Below, one piece after another: positions 1 through 64,000 of a stretch of 64,000 nucleotides of DNA (position 1 is its first letter; each line of letters begins with the position of its first letter). The notes beneath the pieces are model-generated. The model searched no databases and had not been told where the DNA came from. It saw only the letters and a list, made by a program, of their open reading frames with translations. Location of the stretch: NCBI GenBank assembly GCA_023920165.1, contig CP089275.1, forward strand, positions 2,232,001 through 2,296,000, written 5' to 3'. Source of the stretch: Curvularia clavata. Lineage: Eukaryota. Both the position numbers and the translations under genes were made by a program.

Positions 1-891
1 GTGTAATAAGCTTCCACTTCTCTTTGACACCACACCCTGCCAACGTCCGTCGTCGGATTCGCCAACTCTCAGACTACCTGGTCCTGTCGCCTGATTGGAT
101 TTCGTATGCCATAATCGACGATGTCACTGACGCGTATGCGCCTATGATTCAAAAGATTGAGGAAGAGGTCGACGATATTGATGAAGCCATTCTTCGTCTC
201 CACTCGAGCGATGAGGAGCAGGAGGCAGAGAAGGAGAAGAGTCATAGTTACAACAACCCGCATTACAAGGAGCCACCTGAGGTCAAGTCACAACAAGACA
301 CTGGCCGGGATATGCTGCGTCGGGTTGGCGAATGCCGAAAGAAGGTGATGAGTCTGTACCGTCTGTTGGGCAACAAGGCCGACGTCATCAAGGGCTTTGC
401 CAAGAGATGCAACGAGCAGTGGGACATTGCACCTCGCAACGAAATTGGCATGTATCTGGGGGATATCCAAGATCACATTGTTACCATGACTGGTAACTTG
501 AGTCACTATGAAAAGTGAGTTTGATTAATTTTGTGTGTTGGGGCAGGCAACTAACTAGGAACTAGTCTCCTCTCTCGAGCTCACAGCAACTACCTGGCGC
601 AGATCAACATTAGGATGAATGAGCGCCAGGAGAAGACTTCTGACATTCTGGGGAAGCTGACCGTGCTCGGTACTATTGTGCTGCCAATGAATGTTGTGAC
701 GGGTATCTGGGGCATGAACTGGTAAGTTGTGGAATCTATCCAAGGGCCAAGATGACATGCTTACGCGAACTAGCCTTGTACCCGGGCAAGATGTGCAAAA
801 TCTTAACTGGTTCTGGTCGATTACCGGAGGGCTGATTACGTTTGGACTGCTTTGCTACTTTATCGCAAAGAGGGTATATGGTATCGTTTGA
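1..891 (+). CDS. MNR2: CorA-family Mg2+ transporter (Mnr2/Alr1 type), 3' part; 5' end outside window
   Basis: Spliced reading (introns 515-565 and 722-773) gives YLGDIQDHIVTM...HYENLLSRAHSNYLAQINI...LGTIVLPMNVVTGIWGMNCLVPG, with the CorA GMN motif and two TM helices. Stop TGA at 889-891. Residue pattern is closer to yeast Mnr2 than to Alr1 (from memory). Confidence 0.85.
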
Positions 892-1789
892 ACAGCATTA
901 AGTAGGCAGGGAAAAGATAGTAATCAATCAATAGTTCTTATCTTTGCTTTATGGAAAGAAAGTATTATAATAAACCACTGTTTAGATTTGAAATAAAAAA
1001 AAAAGAGGTTATAGTATTGGTATTAGACTTGTCTGGCATTAATGTTACTTATAGTTCTAAGTTTCTGTTCTTCTCATATTCGACTTGATTTTATTCTTAT
1101 TTTTCACGAGTGGCTCACTTGCGGTGATTGGCCTATCAAAAGAGTGTGTCCAAAAAAAAATCTCTACAAAGAGATAGCAGCGGCAGGCCCAGGCTTTGTA
1201 AGAGATCATGTTCCAGCATGTGCAGGGTCACGATATGGCTCAGCCTGTTGAGTGGGGCCCTGGTTAGCCCACCCCACGTCTGTACATGCACAGCCTCTAG
1301 TACCATCGGACTTAAAAAAAAATAGTCGCCTGATGTCTCTTCAGCATGCTGCCTGGACCCTAGACAGAAGCAAAAACAGAGTTGATGCATGTAGCTAGCA
1401 GGGTGACGCTAGAAAGGTTGGGTAGCCTCACTCTTGGGCTACAGCCCAGCTGGGTTTTACGAGCGAAGAAACGGGCTCTTTCTTTCTCTTTGTCGTCACG
1501 TCCTTGGGTTACTTTGTTGCAGGCAACGGGGCTGGGGCATCGAGGCGCAGTACGGGGCCATGTGTGCGGCGGAGACATGGCGCAATGTCCGGTGAGGTCG
1601 TAAGTCGACAGGCAACCAGTTCGCATCTGCACACTGCCTCTGCCGGCGCCGTAGTGTACATGTGTATGCGCCGGCATTGTACGCTGCACGCCAGTCGGCG
1701 GGCCTGGCTGGATTCGAGACTCGTGCGCCTTCGTGCCCAAGCCGACGTCTGATTGCATGCATCTGTTGAGGCCTGGCGGACAGTCCGCA

Positions 1790-1797
1790 TGACGTCA
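1790..1797. promoter_or_regulatory. CRE/ATF-type palindrome TGACGTCA upstream of the DUF3824-type gene
   Basis: Exact TGACGTCA about 420 bp 5' of the ATG at 2218. Function is inferred. Confidence 0.35.
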
Positions 1798-2217
1798 GCC
1801 CGGCGCGCCCTTCCACCATCTGGGCAGTCGAGAAGCCAACCTTGTCTTCTGACGCGGTCCGCTCTCCAGGCCACTTGACGTCTTCTGCCTTGCTCTCTCG
1901 TCCGCTCCCTCTCCCGCTCCCTCTTTTCCTCTCTTATTACCCCGTCTGCCTCTGCTGCCCGCCAAACGTGCCAGCATCGCACACTCCCCATAGTTTGCCA
2001 AACAAACACCAAACCGTCTCGCCAATTACTAGAGACTTGCCATCGACAACCCCCACCTGCAAGAGCTGCCTAAGGGCCGCTTTTCCCACCGTCCCATCAG
2101 CCCCAACTCACAGCGACCGGCTGAATAGGCGTCCATCGCTTTTCCTGGCCGACAGACTCTGCCTGCTCCACGACTTACCCCGCTACTCGACTTTCCACCG
2201 CTTCGCTCGCCGCACCC

Positions 2218-4932
2218 ATGTCCGTCATCTACAAGAAGACGGAGCGCGAGCGCGAATGGGACACGGGCTCTTCGCGCGCTGGCGGCGCTGGCTACACCAC
2301 CGTCAGGCGCTACAAGTTCCCCGATCGTACCCTTGAAGAAGATACATACGAGTCTGAGATGCGCCTGGTCCAGCGCAGCCGCAACGACTTCGACGACCGC
2401 CGTTCCGTCAAGGACTACGTAGTCGAGCGAAACATCGAACCTGCCCGCGAAGTCCGACACTACCACTATGTCGACCGCTCGCCATCGCCCCAACGTTCCG
2501 AGTATCGCATCCAGCGTGAATATGAGCGTGAGTATGAGCGCGCCCCCTCCCCGGCCCGCACCGAAGTCCGCATCTCGCGCGAATACGAGCGCGACGAAGA
2601 AATCATCCCACGGGAACAGCCATACGAACTGGAAAAGTACTCTAGGTCTACCGAGTATTTCCGCCCAGAGCCGGTCCCCCAGCCCCCGCCCCAGCCTCAG
2701 TCCATCTACATCCGCAATGAAGCTGCTCAGCCCATGCAGATGCAGATGCAGCCCATCATCATCCGGGAGGAGGCCCCTCAGCCCATCATTATTCGCGAAC
2801 GCATTCAGGAGCCCGTCTATGAAGAGGAGAGGCCGGCTGTCCGACAAGAGGATGATTATTACTATGAACGCCGGTACAAGGAAATTGACCGCGGAAACCG
2901 TTATGAGGACCAAAACTACTACAGTGACGATGATGTGTACTACTACAAGGAGAAGGACACTTGGGGCGGTAGCGAAACCCGCGTCAAGCGTGACGTCGCT
3001 GCAGGCGCACTTGCTGGAGTTGCTGCAGGCCAGATTATCCGACATCACCGCAAGAGAAAAGGCGAAGCACCCGGAGGTTCTATTGGTAATGCCCTTGGTT
3101 ACGGCACACTAGGTGCCGTGAGTGCCGTAGCTCTTGACAGGTTCAACAACCGTTCCCGCTCTCGATCCGTCTCCTTGGACAGGGGCCGAGAACACCGACG
3201 CCACAAGTCTCGTCACCGTAGCAAGTCTAGGGCCAGAGAAATTGGCACTCTTGCTGCCATCGCAGGCGTCGGAGCGCTTGCCTACGCCGCTGGACAGAGG
3301 AACAAGGGCAAGACCAAAGAGGAGACGGTCACGATTATAGAAGATCGGCACCGCAGCAGATCGCATCATAGGAGCAAGTCACGTCACAGACGAGGTCGAA
3401 GAAGGTCAAGGTCGGTCTCGGTGGTTTCAGACAGGAGTAGGTCTCGTAGTACGAGCAAGCACATGGACCCCGAGCACCGCAACAAGCGGGTGGCAGAAGT
3501 TGGCCTAGCCAGTGCTATTGCCGCCGGTCTTGTTGAGCGTCGACGTAGCAAGTCACGAAAGCGTGAGGGCAAGCGCTCTCCAAGTCGCATCCGACAGGGT
3601 GTACCGATTGCTGCTGCTGGTGTTACCGGCGCAGCCATCACTGGACTCTATGAAAAGCGAAAAGCTAAGAAGGAAGCTAGGGAGTTGTCGCGCTCAAAAT
3701 CAAGATCACCGTCAAGATCGAGGTCAGTCCTCTCCCGTCTTACTGGGCGCAGCCGTAGTAGGCGTCAAAGTACAGTGAGTGAACCTGTCTTAGTAGAGTA
3801 CGGTGGTGATCCGATCTACACCGATCGCTCCGCGAGGAGTCGAAGTCGAAGTCGAAGCCGAAGCCGAGATCGAGAACGAACCCGCTCGCGCCGTAGACGC
3901 CGACGAAGCTCCTCCTCGTCCTCGAGCGGTAAGAGCCGGAGCCGGAGCAAGAGTCGGGCACGAGCCGTCGCAGAGACTGCGGCAGTGGCTGGTGTTGCCG
4001 GTTTGGCTGCTCATGAAGCGACTAAGAGGAGAGATCGTAAAAAGGCAGAAAAAGAAGCTGAAAGACGACGTGAGTCCACCCCTCGCCCATACCGGAACTA
4101 GCATACTCAACATCATCAACAGGCGAGGAGGAATCGGCATACTCGACTGGCACCTACAGTCCCTCTTACGACAGTCCCCCAGCGTCCACAGCTTATACCA
4201 ATGATTCACGCTACTTCCCTGAGACCAATTACTTCCCTCCGCCTCCTAACGCATCTGTGGACCCGAACCACAACCCTTATCCACCCTACAATCCGGCCGA
4301 CTACCCGCCTCCCCCACACATGAACCACGAGCCCAACCATCCCTCACAATACGTCAACCCACCTCATGATGACGTCCATGTCGGAAATCCTTATGCGCCT
4401 CCTCAACATGATCCTTACTACGGTCAACCCCGTCGTACGGATGGCAATGTGAGTGCTCCAGTCCCTGATCATGTTGGTAACGAGCACAACAACTTCGCTT
4501 CTGCACGTGGTGCGTTTGGGCCGCCTGACGGTGGTATTGGACAACATGGCTGATACATGAATAGGTCCCGTAGACAAATCCCGCAGTCCTAGCCCACCTC
4601 AAGAAGAGGAAAAGAGCGTTAAATTCAATCTGGAACCGCAGGAGGAGCCGGCTCGGGAGCCTTCACGGGAGACTTCCCCTGAGAGAAGTGATAACGATCA
4701 TGAGCATCAGGGGCAGAGACGACGGAGACGACACAGAGACGACGAATCCTCACAGGGGACGAGGGAGTCTGGCAGAGATCGTAAGAGGCGCCATCGAGAT
4801 GAATCACCTGGATCAGACGCTTCCGACGCCACGATTGAGCTGCCGCCACGCTTCGACGAGCATGGACGAAAGAGGCCTGAAGACCCGTTGGCTGATACTT
4901 TGGAGAGCGTTTTGTCGTCTATATTCCGATAG
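2218..4932 (+). CDS. Large Arg/Ser- and Pro-rich disordered fungal protein (DUF3824-like)
   Basis: 627-codon ORF with repeated AAGAxAG hydrophobic segments followed by RS tracts. Intron 4070-4122 leads to YFPETNYFPPPP. Intron 4510-4564 leads to a terminal exon ...SDATIELPPRFDEHGRK...DPLADTLESVLSSIFR* (TAG 4930-4932). Confidence 0.7.
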
Positions 4933-5225
4933 TGTTCGTGTCTTGCTTCTTTTCTTTTGTCTTTTGCGTACAATGTTCTTTCCCTTGCGTTATATCATGA
5001 CGACGGCTATGATTGAACTCTGGGCATGCATGTCTCTGATGATGATGATATTCATGTTGATGTCTTTCCCTTTCTCTTTTTGACCTGGATCTTTTATTTC
5101 CCATTTCTGTCAGACGACCTCTATGTCCTTTATTTTCTCAACGACACCAAATCGAATAATGGTAACGAAGTAATGAGTTCATGTACATTGTGGTGCTTGT
5201 ATACAACCACACATGTATGTATATA

Positions 5226-5275
5226 ACGTAGTTCACAAGCGAGTCGGCACCCCAAGCGAGTCGGCAGCTCCCCAC
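5226..5275 (+). repeat. Left TIR (50 bp perfect, extends imperfectly about 20 bp further), with internal direct repeat CAAGCGAGTCGGCA x2
   Basis: Exact reverse complement of 7023-7072. The 14-bp repeats lie at 5236-5249 and 5253-5266. Confidence 0.95.
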
Positions 5276-5306
5276 CGGCGCGTCAACGTCGACACTATAA
5301 CGCGTT

Positions 5307-6953
5307 ATGTCTCAACCACATCAAATCCAACAAGTTACTTCTGAAGCCGATATTCAATTAGCTATCTTTGAAATTAATTCTTGCCGTGTTCAAAGTGTTA
5401 AGCGTGCTGCTGAGATCTATAACGTTCCTCGAACAATAGTACAAGACTGACGCGCTGGAAAGCCCTCCCGACGCGACTGCGAGCCAAATTCGAAGCGTCT
5501 AAACAAGCTAGAAGAGGAGGCTATAGTTGAGCGTATTCTTGAAGAATCTACGCGAGGATTTGCGCCTACAAAGACTGACGTTCGAGCAATGGCTGATAAA
5601 CTGTTGCATGAGCGGGAGAGCAACCCTACTGGCAAGAACTGGGTTGATAACTTTGTTAAGCGAACTCCTAAGCTCCGTACGCGCTGGAGCCGTCCCTATA
5701 ATCACCAGCGAGCCGCCTGCGAGGACCCAGTGGCTATCCAGCGCTGGTTTGACTTGGTTCAGGCGATAAAGCAGAAGTGGGGTATCGTGGACGATGATAT
5801 CTACAACTTTGACGAGACTGGCTTTATAATGGGCAAGATTTCATCACAGTTAGTTATCACAGGCTTAGAGGGATATGGCAAAAAGAAGCGGATACAGCCA
5901 GGCAACCGTGAGTGGGTTACTGCGATCTAAGGCGTGGGCGCGTCGGGTCGCCGGATACTACCCTTCGTTGTCTTTGCGGGCAAGGTGCTTATTAACGTCT
6001 GGTTTGAAAATTTGCCGGCCGACTAGGTTCTTGAAGTTAGTCCTAATGGCTGGACGAATAATCAACTTGCTCTTGCCTGGTTAGAGCACTTTGACACCTA
6101 TACAAAGAGGCATACTGTGGGTAGGTATCGACTGCTTATTATCGACGGCCACGAGAGCCACTGCTCTATCGATTTTCAAGATCTTTGCAAGGAGAAGAAC
6201 ATTATCCTTCTCTGCATGCCTGCACACTCGTCTCACCTACTACAGCCTCTTGATGTCGCCTGCTTCTCGCCATTGAAGCGCAAGTATGGCGACGCTATTT
6301 CGGGCTTGGCACGTAACCGTACCAACTATATTAGCAAGGAGACCTTTCTGCCAGCCTTTAAGGCTGCTTTTGAGCAGTCTATTACGAAGGAGAATATCCA
6401 AGCTGGCTTTAGAGGCGCTGGTCTAGTCCCACATGAACCACAGGCTGTGCTATCAAAGCTTGATGTGGTGGTGCAGACACCATATCAATCACCGCGACGG
6501 GTAGCCGCCTGGGAGGCGCAGACACCACGCAACGCGCGCGAAGTCGAGGCTCAAATTGGTCTTATTCAACAGAGCGTGAGAAGGCGCCGTGGGTCCTCTG
6601 CCAACTCACTTACTGAGCAGATTGCGCAGTTGAGTAAGGGGGCTCAGCAAATGGCACATAATATGGTACTTCTGACAGAGAAAATAACTACTCTTCAAGA
6701 GGCTCTTGACGAATCAAATAAGCGTAAGAGCCGCAAGCGGCGATACGTACGGTCAGAAGAGACTCTTACTGTAGGCGAGGTACAAGAAGTATTAGCTGAA
6801 CAGGCGGGTAGCAGTCGTGGTGACGGTGAGAGTGCGTCGAAGAGGGTGCGAGGACAGAGGCGGTGCGGGCGTTGCAAGCAGACTGGACACAACGCTCGTA
6901 CCTGTGCAGTTGATATAGATAGTGCAAGCGATAGTGGCGATTCTGATAATTAA
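5307..6953 (+). pseudogene. Pogo/Fot1 transposase pseudogene (548 codons, 3 in-frame stops)
   Basis: A single frame runs from ATG 5307 to TAA 6953. It holds an HTH region, NFDETGF, LLIIDGHESH, HLLQPLDV and a C-terminal CCHC knuckle CGRCKQTGHNARTC. Stops: TGA 5448, TAA 5928, TAG 6024. Confidence 0.92.
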
Positions 6954-7022
6954 TTTGGTATATCGCAATAGTTTATTGACTGTGATAAAAGACTGTGATA
7001 ACGTCTCGACGTCAACGCGCCA

Positions 7023-7072
7023 GTGGGGAGCTGCCGACTCGCTTGGGGTGCCGACTCGCTTGTGAACTACGT
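7023..7072 (-). repeat. Right TIR of the Fot1-like element
   Basis: Ends ...GCCGACTCGCTTGTGAACTACGT followed by TA. Confidence 0.95.
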
Positions 7073-7490
7073 TATACATAGTTTGGCATGTTTCAGATGC
7101 GCAGTGCAGAGTTGAATAATACATACCGCTTCCATTGCTTTTTCCCATCTTGCTGCCTTTTGCATGTGATGAGAGACTACTGACTGGTTAACTACTGTAT
7201 CGCTTCTTTCTAACTATTTAGGAGAAATGAAAATACTTCGAATACGGTATTAAAGTGCTTCGACCGTACCTTACTTCACAAAAGACTTCCCAACTCATGC
7301 AACATATTCGAACACTACAAGATTCGTTCCACCACGTCACCACACAGCACTTCATCTCATCGTCACAAGAACATGGAAATGCCAGGCATTGAGATAAAAA
7401 AGTAGATAAAAAAGCGCTGTAACATTTCAAGGGATCCAGAATCCACCCTCCCACCGAAGCCAAAACACCATAATACCTCTACCACCAAAC

Positions 7491-8997
7491 CTAATCATCA
7501 TCCTCGTCCTTCTTCCATCCCATCTTCCTCTTCGAATCAAACTCAACTGCCGTCAACCTCCTCGCCTTCTCGTCCATGACTCCCTTCCCCGGCGACCTCG
7601 GCGGCGTAATCGCGCCCTCATCCTCCTCGGGCTCCCATGCCCTACGCTTCGCCAACATAGCCTCCAACTGCGGATCCTTACCACTGCGATCCGGGACCGG
7701 TGGTGGCGGACCCTTGCGCACAGGCGCGGCGTCGCTTTGTTTCCTCAGCAGCGGGGGTCCTGTGCGCGCAGTGGTACTGTCGACGGGCATTACCTGTCCT
7801 TTGATTTCTCGCACAATGGGAACGTCTGAGGCAGGGATGGCGCCGCCGAGACGGACAAAGGGGGCTGGAGAGGAAGGGGTAAGAGGTTTTGCGGGCGTGA
7901 TGGGGGTTTCGGGGATGTCTTGGGACTCGTGGATGGGGACGGCGCGGCTGCCTAGGCGGAAGCGACCGATTTTTTGATCGCCAACGGCGGGAAGGGAGTA
8001 GTTGATCTCCTTGACCTGTCCGGCTGGCTTGGGAGCTGGAGGTGGCGGTGGGCGGGAGGCGGATTTGTTGATGGGGGATTTGGGCGCGGCAATGGGGAGG
8101 GGTGGTGGTAGGGGCGGTGAGGATGCCTTTCGGGTAGGAGGTGTGGCGGGTGGTGAGGGGGGTGAGGCAGATGTCTGGTTGTAGCTTGTGTTGTTGTGAC
8201 TGCTTTGGTTGTGGTTGTGGGTGATGGTCGTGGTCGTGGTTGTCCGTGACATGCTCTCGATCCAGGATTCGATGCGGCCTTCACTTAAGTCTCTGGATCC
8301 TGAAGCTGGCTGTAGAAAGAAAAACTACCTGTTAGCGAAATGATCTGTAGCCTTGCTATTGACATGGCATGTGCAAGGATCTACTTACTGATTCGTCTCG
8401 AGAACTCCGTTCCGACTGTATTAATCGTGCTGACTCGGCCAGAGCCCGCTGTATCTCCTCTTCCTCTTCCCGTTCTCTCCTCTCGGCCTCCTCTCGTGAC
8501 TTCTTCATCATGTATTCCATGTCCTTTTCCATCTGGTTTTGGATCTGGCGGTCATACTCCTCCCTACTCTTCCTCTCGATTTCCCTAATCCGCTCGTCGG
8601 ATGCCCGCTTTTGCCTTTCTTGAGCTCTTTGGGCCTCTTCGCGACGCCTCCTTTCAGCTTGTCGCTCCTCTTCGGCCTGTCTGTGTCCCTTCTCCAGCAC
8701 CTCTCGTTCTCCACGGCGCAACTCTTCCTCCCTCTCTTTTGCTTCTCGGCGACGCTGCTCGTCGTATTTCCTTTGTTCGCGTTCTATCGCCTCCTCTTCT
8801 CTCTTCCGGGCTACACTGAGACATCGGTTGCAGATGCCCTCACGGTCGGTGGTTCTGATGGTGAATCGGTCTTTGTAATTTGGGTTATCGCGGTCACAGT
8901 GGAGGTTGCTTCTTTGGAAGTAGGGGCATCCGTATGTGTCGACATGGTCTTCTTGTGGGTGCCCGCATTCGAGCGTGGCAATTGTGAATCTACACAT
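7491..8997 (-). CDS. Hypothetical protein (about 475 aa): Cys/His N-terminus, coiled coil, UIM-like motif, Pro-rich tail
   Basis: ORFs 8997-8389 and 8309-7491 join in frame through intron 8388-8310 (GTAAGT...GCTAAC...CTACAG). Confidence 0.75.
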
Positions 8998-10099
8998 GCT
9001 TGATGTGGATGGCTATGATGAGGACGAGGATGGGGATGGACTGATGTACACAGCAGGTGGGGCCGATAGTATACAAGTTCGATGTTACAAGAGAACCACT
9101 GGATATGTGTTGTAGAGAGAGAAAGTAGGAATTGAGGGTCTGCGAATCACCAACAAAAAGTACTTATACATGGAAGGTGTTGACCGCCATGGGGCTGCTA
9201 GTGAAGTGCGGTAAGCGTGACGGCCTTGTACACGTAGTAGCACAATGACTCTGAAACACGGCTCAAGGAACGAGCACTGGAATCCTGCAGACGCAGAGAC
9301 GCCAAAATTGACACTATGAACATGCGTACAACACATCAAACGGCTAACATGTCCGCGCTCTGCGCGGCGGGTGAGGCGAACGACGGCCGATTGGCCACGG
9401 GCTGCAGAGTCGTTCCACCCATGACGAGACTGCGAGGCATTTCCCGTACACTGCTTCGCCCACCGAATGTTCTCCCAGGACGCTGCAGGATCGCAGTGCG
9501 CACCCAGCTCTTTGTAGTGGCAGACCCACCTGCATCAGACGTGGTAGACCGCCACAGGCATAGACGATTGGTGTTGCTCATACGGCTGGGCAGAGAACCT
9601 CGTTTCCCCAGCCAAAGTATAGCATCGGGGATTGCCAGCAAAGCCATGGCCCCGCAGCGCAGGAGAGCAAACCGGCCGCCGAAAAATGAAGCATCCGACT
9701 GTGTGGTGAAGCATGAACAACATGGCAAGAAGCGACCATGTCGGTGGAGATGGCTACGTGGCGGGCTCAGCCGTAGTGGGGATGCATGGCTCGCCACAAC
9801 AAGGGCAGAGTACTGTGTGCATCGAGCAGCACGGTCTTTGAGTCGTGGAGACCCGGGGAACACGCGATCGAGCAGAAGCGTCAGTCGTCAGCGAGCACGA
9901 AACCGATGGTTGCGAGCGAAGTTGAATGACGATGGCACATAGAGAGGCTCTCTCGGGTAGTGCTGGGTGGAGACGTTAGACGTAGCCAATGAGCGGCGGG
10001 TGATTGCAATAATCCCTGTACGACTTGGCACTTGGGATGAGCTTCATCGTTGACATCTTCAATCGACGCCATCGCCTCCTGCCCGCAGCACAACCCACC

Positions 10100-11107
10100 A
10101 TGGCCTCAAGACTGGTACCCTTTGCATGCCGAATTGCCCCACGCGCCTCGCGACAGTTCCAGAGGACTCAATGGCGGGCTTTCAGCGTCGCGCGCCCCGC
10201 GTGGAATGAGAGTGGCTCGCTCAATGTCGTATGTACTTTGTTTGCACAACACAGCGCTTCAACCACACTGGGGCTGATACCATCTGCAGCATCGCGACAC
10301 GCCCGAGAATAACCCTAAGATTCCCTTCAAATTCTCGGCGCAAAATGAGGAGCTTATTAAGGAAATCGTCTCTCGTTACCCCTCCCAGTACAAGAAGGCC
10401 GCCGTCATGCCGCTCCTCGACCTCGGACAGCGCCAGCACGGATTCTGCAGCATCAGCGTCATGAACGAGGTTGCGCGGATACTCGAGATGCCACCAATGC
10501 GTGTCTACGAAGTGGCGACGTTCTATACCATGTACAACCGCGACCCCGTGGGCAAGTTCCACGTCCAGGTCTGCACAACAGTAAGTAGAAGGACTGCAAT
10601 GCAGGAATTGGGCTTTATTGACACAGGATTTAGACCCCCTGCATGCTCTGCGACAGTGATTCCGTCATGAAGGCGTGCGAGGATGTGCTGGGCATTCACC
10701 ACGGCGAGACGACTCCAGACGGTCTCTTCACATTCACAGAAGTCGAGTGCCTTGGCGCATGTGCCAATGCCCCTATGGTCCAGATCAACGACGATTACTA
10801 CGAAGACCTTACATACGACTCGACGGTCAATCTCCTTAAGGCCCTGAAGCACGCCGCTCAAGCAACTGGCGCTCAGCCCGGCGCCAAGGGCCTGACAAGC
10901 GGTGCGGGCAAGGGCTCGGCGGCTGGCGAGGGTGCGGGCGAGGCCCTGGCTAAGGAGCAGGGACGACAGTACGCAGCCGGCGGTGTCAAGCTGCCATCAC
11001 CCGGTCCACTGAGCGGACGAAAGTCTTGCGAGCCGGCTGGTGGCTTAACTAGCTTGACCAGCGAGCCTTGGGGCAACGAGACTTTGAGAAAGGACGGTGC
11101 TTTGTAA
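10100..11107 (+). CDS. nuo-24: NADH:ubiquinone oxidoreductase 24-kDa subunit (NDUFV2/NuoE homolog), mitochondrial
   Basis: Arg-rich presequence, then HRDTPENNP..., [22 protein letters not shown] and [12 protein letters not shown]. The [2Fe-2S] Cys motifs are CTTTPCMLC and [11 protein letters not shown]. Introns 10229-10289 and 10581-10633. Confidence 0.96.
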
Positions 11108-11130
11108 GACAGTTCAAGAATAGAAGAGGA

Positions 11131-11138
11131 TGTAAATA
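11131..11138 (+). promoter_or_regulatory. Puf3-type 3'-UTR element UGUAAAUA
   Basis: TGTAAATA begins 24 nt after the nuo-24 stop codon. Confidence 0.5.
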
Positions 11139-12008
11139 CTATAACCAAACTTTTTTCTGGCATTCCGGGTAACAACGGTCTTGGGTGGGCTGATGTGTGA
11201 GATTCAGCTGCGTCCTGTAGACTTATCTGAAAATGTATTCAACGGCACGCATGGACTCCTTGTTTCTCGCGTCGTGTGGTGTCGACCTGCATATGTTTCA
11301 ACTTTATCCCACACGAGGTTGGATTTAGCTGTAGTAGAGTGACGTTGGTGTCTTTACAGGCTCTTCAGCCCCAGGATAATTGGTGACATTGATCCACGGC
11401 ATTAAAAAGCCACTAAACTTGAAACGGAAAAAAACTTTTATTTGATAAATTGCATTCGATCTATCAGCACCCAGGTGCACCTCCACTTCGGGCCGTCATT
11501 TGTTGTACATGTATGAACCATCTCTGATCCCTTGATATGCTGGGTTCCGAGTCTGAGATGTGCGTCTATATGTGACTCGTAGCCCCCTTCCAGACTTTTC
11601 TCCCACCGGTTTGGCTTGAGGAGAAGCAAGAGAGGGACGTCAAAGTATATGTGATGAAGAAAAGGGACAAAAGGGAAGTTGGTGTGCATGTAAAATCGCT
11701 GTTCCGCAGTGCAAACGCCGTCGCTATATCCACAATGGGGCGTAGAAAAAAAAGTCGTCCCCGAAACTGCAGTCTCCCAAGTTGATTCGCTGATTCCGAT
11801 GCTATGCTGTTGCTCTCGATGATATTTTTTTGATGTGTTTTCAGGATATTTCGTGTTTGACCGTCCTCATGTTCACATAATTGTTCCCAGATGCTGGGAA
11901 GACCGGGGAATGTTCGTTTGTCGTTAATATATGTATCGCTGTCTATCCGGAAAGGGTGCTGGTAATGGGGGCGCCTGGATCCTACCGACGTTGTTGGGGC
12001 TAATTGCC

Positions 12009-13346
12009 TTACAAAAAGCCCGAGTTCCACTTGCCCATGAGCAAATCTCTCGTGACCTCGAAACTGAGCCAGCTGCTTGCCATGCTGGGTGCGACCTTGA
12101 GGAGATTGGGAACAATGCCCTTGTACATGCCCCTGAGACCCTCGGTCTTGACGATCTGCTTGACGGCGTCGCCGATGCCCGCATATTGGTATCCCATACC
12201 GCTCATTGTGTTGATCTGAAATCGGCGTCGCAGGACATCGAATGGGTAGGTAATGGTCTGCGCAACAGCACCAGAGACGGCACCAGCTGCCAGCTTGCCA
12301 AGTGCGCTAGGGTCTTTCTCGCCATCACGTGTAAACTGGGTGCGGGCCATCTCGTAGACCATGAAGTTGAGACCAACATACGGTGCAACACCTGCTACGG
12401 TAGGGAGAATACCGCGGTACAGCGCCGGCACTCCGCCCTCGGTCTTGTACATGTTGATCAGTAATGCCCACATGCCTGGCAACTTCTGGCCGGCCTCTTT
12501 CTTAAGGCTCGAGAACGATGCGGACTGAATCGACAAGCGAGTGCGGACGATATCGAGCGGATACGTAAAGGTAACGGAAGTGATGCCGGCAAGTCCTCCG
12601 CAGAACAGTCGCTGGTAAGCGCCGAGCGGAGCACCTGGTTCACTCTCGAAGAACTATTGCAGGTCAGTGAATGCGGTTGATGAATCATACCGTGTCCCAT
12701 TATCCTTGTGGAACTTTGCCAGTCTTGTCCTCCTCTTCTTATTCCTATCACCATGTCCGCTCCAGCCCTCCTTTCCCCCCCAAGCCGAAACTTCCACCGA
12801 TTTGTTGTACCCTTCTCTCATGCGCACACCTGGCCTCCTCCCAACAAATTCAAAAAGCAAATCGCTCGCCTGAAAAGAAAAGAAACAGAGAGATCAACTT
12901 ACTCTCTTGTAGACATTGTAGGCGCTGAATTGCACAGCAGAGTATGGAACAATGCGAATGCAGTTGGTGCCATTTCCGGCCATGAAACCACGCCAGCCTT
13001 CCTCCCTCCACATCTTGGCTAGTGCCTTGGGAACCGACATCTTATATTCTTCACGGCCGACGCTCTGGACTTGGAACAGGATCTTGAGGCGCTCGAGGGG
13101 AGAGACGACGGTTCGGGAGACTGCGCCAGCTACACCGCCGGCAACAAACGAGGCAAGGACTGGCTGCGCAAGGACTTGTCGCATGCGCTCCAGGTTGGTA
13201 AGGTCGGGAGCGCCAACGGGCTGCATGCGTGTGTCAATTGGAGTTTTCAGGGTGCAAGTGGCGCTGATACATACCTTTACGCCCTCTCCTGGCTCGTCGC
13301 TCATAATGGCTGCTTGGGTTCGGGGCTTCTCCGAGGGACTCGACAT
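12009..13346 (-). CDS. Mitochondrial carrier family protein (YPR011C/SLC25A42-like)
   Basis: Three carrier repeats with Px[D/E]xx[K/R] signatures: PLERLK, PLDIVR and PFDVLR. Also GNGTNCIRIVPYSAVQF. Two introns, the second about 250 nt. Confidence 0.9.
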
Positions 13347-14665
13347 TATTTGAGTCTACACTGGTCGGGGTATTATGCTGGTGGAAGGCGGAGCGAGTCT
13401 GGCGGTGCCGGAGAAGAGGCAAGATTCTATCGAAGGAAAGGAAAGGCGGCGCAACTTAGTTTCGAGGTCATCGGAGGTGAGTGTGGTGACTGGTGAAAGT
13501 GAAGACAGATTGCTCGTTTGCTCAAGTGAGGGGACACGGTGGATTCGCGATGAATTCGATCTTCCATGCAAGGCAGCTAGACGAGGACCGTTTGCACTTT
13601 TGGATGTGCGTGGCTCATGGGACTCGCGGCGCAATGAGGTTGCGGTGTTTAGGTGGTTTGGATGTGGAGATTTGAGGATACCCGGAGGACGAGGCAGATT
13701 TTAGTCTAGCGCGCCGCGAACCAACGAATGTCCTCCGCAATGCCTTTGTATACGACAAGCGGTACCCGCTGGCAGCCCAGTCCGAGACTTTGCGATGTCA
13801 TACTTGGCCCCTGAGTGACAACTGTGGCCCCTTTCCCGTCATTGCTTTTTTGACGTGGCCCATTGCCAACGTCCTGCTGCAACTACAGCACATGCCTCAT
13901 TCAAGGTGACCTCGAATGGCATCGAATGGCATCATGCCGCACAGCTTCGAAACGTGAAACGACACATGCCCACATTGTAGGCTGACCAGGGGTGGTACAT
14001 ATTCTAGAAGAATCCGGCGTCGCGCTCCCAACACCCCTTACTAGGGCGCTACCACCATAGTCAGCTGGCACCACCCCTTTCAGTCAGCCGTCATCATCAA
14101 AGACATACTGTGTAGATGATGCTTTGCAGTCATCCTGCTCTGTGTCATCCGCCATGTCTGATCAGCGATACGAGGTGCTGCTGCTGCTGTACTGTCAACA
14201 AGTAGCCATAGCCACAGTCCACGGAACTTCCCCGCTGCTCCGGCTATGACGATACACCATCGCTTTTGCTCGGAACGCACGCAACTACGCCCAGCCGGAA
14301 CAGTAGCACGGTGTGGGGAATCTGGAGATGGTGGGGTACTACACATCGGCCGTGGAGGTAGCTCGTAATAGTTTGGCTGTCCCGAGGTCGATTTGAAGGG
14401 CGCGATAATATCTCGGGATGTGGCATTCGACGGCGCAAAGATAACATCGTCATCCTCGGAGGGACTGACATATCTTCTTATCAGACCTGGAAACTATGTG
14501 AATTTCACGGTCTCGAGGGAGCGTAATTTAGGGAATGTTGATTGATCTGGAGTGTGTTTGCTGCGTAATGTTAAGATGGAGGTACCGTTATCGATAAGTA
14601 GTAGTCGATGAGATTATCCTGCGTTCAAAGCACAAACCTGTGAAGTATCCCTTTGCGTCTTCGCA

Positions 14666-15972
14666 ATGTTATCACGTCGCCTTTTTCAGCGCCTTACTGA
14701 CAGGTTACTCCTGGACTTTCGAACTCGTACAGGTACTGCGATATGTTTTGCGTCGACATGTACGACGTGTAGCTCTAGTACCCAAGTATTTGGCCCATCA
14801 ATTCGCCATGCGTCATCTTCTTCGACCAGATGGAAATCGCGCCAGGGTAAAGACTTTTTTGCCAAAGAAGCCCGAGTGCAAGGCCTGAAGAGTCGTGCTG
14901 CTTTCAAGCTGCTTGAGGTAGGGGCGCAGGGTGGCAAAACTACGCAGTGACTGACATGCTACAGCTCAACGAGAAGCACAAGTTGTTCAGTCCTGGTCAA
15001 ACCGTTGTTGATTTGGTAGGTTCGGTCTTTATGCTGAATGGCAGAGAGTTGATACCATCAGGGATACGCACCCGGATCGTGGTCTCAGGTTCGCTGCTCG
15101 AATTTCCTACTTTCATACTCTTCTTATTCTGCTTAGGTTGCCGTGAATCGGACATCTCCAGACGGACGTGTCATTGGTATTGATCTCATCCCTGCCCAGC
15201 CTCCCCGAGGCGTCTCAACCATTCAAGGAGATTTCTTATCACCTGCAATTCAAGACCAGGTGCGAGCATATGTACGAGATGTAGATCTGGGCCGACCCAG
15301 ACGGCAAGTTTCCCCAAGCACGAGCGAAGGACTCACCGAGGAAGAGCTAGACGAGATGGAGAGGGGGTACATTGAGCTTGAACGCCAGGCCCATCTGGAT
15401 GGCGCAGGCCCTGAAGCCATTGGACAACCAACAGAGAACAATAGTAGCGGCCAAGAAGCGCTGGCTCCTCTATCACTCAAGGAGCGGGATGCACAGCGGG
15501 GGAGGACAGTGGATGTGGTACTCAGTGATATGTCAGCACCCTGGGACCAAACTACCGGCTTCCACAAAAAGAGCCTTAGTGACCCTTATGTTAGGATGAT
15601 GAACACGAGCGGCAATCCGTTCAGAGACCACACAGGCAGCATGGTCAGTATTTGTCCTCTGAGGTGTGAGCTAGACTGACTAGGGTAGGACTTGTGCATG
15701 GCAGCCCTGACATTTGCCTTTGACACGCTCAAGACCGGGGGCCACTTTCTTTGCAAGTACTACAAAGGGTCCGAGGAGAAGGATTTCGAGACGAAGCTGA
15801 AGCGTCTCTTTGCCAAGGTACATCGGGAGAAGCCCGAGTCGTCACGCGCTGTATGCAACCATGGCTGCTGGGTGTTCCAAACTAACAGTGGCAGGAATCC
15901 AAAGAAGCATATTTTGTGGCACTGCGGCGTAAGGAGACACCGACACGAGAAGAGATGTTTGGTGAAGGATGA
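14666..15972 (+). CDS. MRM2: Mitochondrial LSU rRNA 2'-O-methyltransferase (FtsJ/RrmJ family)
   Basis: Presequence, then KSRAAFKLLE, VVDLGYAPGSWSQ, VIGIDL, DVVLSDM, CKYYKG and KPESSRAESKEAYFV. Five short introns. Stop TGA at 15970-15972. Confidence 0.9.
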
Positions 15973-16716
15973 CTGGGACGGCGGGCGCTTTGCTCCTTCA
16001 GTAATGTAAGAGTAATAATGTATATCCGTGTCGGACCGAAAGCATTGCATGGTATGCCAAAGTTCAGTCGACGCATGGATGGTGTCTGAGACGAGACACA
16101 TGACATGTAGGTCGTCGAGCCCGTTACTGTCAAGAGCCCAATGCTGCAGTTTGCTGCTGGTGGGTTACTAGGCATGTATGTATATAGCTCGGTCGAGTCA
16201 GTGCTGGTGAGCAAGACAGGAGCATGTCGTACAGGTGAAGCGGTTCCACGCCGCCCCGCGAGGCGTTGGCATGGACAGATGGATTACCGAACGAATCCGG
16301 TGCTAACTGCAGGCGGCCATATGTGGTGACGGTTCTGGATGGGTCTCGTCGCATCCCGGACGACATGTCAAGCGTTTTTGTGGGTCGGGCAGACAGGGAT
16401 GCGGGCAGTCTCAGTCTGGGGGAGGCTCGTGGCGCTGCGTCATGGCGGGCGTGCATTGCTGATCGTGTGTGCCCGTTGAGAGGCCGACGAGTGTCTTGTG
16501 TTGTTTCTTTTGTGGTGCTGTTCTCTGCGCGCGCCTGGCAGACGGCGGGCATGCTCTTGGGACGCTTTGATGCCGGCCATGACTCGCTCGGCTGGCCCGC
16601 AGACTGCGAGGGCTTCTAGAGCCCGAATCCTAACCTTATCACGAACCGCATTTTCTCCCATCAACCCACCGATCAATCTAATCCGACTTGTGCGACGTGG
16701 CCAATGAGTGCCGGCC

Positions 16717-17908
16717 ATGGATTTCAATACCCCTAATGCCTACGGCGGCCAGTTCGCCAATTCCCCGCAACACGCCCAATTCGATCCCCAGGCGCGCCTC
16801 CAGCAGCAACCCAATCCACAGGCCCAGTATGCCCAGCAGCAGCAGCAGTCCTTCGCCGCCATGGGCGGCCCCGTAGCCAGCAATGCCCTCCAGCCCGGCG
16901 CCCCGTATCTCCAGCAGCGAGGTAAGTAAGCCTCCGAGGATGCGCGCCCCTGTGTCTGACACCATGGCCCAGCCGCGCTGCAACAGCAGCAGCAGCAGCA
17001 CCAACACCAACAACACCAGCTGTCGTCGCCCAGCCCCTACTCGAGCGCGCCCTTTGCCCAGCCCATGCCCTCGCCCGCCCACCAGCAGTTTGCCCAGAAC
17101 CGCCAGACGGCCTCGCCCGCCAGTGTCACTGGACAGCCGCCCTTTGCGACCCCCCAGCCCCAGCCCTCGCCCGCCAGCTTGCCGACAAACGGCCACCAGA
17201 CGCCCATGAACCTCCAGTTGCCCGTCAAGTCGGACCCGCCCCAGTTGCAGACGCCCGTCAAACAAGTGCCTCCTTCGCCCATGTCGCCCGTTAACCCGGC
17301 CCGTAGCCAGGACCGCGTCGCGACCCTCCTCGAGATCAACAGCATCTTGATCAAGGAGGTGTGCGACCTGCAGGCGCAGGGCAAGGCCGGCCATGTAGGA
17401 CCCTCGCCCGAAGCAAAACCCGACGGCGAGAAGGCGCAACCTTCCAAGGACTATGTAGAGTAAGTGCTGTCTGCCTTTGTTGCCGTTGTCCCATCGCCGT
17501 GTGCAGCTAACCCTCCCTTCCTCCAGCTACATGCGCCGCCTCCAAGCCAACCTCGCCTACCTCGCCCAAAACGCCGAAAAAGTCCCCAAACCAGGCCAAC
17601 AAATGCAACCCGGGCCCGCCATCATGTCGGTTCCCGCCTCGCATCCTGAGCTGGGCAAGCTCTACACCAAGCTGCAAGAACTTTTTCCTGGCTGGAAGGG
17701 CCAGGCTGGTGGCCAGATGAAGTCGCCGGGCCCGCAGCAGCGCGTGGGATCCACCCCAGGGCAACAGCAGCCTCCTAATAGTGCAGGCTTGCAGCAGAAT
17801 TGGGGCCAGAATGCCATGCAACAGAGTTTGCAGCAGGCGCAGCAGCAGGCGCAGCAACAACAGTCACAACCACAACAACAACAACAACAACAGCAGCAGC
17901 AGCAATAA
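16717..17908 (+). CDS. Gln/Pro-rich protein with SSXT (SS18/Snf11/GIF-like) domain, about 357 aa
   Basis: Exons 16717-16921, 16973-17459 and 17527-17908. Core reads VATLLEINSILIKEVCDLQAQGK...DYVDYMRRLQANLAYLAQNAE. Poly-Q C-terminus. Confidence 0.7.
17831..17905 (+). repeat. CAG/CAA microsatellite encoding poly-Gln
   Basis: Runs of cag and caa directly before TAA 17906-17908. Confidence 0.85.
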
Positions 17909-18460
17909 CTCCTAGGCTGGAGAATCTAGAGTCAAGTGAGAGAGAGAATAGGGCGGCGAGCCGTTTCATCGCAGGCGCATCGACGGCGTAACTTTTGTAT
18001 TATATATATACCTCTTTCTTCTCTCCGTTCCTTATCATTTTCATCTCCCTTTCCCATTGTCTTTTACCGATCAATATCCAGAAAAAAACCCCGGGAGGAG
18101 ACGCAGATGGAAACGATCGAGGAATACTGTTTTGCCAGGTAGAGAATAAGGGACAAAGGACAGGAGACCAGGGCAAAATGGCACTGGGCGGCGTTTCATT
18201 CATACTATCCATATTCCCTGGAAGCCATATCTTTCCTTTTCAAAAGATCAAATAACCGAGACAGGAAGTCAGTTCGAACAAATGCTCAAGTGCAGTCGAG
18301 TTAACAAAGTAAGGGAGGTGAGAAATCAACAGGCCAAGCAAGGGAATGCGTGCATGTACAGAGTATATCTGCATCTATAGACAATTTGTTGCCAAAAAGC
18401 GAAAAGGAAAAAGGAAAAAAATCCTTGAAATTCGTTCCTTTTCGTTTCCATGTGCGATGC

Positions 18461-18510
18461 CCTGGCTAGATTTTTCCATGACCTGGCTAGATTTTTCCAT
18501 GACCTGGCTA
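18461..18510. repeat. 21-bp tandem duplication CCTGGCTAGATTTTTCCATGA x2.4
   Basis: Units at 18461-18481 and 18482-18502, plus a partial unit at 18503-18510. Confidence 0.9.
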
Positions 18511-18987
18511 TGATGCTGTCTCTGTCACAACAGTCACGACATAAGCCATACACCAACCAACCCAGCCCAGCCATAAAACCACACTGCATTTGCCAATCTC
18601 ATCATCACATTACACAAACAATACAGCACGGCATATGAGTCACGAATACATTAGAATTATTCTGTTTCTGATTTCTCGTCGAGACACAAAGCAGACGCAT
18701 ACATAGGAGAACAAGCACAAAGGTATAAGACGAGCAAACAAAGCAAGACGAAGACGAGGGAAAGAAAGGAAGACAGGGAGAGAGGGAGTGAGCACATTCA
18801 GGTCATATATGTGTATATAATAGCTGTATGTACAACACACAAACAGACTCCATTCCGATGCTCCGCCATCCATCATCACCGAGAAAAAAAAGACACCAAA
18901 AAAGAGGCCCGTCCCTTATCGAGAGGGGAGAAGAAGAAGAGTACTAGTTAATAAACCTTGCCAAGGGGAGGTTTCGACTAGGAACGC

Positions 18988-20316
18988 TTAAGCAGAGCCA
19001 GCGTAGATCTTGCCGATGGGGGAAAGACCCTCGCCCGAGTTGAGCTGGTTCTCACCAGTGCCGACCATGAACCACGAGTAACCCTGAACCTTGTCCGAGT
19101 TGTCGAGGTAGTTCATGCACTCCTTGAGGAAGCTGGCGGCCTGCTCCTCGGTAGCGGAGCCGGGGTTGAGACCGAACTCGGTGACCCAGACCTTACCGTA
19201 CGACTCGGCGGCCTTCTCAATGTGCGCGGTGAAGCGGTCGATGGTCTTGTCGTCATAGACGTCGTAGAAGTGGATGTTGCCGGCATCGATGGTGGCGTCG
19301 GGGCACGCAGTGTGGAAGCGGCTGAGCCAGTCGAGACCAAGAGGAGCCTGGCCGTTGCTGACCGAGGGACCGATGATGGTGACGTCGGGGTGAGCCTCCT
19401 TGACGGGGTTCATGTACTCCTTCCAGGCCGAGCAGGCAGCCTCGGGGCTCAGGTTGCATTGAGCGGCAATGTCGCACTCGTTGAAACCCATGACGGCCGT
19501 GGAGCCCTTCTTGACAGCCTTGTCAACGTTGGCGAGCCAGTCTTGGGCGGACGAATCGCTGGGCTTGTGCATCATGGGGATGAACATGGTGCCGATGTCG
19601 TTGTTCTCGACCTGGCCCCAGTTGTAGCCGAAGCCGAAGCTGCTACCAAAGGTGGAGCAGAGGTTGGCGTCATTGTAGGCAAGACCACGCTTAGCACCAG
19701 AGTACATGTTTCCAAGACCAGGGGCCTTGGAGGGCGTGGAGGCTGCTGGGCTGCTGGAGGCAGGAGTAGCCGGGGCGCTGTAGGCTGGAGCGCTGTAGGC
19801 TGGGGTCTCAGCAGGCTTGGATGGGGCAGCAGAGGGAGTCTCGACTGGGTACTTGGCAGGCTGAGATGGAGTAGCATACTCGACTGCTTTGGACGAAGAG
19901 GGGGTAGGCTTCTCAGCGGGAGAAGATGCAGCAGGAGTAGCAGCACCGCCTCCAGGGGTGACGGTGACGGTGACCCTCTCCTTGGCAGTCACAGTGACGG
20001 TACCACCGCAGACGCTCGAAGAAGAAGCATCGGCGACGTTGGCCTGGTGAGCCTCGGGGTAAGGCGAGGGCTTGACAGTGACGGTCGAGTACATGGTGGT
20101 GGTCGAGGTCGAAGTGGAGCCAATGGTGGTGGTTGGCTCACCATAGACAGCGGTGCCAGTGCCAGCAGCAGAGGGAACAGTGCCGTTGGAGGCACCACCC
20201 CATCCTCCAACGGGGTAGGCAGCCCTGTGGTGGAACTTCTGGTGCTGCATGTGAGGAGAGGCCGAGACGGCGCCGGCGAGGGCCAGAAGGCCGGTGAGCT
20301 TGATGGAGGAAGACAT
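18988..20316 (-). CDS. Secreted GH128 / Asl1-like beta-1,3-glucanase-family protein
   Basis: Signal peptide, Ser/Thr/Pro linker, then a catalytic core with KRGLAY, YNW, FIPM, GFNE, HFY and WVTEFG. Intronless, 442 aa. Confidence 0.88.
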   Translation of the reverse strand: MSSSIKLTGLLALAGAVSASPHMQHQKFHHRAAYPVGGWGGASNGTVPSAAGTGTAVYGEPTTTIGSTSTSTTTMYSTVTVKPSPYPEAHQANVADASSSSVCGGTVTVTAKERVTVTVTPGGGAATPAASSPAEKPTPSSSKAVEYATPSQPAKYPVETPSAAPSKPAETPAYSAPAYSAPATPASSSPAASTPSKAPGLGNMYSGAKRGLAYNDANLCSTFGSSFGFGYNWGQVENNDIGTMFIPMMHKPSDSSAQDWLANVDKAVKKGSTAVMGFNECDIAAQCNLSPEAACSAWKEYMNPVKEAHPDVTIIGPSVSNGQAPLGLDWLSRFHTACPDATIDAGNIHFYDVYDDKTIDRFTAHIEKAAESYGKVWVTEFGLNPGSATEEQAASFLKECMNYLDNSDKVQGYSWFMVGTGENQLNSGEGLSPIGKIYAGSA

Positions 20317-22531
20317 TGTCGATTACGTCGATGTTTTGGCTTGTTATTGAGGCGTTGCGCGTGCTACTGGTGGATGTGGTTGAGCAGTAAAAGCAGATGC
20401 GGCTGACCTGAGCGCAAACAAGGACTGTTGACGTCGAGCAAGGAGCGTAACTGTCGGAGAGCTAAGAGAATGTACAGAGCAAGAAGTTGCTCAAAAGGAA
20501 TGGCAGTCGACGACCGGGTGGGTGCGAGCGAAGGAATGAGGGTGAAGGTGGAAAGATGGGGACGCGGGTGATTTTCAGCTCATATATTCCGGCGGGGGGG
20601 AATAGCGATACTCCATGGTCGCGTATGTGCCCGTCGAGACTAGGCGGATTCGGAAGCATCAGACTTTTTTCGGCCAAGTAAAGGTGCCAGGGGCAGGGTG
20701 CAAATAGGATGGTGTGGCCAGTCACAGTCGAGGAACGGAGCGAACGGCTTGGGAGGTGGCTTACGTTCGCAAGCTAGCAAAGAGAGCTGGCGCGTTTCAC
20801 GTAGCCGCCACGCTCAGGTACACCCGCTGGCCCCCGTGGCCCAACAGGGGCGAAGGACACGGTTTGGGTACAGACTTTGAGGCGCCGTGTCTTGTTGCGT
20901 GGGCAGGGGGTCTATTCGTGGTCGCAACACGGGCGCATAGTATGTAGGGGCTCCGGTGCGCTGGCTGAGTGAGATGGAATATTTGCCTCTGCTTTAGGCA
21001 TGTCGTCAAGCGGGCATGCGTTTTCTCCACTGTACCGCAGGGCTAGGGATGAATCCTTCAGCCTCTTGGCCCTGGCGAGCTGTTAGCGGTGGGGCCGCCC
21101 AGCGGCGGCGCGGATGGATCGACTATTCTAGACACTGGCCCTCATCTCCGAATCGGTGCTGACGGCTCTAGGTGTTTGACCATTTTAAAGTCAAGATGAC
21201 GAGTCGAGTTTGTCTGTTGAGATGCGAATCTGGGGGTTCGGGTGTGAGTGCACGAGGCGCAGTGTTGCTGCTGACAAGGCTACGGAGCGAGTCAAGGCGG
21301 GCGGGCGGGTTAAAGATAGCTTGTCCATGTCGCACTGCAGATGCCGAGCCCTGTCCCTATATGGCGCAGATCAGGCAGAGCGATTGTGTTGCGGCGCTGT
21401 TTGTTGCCTCGTTGACAAACAAGAATAGAGACGCGACGAGGCGAGGTGATGGGATGAAAGAGAGCAACCAACGGCGGCGTTGGTCGGTGTCATGGCTGCA
21501 CGGGCCTCTGCACGCAACAGGGCCATGCGTTGCCATGTGCTCTCGTTGCTTGTTCTCGTCGTTTGCTGTGCCGACGTCATGGGGTTCCAGGGAAGGGCCT
21601 GTTGAAATGTTTGCAACGCCTCCCGGTTTGCGCTCTAGAAGGCTGTCCCCAGTTTTGCAGTAAATTTCTTTTCCCATCAGCCATGTCCACGTCCAGTCAG
21701 AAGGCGGCGGCACGTGCTATCGATAAGCCTCACAGCGCGGCATGTCGAGTTCCTGCATAAGCGCCCCAACAGCTGCGCAGGCCTGACGCATGTCGCTGTT
21801 CTGGCGGCGGGCTGTTGAGTTGACTGCAGTAGTAATACGCTCTTCATTTCTTTTGCTCAATCCAGCCAAGGGCCAAGCTTAGGGTAAAATCATACAAGAA
21901 ATTCGGCCAACGCCGAGCCACGTAATTGGCTCCACTTGCCACGCTCCCCAGGTCTAGGCCTCTAGCACGCAAAGTGATCGGCCTGGTCGGAAGTTACCTT
22001 CCGACCTCGTCCCCGTTGCCTGTGAGAGCAGCACCCACCCTTCGAAACACCGACGGCAGCATACTATGTCATCCCTCTACCTTTGCCCTTCCGCAGCAAT
22101 GGTTTGCTAGCCCTGCCCCTGGCAATCGCGCGACCCTGTGCCGTTCAATACCAGAACCTTGTTCTTATTTGAGCAACAATGGTTGCTACCCCAAAACTCT
22201 CTTGATAGCCGTGCTACACTTGGTATTGGACCCCCTTGGCAAGGCGTTCAGGAGTCCCTTGGCAATTGCGCTGCAGCTTCCTTGACTCGACTCTGGTAAT
22301 TAACCAAAGAGATGAACGACGGAGATTCTGGGGGGAAAGGAATGAGCCAACCCGACTACATAGAACCGGAAACAGGCTTTGCCGTCTCTTCGACCCCTAA
22401 ACGATACATCCTACCCGTATTGACCCTGGCTACTTCACTCCTCATCTACAACTCACGGTTACAGTCCTCGCAACACCTTCTCGAAAAGCGCGTGGGTATA
22501 TTGAGCAAACCAAGACGCTACATTTCATTCA

Positions 22532-23878
22532 TCAAGTTCGTATTTCCGCAGCCTTCCTGAGTCGATTCATCACCGCAGCGGCAATATCGTCGCCCGACTT
22601 ATCATCAATACCCTCGACGTAGATTGTCTCCACACCCTTCTTATCCAGATCTCTCAGTGCCGAGAACAGTCCTCGTGCAATGTCTTCGGTGTTTGCCCCT
22701 AGATTGATGTCCCAAACATGCAGGCCCTCGGGCTTCACAAGGTAATGATTAGAACGCGGAATCTGGTGCTGCATAACAGACCGCAGCAGGTTGGATTGTC
22801 GCAACGAAGAGGCATTGGTATCTGTCGACACCTCGGGTTCCGGTGTAGAAAATGATTTCCATCCATTCGAAACTGATGACTCCACCTTCTCGGCATTCAA
22901 GCCCAGGGCGAGATTCCAACCCTTCGTCCTGACGATGCCAATTCTGCTCTTTCTTTTCAGCTCATCGGCTTTAGGACCATCAGCCCCAGCCTCGAAAAGC
23001 AGGACCGCCGCTTTCGGGCTGTAATGTCTGTACTTCATTCCCGGGGCGCGTGGTTTACTCGAGTCTTCCGCTTGCTTGTCTTTGTACCCAACCACCACCT
23101 TCTCCCAGCCAGGACATTGCCGCAGCTGTTCGACAGTTATACCTCCTGGTCGTAATATCGCTGGTGGACTGGACAACCCATCCACGACTGTGCTCTCAAC
23201 ACCGACCTCACAAGGTCCACCGTCGATTATCCGTCTAATCTTGCCATCCAAGTCATCGTAAACGTGCTCGGCAGCCGTGGGAGACGGACGCGTCGATGCG
23301 TTCGCAGACGGTGCAGCAAGCGGACGTCCACATAGCCTTAGAAGAGACAATGCAATGATAGATCGCGGCATTCGTGCACCAAACGTAGAGAGCCCTGCCG
23401 TCACCTCGGGCGCGAGAATCGACTTCTCGGGAGTGGGAAGAATAAGTGTAAGAGGACCAGGCCAGAAACGCTCAATCAACGGTCTGTAGATCTCAGGTAT
23501 AGGGTCCTTTCCATCGACCTTGCCATCTCCTGTGACATCCAGCTTCCCTGACAACAGTGCTCGTAGTTGTGGTAAAGAGTGTACATGCACAATCAACGGA
23601 TTATCAGCTGGTCGTCCCTTGCAAGCAAAGATCTGTTTTACAGCCGCACTCCTCGTCGCGTCTGCTCCTAGTCCATACACAGTCTCGGTAGGGAAAGCAA
23701 CGGGTATGTCCGTATCCACCAAGTCGCGCGCCGCTGCCTTCAGATTGCCGAAATGATCATCACCCTCTGCTGACTCGTCATATTCGATATGCCAGTCGTC
23801 GATCAAGTCGTCGCACTTTTTGAACGTAATCTTCCCCAATTTCTGGGGATCCACCGGCTGCATCCTAGTCTCGGCCAT
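22532..23878 (-). CDS. SUA5: Threonylcarbamoyl-AMP synthase Sua5 (t6A pathway)
   Basis: VAFPTETVYGLGADA, KGRPADNPLIVH, FWPGPLT, APSAN, GVESTV, PGMKYRHYSP and a C-terminal SUA5 domain (AVMNRLRKAA). The start is set at MAETRM; the frame is open upstream to 24220. Confidence 0.95.
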   Translation of the reverse strand: MAETRMQPVDPQKLGKITFKKCDDLIDDWHIEYDESAEGDDHFGNLKAAARDLVDTDIPVAFPTETVYGLGADATRSAAVKQIFACKGRPADNPLIVHVHSLPQLRALLSGKLDVTGDGKVDGKDPIPEIYRPLIERFWPGPLTLILPTPEKSILAPEVTAGLSTFGARMPRSIIALSLLRLCGRPLAAPSANASTRPSPTAAEHVYDDLDGKIRRIIDGGPCEVGVESTVVDGLSSPPAILRPGGITVEQLRQCPGWEKVVVGYKDKQAEDSSKPRAPGMKYRHYSPKAAVLLFEAGADGPKADELKRKSRIGIVRTKGWNLALGLNAEKVESSVSNGWKSFSTPEPEVSTDTNASSLRQSNLLRSVMQHQIPRSNHYLVKPEGLHVWDINLGANTEDIARGLFSALRDLDKKGVETIYVEGIDDKSGDDIAAAVMNRLRKAAEIRT

Positions 23879-24366
23879 GGTTGCGATGAACTGCTTGTGC
23901 GTTTGTGTAGTGTGGCGGCTGTTGAATCTAGATAACTCTCCCAGTCTGCAAAAAGTGTCGGGCGCGCTCAGCGTGCTATGTGGGATACAAAGGCGCGTTC
24001 GTGTAGCCACTTGCGCCAGACGACGTATGGGAACGGTATATGAGAAGACGTTCTTGGAATTGACATTTGGTATGCGGGGAGGGCACTTGGGCATCAGGGT
24101 GATGACTGGGTGAGGAAGCCAAAATTTCTCGGAAAGCTGTGGGGCTTCAGTTCCGAGCGTGGCGCGTGATGTCACTAGTGGGACCATGATTCTCCTTCCC
24201 TCTATCAAGGTAGGTTGCATGCACCATTATCGAGGTATATGATTTACCCCTTCACCATTGATAAACCTTGAACAGCACTCACATCCATGAGCAAAAGATA
24301 TATTCTGAACCCGCTAATCTAATTATACAGTATGCTTTGAAGGTATCCTCCCAGCAGCGCCACCCC

Positions 24367-25766
24367 CTACACCTCATTCGTGTAATAGTAAACCTTGCCT
24401 TCGAACAACCGCCGGGCTGTCCGAGAGACGACGCAGCGCTCAACAAAAGCAAATGACTCCGAGCTAGTAGCCAAGACGTCTACATTGATAGATCCGCTCG
24501 GATGCGAAAGACGCACTGTTCGTTGTCTCGGCAGTAAATCAGATGAGCTCTCGTCCAGGTCTGAGCAGGGACTTGGTGTGCGCTCGGGTGTGATTGATTG
24601 CCAGGAAGATTGCATTTTGGCTTCCTTTGCGAGACCGTGTGCTACTGTTCCTTCGATGCATACCGCTGATGCCAGACAGGCAGCGCCTGTAAGCTGTAGG
24701 CTCGGGTGAGGCTTGCCCATGCTGAAGGCCTGAACATGAATATCTGGAATTTCGGACGAATGGTCTGGTCGAGGAGACGATACAATGGCCAGCTTTGGTG
24801 TTCCTCGAACCTTTGCAGCAGCCTCTGTGTTTGAAGCGAGGCCCATGAGTACCGCACCTACACGCCGAATAGACTCCATGTGCTTCAAATAGTCTGCTGA
24901 GTCTTTGGATGCCGTCCTGAGAAATGGTGGTAATGACCTTTCGTCTACCAGGACAAAGGGGTTGGCAGCGTCTATCAAGGTTGCCTTGACCGAAAACTGC
25001 TCGCCGCCCTTCTCATTGACATCGATGATATCGCAGCGACTGCCGGTGGGAAACAAATTTCCAGTCATGCTGCCCGCAGGTTCGACAAAAGCAACCTTTA
25101 CTTCACTACCAGTTCCCTTGACCCCCGGAATCGCGTAATCTCCATCTTCAAGAAAAGAGCCGTCATCATCAACTTGAATCGTGTCGACGATTATCCGCGA
25201 TGTATTTGTATTGAATATCCGAACATCAAGCTGAGAAGCGAGTCAGCACTGAATCGTCTTTTTTTTTTAAATGATCAACCTACAGTGCGTTCCCCTGGAT
25301 TAGCACGAACCAGGCCTTCCTGAAGGGCAAACGGTCCCACGCCGGCGCACATGTTCCCACAATTACCGCTGAAGTCTACTGCTTCTTGCCCCACTGCAAC
25401 TTGCACAAACGTGTAATCCACGTCAACTCCCATTCTGGTTGATGGAGATACTACAGCGACCTTTGATGTTGTTGATGTCGCACCGCCTACGCCATCAATC
25501 TGCCGAGCATCTGAACCTTGCGAGCCCATAGTGGCGAGTAGAGGCCCTACCCAGTCCTTTTCTGAAGCCGGCAGGTCGTGACGGTGGATGAAAAGGCCTT
25601 TGGAGGTGCCAGCGCGCATGAGAACGGCGGGTAGGCTCCGCCGGACCCTCTTGGGTGCTCTTTCGTATGCCATTGGGAACTCTGGCAAGCGTATTGGTAT
25701 GGTTTGAGATACAGTCGAGAGCCTTGCTTTCTGAGCAATGGGTGACTTGGATAGCGTCCGAAACAT
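24367..25766 (-). CDS. PrpF/DUF453-family isomerase (aconitate/methylaconitate delta-isomerase-like), about 448 aa
   Basis: MRAGTSKG, QIDGVGGATSTTSKV, NCGNM, IFNTNT, SMGKPH and RTARRLFEG. Intron 25283-25231. Confidence 0.9.
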
Positions 25767-25952
25767 CTAAGGGTGTATAGAAATCCAGAAATATGTATCT
25801 CTGTCGATGTATCGTTGGACAGTTATATTACCTGTCATCACGGAAAAGGGTACAGCCCGTTTATATCTACAGTGACCCACCAGGTACATTTTGATTGCCG
25901 TTGGAAGATGAGGTCTTTTTGAAAGACGGGTAGCAGAAGTCAGGTGTCTTAC

Positions 25953-26020
25953 TCCCGCGGGAAGCTTTGTAAGTGGGTAGAGCAGAGCCGCGGGAAGAAA
26001 GGCCGAAGTTTTGCCGCGGC
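25953..26020. promoter_or_regulatory. Three CCGCGGnAA motifs in the PrpF-family gene promoter (candidate Zn2Cys6 sites)
   Basis: CCGCGG at 25955, 25988 and 26014. Each is followed by nAA on one strand. Confidence 0.6.
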
Positions 26021-26069
26021 TTCGGGACATCGTGGTTACCTCTTCGCTGAGAACCCAATTAATGGCCTC

Positions 26070-28439
26070 TTAAACATCCCAGTTCAGCATCGGGAACTTG
26101 TCCAAATCCGAGCTGTTGAAACCATAGAGAAGGTCGTCTGCGGTAAAAGTGCTTTCGCCAAATAGCTGCTGTTGACCTTGATACATCCAACTGCCATTGC
26201 TCTCGTACGCAGCATTGCCAGTATCATGTTGTCCAGTATGGGGTACAGCGGCAGCTATTTCGGCGGCAGCATATGGCCACTGTGGCGGCAGCGGTACATT
26301 TGCATTTGAAAAGTTTGTATTGCCAGGTGGTCCCATTTGTGCTGAGTTCGCAGTTTCTTGTTCGCGCTCTCGGACAAAACTTTGGATGATACCATCAATG
26401 TCGAGGCTTTGCAAACTGGGTTCACGACCCATAGATCTACCGGCTGTTACATCCGGAGTACTACTGTGGCTACCGCCACTAGTGTTCCTATCAATCTGAG
26501 CGTCATTAGGGTTCCGTGTAGTAACTCCCAGTCTCTTCATCAAATTTTGCACAATCGCGTTGGCACGTCGTACAGCCCAATTTGTTTCTTGGTTTTCGCG
26601 GAAGACTGCGAGACAAGTCTCTAAACTGCTGTGAGCTTGGGACCCCGGACCACGTCGAGCGGCGATGCGAGCGTGGATGGTTGCAGCGACGTAAGTTGCA
26701 TATGAAATCAGGTAGGGTGCTCTTCGTACACTGAACGCTTTATCATATGTCCGTAAGAGCTGCACAATATCGTCCGCTGATGTCGCACAAGCCATGAAGG
26801 AGTTCACAGAAATTGCACGTGAGGTGTTGTAGAGATGTCCGTCGGCAACGAACGGGCGGTGCAGCAGGATCATGAGAACATTGTAAAGAGCACTAGAAGT
26901 CTGTAAGTACATTCATGGCATTCTTTGATATTTATGATACTTACTGTAAGCTCAGAACGTGCGGTGGTGGCGTTACAGAAATTGTTTGTGTATCGACGGC
27001 AAGATGATCAGGCAAGTTTTCGCGCCATGTCTTTAGCTTCAGGTGAATGCTTTCTAGCTTGGACGACAGTTCTGCAGGACTCGAGTCGAAACTTCTTTCG
27101 GTATATATTGTGCTGAGTATGTCACTTAGGATGAGTGAGAGTTTGCAAAGGTGTCGGAATGTCGAAACGCTAAATGCAGGGGAACCCAGATAGTTGCTGT
27201 CTGACTGTGTAGAGTACGCAAAGGGTGTCCAGTGCTCAAGTTCTTCGTACGTGTCTTGGAATTTGATTGGGACAAGGGTGTCGGACTCTTTGATGCTTAC
27301 GGGTCGGCCCTGGTATAAGCTTTGGATCTTATCGACGACTGTACATCCAGTTAGCAAGTTTTATTTCAACGTAAAGGCATTGTTTACCAAATGCAGCCCA
27401 AAAAACACGCCTCCGTATTTCATAGTCTTCATCAGATAACCGGCGACTGCCTGCAAGATCTGGCGTATCGACGTGAATACCAAGATCAACTATCATGCGA
27501 AAGGCGAGGCCAGCATATATCCAGGCGGCACTACGTTCGTCGCCTAGAGCGAAGAGTGAGTTCGTCATGACCAACATTGCCTGAATCGTCGTAATGTCAC
27601 TTCTGTCTAGAGACCCTCCCAGAAGCTCACGTACTCGCTCACGAAACTGCCAGCCAGCAGTACGCACATCATCCGCTACTCGACGAACTTCGCGTCGCGG
27701 ACTGAACTTGGATGCACCAAAATATATCGCATTTAGAAGGAGTTTGGAGAAGTAGGGACCGCCACAAGCCATGTCACGCATGAAGGCTGGGCGATAGGTC
27801 GTAAGAAACGAGTGATGTTGTCGGTTCCAATGTAACGAAAGCAGATGCATACCCAACTCAGGCTCAACACCGTCAAAGTCTAGTTTACCTAGACGGAAGT
27901 TTACCGTCTCAAGTTGGCGTTGGCGCGCAGCTTCGGCAACAAGACCTCTTTCGATCCATTCATCAGACATTTTTGGATGCGCCTCGGCAGCTGGTCTGTC
28001 CTGGGAACCTTCGTCGAACAAGGCGCTTGTACGCCCATGATAGCTAGAAGAACCATTTGCAGTGACAACAATGCGCGAGACGGTGCTTGGCGTTGGGGCA
28101 GCAGCCTGAATAGGAGCTTGTTCTGTTGGAGCAGGTGTCGCTATAGGTACAGCGGATTCTGATGCTCTTTCTCGTCGGGGCGTCTTGCGTGGACGACTCG
28201 ATGCTTGGGGGGCATCATCTATGGGCTCATAATGGCAAGTCTCTCCATGCGTTTTGCAACTTGCGCACGAAGGCTTCTCGGCACTGCACTTGATCTGTCG
28301 ACTTCAGCGTCAAGCTCCACTCTCCGCCAGACATACACGAACGAACCTTTCTCCGACGGCAGAAGGTACAGGCCTCGGCAGCCCTCTTGCGCCGACGGCC
28401 CGTCTTAGTTGCATTGTCGCTTGTGTCACCTGGGCTCAT
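26070..28439 (-). CDS. Zn(II)2Cys6 transcription factor with fungal-specific middle homology domain
   Basis: ACTFCRRRK|IKCSAEKPSCANCKTHGETC across intron 1. Middle region YFSKLLLNAIY...RRRVFWAAF|VVDKIQSLYQGRP and ILLHRPF. Three introns. Confidence 0.92.
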
Positions 28440-28515
28440 TGCAATGACTACCCCAGTGATGTCAGAAAAAGGATGTGTGGTGCCAATGAGGAATGAACGG
28501 ACGGGAGAAGAAGAG

Positions 28516-28552
28516 TTGCCGCGGGTAACACATGATCTAAGACCCGCGGAAA
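28516..28552. promoter_or_regulatory. Two CCGCGGnAA motifs in the Zn2Cys6 gene's own promoter
   Basis: CCGCGG at 28519 and 28544, about 80-110 bp upstream of the ATG at 28439. Confidence 0.55.
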
Positions 28553-29059
28553 CGGGCTGGCTCCGATCCGGTAATCCGAAACTCCATCGGGAGATCTGCC
28601 TCACACCCACAAGCCACGACACGGGACCCAGTATGGTGCGCTGTGGCAAAGTCAATGAATACTACACCATCAGTACAGAGGCGTATGATGAGTAGGCTCT
28701 ACGTTCAAAGGAGCACTCCAGCGATAGGCTGCATCTGTCGCCGGTTCACGGAAAGATTGGGTTACAAAATCGCAATAATATAACTAATAGATTGCGTCCA
28801 CCGAGTTCGATACGAATATCCTTGTACTCATCATACAAAGAAATAAAACCCAAATCTTCCTGAGAACACAGAAGATTCCGTTCCCAAACATCAACGCCAA
28901 TGCATTCCCCAAAAAGCCGTGTTCCAACCGTGCAAGTAACAGAAGTAAAAGTCATACTGAAAGAATGGGTATCCAGCCAACGCCTGCCAGATGAGAACAA
29001 AGCCCTCCTTTATGCCCAGTCTCCCCCAAGAAAGTTTCGTCTTTTGTTTTTGAAGTTCC

Positions 29060-31020
29060 CTACGCAGACACGGAAATTTCAGATGGCCCTTGGACAATGC
29101 CTTCAGCAGGAGCATCGGATTCTCCGGTAGGAGCAGCTTGGGTCTGCGAAGCCAACTCACCGCTGGCACCCGTCTCGGCCCATTGACCCCAGAGACCACG
29201 CTTGGCGCGAATGCGTAAGGGAGCACCGAGGTTGTTGGCTGGTTGCTCGACTTTGATGGCGTCCTTGGTTGCCAGGACGAGCATCTCGAAGAACATCTTG
29301 GTGGCGTCTGTTCGTGATGTCCTGGCTTCTGGGAAGACATCTTGGAAGATGATACTTGTCTTCTGTCGTACTGATTCGCTCTCCTCAGCTTCAGGTCCGA
29401 ATTGCTCTCGTAGGAAATGAACAGCATGTTTTGTGCCAAGTGAGACAGGCCCGCCTTCATCGGGATGGATAAGAGGAGCTGTTGTGTCGTCAAAATTGTC
29501 TGGGACAGGGGAGAAGACGTCTTCCTCCTCTTCGCCAGCTGGCTGGAAATCTGGTTCATCGGGGAGTTGAATAATGTCCTCGGATCCTCCGAGCATGGTA
29601 TTTTCACCGCCAATTCCAATGTCACCACCTCCCAGAGTCGGCTCGTCTTGCTCGAATTCTAGTTGTAACTGTGGAGTCTTTTGTCTGTCGGCAGCTGTTG
29701 CTTCGTCGTCCTCAGCCTCGGCTTCAACGTTGACACCATCCCGCTTCCGCTTTTGACTTGGTCGCGAGATTACTTCCAAAGAAAGGATTCCGCGCAGCTC
29801 CGGAGCCCAACCTTGACTTCGACCGTCGCCAAGAATGCTCGATACAAAGCCTCCAGACTTTTGCATGTTGAGCAAAGCCATAAGAAGGGGATCACGGGGA
29901 AGAAAGGATGCAGGCTTAAGAATCTTCTCGCGGTTGTTCTGTTGCTCCTTCAGCTGTTGGCTGGATATCATTGTCTCGGCGTCGGCTCCAATGACCCTCC
30001 TGCGCTTGGCTCTGGCTTGATGGATCGATTCCTCTTCTTCCTCCTCTGGCTCAAAGGTGGTAGTTTGCTCGGCAATCTCCTGTTCAAGACGGGTAGCCTC
30101 TTCGTCTCCGAGCTCAGAGAGCGGTGACTCCTCGCGTTGTCGCACGGGCAGGTCGCCTGCTATTGAACCAGCTGGGAGATCTGTGTCATCCATCCCACCC
30201 ATGGTAATGTCCATATCGTCACCGAGATTCAGCTCTGGAGCAGGGGCTAGTTCCGTGGGAGCATCTTCTCCAAGGTCGATGCCCAGGTCGTCGTCGTCTA
30301 TCGTAAGGCCCTTGTCCAAGCCAGTGAACTCCTCGGATTGGTGGCGCTCAAGAGGCGCGTTACGGCCCATTTCGATACTTGTGCCCTCGTCGAATGGTGC
30401 TGGAGGCTCCAAGTCATCATCTTCTCCGATATCCAGGTTCAGGTCATCATCGGGAAGCTCCATTGGTTCCATACGCGGCTGCTCAATGCTGCCCGAGAGA
30501 AACTGGCTGTTGTCCCAATCCGGAACGGTGGTATTTCCAAGTTCAAGACTGCCACTAAGTGGCTGTGATAGGAGAAAAGACGGATCCGGCATGGGAGCTA
30601 GCAGGTCCAAATCCGTGATCTGATCCGGCAATATCAAGTTGGTTGGATTGGCGACATGTGTCTGAGTGGGAAGATCGATGTTTCCAGGACGGAAGGCCTG
30701 TAGACACGTCAGTGGCGGCGGTATTGGTCAGTCGAAGCTAAGTTTACCATTTTGATCTTCCACAAAGCCTCATTACAGTCATCTTGCAAGTAATGAGCCT
30801 TCTTGTGGTAGATGCGCACTTCACCAAGAAGCAGCTGCGCGTTCAATCGCAATGCAAGAGGGCCGCCAGCAGCCACCTCTGGTCGAATAATGACCTCGCA
30901 ACTCTCTGGGATCTTGTGCTGCAACACTTGAGCTTTGGTAAGCTTCTTCTGCTGATTCGAGGCGAGCCAGACGTGCGCAAGCGCACCCTGCTTGAAGAGG
31001 AGATCTTCGGGAAGAAACAT
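29060..31020 (-). CDS. RAD21: Mitotic cohesin kleisin Rad21/Scc1/Mcd1
   Basis: N-terminal domain LAHVWLA...KKLTK...PLALRLNAQLLLG.VRIY...KIKM|AFRPGNIDL. Separase-type site SIEMGR. C-terminal winged helix ATKMFFEMLVLATKDAIKVEQ. One intron at about 30698-30747. Confidence 0.95.
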
Positions 31021-31070
31021 GGCGGTGATTGAATGGAGGGGATGTGGAGGGCGGGGTGGAGGAAGAGCTG

Positions 31071-31137
31071 CGCGTCGGGTGGTCGTGTTTATGGCGACGC
31101 GTCGCGGGTCACGGGATGCGCAGGCGGCGGAGACGCG
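31071..31137. promoter_or_regulatory. MCB-like elements upstream of RAD21
   Basis: ACGCGT at 31097-31102 inside the palindrome GCGACGCGTCGC. Half-matches CGCGTC (31071) and GACGCG (31132). Confidence 0.6.
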
Positions 31138-32588
31138 CCAGTGACCTCCAGAGTAAGTGCCAAGAGTGCGCGCACACGTAGGGATGACAGTCAATGTGGG
31201 CGAAGGTCGGGCGACGATGGGGTTGCGGATGCGCTTGGTGGTGAAATGATGATGATGCGAGGCTGGGAAGGGCTGGGATCATGGACGGCGTGGCAGCCAC
31301 GCTCCAGCTACCTTTGCTTAGTCATGCTTCTATCCTCGCAAATGTCAAAGAAAACCCACCTTGGATCTCCGCAACCCCATTATCGTTATTATTGTTACAT
31401 GCTTGAATGAGCCAATAAGTTGTTCTATTACCGATGAACACTAGGCCCTCATGTCGCAGTAAAAAGACAGCGACCAGCATTCCCAACCAATGAAGGAAGT
31501 GCAGTCAACCTTGAACTGGTGTCATTTTTGTATCTGACACTGCTTTCATCTCAAGACGTTGTAGTGCAATCCAGTGCCAACTCTGGACTTATGAGAGGCT
31601 TCCAACGGCTTCCTCTGCGACCTAGAAGCTCCATTGATACTCATTCAATATATGGATATAACACCGTCAATCTGGTTGGGTCTCATTGGCGTTGACACAA
31701 CGACATTGCCAATGAAGCGAAGCCTCTACGTTGTTTGCCAGTCGCCACAGGATTGGCACGTTGGACCCGTTGTGGAACTGGGGTTTGAACATGCTTGAGC
31801 CAGTGACCTACTGATCTACTTACTGTACCTGCAATACCTACTTGATTGCAGACAGTTTCAATCGAGGGCTTTTGTAAAAGATTCCTTGACTACGGTTTGC
31901 TGCTATAGGCTCAACGAACACTGTAATGAAGTACAGATTATGGTGTCGTACACGGTAGTGGACATGCTAGTGACTACGTCGGTAGCGACCGCCAGAGACA
32001 TACAACCAAGTGAAATAGAACACATCGTTTACCAAATACAGCCACGGCAGCGATAGCTAAGGCGCAGCCATGACATCACCTGTAAGAAGCCGACGGCGCG
32101 CCAGGCCTTGGTTATGTCGCGTCGACATGTGCCTGCCAAGCCCAGATGCCGTAGTAGGGGTATGAGTCGCCGTGCAGCGCTTGGAAGTGCTTATCTTTTG
32201 CGGGTTGTGCTGCACAGCTGAAGATCAGTTTCGCTGTTTCAGGCCCCGACAATGCCGTCGCACAGTGATGGTCATGTTGCGTCAAACAGTTTATGGGATG
32301 AAACTCGGGGCTAGACGGCAACGCTCGACCCTGGCCACTCAGGGTACTACCGATGCTTTGACATTTTAGTCTCTCTACACCAGGCCAACCCCAAACTTCA
32401 AAAGACAGAATAAAGCCACTGCAGCCACAAAATTCCGTCGATTCTGTCCGCCAGCCGTCTTAACGTGCTCTTGCTAACAACAGTCTCAATGCGATAATCG
32501 AACGCCTCCGTCATCCCATACACGCTAATTGTCGACGGACAGGCCACGTTGGACCGCGGCGCATCAGTCGTCTCCTGGCCATGCCAAC

Positions 32589-35500
32589 ATGTCAAAAGCG
32601 TCGACACCCTCACTGCCCCTCTACGATGCCTCGAACCCATATTCCAAGTCCTCACGCCCTACGTCACCAATGCTGCAACCTCCAGAGCCGCATAAGCGCA
32701 GCGCGACAACCTCAGTACGTCATGCGCCTCGCTGACAGGCTGTACCGCACAGCGAACTGAGACGCTGCTAACACATACTCGCACAGTCAGTAACAGCTAC
32801 ATACTCACTCTTATCTGCACAAGATACCGCGCAAAAGCTCTCCACCTCCATTACGCACGGTCTCTCTGCGTCAGACGCCTCGGCGCGCATACACATCCAT
32901 GGCCTCAACGAACTCCCGCACGAAGAGCCCGAGCCGCTCTGGTTGCGGTTCGTCAAGCAGTTCAAGGAGACACTTATTATGCTGCTGCTAGGGTCCGCTG
33001 CTGTATCCTTCATTATGGGCAATTTGGAAGACGCGTTGAGCATAACAATGGCAGTAACCATTGTCGTCACCGTCGGCTTCGTACAAGAGTACCGTTCTGA
33101 GAAGTCGATCGAGGCTTTGAACCAGTTGGTCCCACATTCTGCACATATCATACGTGCCGGGACAGAACCATCGCGGGGCGGTCGGACACCCAATGGCATA
33201 GCAACAGAGGATATTGAATTGGACAATCTGAAGGATACTGCGGCCTCGCTATCAGCAGCCGAAAGGAAGTCTACGACTATCTCTGCAACTCTGTTAGTAC
33301 CAGGAGATCTAGTGCTGTTCCATACAGGTGACCGCATACCCGCCGACATTCGCATCACACACGCTGCCGACCTTAGCATCGACGAGTCGAACCTTACGGG
33401 AGAGAACGAGCCTGTCTCCAAGTCGCCTGATACCATTGCACCTCCTGTCGGGATTCAACGATCGTCTTCGCCCTTTTATGCGTCCGAAGCTGCTGGAACC
33501 GTCGGTGCAGACATCAGACTCAACGATCAGAAGAACATTGCCTTTATGGGTACTTTGGTCAGATCAGGATATGGGCAAGGAATTGTTATTGGTACAGGAG
33601 GCAACACGGAGTTTGGTGCCATTTCGGCATCCTTGGGTGAGATTGAGAGCCCAAGGACCCCTCTTCAGCTTTCTATGGATCGGTTGGGCAAGGATCTCAG
33701 CTACATGTCGTTTGGCGTCATTGCATTTATTGGTCTGGTAGGATTGTGGAGGGGGTGGGAGTTTCTCGAGGTCTTCCAGATTGCTGTTTCGCTTGCTGTC
33801 GCTGCCATTCCTGAAGGACTGCCAATTATTGTTACTGTTACTCTTGCATTGGGCGTACTGAGGATGTCCAAGCGCGACGCCATTGTCCGACGGCTACCTA
33901 GCGTGGAGACGCTGGCCTCGGTCAACGTCATATGTACTGACAAGACGGGTAAGTTCAGTGTGTTTGCTGCAATCATGTCCTTACTAACCCTGTCTAGGCA
34001 CATTGACAACGAACCATATGACTGTTACCAAAATATGGCATTTTGGCGAGTCTGCTCCCACAGATGTCAAGTTAAAACACGAGTCTACGGATCTCGATTC
34101 GCCCACACGCACCATCCTGCGGATCGGAAACATAGTCAACAACGCCCGTCTACTAAGCGACCAAGCTGCGTCGGCTTCTACAGCAGCTGTTCTCTCCTCA
34201 ACCCTAGGAGATGACAGCGCCTCAGCTAAAAGTCGATGGGTTGGCCAGCCTACGGATGTCGCTCTTCTTGATCTGATGGATGCTTTCGGAGAAGATGATG
34301 TGCGGGAAAGGCTCGGCGATCGCAAGTTCGAAACACCATTCAGCTCAGAAAGAAAGTGGATGGGTGTCGTGGTTGGCGGCACTTCTGGTAGTCACACTCC
34401 CGGCTCCGAACATAGCTACATCAAGGGCGCACTGGAAAGGGTTCTTGATCGCTGCGATACGTATGTCACCGAACAGGGCAAAGAGGTAGCGTTGGATCAA
34501 GCACGCAAGCAAGAAGCTATCAAGGCAGCAAATGCCATGGCTCAGGAGGGATTACGGGTACTCGGCTTCGCCAGCGGTGTCTCCAAAGCAAAGAAGAGGA
34601 GCGCTAATGGCACCGCCTCTCCAGCCCTGACCCCAAGTTCGGGACTTGGTGAGGATGAGCACTACCGCGGACTTGCGTTTGCTGGGCTTGTAGGCATGAA
34701 CGATCCTTTACGCAAGGGCGTCGACAGGGCCGTTCGACGCCTAATGGCTGGCAAAGTCAAGGTCATTATGATTACAGGCGACGCAGAAACCACGGCTTCT
34801 GCCATTGGAAAGAAACTGGGGATGCCAATTACCGCAAATTCTGCCCTTGGACAGTCTGTCATTCGCGGTGACGAGTTAGACCAAATGAGCGAGGAAGAGC
34901 TTGCTCAGGCCATCGCCACGACATCCATCTTTGCACGTACTAGTCCGGATCATAAGATGAAGATTGTTCGTGCACTTCAATCACGAGGAGATGTGGTTGC
35001 AATGACTGGTGATGGTGTCAACGACGCACCTGCGCTCAAGAAGGCAGATATCGGTATCTCCATGGGCCGACTGGGCACAGATGTTGCAAAAGAAGCCGCC
35101 GATATGATCCTGACAGACGATAATTTTGCGACAATCTTGAACGCAATCGAAGAAGGAAAGGGCATCTTTTACAATATTCAGAACTTTCTTACATTCCAGC
35201 TTAGCACTAGTGCAGCCGCGCTGAGCTTAGTTCTCCTCAGCACGTTTCTGGGCTTCCCGAACCCGCTCAACGCCATGCAGATTCTGTGGATCAGTAAGTT
35301 CACAACAGGTTTTCAGCTTGATTGTATGCTAACCTTCACTGCTAGATATTCTCATGGATGGTCCACCCGCACAGTCGCTCGGTGTTGAACCTGTCGACCC
35401 AGCAGTCATGGCTCTTCCTCCACGTCCCCGTCAAGCCCGCGTCCTCACCCGCCCTCTGATCCAACGTGTTCTCCAGTCCGCGACCATCATCATGCTCGGT

Positions 35501-35890
35501 ACGCTCACCACCTACTACCGAGAAATGTCCGACGACAACATGGTTACAGCGCGCGACACGACCATGACTTTCACCTGCTTTGTCCTCTTCGACATGTTCA
35601 ACGCTCTGACCTGCCGCTCTTCCAGCAAATCTGTTCTTGCTGGAGAAATCGGCGTCTTCGATAACAAAATGTTCAACTATGCTGTCGCAGGAAGTTTGCT
35701 GGGTCAACTAGCTGTGATTTACTTCCCCCCACTGCAAAGTGTTTTCCAGACTGAAGCACTGAGTTTGGGTGACCTAGCGCACCTGGTCGCCGTTGCAAGC
35801 TGCGTCTTCTGGGCCGATGAGGCCCGCAAATGGTATATACGGTGGAAGAGCAGGCGAGGATTTGGTGGGGGGTATAGTACGGTTGTATAA
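32589..35890 (+). CDS. PMR1: Golgi Ca2+/Mn2+ P-type ATPase (SPCA/Pmr1)
   Basis: [21 protein letters not shown] (split by an intron), [25 protein letters not shown] and [21 protein letters not shown]. Three introns. Confidence 0.96.
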
Positions 35891-36965
35891 TGAGCTATAG
35901 AATAGATTGGGGTTGGTTGGAAGGGTGTGTGCACTTTTTTTAGGGCTGAAAACGAGCTTTTTTAGACGAATTGCACAGCCATCAGTTGCATTGCTGTTGA
36001 TATGTCTTTTGTCTCGTCGTTGTAAATGTTGCTGATAGCAATGTCGAACTGTGGTATCGCGGTCCTCTACTATCTTGTATATATGGCTGTTAAAAACTGG
36101 GCGCAGGTTTCTCTCTATCTTTCCAATTTCTTAGTTTCATGTTTAGTACATCAGCGTGTTGTACAGATAGCCAGAGACAGCCTCATCGTGAACGAGACCA
36201 AAAAAAAGGGGGCAGTGGCTGCTGCTGTAGCTTGTGGGAGCGGAGCCTGGCAGACTCCCTGGCGGTCCTTTTTGCTTCATATTATGGCGTGGTTCATGCC
36301 CCCACTCTTGGATCTAACTGTATGGCTCTCTTGTCGACGTAATGGAGGAGCTGGACTCAGCAGCCTCAGATGGTACCCATGCGCTGCTCACGCTGTGCCG
36401 CTAGCAAGGGCCATTACTCCGCGGGTAGCTTCTCATACCGACTGTTGCTTATGCGGATTGGAGAGGTTGTGGTGCTTTGCAATCAGGAGGCGGCGCAGTC
36501 AAGTGTGGCTATGGTCGAAGGATCAATATTCGACCAGTCTTATGGCTAATCGCGCAACGGAACCGGTGGGCCGAGCCATGCCAAGGTTTCCTTGTTAGCG
36601 GCTGCTTAGGAAGATTGCTTGTTGTAGTATATGTTTTCTAACAAGGCCTGAGGCTGCCTTACGCCCTACAAGCCACTGCCGCCACGCCGCTACTATATCA
36701 TACAACAGTGCACGTCTCAACGGCTCGATTAAGACGCGGGACGCGTATTTCTATCGTGCGGCACAGTTGAGTTTGTTTCCATTTTCTTGGATTTCGTCCA
36801 CTCAGCCTCAGTGTCTACGACGACCATAACTGCACTGCCTGTTTTGGGATTGATGATGGCTTCGTTTTGATGTCTATATAGAAGAATGTTATGTTACATT
36901 GTCTCAGTACAGGCGCCACAGACTCAATTACTCCCCCGTCTATCCATTGTTGTACTGCTTGTTCG

Positions 36966-38458
36966 ATGAGACTCTCACTTACCCTCCTCAGCACGTTGCT
37001 GCTACCCTTTCTCACTGCTGCTTCACCCACACCCACCTCTCTAGCCCCTCTTGCTCAAGATGCCCTTCTTTCCATTCCCATCGCCACACCACCGCCCGAG
37101 CGCCGCGAGGACATAAGCATTCCACCTGTATCAATTCCGCCCATATCCATCCCACCAGTCTCTATTCCCTCCCGAGAACCCTACTCCCGCAAGCCATACA
37201 CCCGAAAACCCTACACTCGCATCGAGACGTGTACCCCTGGCTTCTCCGCATACGCAACACCTGGAGTAGACGGCTATGTGCCTCGCGAAGCATGCAATGC
37301 TCTGTGGGCCTACTTCCCCAACTTTGCCGCCGCTGTAGCTTTCTCGGTCCTATTCGGTGTCGTCACGCTGGTGCACATTGGTCAAGCAACCATATATCGC
37401 AATGGCTTCTGCTGGGTCGTTGTCATGGCTGGATTGTGGGAAACAGGTGCCTATGCTTTTCGCGCTCTGGGGTCAAAGGATCAGCAATCATCTGGTATTG
37501 CGCTTGTGGCTCAGATTTTGGTGTTGGTGGCGCCAGTTTGTGAGTGTTCAGCTAGAAGACAGTAGCTTGTTCTGTTCCTAACACTTTCTCAGGGGTCAAC
37601 GCCTTTGCGTACATGGTTTTTGCCCGCATAGTCCATTTTTACTCGCCCACCCGTAAGGTCTTCTATTTGTCGCCTTCTGTCCTCGCTCTCATATTCGTCA
37701 CTCTCGACATAATCTCCTTTGTCGTTCAGCTCATCGGTGGCGGCATGGCAGGCCCAGGCTCAAGCCCCGAGTCACAAAAGAAAGGCTTGGACATTTACAT
37801 GGGCGGGATTGGCATGCAAGAAGGTTTCGTGGTTCTGTTCCTATTCCTAGTCATCAAATTCCACCGCGACCAGCTCCAGGCAGAAAGAATGGGCCGTTTG
37901 AGCGCGGATAAGATTGGTGGCTGGAAATGGTTGATCTGGGCACTTTATATATGCCTGCTGACTATCACCATCCGTATAGTCTACCGTCTCGCTGAGTTCT
38001 CTGCAGGCTTGGGCCCAAGTAATCCGCTTCCAAGCAACGAGCCCGTTTTGTACGTCTTGGAGTCAACACCAATGTGGCTGGCACTTATTGTATGGAATAT
38101 TGTCCATCCAGGACGCTTCATCAAAGGCCCAGATGCAAAGATGCCGCGCTCGTGGCTATCTCGTCATCTCTGCTGCTGCTGCCATAGACGACGTTGCGAC
38201 GACTGCCGTGGTAAGATTGGGCACGACGGACCTCATCGCCACCATCACTTAGGAGAGGATTCAGGGGTGGAAGACCACCAGGAAATGCTGCCTGTCTCCA
38301 AGAAAGACAGAGTTAGTGTTGCTGCAGCTCCAGTCAACCCTTTTCTAGATATACCGTCGAATGAGGAGCAGCTTCGCCTGCGTCCGTCACCTGATCCTGG
38401 ATATCATCGCGATGTTAGTCCTGAGCCGTCAATATACACTGCTTACCGTCCTCGATAG
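36966..38458 (+). CDS. RTA1-like (lipid-translocating exporter family) 7-TM protein with secreted N-terminal extension
   Basis: Signal peptide MRLSLTLL..., then YFPNFAAAVAF, LVAPVW|VNAFAYMVFARIV, FVTLDIISFVVQLIGG, IRIVYRLAEF and HPGR. Intron at about 37540-37592. Confidence 0.88.
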
Positions 38459-39187
38459 TATCAGGGTGAAGTAGAGACGGCCCAGTCTGCGGGTGAAGTC
38501 CGGCTATTTGGGTCACTACGGCGGACAGGTGTCTTGTGGCTGCTGTAAGGCCACGATAGGAGAAGCAATCATTAAAAGTTTAATTTTGAAATATAGTTAT
38601 TGAGATCTTTACACCTCCTGCATCTTAAATAAGCGTTTTTGTTAGTTCGAGTAGCTTTTTCTTTTCTCGAAAAGACTCATAATATGTTAGGAAATCCTAG
38701 ATGTCTTGACTGCAGCCACAGATGCTAAGTACCATGAACCTAGCTATATCCTCTAAAGCACCACCCTGAAAGCGAAAACTTCTACCAAGTAAACTCTCAC
38801 AAGTATATTTGGTTTAGATGGCTCATTTGGTTGGAATGCCCTGGATAGATTTCAAGCTGATTCTTCTCTAGCATCTATGCACCGCTCGTGGAAGTTTGGG
38901 TATAGGATCCAATAGGTTTTCGTTTTCAACGCGTGGATGTTGAGTACTTATTTCCAGTCCATTTCCATTTCTTTTTTGTTCTTCTCAGAGTAATAGGAGA
39001 ACATGCCCATGTACAGTTTTTCAAAGCCCCCCCCCCCCCAAACACATAGTGTACGTACGTTCATCGAATGCACTGCAAACCTGGCCAAGACTATGCAGCT
39101 TGCATCAACGCACTAGGCCTCCATAGGCTGCATATCCCCTCTCTTCAATTATACACAGAAGACTATATTCCTATCATATCCCAGTCC

Positions 39188-40100
39188 TCAAATCAATTCG
39201 ACATCCCCTGTCCCACACCCAACACACCACTGCCTTACCGCACTCCACCTGACAACCCACACATCGCCCCTCTTCATCTCAAACCTCCTATCTGTGCCCT
39301 CTACGAAAATCTCCCCGACATCCCTAAGCGCCCTTACAAAAACCGCCTTGTCCTCGTCGGGCCTATCCACCATGCTAATTCCACCGGTAGTATCATCGAG
39401 CCGCTGCAGCGAAGCTGGAAACTGTGAGAGAAACGAGGAAGAGTAGTGTGACGAGAGGAGCGCCTGGTGGGAAACGAGGTATTGGTATTCAGAGGAAGAA
39501 AGGAGCGGAGTGGGTGTCTCGAGCGAGGCTGTGTGCAGCGATTGGATGTGCAGAGGGTGTGTGTCGATCTGCCAAAAAAAAGCCCGTGTCAGTCAGTTCT
39601 TTCGGAACGTATACAGCAAGAGTCCAGGCACTGAAAAAAGAAGTTTGGGTAGGTAGGTAGGGTGCATGGATGATGCTAGTAGGTAGTTTGGCACTCAACT
39701 CACCTTTTTTATCCGCGCTCTTAGAAAACTCCGGACCAGGAACTTGAATCTCTCGAGTTCGGTTTGGATAATAATGAGCTTGAAGTTGGTCTTTGGGTCC
39801 ATATTTCCCGTCTGATCTTCGACAAGTTCAATCTGACTGCATCATTAGCTACCCGTCTGGTCTCGGCATAGCCAATTGCTTCTTGTTCAGCCGTTGAGCC
39901 AAACGTCTGAAGTTATGACCACCCGGACTCACCTGCTTTCCGATGCGCTCCAAGACTCGTGCCACGAGGTCTGTCGGCCACGGCAGGATCTCGGGCGCCA
40001 CTCTCTCGGCGACCCAGCATCGTGTCAATTCTTGTAAATCGCGCGATTCCTGGGGCGTGGAATCGACGGCGACCTCGGCGAGCAAATCGTCGATATCCAT
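39188..40100 (-). CDS. SLD5: GINS complex subunit Sld5
   Basis: MDIDDLL...[38 protein letters not shown] and [14 protein letters not shown]...GDVELI*. Two introns. Confidence 0.94.
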
Positions 40101-40208
40101 TTTGCTCCCCGTTGCATGAACCGATGTTAAAAACTTGAGTTTTGTTTTGTTTCTTGTCTACGGGCACAAAGCAACGTTTTGCATTAGCTGGTTGCGGGTG
40201 CTATGGGC

Positions 40209-40214
40209 ACGCGT
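40209..40214. promoter_or_regulatory. MCB element upstream of SLD5
   Basis: ACGCGT about 110 bp upstream of the ATG at 40100, with a GCGCGT near-match just beyond it. Confidence 0.5.
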
Positions 40215-41352
40215 TTGCCTGCGCGTGGTGTGCCTTTGGAAGAGAGAGGTCCGTGTAGCGGTAACTTTGTAGCGGTCGGAGGTCGGAGCTTGGTTGGAGC
40301 TTTTGGCTGAAAGTGGGGCAAAAGCAAAAATAGCAGCAGCAATTGGGAAATCTGAATCGACCCAGCAAGGCGTCGCTTATTGCTGAGACCGTGGATTGAA
40401 AGATGCGGTGGCGACGGCGATCACCAGGATTTCGTCGACGCACGCACACGGAGGCTGGCGTGCAGCATGCAGCGCGGTGAGGTTTGGTGGGGAAGCATGT
40501 TTGGGGGATGCGGGGCGGAACCATTAGCGCGAAACATGTGAAGACCTCACCAGTCCCGTCCTCGTTAGCATGTATGAGAGACAACCAGGGCTTTTCCGTC
40601 TCTCAACAGACATGGTGGACACGGAACAAGGCAACACGTCCACTCGGACCGGCAGTCAGTAGGGCGGATACGTGGGGGGTAGTTATTTGTTTTCATTGTC
40701 TTGTTTGCTAGCCACGCTACGGCCAAGAGATCAAGGACAGCAGGAATCCAGTCTGAGCGCTTCAAGGGGACCAAACAAAGAAGTGATTGAGGAGATTGAT
40801 TATGAAATACTGGTAAGGAGCGTAGTAGAGGCACGTAGGCCTAAGGGTGTATGTAGCTTCGTGATGATTCTTAGATTTTGTTCAAGAGAACAACGGGCAA
40901 GAGCTTTTCCCAGCTCTGCACCGCCAAAGGAAAATGATTCCGGATGAGGATGGGTAGCAGTAACAAAGGAAACTAATGGGCTTACGGGCAGACTTGATGG
41001 TGCTGCACAACGCTCGCCGTAGACCAGGTGGGTATCCAGTAATCCCACCACACAAATGGTAAAACTTATGCCCGGGCCCTTGGCTCCGCGACATGGGGTA
41101 TAGAAACGAAAACGGGGACAGGACACCCCGAAGATCAGATGCAGACTGTGTTCTCTGTGGAGAAATCCGGGCACAATGCAGAACAAAGGAAATCGCTTGA
41201 ACGCCCGGGTAGATGGAAGTGAAAAGGACAAAACGCCGATGCTGTGGAATCCCATGCTGATGCAGCAACCATTGATGATAACGCCGTAAATCGATCCGCC
41301 GTAAGTGAGTTTGGTATCGTTATTGCGGCCAAAGGCCAGTGTGAAGGGTTGG

Positions 41353-43308
41353 TTAGTAAGAGGCAAGGCGACGGACAGTGGCAGCCCGCGCGCCGTCGAG
41401 CGAGTCATTGCTCAGGCCGAAGATGTTGTTTCCACTTCTCGACCGACTCATAGTAGTAGGACTGTCTTCCATTTGGCAGGGCTGTCCAAAGGTAAAGGTA
41501 GTAGCACGGTTCAGCTTGGCACGCGACTTGAATTTGAGCCTGTTGAGGCCACGCTCGCATGATTGCTCATGCTCCTTGGCGTCCATGCGAAGGTAGTTTT
41601 GGGGGTAGCAACGGGTAGAGTGAGCATGGAAGAAGGAGCTGTAGCCACCGTCGAGGATATAGACTTCAGGGAAGGAGAGGTAAGGGTACTGGTGAGCGTT
41701 CTCTTTGCGGTCTTGTGAGCGTACGAACTTGGCCCTGTTGTTGTTAGCTGGAGAACAGAGACTAAGACTGCTCAGTCAACTTACATGAGAGGTGCACGGT
41801 GCGCAGAGTACTCGCAGTGGAGTACCAGCAGCGTGTTTTCACTCGAGGGGGCCTGGAAGAGACGCTCGGCAAGCTTTTCCTTGTCACAAAAGTTCAAAGC
41901 ACCTTCAATGTGCCCACCGTTGTATTCATACTCAAAGCGGCAGTCAATGACTACCTTGTTGTCATACAGGTGGTCGTAGACACCATCGAGTACGTCAATC
42001 AAAGTCTCACGGGTGATGCGAGGGAGGCTCTCTGGCTCACTAGTGGTGAAATGGGGGAGCTTGAGGGGGTGGACATCATCAACATCCATTACAGACTGCA
42101 GACCACTGGGCTGATAGTTATCCTGCTCCTGCTTGGCATTCATGACATCACCAGGGCTCTCGAACATGCTCAACGAACGTCGAAACTTGCTTGGGCGGCG
42201 CGAAGAGGGGCCAGCGGGTTTACGGATGGCGGCAAGGGGTGATCCGTTGGCGCTCGACGAAGCCGAGCTAAGACGATATGGCTTGGGCCTAGACGAGCCA
42301 AAGAGGGATCCGTTGGACGTGGGCCTGCTGCGCTCTTGTGGAGGGGAGGCGGCGAAGCACTCGTCCAGAGTCAGGGGCGTCGAGGTGCGGTTGAAGTCAC
42401 CACATCCGAACTGGAAGGGAGGGGGTGGAGGCACCGAGCTGTCGTCCTGCTTTTCCTCGTCTTTGAATGAGACCGAGTTGGAGTTTTTGGCACGTGCAAG
42501 GGAGGGCCTAAGCAGGGCAGACTTTCGGCGACTAGAGAATGTTAGCAGGGACGAGGGCGCACATGCAGCGAGAGTACTGACTCGGCGGCGGACACTGGGC
42601 GTGGGACCTCGATGTTTGGCGTCGGGTATGCAGGAGGGGTCAACATGTCCTCACACGACGACAACATGTCACTGTCAGTACCGGGGGTGGTCTCGGGCGA
42701 GGGAGATGGCAGGGGCAGAGAGCGGTCGTTGACGAAGCTGAATGGAGCCTTGTGGGGAAGAGGCGAGATGTCCATCGAATCTGGAGCAAAGCCGGGCGAC
42801 GAAGACGGAATTGGCGGCGTGGTGACGCCTTCCCAGCGGGCGCAGGGGGTCGAGGTTTCTACGGGGAGCGTGTTAGGGCTCTGTACGTGGTGGGCATTGT
42901 CTGAAAAGGCACAATAAGCCACTTACCCCTCGTGTCCAACTGCTGAAAGAGGTTGGAAGTGAAGAGCGACCGGCGGGGGGTGGCGAGCTGGGGGCTGCAA
43001 CAAAGGACGTTAGCATCGAAAGCGGAAGGCGTCTGAAGCCAGGCGTGCGTAGTGGTTTACCTCTGGTCAACGTGCAGGTTGCTCGACATGTCGGCAGCGA
43101 GACTGGCCGTGGGCGAGGAGCCCAGGCGAGGCTGCATGGCAAAGTAATCCCCCCCGTTCTTCTTCATGCTGAGGTCGCGGAAGTTGAAGTTCTTGGGGCC
43201 CAGGTTGCCTCCGAACAGCGGCTTGGATTGGGGCAGGTCGCGTCGGTATCCCCAGGGCCCGGGAATGGGCGGGGGATGCATGGCGGCGAGAGGCGAGGAC
43301 ATTTCCAT
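41353..43308 (-). CDS. CDC25: M-phase inducer phosphatase Cdc25 (Mih1/NimT)
   Basis: MEMSSPLAAM N-terminus and SPTASLAADMSSNL. Rhodanese domain IDCRFEYEYNGGHI, active site HCEYSAHRAP, then YP...EVYILDGGY. Multiple introns. Confidence 0.95.
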
Positions 43309-46300
43309 GGTGTTTGGATTAAGGGTGGTTGTGGTGAAGGTTGTTGTGGGTGGAGCTGGGCTACCGTTGTACCGAGCAACAGGCCGAAACGAGCGTTTGC
43401 AGTCGGGTGGAGAGAGGCGACTGGCGAACTGGCGTCGGGTGCAGAGGATAAAGCATACAAGACAGAAAAACTAATTCCAATCTGAAGATGCTGGGCGTGA
43501 GGATGTCGATGTGTGGTGTCGGCGGGACACAGAGCGAGGATTGGCTAGAGGCGGGCTCGGGACATGGACATGAGGCTGCAGGCGCGATGGACGAGGTGGA
43601 TATGGTGTTGGTGGTGGTGGTGAAGGCAGGTAGCGACAGCCTATATCCAAGCAGAAGCGAACCGGCGTCCAGAGGCGGTGCAGACCAAGTTAAGGAGGGG
43701 GGGGATTGGGCCTTCTTGTTGGAGCAAAGGTAGAGAGGAAGACAGTGGAGCAGCTGGCTTTGAGGATGCCATGGTTGCTGGGGTAGCCCGCCGCGAAGGT
43801 TAGGGCGGACGGCCAGGGCAGGGCAGGGCAGGGCAGGCGACGGCCATGGGCGCTGGTGCTGGCGCTGGCGTTGGCACTGGCATGGGTGCTAGGCAAGGCG
43901 CTTGCACACACCGGAGGCCTCGCTCACCAGCACGGGACCGCGCCTAGCACGACTGGGTACAGCGACGATCCGCTGCCCTCTAGTAATGCCGCCGCAGGTA
44001 CACGGCACGCTGATTTGATGGCGCTGGCTTGCGTGCAGCTGGGCTGCAGCACCATGACGCTCTTGGTATGCTCTGAATTCTATACATACGTACAGACATG
44101 TGCCTAGCTGCACGCCATAGTAGGAGTAGTAGTAAACAAGAGGGGTTCGCAGCACGACACCCAGATACATAGACATGTAGCCCTCGAACCACGGCTCCGT
44201 GTGCGTCTGACGGCTGCTGCTGCTGCTGCTTCTCGTTGCCATGCACTGCACCCGGCCGGTCCATTTCGCCCTCTGCAGCGCGTTGCCAGAGAAGCAATGG
44301 CTAGCTCGACCCGGCGCGGGCCCATGGCAGATGGATATGGATGCTCCCTGTACGCCCACGGTCGATACGTGAAACCTACGACTTTGCTCATCGAGACCGT
44401 CTCCAAGGGAAACGCGCCCACTGGCACTTGGCCTCGCTACCAACCCGCTGCCCTGCGGCTAGCTGGCTGCTGCATGGCTGCTGCATGTGCTGACCCAAGG
44501 ACCCCAACAACAGGCGTGAACTGGCCCACCTGCCTGCTCGCCTTGTCTTGTAACGTACCTACGTAGCCTTTCGTCATATGCCATACATGGGCCAGGCAAT
44601 GCCTCACGTTTGGCACGCCCGCTGCCAGGGAATCTGAAATCTGGAATCTCATCTATCCCTCCCGACATGTCATACCTGCTGCTCAGCGGCACCCATTGGC
44701 CCGCCGGGAGATTCTCACGCTGCTTTGGGTGTAGCACCACCGACGTCGCACGCGCCGTGGGCTCATCCAGTGGCCGCACGCCGGCTCGTTCACGCTTGGA
44801 TCGCCTTGGGCCTCCCTGGCCTTGCCCCAACACGCTACCCTCGTACTAGTCGTGTGCCTACGATCGAACTGCTGTGCCATGCGATCTCGATGGCGACGCT
44901 CCCCAACGTCATAGTCAACAAGGCTGAGAGACGAACCGCCCGGCTTGCCGTCGACAGACGTGCTTCTCTTGTGCGCAAACCTGTTCGGCTTGTCGAGCGC
45001 TCCACGGATGCCCCTCGTCTCGCCAGCAACGCCCCGACGTCAACACACCACCACCATAACAACAACAACATGACTTGACCACAGTCACCCACCCACCCGC
45101 AAACGTAAGCACGCAATTACTCGGCGTGGCCGGGGTGGGCTGTTTGGCTGTCGCGCAGAGCACAGAGGCGAGCTGAATGACGGTTCGAGAACAGCGGCGG
45201 TTTGCACGCCAGCCGAGCAGTGTCAGCGCGTCTGGGGCCATTTGGCACTGCACAAAACCTTCATAACCGGCTCAGGCCCGGCTGCACTCGCGCCCCCACC
45301 AACGGGCTGACCCCTCCTTTTGTGGGCCCTCGTCCTACGGCCAAGCGGCGGCGCTGGCTGCGCGCGCGCGCTATGGAAACCATTGTCTCGTCGCTAGGTG
45401 CGACGCGTCGGCCGTGGCGTACACAAACAACCCTGCGCACGCTATCACCTGACCCAAACACCTCACCAGCCAGTGGTGCCGTCTCGCTACTCAGGGTCCC
45501 ATCATATACCCCAGACCGAGGGACCCGCCCGCGTTGCCCTCTATGGCCTTTGGCGTTTCGAGACCCTGAAAATCTGCACCGTGACAGCAAGCTAGGCTTC
45601 ATCCTCTTTGTCACCACGGCAGCACCTGGCCGGACGCTTCCGACCATGAGCCACTGAAACGGCCTTGCCGGTGGAGAGGCAGAGCGACCATGAGCCCAAA
45701 GTAGAAGGGTAAAAAAAAAATCTTTGTTGGAAATGGCCGTTTTCAATCCTCACAGGACTTCTCTCGGCCCCGGATGGTCACTCACCATGAAAACAAAGCC
45801 TTGCCCTACACACTACATCCCTTGTCCTGCCATGGCTTGCCCTTGGTGAGTTCGCCATAGGTGAAGAGTCAGCCATACATACGCACGCACATGCACGCAC
45901 GCACGCACTCTCTCTTTCTCTTATTGCACCTTACACATGCACACATACACACACCGGAAAATCCTTTGTGGCACCGCCGTCTGGCTGTTGCGCATCGCAA
46001 CCGCTTCCGGCCCACTAAAGGATTTGCCTTTATCAATATTATACCCCCCAGGGAACACGAGTTTCACTTGTGCATGTGGATCGCGTGCGGCCTCGCTTTC
46101 GGCAGGTCGCTACCTGAGACAACGGGACGCTGTGACGCGCCTTAAAAAAGAGTGTGCTACATGCGGGGGATATCTTGCCGGCCACCTCGACTTTACCCTC
46201 TACTCTTACTGCGACACTCGCATGTCGCTTCCTGGCGTGCATTTGCCATCTTCAAACATTGTCAAATGCCCACGTCATTTCTATCCGGTTCCATCTCACT

Positions 46301-46952
46301 CCTCAGCCCAGTTTCTGATTCATGTTTGCGTGTTCCTGACCTGTTGCCATGGCGATGCACTGGGTGTACGGTAAGACGTGCCTCATTATGTGCACCCGGC
46401 TCCGCTCAACTTTCCGATGAACCCCACCATCGTCAAAGTTATATCCAGAATAAGGAAAAAGGGGCCGACCTTTTTCCCTTTCCATGGTGCGTGCCAATGG
46501 GAAAAAAAGGAGACGCGAAGTTTTTCACCGGGGCACCGACCATGCAATCTGCCATATCGATACCCTCACCGTAATGCGTCTCGCATAGAACCCCTTAAGC
46601 CGCGAGTTTTGAAAGGAATATAAAAGCGGACAAATCCCCATTGCTGCAAGGACACAAGCAAGATGACTGCGTCTCCAGGTCCATGTGCAATTTCTGCAAG
46701 ACGAGGGGTTGGTCATGTCTTGGGCGTATACACAAACGTCTGCAAAAGCATTTGACTGCTCGTCCAAAAAGTAACAGTTTAATTATCAAACTCAACCTCG
46801 GCAGCAGGTCCACCACTGGGTCCTCGACAAGTCATTGCAATGCGCAAGAGAACGGTCAATGTCCAAGTCGACCTAAGTACGACTGCATTTGCGCCCTCAA
46901 TGGGCAACTCAAACTATTGTCTGATTACACGCCATGATAACCCCCCACCCGA

Positions 46953-48521
46953 CTAATCCGTCTGATATCCATTGCTCTGATGGTTCACATCCGTCATACC
47001 CAGTCCGTTCCTTGCCCGGTTCTCCTGCTCAACCACGCTCAACGGTAGTCCCTTGCCTATGCCGCACAGGACAAACAATGCCCACTTCCACCTAAACGGA
47101 TTGATCACGATCGTGAAAACAAACCAGTAAATCAGCTCAGAGTAGGTGAAAAAATCAAAAGCCCCACCAGGTGCTTTGGTCTTGATGAAGCGCGTCATGT
47201 CGATCCACCGCTTCATCCACCATGTCCGCGGTCGTGCGAGCGGATCAACCAGGTACATGAGCAGGAAGCGCGTGTAGATGCCAATGTGGTAGTTGCCAAC
47301 CGTGCCAATGGCGTTGACATAAGTGCAGTTGTTTGCGCAGATGGAAGGGTCTTCAGGTGGGAAGACCTGCAGGTACCAATTCGGCGGGTCGTACGGCTCG
47401 CTGAAGACTTGGTCTGGCAAGAAACCGAGGCTCGGCCGTTTGTATCCTGTAGCCATGATGACAACGTCCGCTTCAATCAGTTTTTCATGTCCCGGCCCGT
47501 TCTTGGGGACTCCTTGGGCCCGCTTGTTAAACTTGATACCATTGCCAGAGTCGTCGTAGCCCAGGATGTCGCCGCGCAGCCAAGAGGCTTTGTTTGAGCG
47601 GATGAGGTCGAGAACCTGGTCATTGACCATCGGGGTCTCAGTAAAGAGGCCCTTGTTTGAGTTGGGCGCTGGTGAGATATCATATAGGTCGCGGTAGAAG
47701 AACAGCCTCAGAATGTACTCTGGAATCCAAGAGAATATTGTTTCCGAGCCAAAGATGTTCAGGGCGAGAAGAACGTCAATGAATGGGTTCCGCGGAATAA
47801 TCCACTTTTCGCTTCTCGAAAGAACATATGCGTGTTTTGCTTCTTCGCTCGCAACAAACTCCAAAGCCTCGACTGCAGATGCGCCTCCGCCAATGATTGC
47901 CACCTTCTTTCCTTTGACCGTCTTTCCGTCTAGGTCAGAACTGTGCCAGATCTCGCCCTTGAACTTCTCCTGGTTTGGCAGCTTGGGCATCTTGGGATCA
48001 CCACACGTCCCGATAGCTGCAATGACGCCATCAAATCGTCCATGGCTAGGGTCGTTGATAATCCACCGTCCATGAGGATCTTTGTAGACCTTCTCCACCT
48101 TGGTATTAAACTCGGTCTTATCCTCTAGTCCATATCTCTTCCACAACTCTGTGATTTGAGAAACAATTTGCTGACGATCGGGATACCCCTTCTTCCAGTG
48201 CACCGAGGGATGGAAGCGATACATGACCGAGTGGATTTGCAAGCCGGACGTGTTGTTCACGCGACTCCAGATTCCACCCAGGTTCTCCTTCGGCCAGGCT
48301 TCAAAGATGCGGCAATCAAAGCCATGACCGACAATATGCGATGCAGCGGACACGCCCGTCAGCCCGGCGCCTATAATGGCGATTTTGGGGCGTGCAAGAG
48401 TCGGATTGGGTGGAGGAGGCGTAGGAGAAAGCAAGAGGTCAAGGACATATTGAATCACCTGGTAGATAAAGAGAATGGGGTGTGTAATGAAGTAGCGAAT
48501 GTAGCTGGTATAATACCCCAT
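46953..48521 (-). CDS. Flavin-binding monooxygenase-like protein (FMO family)
   Basis: FAD motif IIGAGLTG, GGIW, FMO fingerprint FKGEIWHS, NADPH motif IIGGGASA and ATGY. Hydrophobic termini. Intronless. Confidence 0.88.
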   Translation of the reverse strand: MGYYTSYIRYFITHPILFIYQVIQYVLDLLLSPTPPPPNPTLARPKIAIIGAGLTGVSAASHIVGHGFDCRIFEAWPKENLGGIWSRVNNTSGLQIHSVMYRFHPSVHWKKGYPDRQQIVSQITELWKRYGLEDKTEFNTKVEKVYKDPHGRWIINDPSHGRFDGVIAAIGTCGDPKMPKLPNQEKFKGEIWHSSDLDGKTVKGKKVAIIGGGASAVEALEFVASEEAKHAYVLSRSEKWIIPRNPFIDVLLALNIFGSETIFSWIPEYILRLFFYRDLYDISPAPNSNKGLFTETPMVNDQVLDLIRSNKASWLRGDILGYDDSGNGIKFNKRAQGVPKNGPGHEKLIEADVVIMATGYKRPSLGFLPDQVFSEPYDPPNWYLQVFPPEDPSICANNCTYVNAIGTVGNYHIGIYTRFLLMYLVDPLARPRTWWMKRWIDMTRFIKTKAPGGAFDFFTYSELIYWFVFTIVINPFRWKWALFVLCGIGKGLPLSVVEQENRARNGLGMTDVNHQSNGYQTD

Positions 48522-49112
48522 TGTAGCGGCATGGACCGAGCCAATAAGACAGATGGACAGATGGTATTTCAAGTCAAGAGAAGGCGGACTGATGCGCCTT
48601 GCGGAAGGTTAAGTAGGATCAGTGGAATTCCTCGGTCCTCGCGCTTCTCTGTGTCGGATGCATTTGGGAAGACGTGCATCTTTCCAGCTTGTTGTCTCAC
48701 ATATTACGTTTGGTGATGTCACTGTGGTGGGTCTGACATGTGAAAGGTACCAAGTTGCCGGTCAGGTATTGCGCGTTCCTCTACCGAGCCTATCAGAAAA
48801 AAAAACACATGCTGGCGGATCGTTGCGGTCCGAGGCGATGGGGTGAGCGCCATCCGGTAGCTTAAACGGCAATCTCGACATCATCAACAAACTTTGCAAA
48901 TAGGGGGCCGAGGGGCAATGAATGTTTTTGATCACAGTAATCGACAACAGGGATATGCGGGTGCTAAGCGAAGAAGCTTGGATGTCGCTGCTAGTCTGCA
49001 TCCGGGCTGGCGCATTGTTCAACATCCCAAGCCATGGCCCAAAGAGCTCTCCCGCTTACAAGTAGCTTGACTCCACCCCAACCACTCACCGGGGTTTTTT
49101 TTGCTTGCAGCC

Positions 49113-50858
49113 ATGCCCTTTTTCCAGAATCAGAATAATGTCGAGACGCGTCTGTGTACAGCAGTCAACGTCGCTATACAGGCAGGTGATGCCAACCAGC
49201 TGCAGTCCATTGTGCTCCTGGAGCCGCTTGAGGCAAACCGCTGGCCGCCAGATCACCAGGAACTCATAAACTCGTTAAAGCAAAACTATCCCGCGTCTAA
49301 TCCTGAGTCGGAAAAGCGTCTGGAGGATCTGGTCAGACGTGTAGTGACTGAGACTGCAGAGTCGGAAGATGAAGAGGGAAGACCTGTGCAATCATGGGGT
49401 TCTTTGGTCACTTTTCTAGTGGGATGGATGACCTTCCTCAGAGACGTTGACGCAAACAATCTCGTCATGGTGTTTGAAATGATGACGGACCTCCAGCCGT
49501 AAGCGAGACGCTGGTCATACATATTCGAGAAGATGTGTTAACAGTATCCTAGGCGCGCTAATAGTGCACTGCAACATCCTACCAAAGGCATCCTGATGCT
49601 TCCCACCATCATGTACTATGCCAAGGTTTTTGCACGTGTTGCTATTGGACTGGACAATAACCCCAGTTTGGCTCAGCAGCTCCTGGCTGATGTGGATGAG
49701 GATGGACAAAGAGAGTCTCTGCCAGAGAAGGCAGCTAACATCGTGCGACAGGCCTTTATTATATGCTTGAATGATCGCAACACCGTACCAGGAGGTATCA
49801 AGGATGGCAGACCTGATGGAAAGAAGGTTGGCATATACAAGATGGCCAACATATGTCTAAAGACCTTATTCCAAGCCGACAAGCTGGGCAGTTGCGAGAC
49901 CATCTTCAATAACATTTCGAATTCGTCACCACCGTTGCATTTCTATCCCGCAGCAGAGCGAATAACATACCTGTACTATCTTGGAAGATACCACTTCAGC
50001 AACACCAACTTCTACGCTGCCCAGCTCGTCTTGGAATTAGCTTACAGAGGCTGCCACAGGCAATGTCCAACGCAGCGCCGCTTGATTGCCGTCTGCCTAG
50101 TTGCTGCCAACATCATCCTCGGTCGCTTTCCGAACGAACACATTTACAACGACCCAGCCAATGCCGGGTTCCGCGAGGTCTTCGTTCCTATCACCCAGGC
50201 GATTCGAAAAGGCGACCTGGAGGCCTTCCGCCGCATCACCAATCTCGACCTTTCGCACCCAAGCGCCCCATTCATGATCAAATACCGCATTTTCTATCCC
50301 ATCGGCAACTACTGCGAAGTGCTCGTCTGGCGGTCCCTCCTCCGCAAAGTCTTCGTCCTCACCGGCAGTATGGGCGAAACCTCCAAAGCCGCCGCCCTCC
50401 TCGATCTGCGCGCCGCCGTCCAAATCTTCCGCTTCCTAGAAGCCCGCTCACGCATCAAAAACGCCGCAATGGCTGCCCAGGACCGTGGTCCTGGCCGCCG
50501 CAATTTTGGCCATATATTCCAGGACCACGCCTCAACCACTAAGTCTACGTATATTGACCCGGACTTTGCCGGCGTCGACACCGTTCAGCCGTACGACCAT
50601 GAATACGACATCCTCGAGCTGGAGTGTATTTGTGGAAGTTTGATTACCCAGGGGTTTTTAAATGGGTACATTGCGCAGGCAAAACAAAAGGTCGCAATTC
50701 AAGGGGTTAAGCATGGGAATTTGAATGCGGGATTTCTGGTGCCGTGGGAGGTGAATAAAGAGAAGAACAAGGATGAGGTGTTGGGATGGAAGAAGGAAGC
50801 GGGAGGCGATGGCGGGAAGGTGGTTAGGCTTGCGTTTGCAGCTCCGGCGGGTTTGTGA
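49113..50858 (+). CDS. PCI-domain protein (Csn12/Thp1/PCID2-like)
   Basis: KKVGIYKMANICLKTLF, ERITYLYYLGRYHF, ILGRFP, AIRKGDL and ECICGSLITQGFLNGYI. Intron 49499-49552. Confidence 0.85.
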
Positions 50859-51051
50859 GGGAAATGGTGCTGGATGATGATACCCTTTGTTGTATTCAGT
50901 TTGCGTGGAAAAATGGACAATAGTGAATGGCCATGCACGGGGGAGTTGGCAAAAAGCTCCTTGTAGCAAGATCATCACTCACTTGCAAAGCAAATCTGGT
51001 AAATCTTAATTACCAAGACATCTACTCACTTTCCGTCCCATCCCCTTGTCT

Positions 51052-51988
51052 TTACTCTCCAACATTCGTAAACCTCAAATACTTCTTCACTTCCCTCACG
51101 TCCCCAAACTTCTTCCTCGCCTCCTCGGTACTCACACTCGGCGGCACAATAACATCCTGCCCTTTCTGCCAGTCAATCGGCGTAACAACACCCTTCTTAT
51201 CTCCCAGCTGCAAACTATCAATCACTCTAAGCACCTCGGCTGTATTCCTGCCTGTGCTAGCCGGGTACGACATGCTGAGCCTGATTTTCTTGGCTGGATC
51301 GATGATGAAGACGGAACGGATGGTGAAGGCGATTCCACCAGTCTTCTGGAGAGCTTCGAGATCGTCTTGTGAGATCATGTCGTACAGGTAGGCGACGTGG
51401 CGGTCGGCGTCGGCGATGATGGGGAATTGAACTGTGGTCTGAGAGGTTTCGTTTATGTCGGCGATCCAGTCAGCATGGGAGCTGAGGTCATTGGCGCTCT
51501 AGAGATCGGAGTTAATAGAGGTGTGGTTGAGGCTGGAGGGTGGGGGATGTACTAGGCCGATCATTTGCACGCCTCGCGCATCGAATTCATCCTTGAGTTT
51601 GGCAAAAGCGCCGAGTTCCGTGGTGCAGACGGGTGTGAAGTCCGCGGGGTGGCTGAATAGAATGGTCCATTTGCCGTCTAGGAATTTGTGGAAGTCCTGG
51701 AAGGGATGTCAATCCCTGCTTCATCGTTTGGTGGGAAAATGCTTACGATGTCGCCGTGGGTAGTCTTTGCTTGGAAGTTGGGGGCTGAGAAACCAAGTTA
51801 GTAAATACTTCCTACAAAGATATTGTGGAAATCTGAATACCAATGGATCCCAGCCTCAGCCGTGGCTGCTCTGCTGGAAGCGCATACCCGCGACGGACAA
51901 GTGGTGTCACTGGGCGCTGTACACGGAATACGGGGCGTGCAGAGGAGCGGAGAGCGCGGGAAGCTGCGCGGGGAAAAAAGGAAGCCAT
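51052..51988 (-). CDS. PRX1: Mitochondrial 1-Cys peroxiredoxin (Prx6 family)
   Basis: Arg-rich presequence, then [25 protein letters not shown] and [20 protein letters not shown]. Three introns. Confidence 0.95.
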
Positions 51989-52325
51989 TGCGATAGTTTG
52001 AGGTATGATGAACCGCAGAGTGTGAGTTCTGTAGCTATTGTGTGCTACTACTTGCATCAATGAGGCGACGGAGATTAACCAATTCGGGGTCTTTTTGCTA
52101 TGGCGTCATATTGAATCAGAGCGGTTCTGTCGGCCCGAAGTCGGCTGCCTTCTCTTTCATCGCAACTTCATTCTGAATGTGTTTTCATGAGAGTGTTCGA
52201 GAGATGCAAGTGAACTCCTATGTGACTGATTGCGGTACACATGTCTGTTACACGAGAGCTGTGATGCATTGTCGAGAATGACGTCGATGCACCTGTACTA
52301 ATTCAGCCCTCCCACCAGCGGCATC

Positions 52326-53471
52326 TCATAAAGTGCCATTTATTTTTCCGTTTTGAATATTCACCTCCAATTCATCTTGAGACTCAAGCATGAAAGGAAC
52401 AGTATCAGATTTCCATAATCGTGCTGGAACTCGTCCGTCTTCGCCCTCTTTATTTACGAGCTTTCCAAACCACCAGCGACAACCCTTTGGGTGCATGCGG
52501 ATCTTGTACACACCATCCGGTAGCCCCCTGATCTTCCAGTCCATTTGGTGTACGATGGTGATTGGCGTGTGAGGCTCTAGTACTATCAACTCATCTACTT
52601 TAGGCCGTAAGTCAGCCTTGGAATCCCTCAAGTGACACTTGCTAGGATCTTCATGTCCTCGGACCACTTTTCTCGTCGCAGCATCAAGAACCACGAGGCT
52701 GGATATCGGAGCCTGATTCTGTAGCAAGGAATCAATAATCCTTGGGCGATCATCGAGCATGTCGGGTTCTGGCTCCATAGGCCCCCATGGGGTGAGAAAA
52801 CCCTGGTGTCCTCGGGGCTGCACAGTGATAGTTTCCTCGCCGGTGTTTTCAACAGTGACTTCTAATGAAGTACCTTGAACTAGGCGGAGTTTTGTGTCCG
52901 CTCTTGGTGGGAATGATAGGCTTTCTAGGACTTTGAATGTTGCGTGGCCATGGGAGTAGCTGTTAACTGGCTTCGCTGCCTCACCGCGGTCGGCTGTAAA
53001 TTGCTCTCTGTCGCCGTACGCCCACTTTTTGACGCATAGATCTTTACTCGCGAGTCTAATCCTGTATCTCTTCCCTGCTTTCAAGACTGACGCCAACATG
53101 CCTTTGAGATCAATGTATCCCAGATAAACTGTCAGATCGCCCTTCCAATTCCTTGTGCGGCCAACGGGAGAAGGAACGGAAATGCAGTTTGAAATGCTCT
53201 TTTCGACCTCTCCCATTCTACTCAAATCTATCTCAGTCCATTTCGTTGCATCCTCAAGACGCTCCTCATACAAGGTGAGCAAGCCATGTGCTAAAGCATA
53301 TGGTACATCGAATACTGATCCAGCAGTCTCGATGAGTATTGGACGAGGATCTGTGTCGGATTTGGCAAGGCGACAGAGGCCAAACACAACACTGAATGGT
53401 AGCCTTCCCGATGCATCAAGGACATTATAGCGGCTGTGCAGTTGTACATGAAGGTAAAACTTGCTCGCCAT
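52326..53471 (-). CDS. Hypothetical protein (about 381 aa), intronless
   Basis: Long ORF with globular-type composition (LPFSVVFGLCR, YRIRLASKDL, YKIRMHPKGCRWW). No family recognised. Confidence 0.75.
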   Translation of the reverse strand: MASKFYLHVQLHSRYNVLDASGRLPFSVVFGLCRLAKSDTDPRPILIETAGSVFDVPYALAHGLLTLYEERLEDATKWTEIDLSRMGEVEKSISNCISVPSPVGRTRNWKGDLTVYLGYIDLKGMLASVLKAGKRYRIRLASKDLCVKKWAYGDREQFTADRGEAAKPVNSYSHGHATFKVLESLSFPPRADTKLRLVQGTSLEVTVENTGEETITVQPRGHQGFLTPWGPMEPEPDMLDDRPRIIDSLLQNQAPISSLVVLDAATRKVVRGHEDPSKCHLRDSKADLRPKVDELIVLEPHTPITIVHQMDWKIRGLPDGVYKIRMHPKGCRWWFGKLVNKEGEDGRVPARLWKSDTVPFMLESQDELEVNIQNGKINGTL

Positions 53472-53590
53472 AGTATGGGTATGCAACGGATATGAAGACT
53501 AGAAATAGCTAAATGAAGAGAAATAGGTGCATGAAGCAAGTCAGCTCTACACTTGGGGAGTATTACCAATTACAAGGAAAACATAGGTTG

Positions 53591-53638
53591 TGACGTCAGG
53601 CAAGCGCGTACAAGAGGCTGTGACTCAGGGTATGAGTC
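53591..53638. promoter_or_regulatory. bZIP site cluster: TGACGTCA, TGACTCA, TGAGTC
   Basis: At 53591-53598, 53621-53627 and 53633-53638, which is 120-170 bp upstream of the ATG at 53471. Confidence 0.45.
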
Positions 53639-54820
53639 TTGATCTCGGTCAGTCACTCGAATAGGCCTAAACATAAGCCATCCAGGACTGAGTGTAGTGT
53701 CGTTCGATATCATTGAATCTTATAGCCAGAAAGCAGTCGACACGGCATAGCCCGGATTCGGTGCTCATTGATGCGAAATGTCATGTCAGTGGTGTGAAGG
53801 GTGTTGAATCACGCCACCTCCAGGAACTTGGCTCCAATAGCGTCCAGAAATCCCCGTAAGCTCGCTAGCCATAGAGCGCGTGTAGCGCAAGAAAGATTCA
53901 AACCCTGCCTCTGTTTCTTCACGCTTAACGAGTCCATGTTCCTAACGAGCCCAACCAGGCCGATATTTATGTGTGGATGGCCTTGGATAGTCGCATTTGC
54001 ATATTAGATGTTCCTCGTGGACGAATAGCAGGACTTCTCCACTGAGGGTAAATCCAGTATTGTCGACTTGTTGCCTACATGTAATGATTGTGCATAGATC
54101 CCCCAGAGTACTAAGAATAATTATTGTAAATGCGGAACAACAAGACAGTGTATTACAAGGAAAACAAATCGGACTGCTTCTGCATCCATTCATCTTCATA
54201 CTGTCTTCTCCTACTGCTGCCTTTTCCTCTGTGTAGATACTAGATTGGGTGTTGACCTTTACCAGTCACGCAATCACAGCGTACGCCCTTTCCGCTAGCA
54301 TACTTGCACATCTTACCATAGGAACGCAATTTCACACTAGACCTATGCCGCTAGTCGCTAGCATATGTTGTCATTGGCTGATCTTCGCATAGTGCGCTGG
54401 TACTCCAACCCTCCCCACAAAATAATGTGAAGCAAATACTAGATCTTCGCTTATGTTGTTTGCAACAACATGCGTCAATGTTTGACCAAGCGTAAGCAAC
54501 TTGGAAAACATGTCATAAGTTCTGATGCGGATCACGCAAACCAGTCTGTTGGCGCAACCTTGACCATGACGTCATCGCGCACCAAGCATTGTGAGCTAAC
54601 TCATGTGATTTTCCTTGGTTGCGTGGCTGGGATATGATCAAGGTTGAAGAAAGTAGCCGGAATAGATTTAAGCGCCGTTGGGAATCTCTCGCGCGCTATT
54701 GACAGCGAGTCGCCATTATTACACTGAATAGTTGTATGGAGGTAACAGAGTACAGAACCTTGAGAAGCTACCTCGACGCGTTTCGCTAGCCCCCGTCATC
54801 ACCACCACATCTTCTCTACA

Positions 54821-55990
54821 ATGTCAATTACATCATTCGGCTCCGAGCCCGGAAGGGGCGGATTCCTAACGTTCAACTCGTCTCCTCCCCGGATCTACCT
54901 GACAAGCACTCTTCCTGCTCCGGAAAAGGCGCTTCTTGCCTGGCGCGAGGAAGGCTACGATGCGCAGTTTCTACCCTACGATCCCCACAGGCAGCCCCAA
55001 AAGGAATACGTCCAAGCTCTTCACAAGCTCTCGGAACTCTGCCAGCTCGGTGAACACTATGCGATAATCGCGTACGGCGAGGCTGCCAGCGTTGTGCTCA
55101 AGACAGCTCAGAAACCATTGGCAAAATGTTGTGCCATTGTCGCCTTCTATCCGACACAGCTACCTAGTCCAAAGACCATGTATCCACGGTCGCATCAACT
55201 GCAGATTCACGTTGCGAGCTTGAGTCAAGCTAGCGCGAGACCGGAAATGTGCGAATGGAAGCTTTATCGCTATGAAAAGTGTGCTACAGGATTCCTGGAT
55301 CCGTCTTCCCCAGCCTACTCGGAAGTAGAAGCCGACCTAGCATGGACTAGGGCACTGGCGAGCATTCGCAAGGGTTTCGGAAAGAACGTGGATCTCGAAC
55401 CCATTGCGAATGCTCACTGGAACGCGCGATTTGAAGACGATGATCCGGATCGTGCGGCCCTGGCTGTGGCGCAGAACATGACGCAGGATAGCCCGCATGT
55501 TACCATTCTACCAACCATGGAAGGCGGCGTGGGAAGAAAGAGATTGGCAGAGTTTTACGGGGAGTTCTTCGTGCCAAGTTTGGTCCCAGACTTTGAAATA
55601 CGGCTAATTTCTCGGACTATGGGCGTTAATCGCATCGTGGACGAGATGATTGTATCTTTTACACATTCAGATGAGGTCGATTGGATCCTGCCTGGCGTGC
55701 CACCAACAAACAAACACGTAGGGGTTGCCATGGTCAGCATAGTGGCTGTAAGAGGAGACAAGCTCGTTTCAGAGCATATGTATTGGGACCAAGCGTCGGT
55801 CCTCGCGCAGATTGGACTACTCGATCCTAAAGCAGTTCCCAAGAAACCGAAGAATGACGGGCTGAAGACGCTGCCAGTCATTGGTGCAGAGGCGGCAAAA
55901 CAATTAGCGGAGCCACAGCAAAGCCGATACAACAAGTTGTTACAAATGCACGGCTTGATGAATGGAATGAATGGGATGAATGGTGACTAG
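54821..55990 (+). CDS. Dienelactone-hydrolase-like N-domain plus SnoaL/NTF2-like C-domain protein
   Basis: AWTRAL, PHVTILPTMEGGVG, LISRTMGVNRIVDEM, FTHSDEVDWILPGVPPT and EHMYWDQASVLAQIGLLDP. Confidence 0.8.
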   Translation: MSITSFGSEPGRGGFLTFNSSPPRIYLTSTLPAPEKALLAWREEGYDAQFLPYDPHRQPQKEYVQALHKLSELCQLGEHYAIIAYGEAASVVLKTAQKPLAKCCAIVAFYPTQLPSPKTMYPRSHQLQIHVASLSQASARPEMCEWKLYRYEKCATGFLDPSSPAYSEVEADLAWTRALASIRKGFGKNVDLEPIANAHWNARFEDDDPDRAALAVAQNMTQDSPHVTILPTMEGGVGRKRLAEFYGEFFVPSLVPDFEIRLISRTMGVNRIVDEMIVSFTHSDEVDWILPGVPPTNKHVGVAMVSIVAVRGDKLVSEHMYWDQASVLAQIGLLDPKAVPKKPKNDGLKTLPVIGAEAAKQLAEPQQSRYNKLLQMHGLMNGMNGMNGD

Positions 55991-56144
55991 CACTTCTTTT
56001 TGTTTGCGGTACGGCGTTTTGGAGTACAACGTGACGAAGCCTCTCCATCAGATGTAGGAAAACCCATAAGGTTTTATTTGCCAACAGAAACAAATCTAAA
56101 TGCTTCAACGTCCTACATGTCTTGGATTTGTTTTCCTCGTTCAA

Positions 56145-57422
56145 TCAGCCAATAAAGCTGCAAGTTGGAAGCTTATAGTCTTTCAATACCCAATATTTCC
56201 TCCTCACGCCCTCCCATTCACCCTTTTCATCCAGGTCTGGTACAGGGACCGTCTCCCACTCGGTATCGAAACCAGCCTCGAAGAGGTCAAACTCGACAAT
56301 CTTGGTGTATACATCGTACACAATCTGCCGATCCGCACCCATACCGTTGAAGAAACCGAACTTGCCGCCCTCACCATCTGGGCCTCCAGCGGGATCAAGC
56401 AGGCCAATAACGTATTCAGTGAAAAATTCACGGAGGGCGCTGTACTCTTCGGCGAATGTGTCAAAGTAGATGGCGTCAAACATTTCGCCTTCTCCCACAA
56501 GACAAGGGACGATGTCTTGCCATCGACCCTCGTGAATCACGACTCCTGGCTTCTCATGCCAGCCCTGCTCTTTCATACGTTTGACCACGTCTGGGTGTGC
56601 CTCGATGATGTGATGCGCCGTTGGCTTCGTCTCCTGGAAGATGCCGTCGATTATGCCGAGACCATGGCCAACATTGAGTACGCGTAGACCTTCTTTAGGC
56701 GCTAGGCGTTCGGCAGACTTGCGCATCAAGGTAGTCTCCCAATCCATCATAACGCCGTTCCCGGACTCATCTAGTAGTCGGTCGCGATTGAATGTGAGTT
56801 TTGAAGCAAGATAGTTTGGATTCTCAGTGGACTCGTCACCTTGGATATCTTCTTGGGTTGTCTCTAATATTTCAACTCCCTCTTCCATCTCTTTTATTGG
56901 GGATTCTTCCTTTTCTTGGTCCTTTGCCTCTTCATGTTTATCCTCATCCTCGTCCTCGTCCTCTGAATCATCGTCTCCAAGAGGCTGGTATTGCTCCAAA
57001 CGATTCAGCAGCATTTCTGCACGGACACCAGCATCTACACATAGTTCGTATAGCACCTTCAGGCCTAGTCTATGCGCTATGCATCCTGGTGTTTCGCCGT
57101 TTGAATCCAGATCATTCCATATCGCACCGTTCTCGAAAAGAAATTTGATGGTTTTCACGGCCTTGTCCATTTCCTCGGACTCGCCAGGCACCTTCCCCGC
57201 GTCTCCGTTCGACTCGCCATTGGTTTGCTTTGTATCATTCTCGTCGGGTTCGCAAGCGGCGATTGCGGCGTGCAGGGGAGTGAAGCCCGTCTCGGAATCT
57301 TGAACGTTCGCAGAAGAATTTCGTAGGAGATTGCGAAGGGAGGCGATGTCGTGGTTTGCGGCAGCAAGTAATATGCTTTGGGTTTGGAGATCGGTCTCAG
57401 TATTGAATGCTGGGTCATCCAT
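56145..57422 (-). CDS. RMT2: Protein-arginine N5-methyltransferase Rmt2
   Basis: Ankyrin-like GFTPLHAAI, GAIWNDLD, VMMDWE, VLNVGHGLGIID, IIEAHPDV, FDAIYFDTFAE and FFNGMGADR. Confidence 0.95.
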   Translation of the reverse strand: MDDPAFNTETDLQTQSILLAAANHDIASLRNLLRNSSANVQDSETGFTPLHAAIAACEPDENDTKQTNGESNGDAGKVPGESEEMDKAVKTIKFLFENGAIWNDLDSNGETPGCIAHRLGLKVLYELCVDAGVRAEMLLNRLEQYQPLGDDDSEDEDEDEDKHEEAKDQEKEESPIKEMEEGVEILETTQEDIQGDESTENPNYLASKLTFNRDRLLDESGNGVMMDWETTLMRKSAERLAPKEGLRVLNVGHGLGIIDGIFQETKPTAHHIIEAHPDVVKRMKEQGWHEKPGVVIHEGRWQDIVPCLVGEGEMFDAIYFDTFAEEYSALREFFTEYVIGLLDPAGGPDGEGGKFGFFNGMGADRQIVYDVYTKIVEFDLFEAGFDTEWETVPVPDLDEKGEWEGVRRKYWVLKDYKLPTCSFIG

Positions 57423-57939
57423 CTTGTGTGTCTTCGGTTTGTGAATGCCGATTCTGCAGAATACGCGGACGGGTCGCAAGTGGTGGGGTTAGGAATTTAT
57501 TGAGGCGCGAGTCATGCAGGATCCAAAATGAATTTTGATAGATATTAGCACAGCGCGTTAACTTTCTAGTAGAATGACTATTAACTATTTATTTCGATGG
57601 ATCAAAAATATTGATGATAAACATGCACAAAGTTATTTACTTAAATAGAGTGTAGTTATCTAGGTTCTAGTTTTTTTTTTAACTGATATACTTATTTTAT
57701 ACTAGAAAACTAGCGTTCTGATTGGGTGGCAAGCCATGTGGCTCAGCCAATTTTTTGGAAGCGAGCCACGCGCAATGGCCGAGCCCAACCATTGTCTTGC
57801 GACACAGTCAAACCTGGAAACATTTCCCTCACACACGACACTTTACCAGTAAATCTTCTGCATAGTCGCACAGAGGAATCATCCTCGACCCTCGTCACAC
57901 AACTCACCCACTTCGTGATCTTACACACCCATCACAGTC

Positions 57940-58968
57940 ATGGCGCCTGGAAAGTGGGGTACGTCATATTCACTGACTGCGCCTGAACTTCCGTGGGCAT
58001 TTTCGCAGCATCCGTCACTGACAACTTTCTAGACGATGAAGAAGAGAACTCGAACCCTCCTTCTCCTACTGTAGCACCCATCGCTCGCCGCGGCAAGTTT
58101 GAAGACGAAGAAGATGAAGATGTGCGTCAACTCGCCATGCCCCGCGCTCGCATAATTTCCAACCCCGCCACGTACAACTTGCGTATGCTAATCGTGTCAA
58201 ACAGGTGCTAGAATCATGGGACGCCGCAGAGGATTCCGAGGTCGAGCGCGAAAAGGCAAAGAAGGCTGCCGAAGCGAAGGCGAAGGCGGAGGCGGAGGCA
58301 AAGGCAAACCACAAGTCCAAGGCGCAACGAATCGAGGAGCACAGACAGGCAGCCCTGCGCAGGCGACAGATGGAAGACGAGGGCGAGAGCGAAGAGGAAG
58401 AGACGGAAGCTGAACGCCGTGCAAGACTACGTCAGCAGGAACTCGACGGCTCCCGTGCCCAAGCCGAGGAGCTCTTTGGTGATCTGACCGTCAGCAACAA
58501 GCGCAGCGGCAAGGCTGTCACCATTGCCGACGAGAATGACCCCAACAACACCATCAACCTCTCCTCCCTCTCCATCTTCAACCCAAACACCAAGGACCAG
58601 TTCACCAAGCTCCGCGAGACGCTCGTGCCGCTTATTGCTGCCAATTCCAAGAAAGGACAGTACACGCTCTTCCTGCAAGAGTTCACCAAGCAAATTGCCA
58701 AAGAGTTGCCAAGCGAGCAGATCAAGAAGATTGCGTCTGGTCTGACCACGCTGAGCAACGAGAAAATGAAGGAGGAGAAGGCTGCCGAGAAGGGCGGAAA
58801 GAAGACAAAGGCAGCGAAGACAAAGACTACCCTCAACGCAAGCCGCGATGTCGGTGTAAGAGCGGATACCCGGGCATACGACGATGACGACTTTGGCGAG
58901 TAAGTATTTTGTGGATTTGTCATTGTTCACATAAGGCTAACAGAATGTGCAGTGATGACTTTATGTAA
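57940..58968 (+). CDS. HCR1: Translation initiation factor eIF3 subunit j
   Basis: MAPGKW|DDEEE..., VLESWDAAEDSE, FNPNTKDQF, LSNEKMKEEK and a terminal micro-exon giving DDFM*. Three introns. Confidence 0.93.
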
Positions 58969-59585
58969 GGCACGATAACGTTTTTCTACCCGCACATCCT
59001 TCCATACATAGGCCTAGCCTCTCTTTGCATTTAGTATAGATGTTTTGCCACTCTATCAAACTCCCCTGGACCTCCCACATCACGTAGCGGTCTGCAAAAT
59101 TCGAGCGCTGCAACCCTTGATTTCTCAAGCATTTGCACTTGGCCTTTAGCTCTTTCCTTCCAACTTCTTTCTCACACAGCTAGTTTCACGGGTTCAATGT
59201 GACCCGGGTCACGTATATGTAGACATTTTTCTCTCTCTTGTGCTGTCGGTTCCCAAATGCATTGATTGTCATGACTGAGTTTTGTTGTTGTTGCCATCCA
59301 TCTGCAAGAGTGTTGAAACAGTATTGTCCTTGCAACGTTGCGCGTTGCTCTATGAAACGAAATGGGTAGATCTACGAACCTGCCCCTTTTGCTTGTGTTT
59401 TTTTTAAAGCAGATACCACAATTAACGTCATCTGCAAGAATACCCTTCGTCTAGTTCAGATACAGGCACGAGGACGAAAAAGGGCACATGCAATTTGTAC
59501 TTCTCATATGTTTTATGCTCTATGTGAATACCCTCATCTTGTTCTTTATTACTACGGAAGGGGAAAGGGAACCGAGTCAAAAGAT

Positions 59586-60863
59586 TCAATCTCCCGTTCT
59601 CGTGTTCTCAAGCTTGGTGACAATCAAGTCAGTGGCTCCGACCTCTGTCAACTGGTCCATAGCAATGGCAATATCTTTGCGCAGCACCATGGCCTGGACA
59701 GCAACCCAGCCTTCTTCCTCGAGTGCATTGACTGTCGGGGCTCGGCGGCCAGGTGTGATTTTGCGTGCGTCATCGAGTTTTGATCGAGGAACGTTGTATG
59801 TGCAGAGGACGTACTTTTGCGCAGCTAGAAAAGAGAGGTTAGATACTATTACCCAATTTTCCTACGTCCTTTCTTCTTGGAAAAACGTGAGGAGGTTGAC
59901 TTACTGATAACACCCTTTATCCTAGCCGTGATCAATTCAACTAGCTTGGGATCCGAGGGGTGCTTTGACTTGATGAGAATGGCGCTCGTGCTGACGACAG
60001 TAGATATCGCTTTCAGACCTGCAGCACGCATGGTCTCGCCCGATTCAACCAAGTCTACAATGCCATCTGCGACACCCAGTGCGCATGCTGCCTCGACACT
60101 GCCGCCAACGTACTTGATGACCGTCTTTAGCTTTGCGTCGCCGTTGGCCTCGCCATTGGTATTACCCGCTTGCTCCGCCTCCAACTTCCTAAAGTACTGC
60201 TCGGCGAGGTTGGTAAAGCTCGTGACGATGTTCTTTCCAATCAAGTCCTCCGGTTTGGTCAGATCGCCTTTGGCAGGGACCTGGACTTGAAGACTGCACT
60301 TTCCAAAACCCAAGTCCAAGACTTCTTCAACGCCAGTTGTGGCTGTGGGCGGCGTAACACATTCATGTTCGGCAACTTGGTCGCGGCCGGTTATACCCAA
60401 GTCTACACGGCCTTCACCGACAAAGGTAGGGATATCGGCGGCAGGAAGGAAGACTAGCGCAAGAGGGAGGTTCTTGACGAGTGCAATGTCAAGGCGCGAG
60501 TGGCGGTGGAATTGAATGTCTGAGCCGTGAAGGAGATCGAGACAGGCTTGGTGGAGGCGGCCCTCTACGACATGGTATCAGCATACGCGCAACTGACTGT
60601 GACGGCATGGTGTAACGACGTACTCTTGGGCACCGCAAAGAGAAGGCGGTCATTCAAGCTGTTTCCCAACAGGTCAGTCATAAAAGGAAGAGATCGACTA
60701 CCCTGTCGCGGTCTCTGCGCGACGCCCTCGAATGTTCCGCTGACGCCATTTGACAAGCCCATGATTGCAACAAGCTAACCAAGTGTATAAGACAGCAGCA
60801 GGGGAGTGGGTAGAAAAAAACAAAAGACAAGATGGGATAGACATACGAGTTAACGAGATCCAT
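59586..60863 (-). CDS. HIS1: ATP phosphoribosyltransferase
   Basis: MDLVNS|LNDRLLFAVPK|KGRL, FLPAADIPTFVGEGRVDLGITG, GGSVEAACALGVADGIVDLVESGETMRAAGL and ITPGRRAPTV. Three introns. Confidence 0.96.
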
Positions 60864-61171
60864 CTTTTACTCTTGCGCAAGCACGCAATATACCAGCAGG
60901 GGTTCGTCGTAGGCCAGGTATACAAAACCCACACTCTGCAATGCTAGACTCGAGTGTCAGAAAAAAATGGGGTGCAGGGTGGCTTCTGCGAGTCGACAGG
61001 GCTAAAACGCACAGGATCCCACGTCCAAAGCAAGATCCAATTGGTGAAGGGCCTAACGTGAACACGTACTTGCGTTGTTTTACGGTTTCCTTTGCGGGGG
61101 TTTCTTGGGTTGGAGATGTGCAATCCAGGCACGCGTTGTGGCTTTCGTGTGAAGCTAGGCAAATTGCGAAG

Positions 61172-61178
61172 TGACTCA
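61172..61178. promoter_or_regulatory. Gcn4/CpcA (cross-pathway control) site TGACTCA upstream of HIS1
   Basis: Exact TGACTCA about 310 bp upstream of the HIS1 ATG. Confidence 0.55.
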
Positions 61179-62163
61179 ATGAGGGGCACAACGCGCTACA
61201 CGTGCAGCAGCCACGCCAATGGCTGGAATGGCGTGGGGCTCAATCGCCCGCATTTGCCATCCAACGGAGGGTTTGTGTGTATAATACAGATTTGTAGGCG
61301 TGTGGGAGAGGCCTGGATGCGAGACCGGGCGGTAGTCTCCGGCGTTGTGCAGATATGCAGTGCCGGCAATTGTGCTCTTGATTGCGAGAATGACGTCCAA
61401 CCATTGCCCCGCGTTGCGCGGCGGAGCGAATTGGGCAAAGGCGGTGTCGGCTGGCACAAATTTGTCTTTGCATATTGTAAACGCATGCTATTCAACTGGC
61501 CCAAATAGACACCATGGAGTTCGCAGGGTTACAGATAGCACACGGCGTTAGAGACATTGGTGTACATGTGACGCCGAAGGCCGTGTGATAATGTGCAGGT
61601 GAGTCTTGGAAGCAGCGTAACCAACCAGCTGTGCTTGTAATATGTATGAATGTGATACCGCCATGCTCTAGGCCCTCTGTCTTTTGGAGAGCAAGGCTAT
61701 TGATAGATCCTCGTGGCGTGAATTAGTACCACGGACGCGGCGCGAAGAAGGTTTGATAACTATTCGTACATGTGAGATACGGATCATCAGCTCGACAGCT
61801 CCGGGGATGGAGGCAAGGATACATGGCCAAGGCGGTTCGTCTGAATTCCAGCACTGCACTTTTCCAAGTCGATGTACTCAACGAGATAGAGACTGGCTGC
61901 GCATGACTTGTGGATTCCGGTGAAATGCGCAATGTGCGTTACTATTGTACAGTACAGGGCCTGGCCGCCTGCACGCCGATCGACTGATGCGGGAGAGCCA
62001 CTAAGCGATATATTAGCGGAGACGCTCATGCTCTGACAAAGACCCACTTTCAGCGACTCATGGGCTTGGAGTGATGGGTTGGCAACTCATCAGCGGGATG
62101 TGTGCTGGGCAGGCCAAAACTTACGCATAATAGATATCATACAAATCTTCATTCTTCCATCAA

Positions 62164-62234
62164 GCATTCTTGGTCCAACGGTAGGATAATTGCCTTCCAA
62201 GCAATTGGCCCGGGTTCGACTCCCGGAGGATGCA
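62164..62234 (+). tRNA. tRNA-Gly (anticodon TCC), intronless
   Basis: Acceptor stem GCATTCT/AGGATGC plus discriminator A. D-arm TGGTCCAACGGTAGGAT. Anticodon arm ATTGC-CTTCCAA-GCAAT. T-arm CCGGG-TTCGACT-CCCGG. Confidence 0.95.
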
Positions 62235-62626
62235 TAACATCCTTCTCACGATTGCGAGCAGACTTTCTTTTTACTTTCCAGTGTGTCTGTGAGGCGCCAT
62301 GGCCGACCAGGTCCTTTTGCACCATACATCCACACGTCCAGTTCAGCTGCGGACGCAGAGAACTTTTAGGGCTTATATCCACGCTTTTTTTGCTCACATT
62401 GGAGATTCGTGGATGTAAAGTTTGTTCTGGCTTTGTATCAGTTACTAATATTTGTTCGTGGATGTGCAAAGGCTGTCTTGCTACCACCAAACACACGACG
62501 CATCATCAAGTATCCTTCTCCCGCATGCAGCTGAGCGGTCACATGAAAAGGAAAAAACAATAGAACCATATTCTCGTTGAGATCAACCAGTAGGATTAAG
62601 CGACACTTTTGCCCTGGTTCGTCCTA

Positions 62627-64000
62627 TTAGGGTTCATTTTCCGAGACTGCACGTACTGTAGATGCCTCTGACACTTCTCGAACCGTGGTATCGGAGTCTG
62701 TCGACGTCGTGTCTGAACTGACTGATATGATTGACGGCTGGCTAGCACGAGTGCTTGGCCGCTCTTCCTCAGACATGCTCTTGTCTCTCATTCTTTCGTC
62801 CGCATCCTCGTCGATCTCGTTACTTGTACTTGCGGCTTTGGCTTCGAGAGCAGTCATGCGATTCACAAATTCTTTTTGCAGTTCGTGTAGCCACGCAGAG
62901 AGAACATCTCCCTCCAGCACGCCGTTGTGGGCCTGGACCAGATGCTCTTTGAGGTTGAGAATGAGTTTGCGTCGCTTTTCCTTCAGAACTGTTTCTGAAG
63001 CCTTTTTGTTTCGAATAGCGTGGCGCTCAATCTGGCATGCAACAGCTGTAGCGTGCTCTACAACACCTGGAGGCAGCGGAACGATACGAGCAAGCGCCAA
63101 GCCATAGTGCGCCTCTTCGGCAACTCCCTGAGTTGTCTTGTAAAGCATTGTCATGCTATGCTCATCTTGCATCTAGAGTAATGAGCGTATGTTCTGGCAG
63201 GAACGGAGAATGCTTACCTCCACTGCTAAATGCAGATTTAAAACTCCAACACGGTCGTTCATAATAGTAGCAAGATCTTTGAAGTGAGTTGCAAACCACA
63301 CGAGAGCCTAGCAGTGTTAGGAGAGTCGCATGATGAAATTCGGGACATTTACTCTGCTTGACAAAAGTGCTTCCGCAATAGCCAGAGCAATCGCTAGTCC
63401 ATCCCTCGTGCTTGTGCCACGGCCTAGCTCATCGACTATGACTCTAACATTATGTTAGAAAGAAACGGTGTGTTATCAATATCAAAGCATACAAACTGTG
63501 CTGGTCAATGTTGCGCAAGATAAAAGCAATCTCTCTCATCTCAGCGGCGAACGTCGAAACATTGCTTTCAAGACTGTCATCAGTTCCTATCCTAGCAAAG
63601 AGCTGATGCAATACTGGAAACGACGCATAGCTTGCAGGAACACTGCACTAGGTGAATACCGATGGCAACTAATGTGGCAGAAGGACCACTTACTAGCAAC
63701 CGATCTGAGCCATGATGGCCATCAATGCCACAGATCGAATGTAGGTACTTTTTCCACTCATGTTGCAGCCCGTGATGATCTGGAACCGCGTCTGCTTTGT
63801 GGCATAGACATCGTTTGGAATGAATTTAGTTCGCATCACTCTTTCCTTGATCGGATGGCGCCCAGCCTCGACGGCCAATGTGTCAGTGAGCTGTGGTTGC
63901 GCTGAATACCCATTAGTACACCAGTCAAGAGATAGAGTGATACGCACTGTAGTTTTGAACTGTTACAAGCTGCACGAATGCTGCAATCTGTAATGAATCA
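62627..64000 (-). CDS. MSH4: Meiotic MutS homolog Msh4, 3' part (5' end outside window)
   Basis: GRHPI, FIPND, Walker A variant QIITGCNMSGKST typical of Msh4, STFAAEMRE, VIVDELGRGTS, FATHF and HYGLALA. Several short introns. Confidence 0.9.

Follow-up and report, generated by a model that had tools for sequence, protein, structure and literature searches.

Paired CCGCGG sites appear to tie a PrpF-family isomerase and a Zn2Cys6 factor of Curvularia clavata to a dispersed, putatively trans-aconitate-assimilating regulon

Introduction

What does a fungal PrpF-family isomerase do beside a Zn2Cys6 transcription factor when repeated CCGCGG sites precede both genes? The two genes lie in tandem on the minus strand of Curvularia clavata, flanked by SUA5 and RAD21, within a stretch of 64,000 nucleotides (the window). 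Published examples exist of PrpF-family aconitate isomerases that are accompanied by a permease and a regulator (PMC11495376, PMC4720413). Grasses contain much trans-aconitate, which acts as an inhibitor of aconitase (PMC8871043, PMC11495376). In the literature that we found, isomerase-based assimilation of trans-aconitate is described in bacteria only, and methylation is named for yeasts. Our search, which covered mostly open-access main texts, returned nothing on the cluster, factor or motif described here.

Results

An isomerase and a Zn2Cys6 factor share clustered promoter sites

Pfam matches of the neighbours (SUA5, PF01300/PF03481; RAD21, PF04824/PF04825) bear out the setting given in a preliminary description of the window, and Pfam likewise supports its naming of the two genes. 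That setting is, however, local to the present locus, with SUA5 found at 0 of 80 related loci and RAD21 at two of 80. The gene features, in window coordinates, are:

24367–25766, minus strand: PrpF-family isomerase gene, 448 amino acids (exons 25766–25284 and 25230–24367; Pfam PF04303 in both exons)
25674–25766, minus strand: presequence-like N-terminal extension of 31 amino acids, with another in-frame ATG directly after it (Met32 at 25673)
25860–25865, minus strand: TATA-like box of the isomerase gene, assigned from sequence; ATATA columns kept in 6 aligned promoters
26070–28439, minus strand: Zn2Cys6 transcription factor gene, 738 amino acids, four exons (Pfam PF00172, PF04082)

Once spliced, both frames are open over their full 448 and 738 codons. 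The isomerase intron is joined in four of four runs of public contigs and the three factor introns (about 28346–28295, 27387–27339 and 26944–26893) in runs X1 and X2, so that all four introns of the two genes are joined in public contigs. The factor retains all six cysteines of the binuclear cluster (PF00172) together with the middle homology region (PF04082), which places it in the Zn2Cys6 family. A motif scan recovered the five CCGCGG positions described earlier, spanning 65 bp on the isomerase side and 31 bp on the factor side:

25953–25962: site 1, TCCCGCGGGA, isomerase promoter (hexamer at 25955)
25986–25995: site 2, AGCCGCGGGA, isomerase promoter (hexamer at 25988)
26003–26021: site 3, TGCCGCGGCT (26012–26021), and, on the minus strand, an additional CGG that lies 8 bases downstream (hexamer at 26014)
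28517–28526: site 4, TGCCGCGGGT, upstream of the factor (hexamer at 28519)
28542–28551: site 5, ACCCGCGGAA, upstream of the factor (hexamer at 28544; 19-base gap to the site 4 hexamer)

All five had been said to read CCGCGGnAA on one strand; each does fit that form on one strand or the other, but the strands are mixed, three on plus and two on minus. The window holds seven CCGCGGnAA copies against 1.85 expected, a count reached in 0 of 100 shuffles, and the remaining two (2889 and 58088) are singles. Since bare CCGCGG occurs in the window about as often as expected (15 against 15.6), the signal lies in the clustering and the flanks. At the genome background rate of 681 CCGCGG sites in 32.36 Mb, the probability of three or more sites in the 303-bp gap is 4e-8 and that of two or more in 460 bp is 5e-5, both for a motif chosen post hoc. 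The CCGCGG-N8-CGG layout of site 3 recurs in the isomerase promoters of five relatives (L010, L012, L013, L015, L016); genome-wide its 127 matches fall below the 331 of a reversed control and are uninformative.

The pair belongs to a larger cluster in related fungi

Related loci were collected from metagenomes (80 loci, 62 at 95% identity), and 13 of them have 3 kb or more of sequence on either side. Among these well-flanked, non-redundant factor loci the isomerase is present at 12, a citrate-carrier-like mitochondrial transporter at 10, an ACS-type MFS permease at eight and a sugar porter at four. The linkage of factor and isomerase is thus conserved rather than species-specific, and the supposed two-gene module is in related fungi one of four or five genes, with the carrier, the MFS permease and sometimes the sugar porter added. 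Gene order differs widely among these loci; adjacent locus tags for factor and isomerase also occur in Monosporascus, Pyrenophora and Pyricularia. Among named clusters, those closest to the carrier are citrate/tricarboxylate carriers, and the permease best matches a D-galactonate-transporter model, a family that we take to be importers. No tie of the cluster to Aspergillus niger ctpB was established.

The isomerase is the sole recurring enzyme among the 146 of 187 cluster ORFs scanned, which include no lyase-family ORF, no recurring decarboxylase and no prpB, prpC or acnD neighbour. CoA-transferases, hydratases, lyases and dioxygenases recur neither in the cluster nor among the eight motif-pair loci described below. 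Single loci carry extra genes: a lactonase and a CMD-family protein in L032, a PrpD-family protein and a P450 in L081.

The motif is conserved and retrieves likely displaced members

Conservation of the motif across fungi held up: in 72 non-redundant cluster promoters CCGCGG is the top de novo hexamer, with 90 occurrences against 9.95 in shuffled sequence (maximum 18 in 40 shuffles). The nAA flank did not, being present at only 32 of 88 sites; the consensus is instead W[CGT]CCGCGG[ACG]W. Promoters contain 65 copies of this 10-mer in 37.7 kb, against three in 185.7 kb of flanks, a control that mixes coding and non-coding DNA, and two in 119.9 kb of cluster coding regions. CCGCGG is absent from three of 13 isomerase and six of 22 carrier promoters, mostly at loci with a divergent factor. 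The NirA motif CTCCGHGG (5 against 4.5 shuffled) and the AreA motif are not enriched in the cluster promoters, and the CreA motif is marginal (199 against 165, maximum 197).

In the 32-Mb genome, paired 10-mers occur at only eight loci, five of which are cluster-linked genes: the factor, the isomerase, a carrier, an MFS permease and a sugar porter. A reversed-pattern control gave five pairs genome-wide, and admitting CCACGG variants added no paired locus. Further regulon members had been predicted, and the scan duly located a mitochondrial carrier (CTP1-like) and a permease (ACS/Dal5-type MFS) on another contig (C3, about 475,500–478,800), which match their closest cluster members at 81–82% and 83–95%, respectively. 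The sugar-porter-type permease on C4 has a 72–85% relative in L015, at a distance of about 6 kb from the isomerase, and is probably the fifth member. Paralogues lack paired sites (no site at the second PrpF gene, at the CTP1-like L106 or at L107; one site at L105). Three paired loci have no tie to the cluster: C3:4227034, C6:1264390 and C8:227031, the last inside the first exon of a methyltransferase whose candidacy as a trans-aconitate methyltransferase was rejected by NCBIfam and PDB matches. Of eight loci chosen by hand from the 50 listed of 54 bare CCGCGG pairs, six hold unrelated genes. We conclude that the two genes of the window are very likely half of a conserved, pathway-specific catabolic regulon whose other half has moved within the genome, which would make it an example of a regulon that survives the break-up of its cluster and can be recovered from its motif alone.

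The isomerase has the PrpF fold in a clade of its own

The two isomerase exons score 145 and 172 bits against PF04303 (cut-off 27). When a 94% relative is aligned with solved structures, Lys102, Cys136 and His336 prove to be kept, and these residues are invariant among 30 aligned sequences. The model of this relative (P0001) has the two-domain DapF-like fold and matches 3G7K and 2PVZ with E about 1e-35, the best solved-structure match of the isomerase being 3-methylitaconate isomerase. Bacterial PrpF (2PVZ/2PW0), Mii (3G7K) and LigU (6P3J) thus share with it a fold (TM-score about 0.7, E 1e-35) and the conserved Lys, Cys and His, whereas identity is only 32–33% and the equivalog cut-offs are missed, both for 2-methylaconitate isomerase PrpF (TIGR02334, 239 against 440.55 bits) and for 4-oxalomesaconate tautomerase LigU/GalD (NF033377, 286 against 440 bits). 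Shewanella PrpF has a Met-Gly pair after the His, where the fungal isomerase has Gln-Leu, and neither AcnD nor ring-cleavage genes lie near the fungal gene.

In a tree built without Adi1 and TarA sequences, the fungal isomerases form a clade separate from LigU/GalD and from the Ralstonia AcnD-linked PrpF. The pCT281 PrpF protein that we took as TbrA (30% identity) falls outside this clade, on a long branch with YbhH/LigU/GalD, and we found no bacterial homologue above 42% identity. Phylogeny therefore does not transfer a substrate to the fungal enzyme; TarA and TbrA themselves have only 33% in common (PMC11495376). A recent transfer from bacteria was rejected on the same 42% ceiling.

The N-terminal extension resembles a mitochondrial presequence, and its residues 1–31 have pLDDT below 50. 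All 13 distinct related sequences with upstream cover have a similar extension and a second Met, and an X9 contig starts at 25815, upstream of the first ATG. From these features, dual targeting via Met1 and Met32 is a possible prediction.

Operator geometry differs between lineages

Gal4-type Zn2Cys6 sites are CGG-N11-CCG and Pdr1/3-type sites everted CCGCGG. Distant orthologous promoters carry a fixed CCRCGG-N11-CCGYGG palindrome that contains both geometries, whereas the 11-base gap is all but missing from the present genome and from close relatives of it, where gaps of 19–21 recur. Here the full palindrome has five matches (two in the control), none at cluster genes.

Autoregulation of the factor is plausible from site positions, a weaker case than regulation of the targets. 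A site or variant precedes the factor at six of eight non-redundant loci where the factor is known not to share the carrier promoter; the close relative L010 and L081 lack one. Because the factor and the carrier of relatives usually diverge from a common promoter, sites 4 and 5 are perhaps relics of that ancestral promoter: the intact carrier-factor spacer of L013 aligns with the present carrier promoter and, weakly, with the factor promoter, at the same site.

Discussion

As the isomerase is the only recurring cluster enzyme, its product should be a central metabolite. We lean slightly towards an inducible system for importing trans-aconitate and channelling it into the TCA cycle, and regard trans-aconitate as the reasonably likely substrate; itaconate and propionate are disfavoured. 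The factor would bind the paired W[CGT]CC[GA]CGG[ACG]W sites observed before each gene, its own included, and the inducing acid would enter through the permease. By the established chemistry of its family, the isomerase would turn the acid into a TCA-cycle intermediate, most simply trans- into cis-aconitate, perhaps with a matrix-located Met1 form and a cytosolic Met32 form; the carrier would bring the tricarboxylate into mitochondria for aconitase. The fungus would thereby gain a carbon source and also dispose of an aconitase inhibitor. Among 11 bacterial homologue loci picked by hand from 80, six have a CitMHS/MatC carrier, one TctABC and three an adjacent aconitase.

Two published systems have similar parts. 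TarR/TarA/TarB of Bacillus velezensis FZB42 likewise joins a PrpF-family isomerase, an MFS permease and an adjacent specific regulator with repeated promoter sites; tarR is induced by trans-aconitate, and TarR is an activator acting on those sites (PMC11495376). It differs in its bacterial LysR regulator and TTATAA sites and in having no mitochondrial carrier in that account; kinship of the fungal isomerase with TarA is putative, and the substrate here is a prediction. The Ustilago maydis itaconate cluster also has a PrpF-family isomerase, a CTP1-like mitochondrial carrier, an MFS protein and a specific regulator, but it is biosynthetic and exporting, with the decarboxylase Tad1, the HLH regulator Ria1, an EmrD-like MFS and cytosolic Adi1 (PMC4720413). 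In the present cluster a decarboxylase is missing, the regulator is a Zn2Cys6 factor, the MFS is of the ACS type and the isomerase carries a presequence-like extension.

The same regulon could serve another acid (2-methylaconitate, methylitaconate, itaconate/citraconate, or the oxalomesaconate that aromatic ring cleavage yields), the downstream enzymes being encoded at other loci, which we judge unlikely. The structural match to 3-methylitaconate isomerase, the higher score of the oxalomesaconate tautomerase model over the prpF model and the extra genes of L032 and L081 speak for such a substrate, whereas both NCBIfam cut-offs (about 440) are missed, the fungal clade stands apart from LigU/GalD and AcnD-linked PrpF, no CoA-transferase, hydratase, lyase or dioxygenase recurs, and itaconate breakdown requires Ict, Ich and Ccl (PMC9875883). 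Flow could also run in reverse, with mitochondrial cis-aconitate exported, isomerised and secreted as trans-aconitate (a chelator or antagonist), much as with Bacillus tbrAB, or with the Ustilago itaconate cluster in its first half. The parts list does equal Mtt1, Adi1, Itp1 and a regulator (PMC4720413), and aconitate isomerases favour the trans product, with the transporter proposed to set direction (PMC11495376). This arrangement is nevertheless very improbable: Itp1 is similar to the exporter EmrD (PMC4720413, Table 1) and tbrA has a DMT-family transporter as its neighbour, unlike the ACS-type MFS here; some clusters have a second, sugar-porter-type permease; no decarboxylase recurs; and a matrix-targeted isomerase would produce an aconitase inhibitor beside aconitase.

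We give equally little credence to the view that a different protein (NirA, a Pdr1/3-like one or a general CGG binder) reads genuine sites, or that the factor-side pair are feedback-free relics of a bidirectional carrier-factor promoter. The Pdr1/3 drug-response regulon has the TCCGCGGA element before ABC transporters; here that form makes up only eight of 90 sites, and no ABC transporter lies at the eight paired-site loci. Automatic names do label the factor NirA-like, but the NirA site, CTCCGHGG (PMC5348485), is unenriched, no nitrate gene lies at those loci, and paired sites are almost exclusive to cluster genes genome-wide. Relics would fit the L013 spacer and the siteless factor promoter of L010, whereas six of eight non-redundant loci keep a site or variant before a factor that does not share the carrier promoter.

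Tentatively, import and isomerisation of trans-aconitate would amount to a eukaryotic pathway, undescribed so far and common among filamentous ascomycetes, that senses and assimilates the acid by means of a Zn2Cys6 factor responsive to the ligand, an isomerase with dual targeting and a mitochondrial carrier of its own. Its operator geometry would have changed from an N11 palindrome to N19–21 pairs, and the regulon would have outlived the cluster. If true, such a conserved import-isomerise-burn regulon would fill a gap, turning a grass defence acid into food, and would offer a eukaryotic aconitate sensor as well as a target against product loss in fungal aconitate and itaconate production. The defined factor-site pair makes the regulon directly testable.

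Merged factor and PrpF gene models stand in databases for Bipolaris, Fusarium, Beauveria, Aspergillus, Paramyrothecium and Clohesyomyces. A protein fusion by read-through was rejected for the present locus, because an X1 contig over both genes is unspliced across the 303-bp gap after the factor stop and shows no single transcript, and because gene order is variable.

The isomerase and factor genes at the locus

The coordinates and motif positions in the preliminary description were confirmed in the sequence, and Pfam on the flanking genes placed the pair between SUA5 and RAD21.

24367..25766, minus strand: PrpF-family isomerase gene; spliced frame, 448 aa
26070..28439, minus strand: Zn2Cys6 factor gene; spliced frame, 738 aa
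25955, 25988, 26014: CCGCGG sites 1–3, in the 303-bp gap that separates the factor stop (26070) from the isomerase ATG (25766)
28519, 28544: CCGCGG sites 4 and 5, ~80–110 bases upstream of the factor ATG (28439)

The four introns are all joined in public contigs; the library type of these is a guess, but the spliced joints show that RNA is represented. The nearest named homologues of the pair belong to Alternaria, Exserohilum, Bipolaris and Pyrenophora, which makes a pleosporalean genome probable. A contig from one public run (X1) is unspliced from the factor across the isomerase promoter (25767–26069), and one from another (X2) connects the 3′ regions of SUA5 and the isomerase gene, suggesting that transcripts of neighbouring genes may overlap here and that read-through from the factor could cross sites 1–3.

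All five sites do read CCGCGGnAA, but they do not share a strand as first described: three read so on the plus strand and two on the minus. In the window, this 9-mer occurs seven times against 1.85 expected, and bare CCGCGG is not enriched (15 against 15.6). The window also holds a DDE_1 transposase fragment (6027–6953) and a further mitochondrial carrier gene (12042–12614; 30% to the carrier discussed below) with a single CCGCGG within it.

The pair is half of a larger conserved cluster

The reading of the two genes as a self-contained module was not borne out, as they form half of a larger cluster conserved in other fungi: factor, isomerase, a CTP1-like mitochondrial carrier, an ACS-type MFS permease and sometimes a sugar porter. 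In homologue lists, adjacent locus tags and merged factor–PrpF models appear in Dothideomycetes, Sordariomycetes and Eurotiomycetes. We scanned metagenomes with a factor alignment and used the best 80 of 102 relatives, which collapsed to 62. Where at least 3 kb was available on each side (n = 13), the isomerase was present in 12 loci, the carrier in 10, the MFS permease in 8 and the sugar porter in 4; among the 31 loci with 1.5 kb or more upstream, 26 had the carrier, mostly divergent from the factor. Gene order and orientation vary widely, and a Pfam scan covering 146 of the 187 ORFs in the neighbourhood revealed no further recurring enzyme. The factor–isomerase linkage is conserved across fungi but its SUA5/RAD21 setting is local, SUA5 adjoining none and RAD21 two of the best 80 of 102 loci. 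Two close relatives (L010 and L044, compared with window 22532–35890) have a P-type ATPase gene next after the isomerase; in the window SUA5 follows and the ATPase lies past RAD21, a difference that is a local rearrangement.

Some loci depart from this plan. L081, L082 and L086 are a divergent version, with a PrpD-family gene, MFS, factor (66%), PrpF and a nearby P450, a parts list reminiscent of itaconate-type clusters; the motif is absent before their factor and isomerase (L082 and L086 judged from likeness to L081). In L064, L066, L069 and L074 the factor is accompanied by a carrier of lower similarity (45%), and these loci may be a sister module dealing with a different acid; an FAD-linked oxidase comes next in L066 and L074, the latter without PrpF despite long flanks.

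CCGCGG marks cluster promoters across fungi

For each cluster gene whose 5′ end was present, we extracted at most 600 bases of upstream sequence and discarded anything shorter than 200 bases. Removing redundancy took these 130 promoters down to 72, with each shared divergent promoter entering the count once. CCGCGG was the top hexamer (90 against 9.95 in the shuffled expectation), and CCACGG/CCGTGG was enriched too (72 against 19). At least one CCGCGG was present in 10/13 isomerase, 14/21 factor, 16/22 carrier, 9/10 MFS and 3/6 porter promoters; some clusters lack the motif, which counts against the mechanism proposed below. As a shared motif, CCGCGGnAA held up in its CCGCGG core but not in its nAA, present in only 32 of 88 sites. 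The flank consensus is instead W[CGT]CCGCGG[ACG]W. The promoters (37.7 kb) contain 65 copies of this 10-mer, compared with 3 in 185.7 kb of flanking DNA and 2 in 119.9 kb of coding sequence from the clusters; the count is partly circular, the consensus having been derived from these same promoters. The NirA site, CTCCGHGG (PMC5348485, as outlined there), was not enriched in cluster promoters. The regulon is real, conserved and apparently undescribed, and of a familiar type, the pathway-specific Zn2Cys6 catabolic cluster.

Paired sites locate the missing genes in this genome

Eight loci were chosen by eye among the CCGCGG pairs listed for this genome, before the cluster was known. One, on contig C3, carries the carrier and MFS genes in tandem, preceded by two and three sites and 81–82% and 83–95% identical to their closest cluster members; the cluster is therefore split here, and the predicted regulon members elsewhere were found via the motif. 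A search of this genome with the 10-mer derived from other species yielded 788 single sites; at gaps of 0–61 bases there were 10 pair matches, spread over 8 loci. A uniform model expects 1.2 pairs and a reversed-pattern control, a commoner motif, gave 5, so the pair count by itself is modest; the weight rests on which genes are marked. These are the isomerase, factor, carrier, MFS and a sugar porter on contig C4 that has a relative (72–85%) ~6 kb from the isomerase in locus L015. Three of the eight loci have no tie to the cluster, and paired sites are absent at this genome's isomerase and carrier paralogues.

Two of these three untied loci carry the following consensus pairs. One (C6:1264390–1264460) lies ~70–130 bases before another Zn2Cys6 gene and 3′ of a DDE transposase, with an NRPS-like gene close by, and is a possible second-tier target or chance. 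The other (C3:4227034–4227101) is flanked by an amino-acid permease gene on one side and a divergent fungal-rhodopsin-domain gene on the other.

Site spacing and possible feedback

Scanning promoter spacers of 0–20, we found 41 strand-wise matches to CCRCGG-N11-CCG against 0–10 at each other spacer. Among 52 promoters of more distant loci there are 14 instances of the 11-base gap, and 11 promoters of 7 loci have the full palindrome CCRCGG-N11-CCGYGG, whose inner triplets agree with Gal4 geometry. The same gap appears once in 20 close-locus promoters and never in this genome's five; gaps of 19–21 appear 5 and 4 times, respectively, in these small samples. By eye, most factor orthologues have a basic arm N-terminal to the Zn cluster and lack an obvious coiled coil C-terminal to it, an arrangement that would suit binding to half-sites and flexible pairing.

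Most loci are uninformative on autoregulation because factor and carrier have a common promoter. Where the factor is known not to share it, a site or variant is kept in 6 of 8 non-redundant loci (L030, L043, L044, L049, L055 and L056; absent from L010 and L081). The intact carrier–factor spacer of L013 aligns to both separated promoters of this genome, so a bidirectional promoter may be the ancestral source of sites 4 and 5. Feedback of the factor on its own gene is likely.

The isomerase and its proposed reaction

Full-length tests were run on P0001, a close relative 94% identical to the isomerase over the second exon. This protein shows the PrpF fold, retains the conserved Lys, Cys and His residues, and scores under the prpF and oxalomesaconate tautomerase model cut-offs. 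In a 46-sequence tree, with three bacterial rows left out, the 12 fungal cluster proteins group in a clade of their own, separate from LigU/GalD, AcnD-linked PrpF and a pCT281 protein presumed to be TbrA; its sister group (support 91/84) comprises this genome's second PrpF and Agrobacterium and Rhodococcus proteins. The Rhodococcus gene is flanked by aconitase, citrate symporter and Tct genes, and among 11 bacterial loci scanned of 80, a transporter of citrate or Tct type is present at seven and an aconitase gene lies adjacent at three. The tree does not link the cluster enzymes to any aconitate isomerase of proven function, which counts against the reaction proposed below. A presequence-like extension, which may direct the enzyme to mitochondria, occurs together with a second Met in 13/13 distinct related sequences with upstream cover; a further row, L012, has just 9 residues ahead of a stop or frame break.

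A single isomerase amid transporters implies a product directly usable by central metabolism, and a CTP1-like carrier a tricarboxylate destined for mitochondria. Conversion of trans- to cis-aconitate by the isomerase would fit both constraints. The Bacillus Tar system, as outlined in PMC11495376, performs this same conversion; Ustilago Adi1/Mtt1, as outlined in PMC4720413, is the mirror image of the direction proposed here. The genes, their splicing, their linkage, the sites and the split were observed directly, and factor binding, feedback, the direction, the substrate and the targeting are inferred.

Verticillium VDAG_01341, named methylitaconate isomerase from annotation, is presented as a Pex30 interactor (PMC13340144, as outlined there); a factor homologue is tagged VDGE_01342, so VDAG_01341 may be the cluster enzyme.

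Paralogous modules

The second PrpF-family gene (C6:2392624–2393856; 31% identical to the cluster type) has no CCGCGG nearby, and its neighbour resembles GrpE/Mge1 by eye. A parallel module (C2:5702400–5713100) combines MFS, a CTP1-like carrier (39%), an amidohydrolase/decarboxylase, a sugar porter and a factor paralogue (37%); it adjoins a PKS-like gene and contains zero CCGCGG. At C6:2210500–2220300, a factor paralogue (43%) accompanies an MmgE/PrpD-family gene, a short-chain dehydrogenase and MFS, with a non-consensus CCGCGG pair upstream of the PrpD gene.
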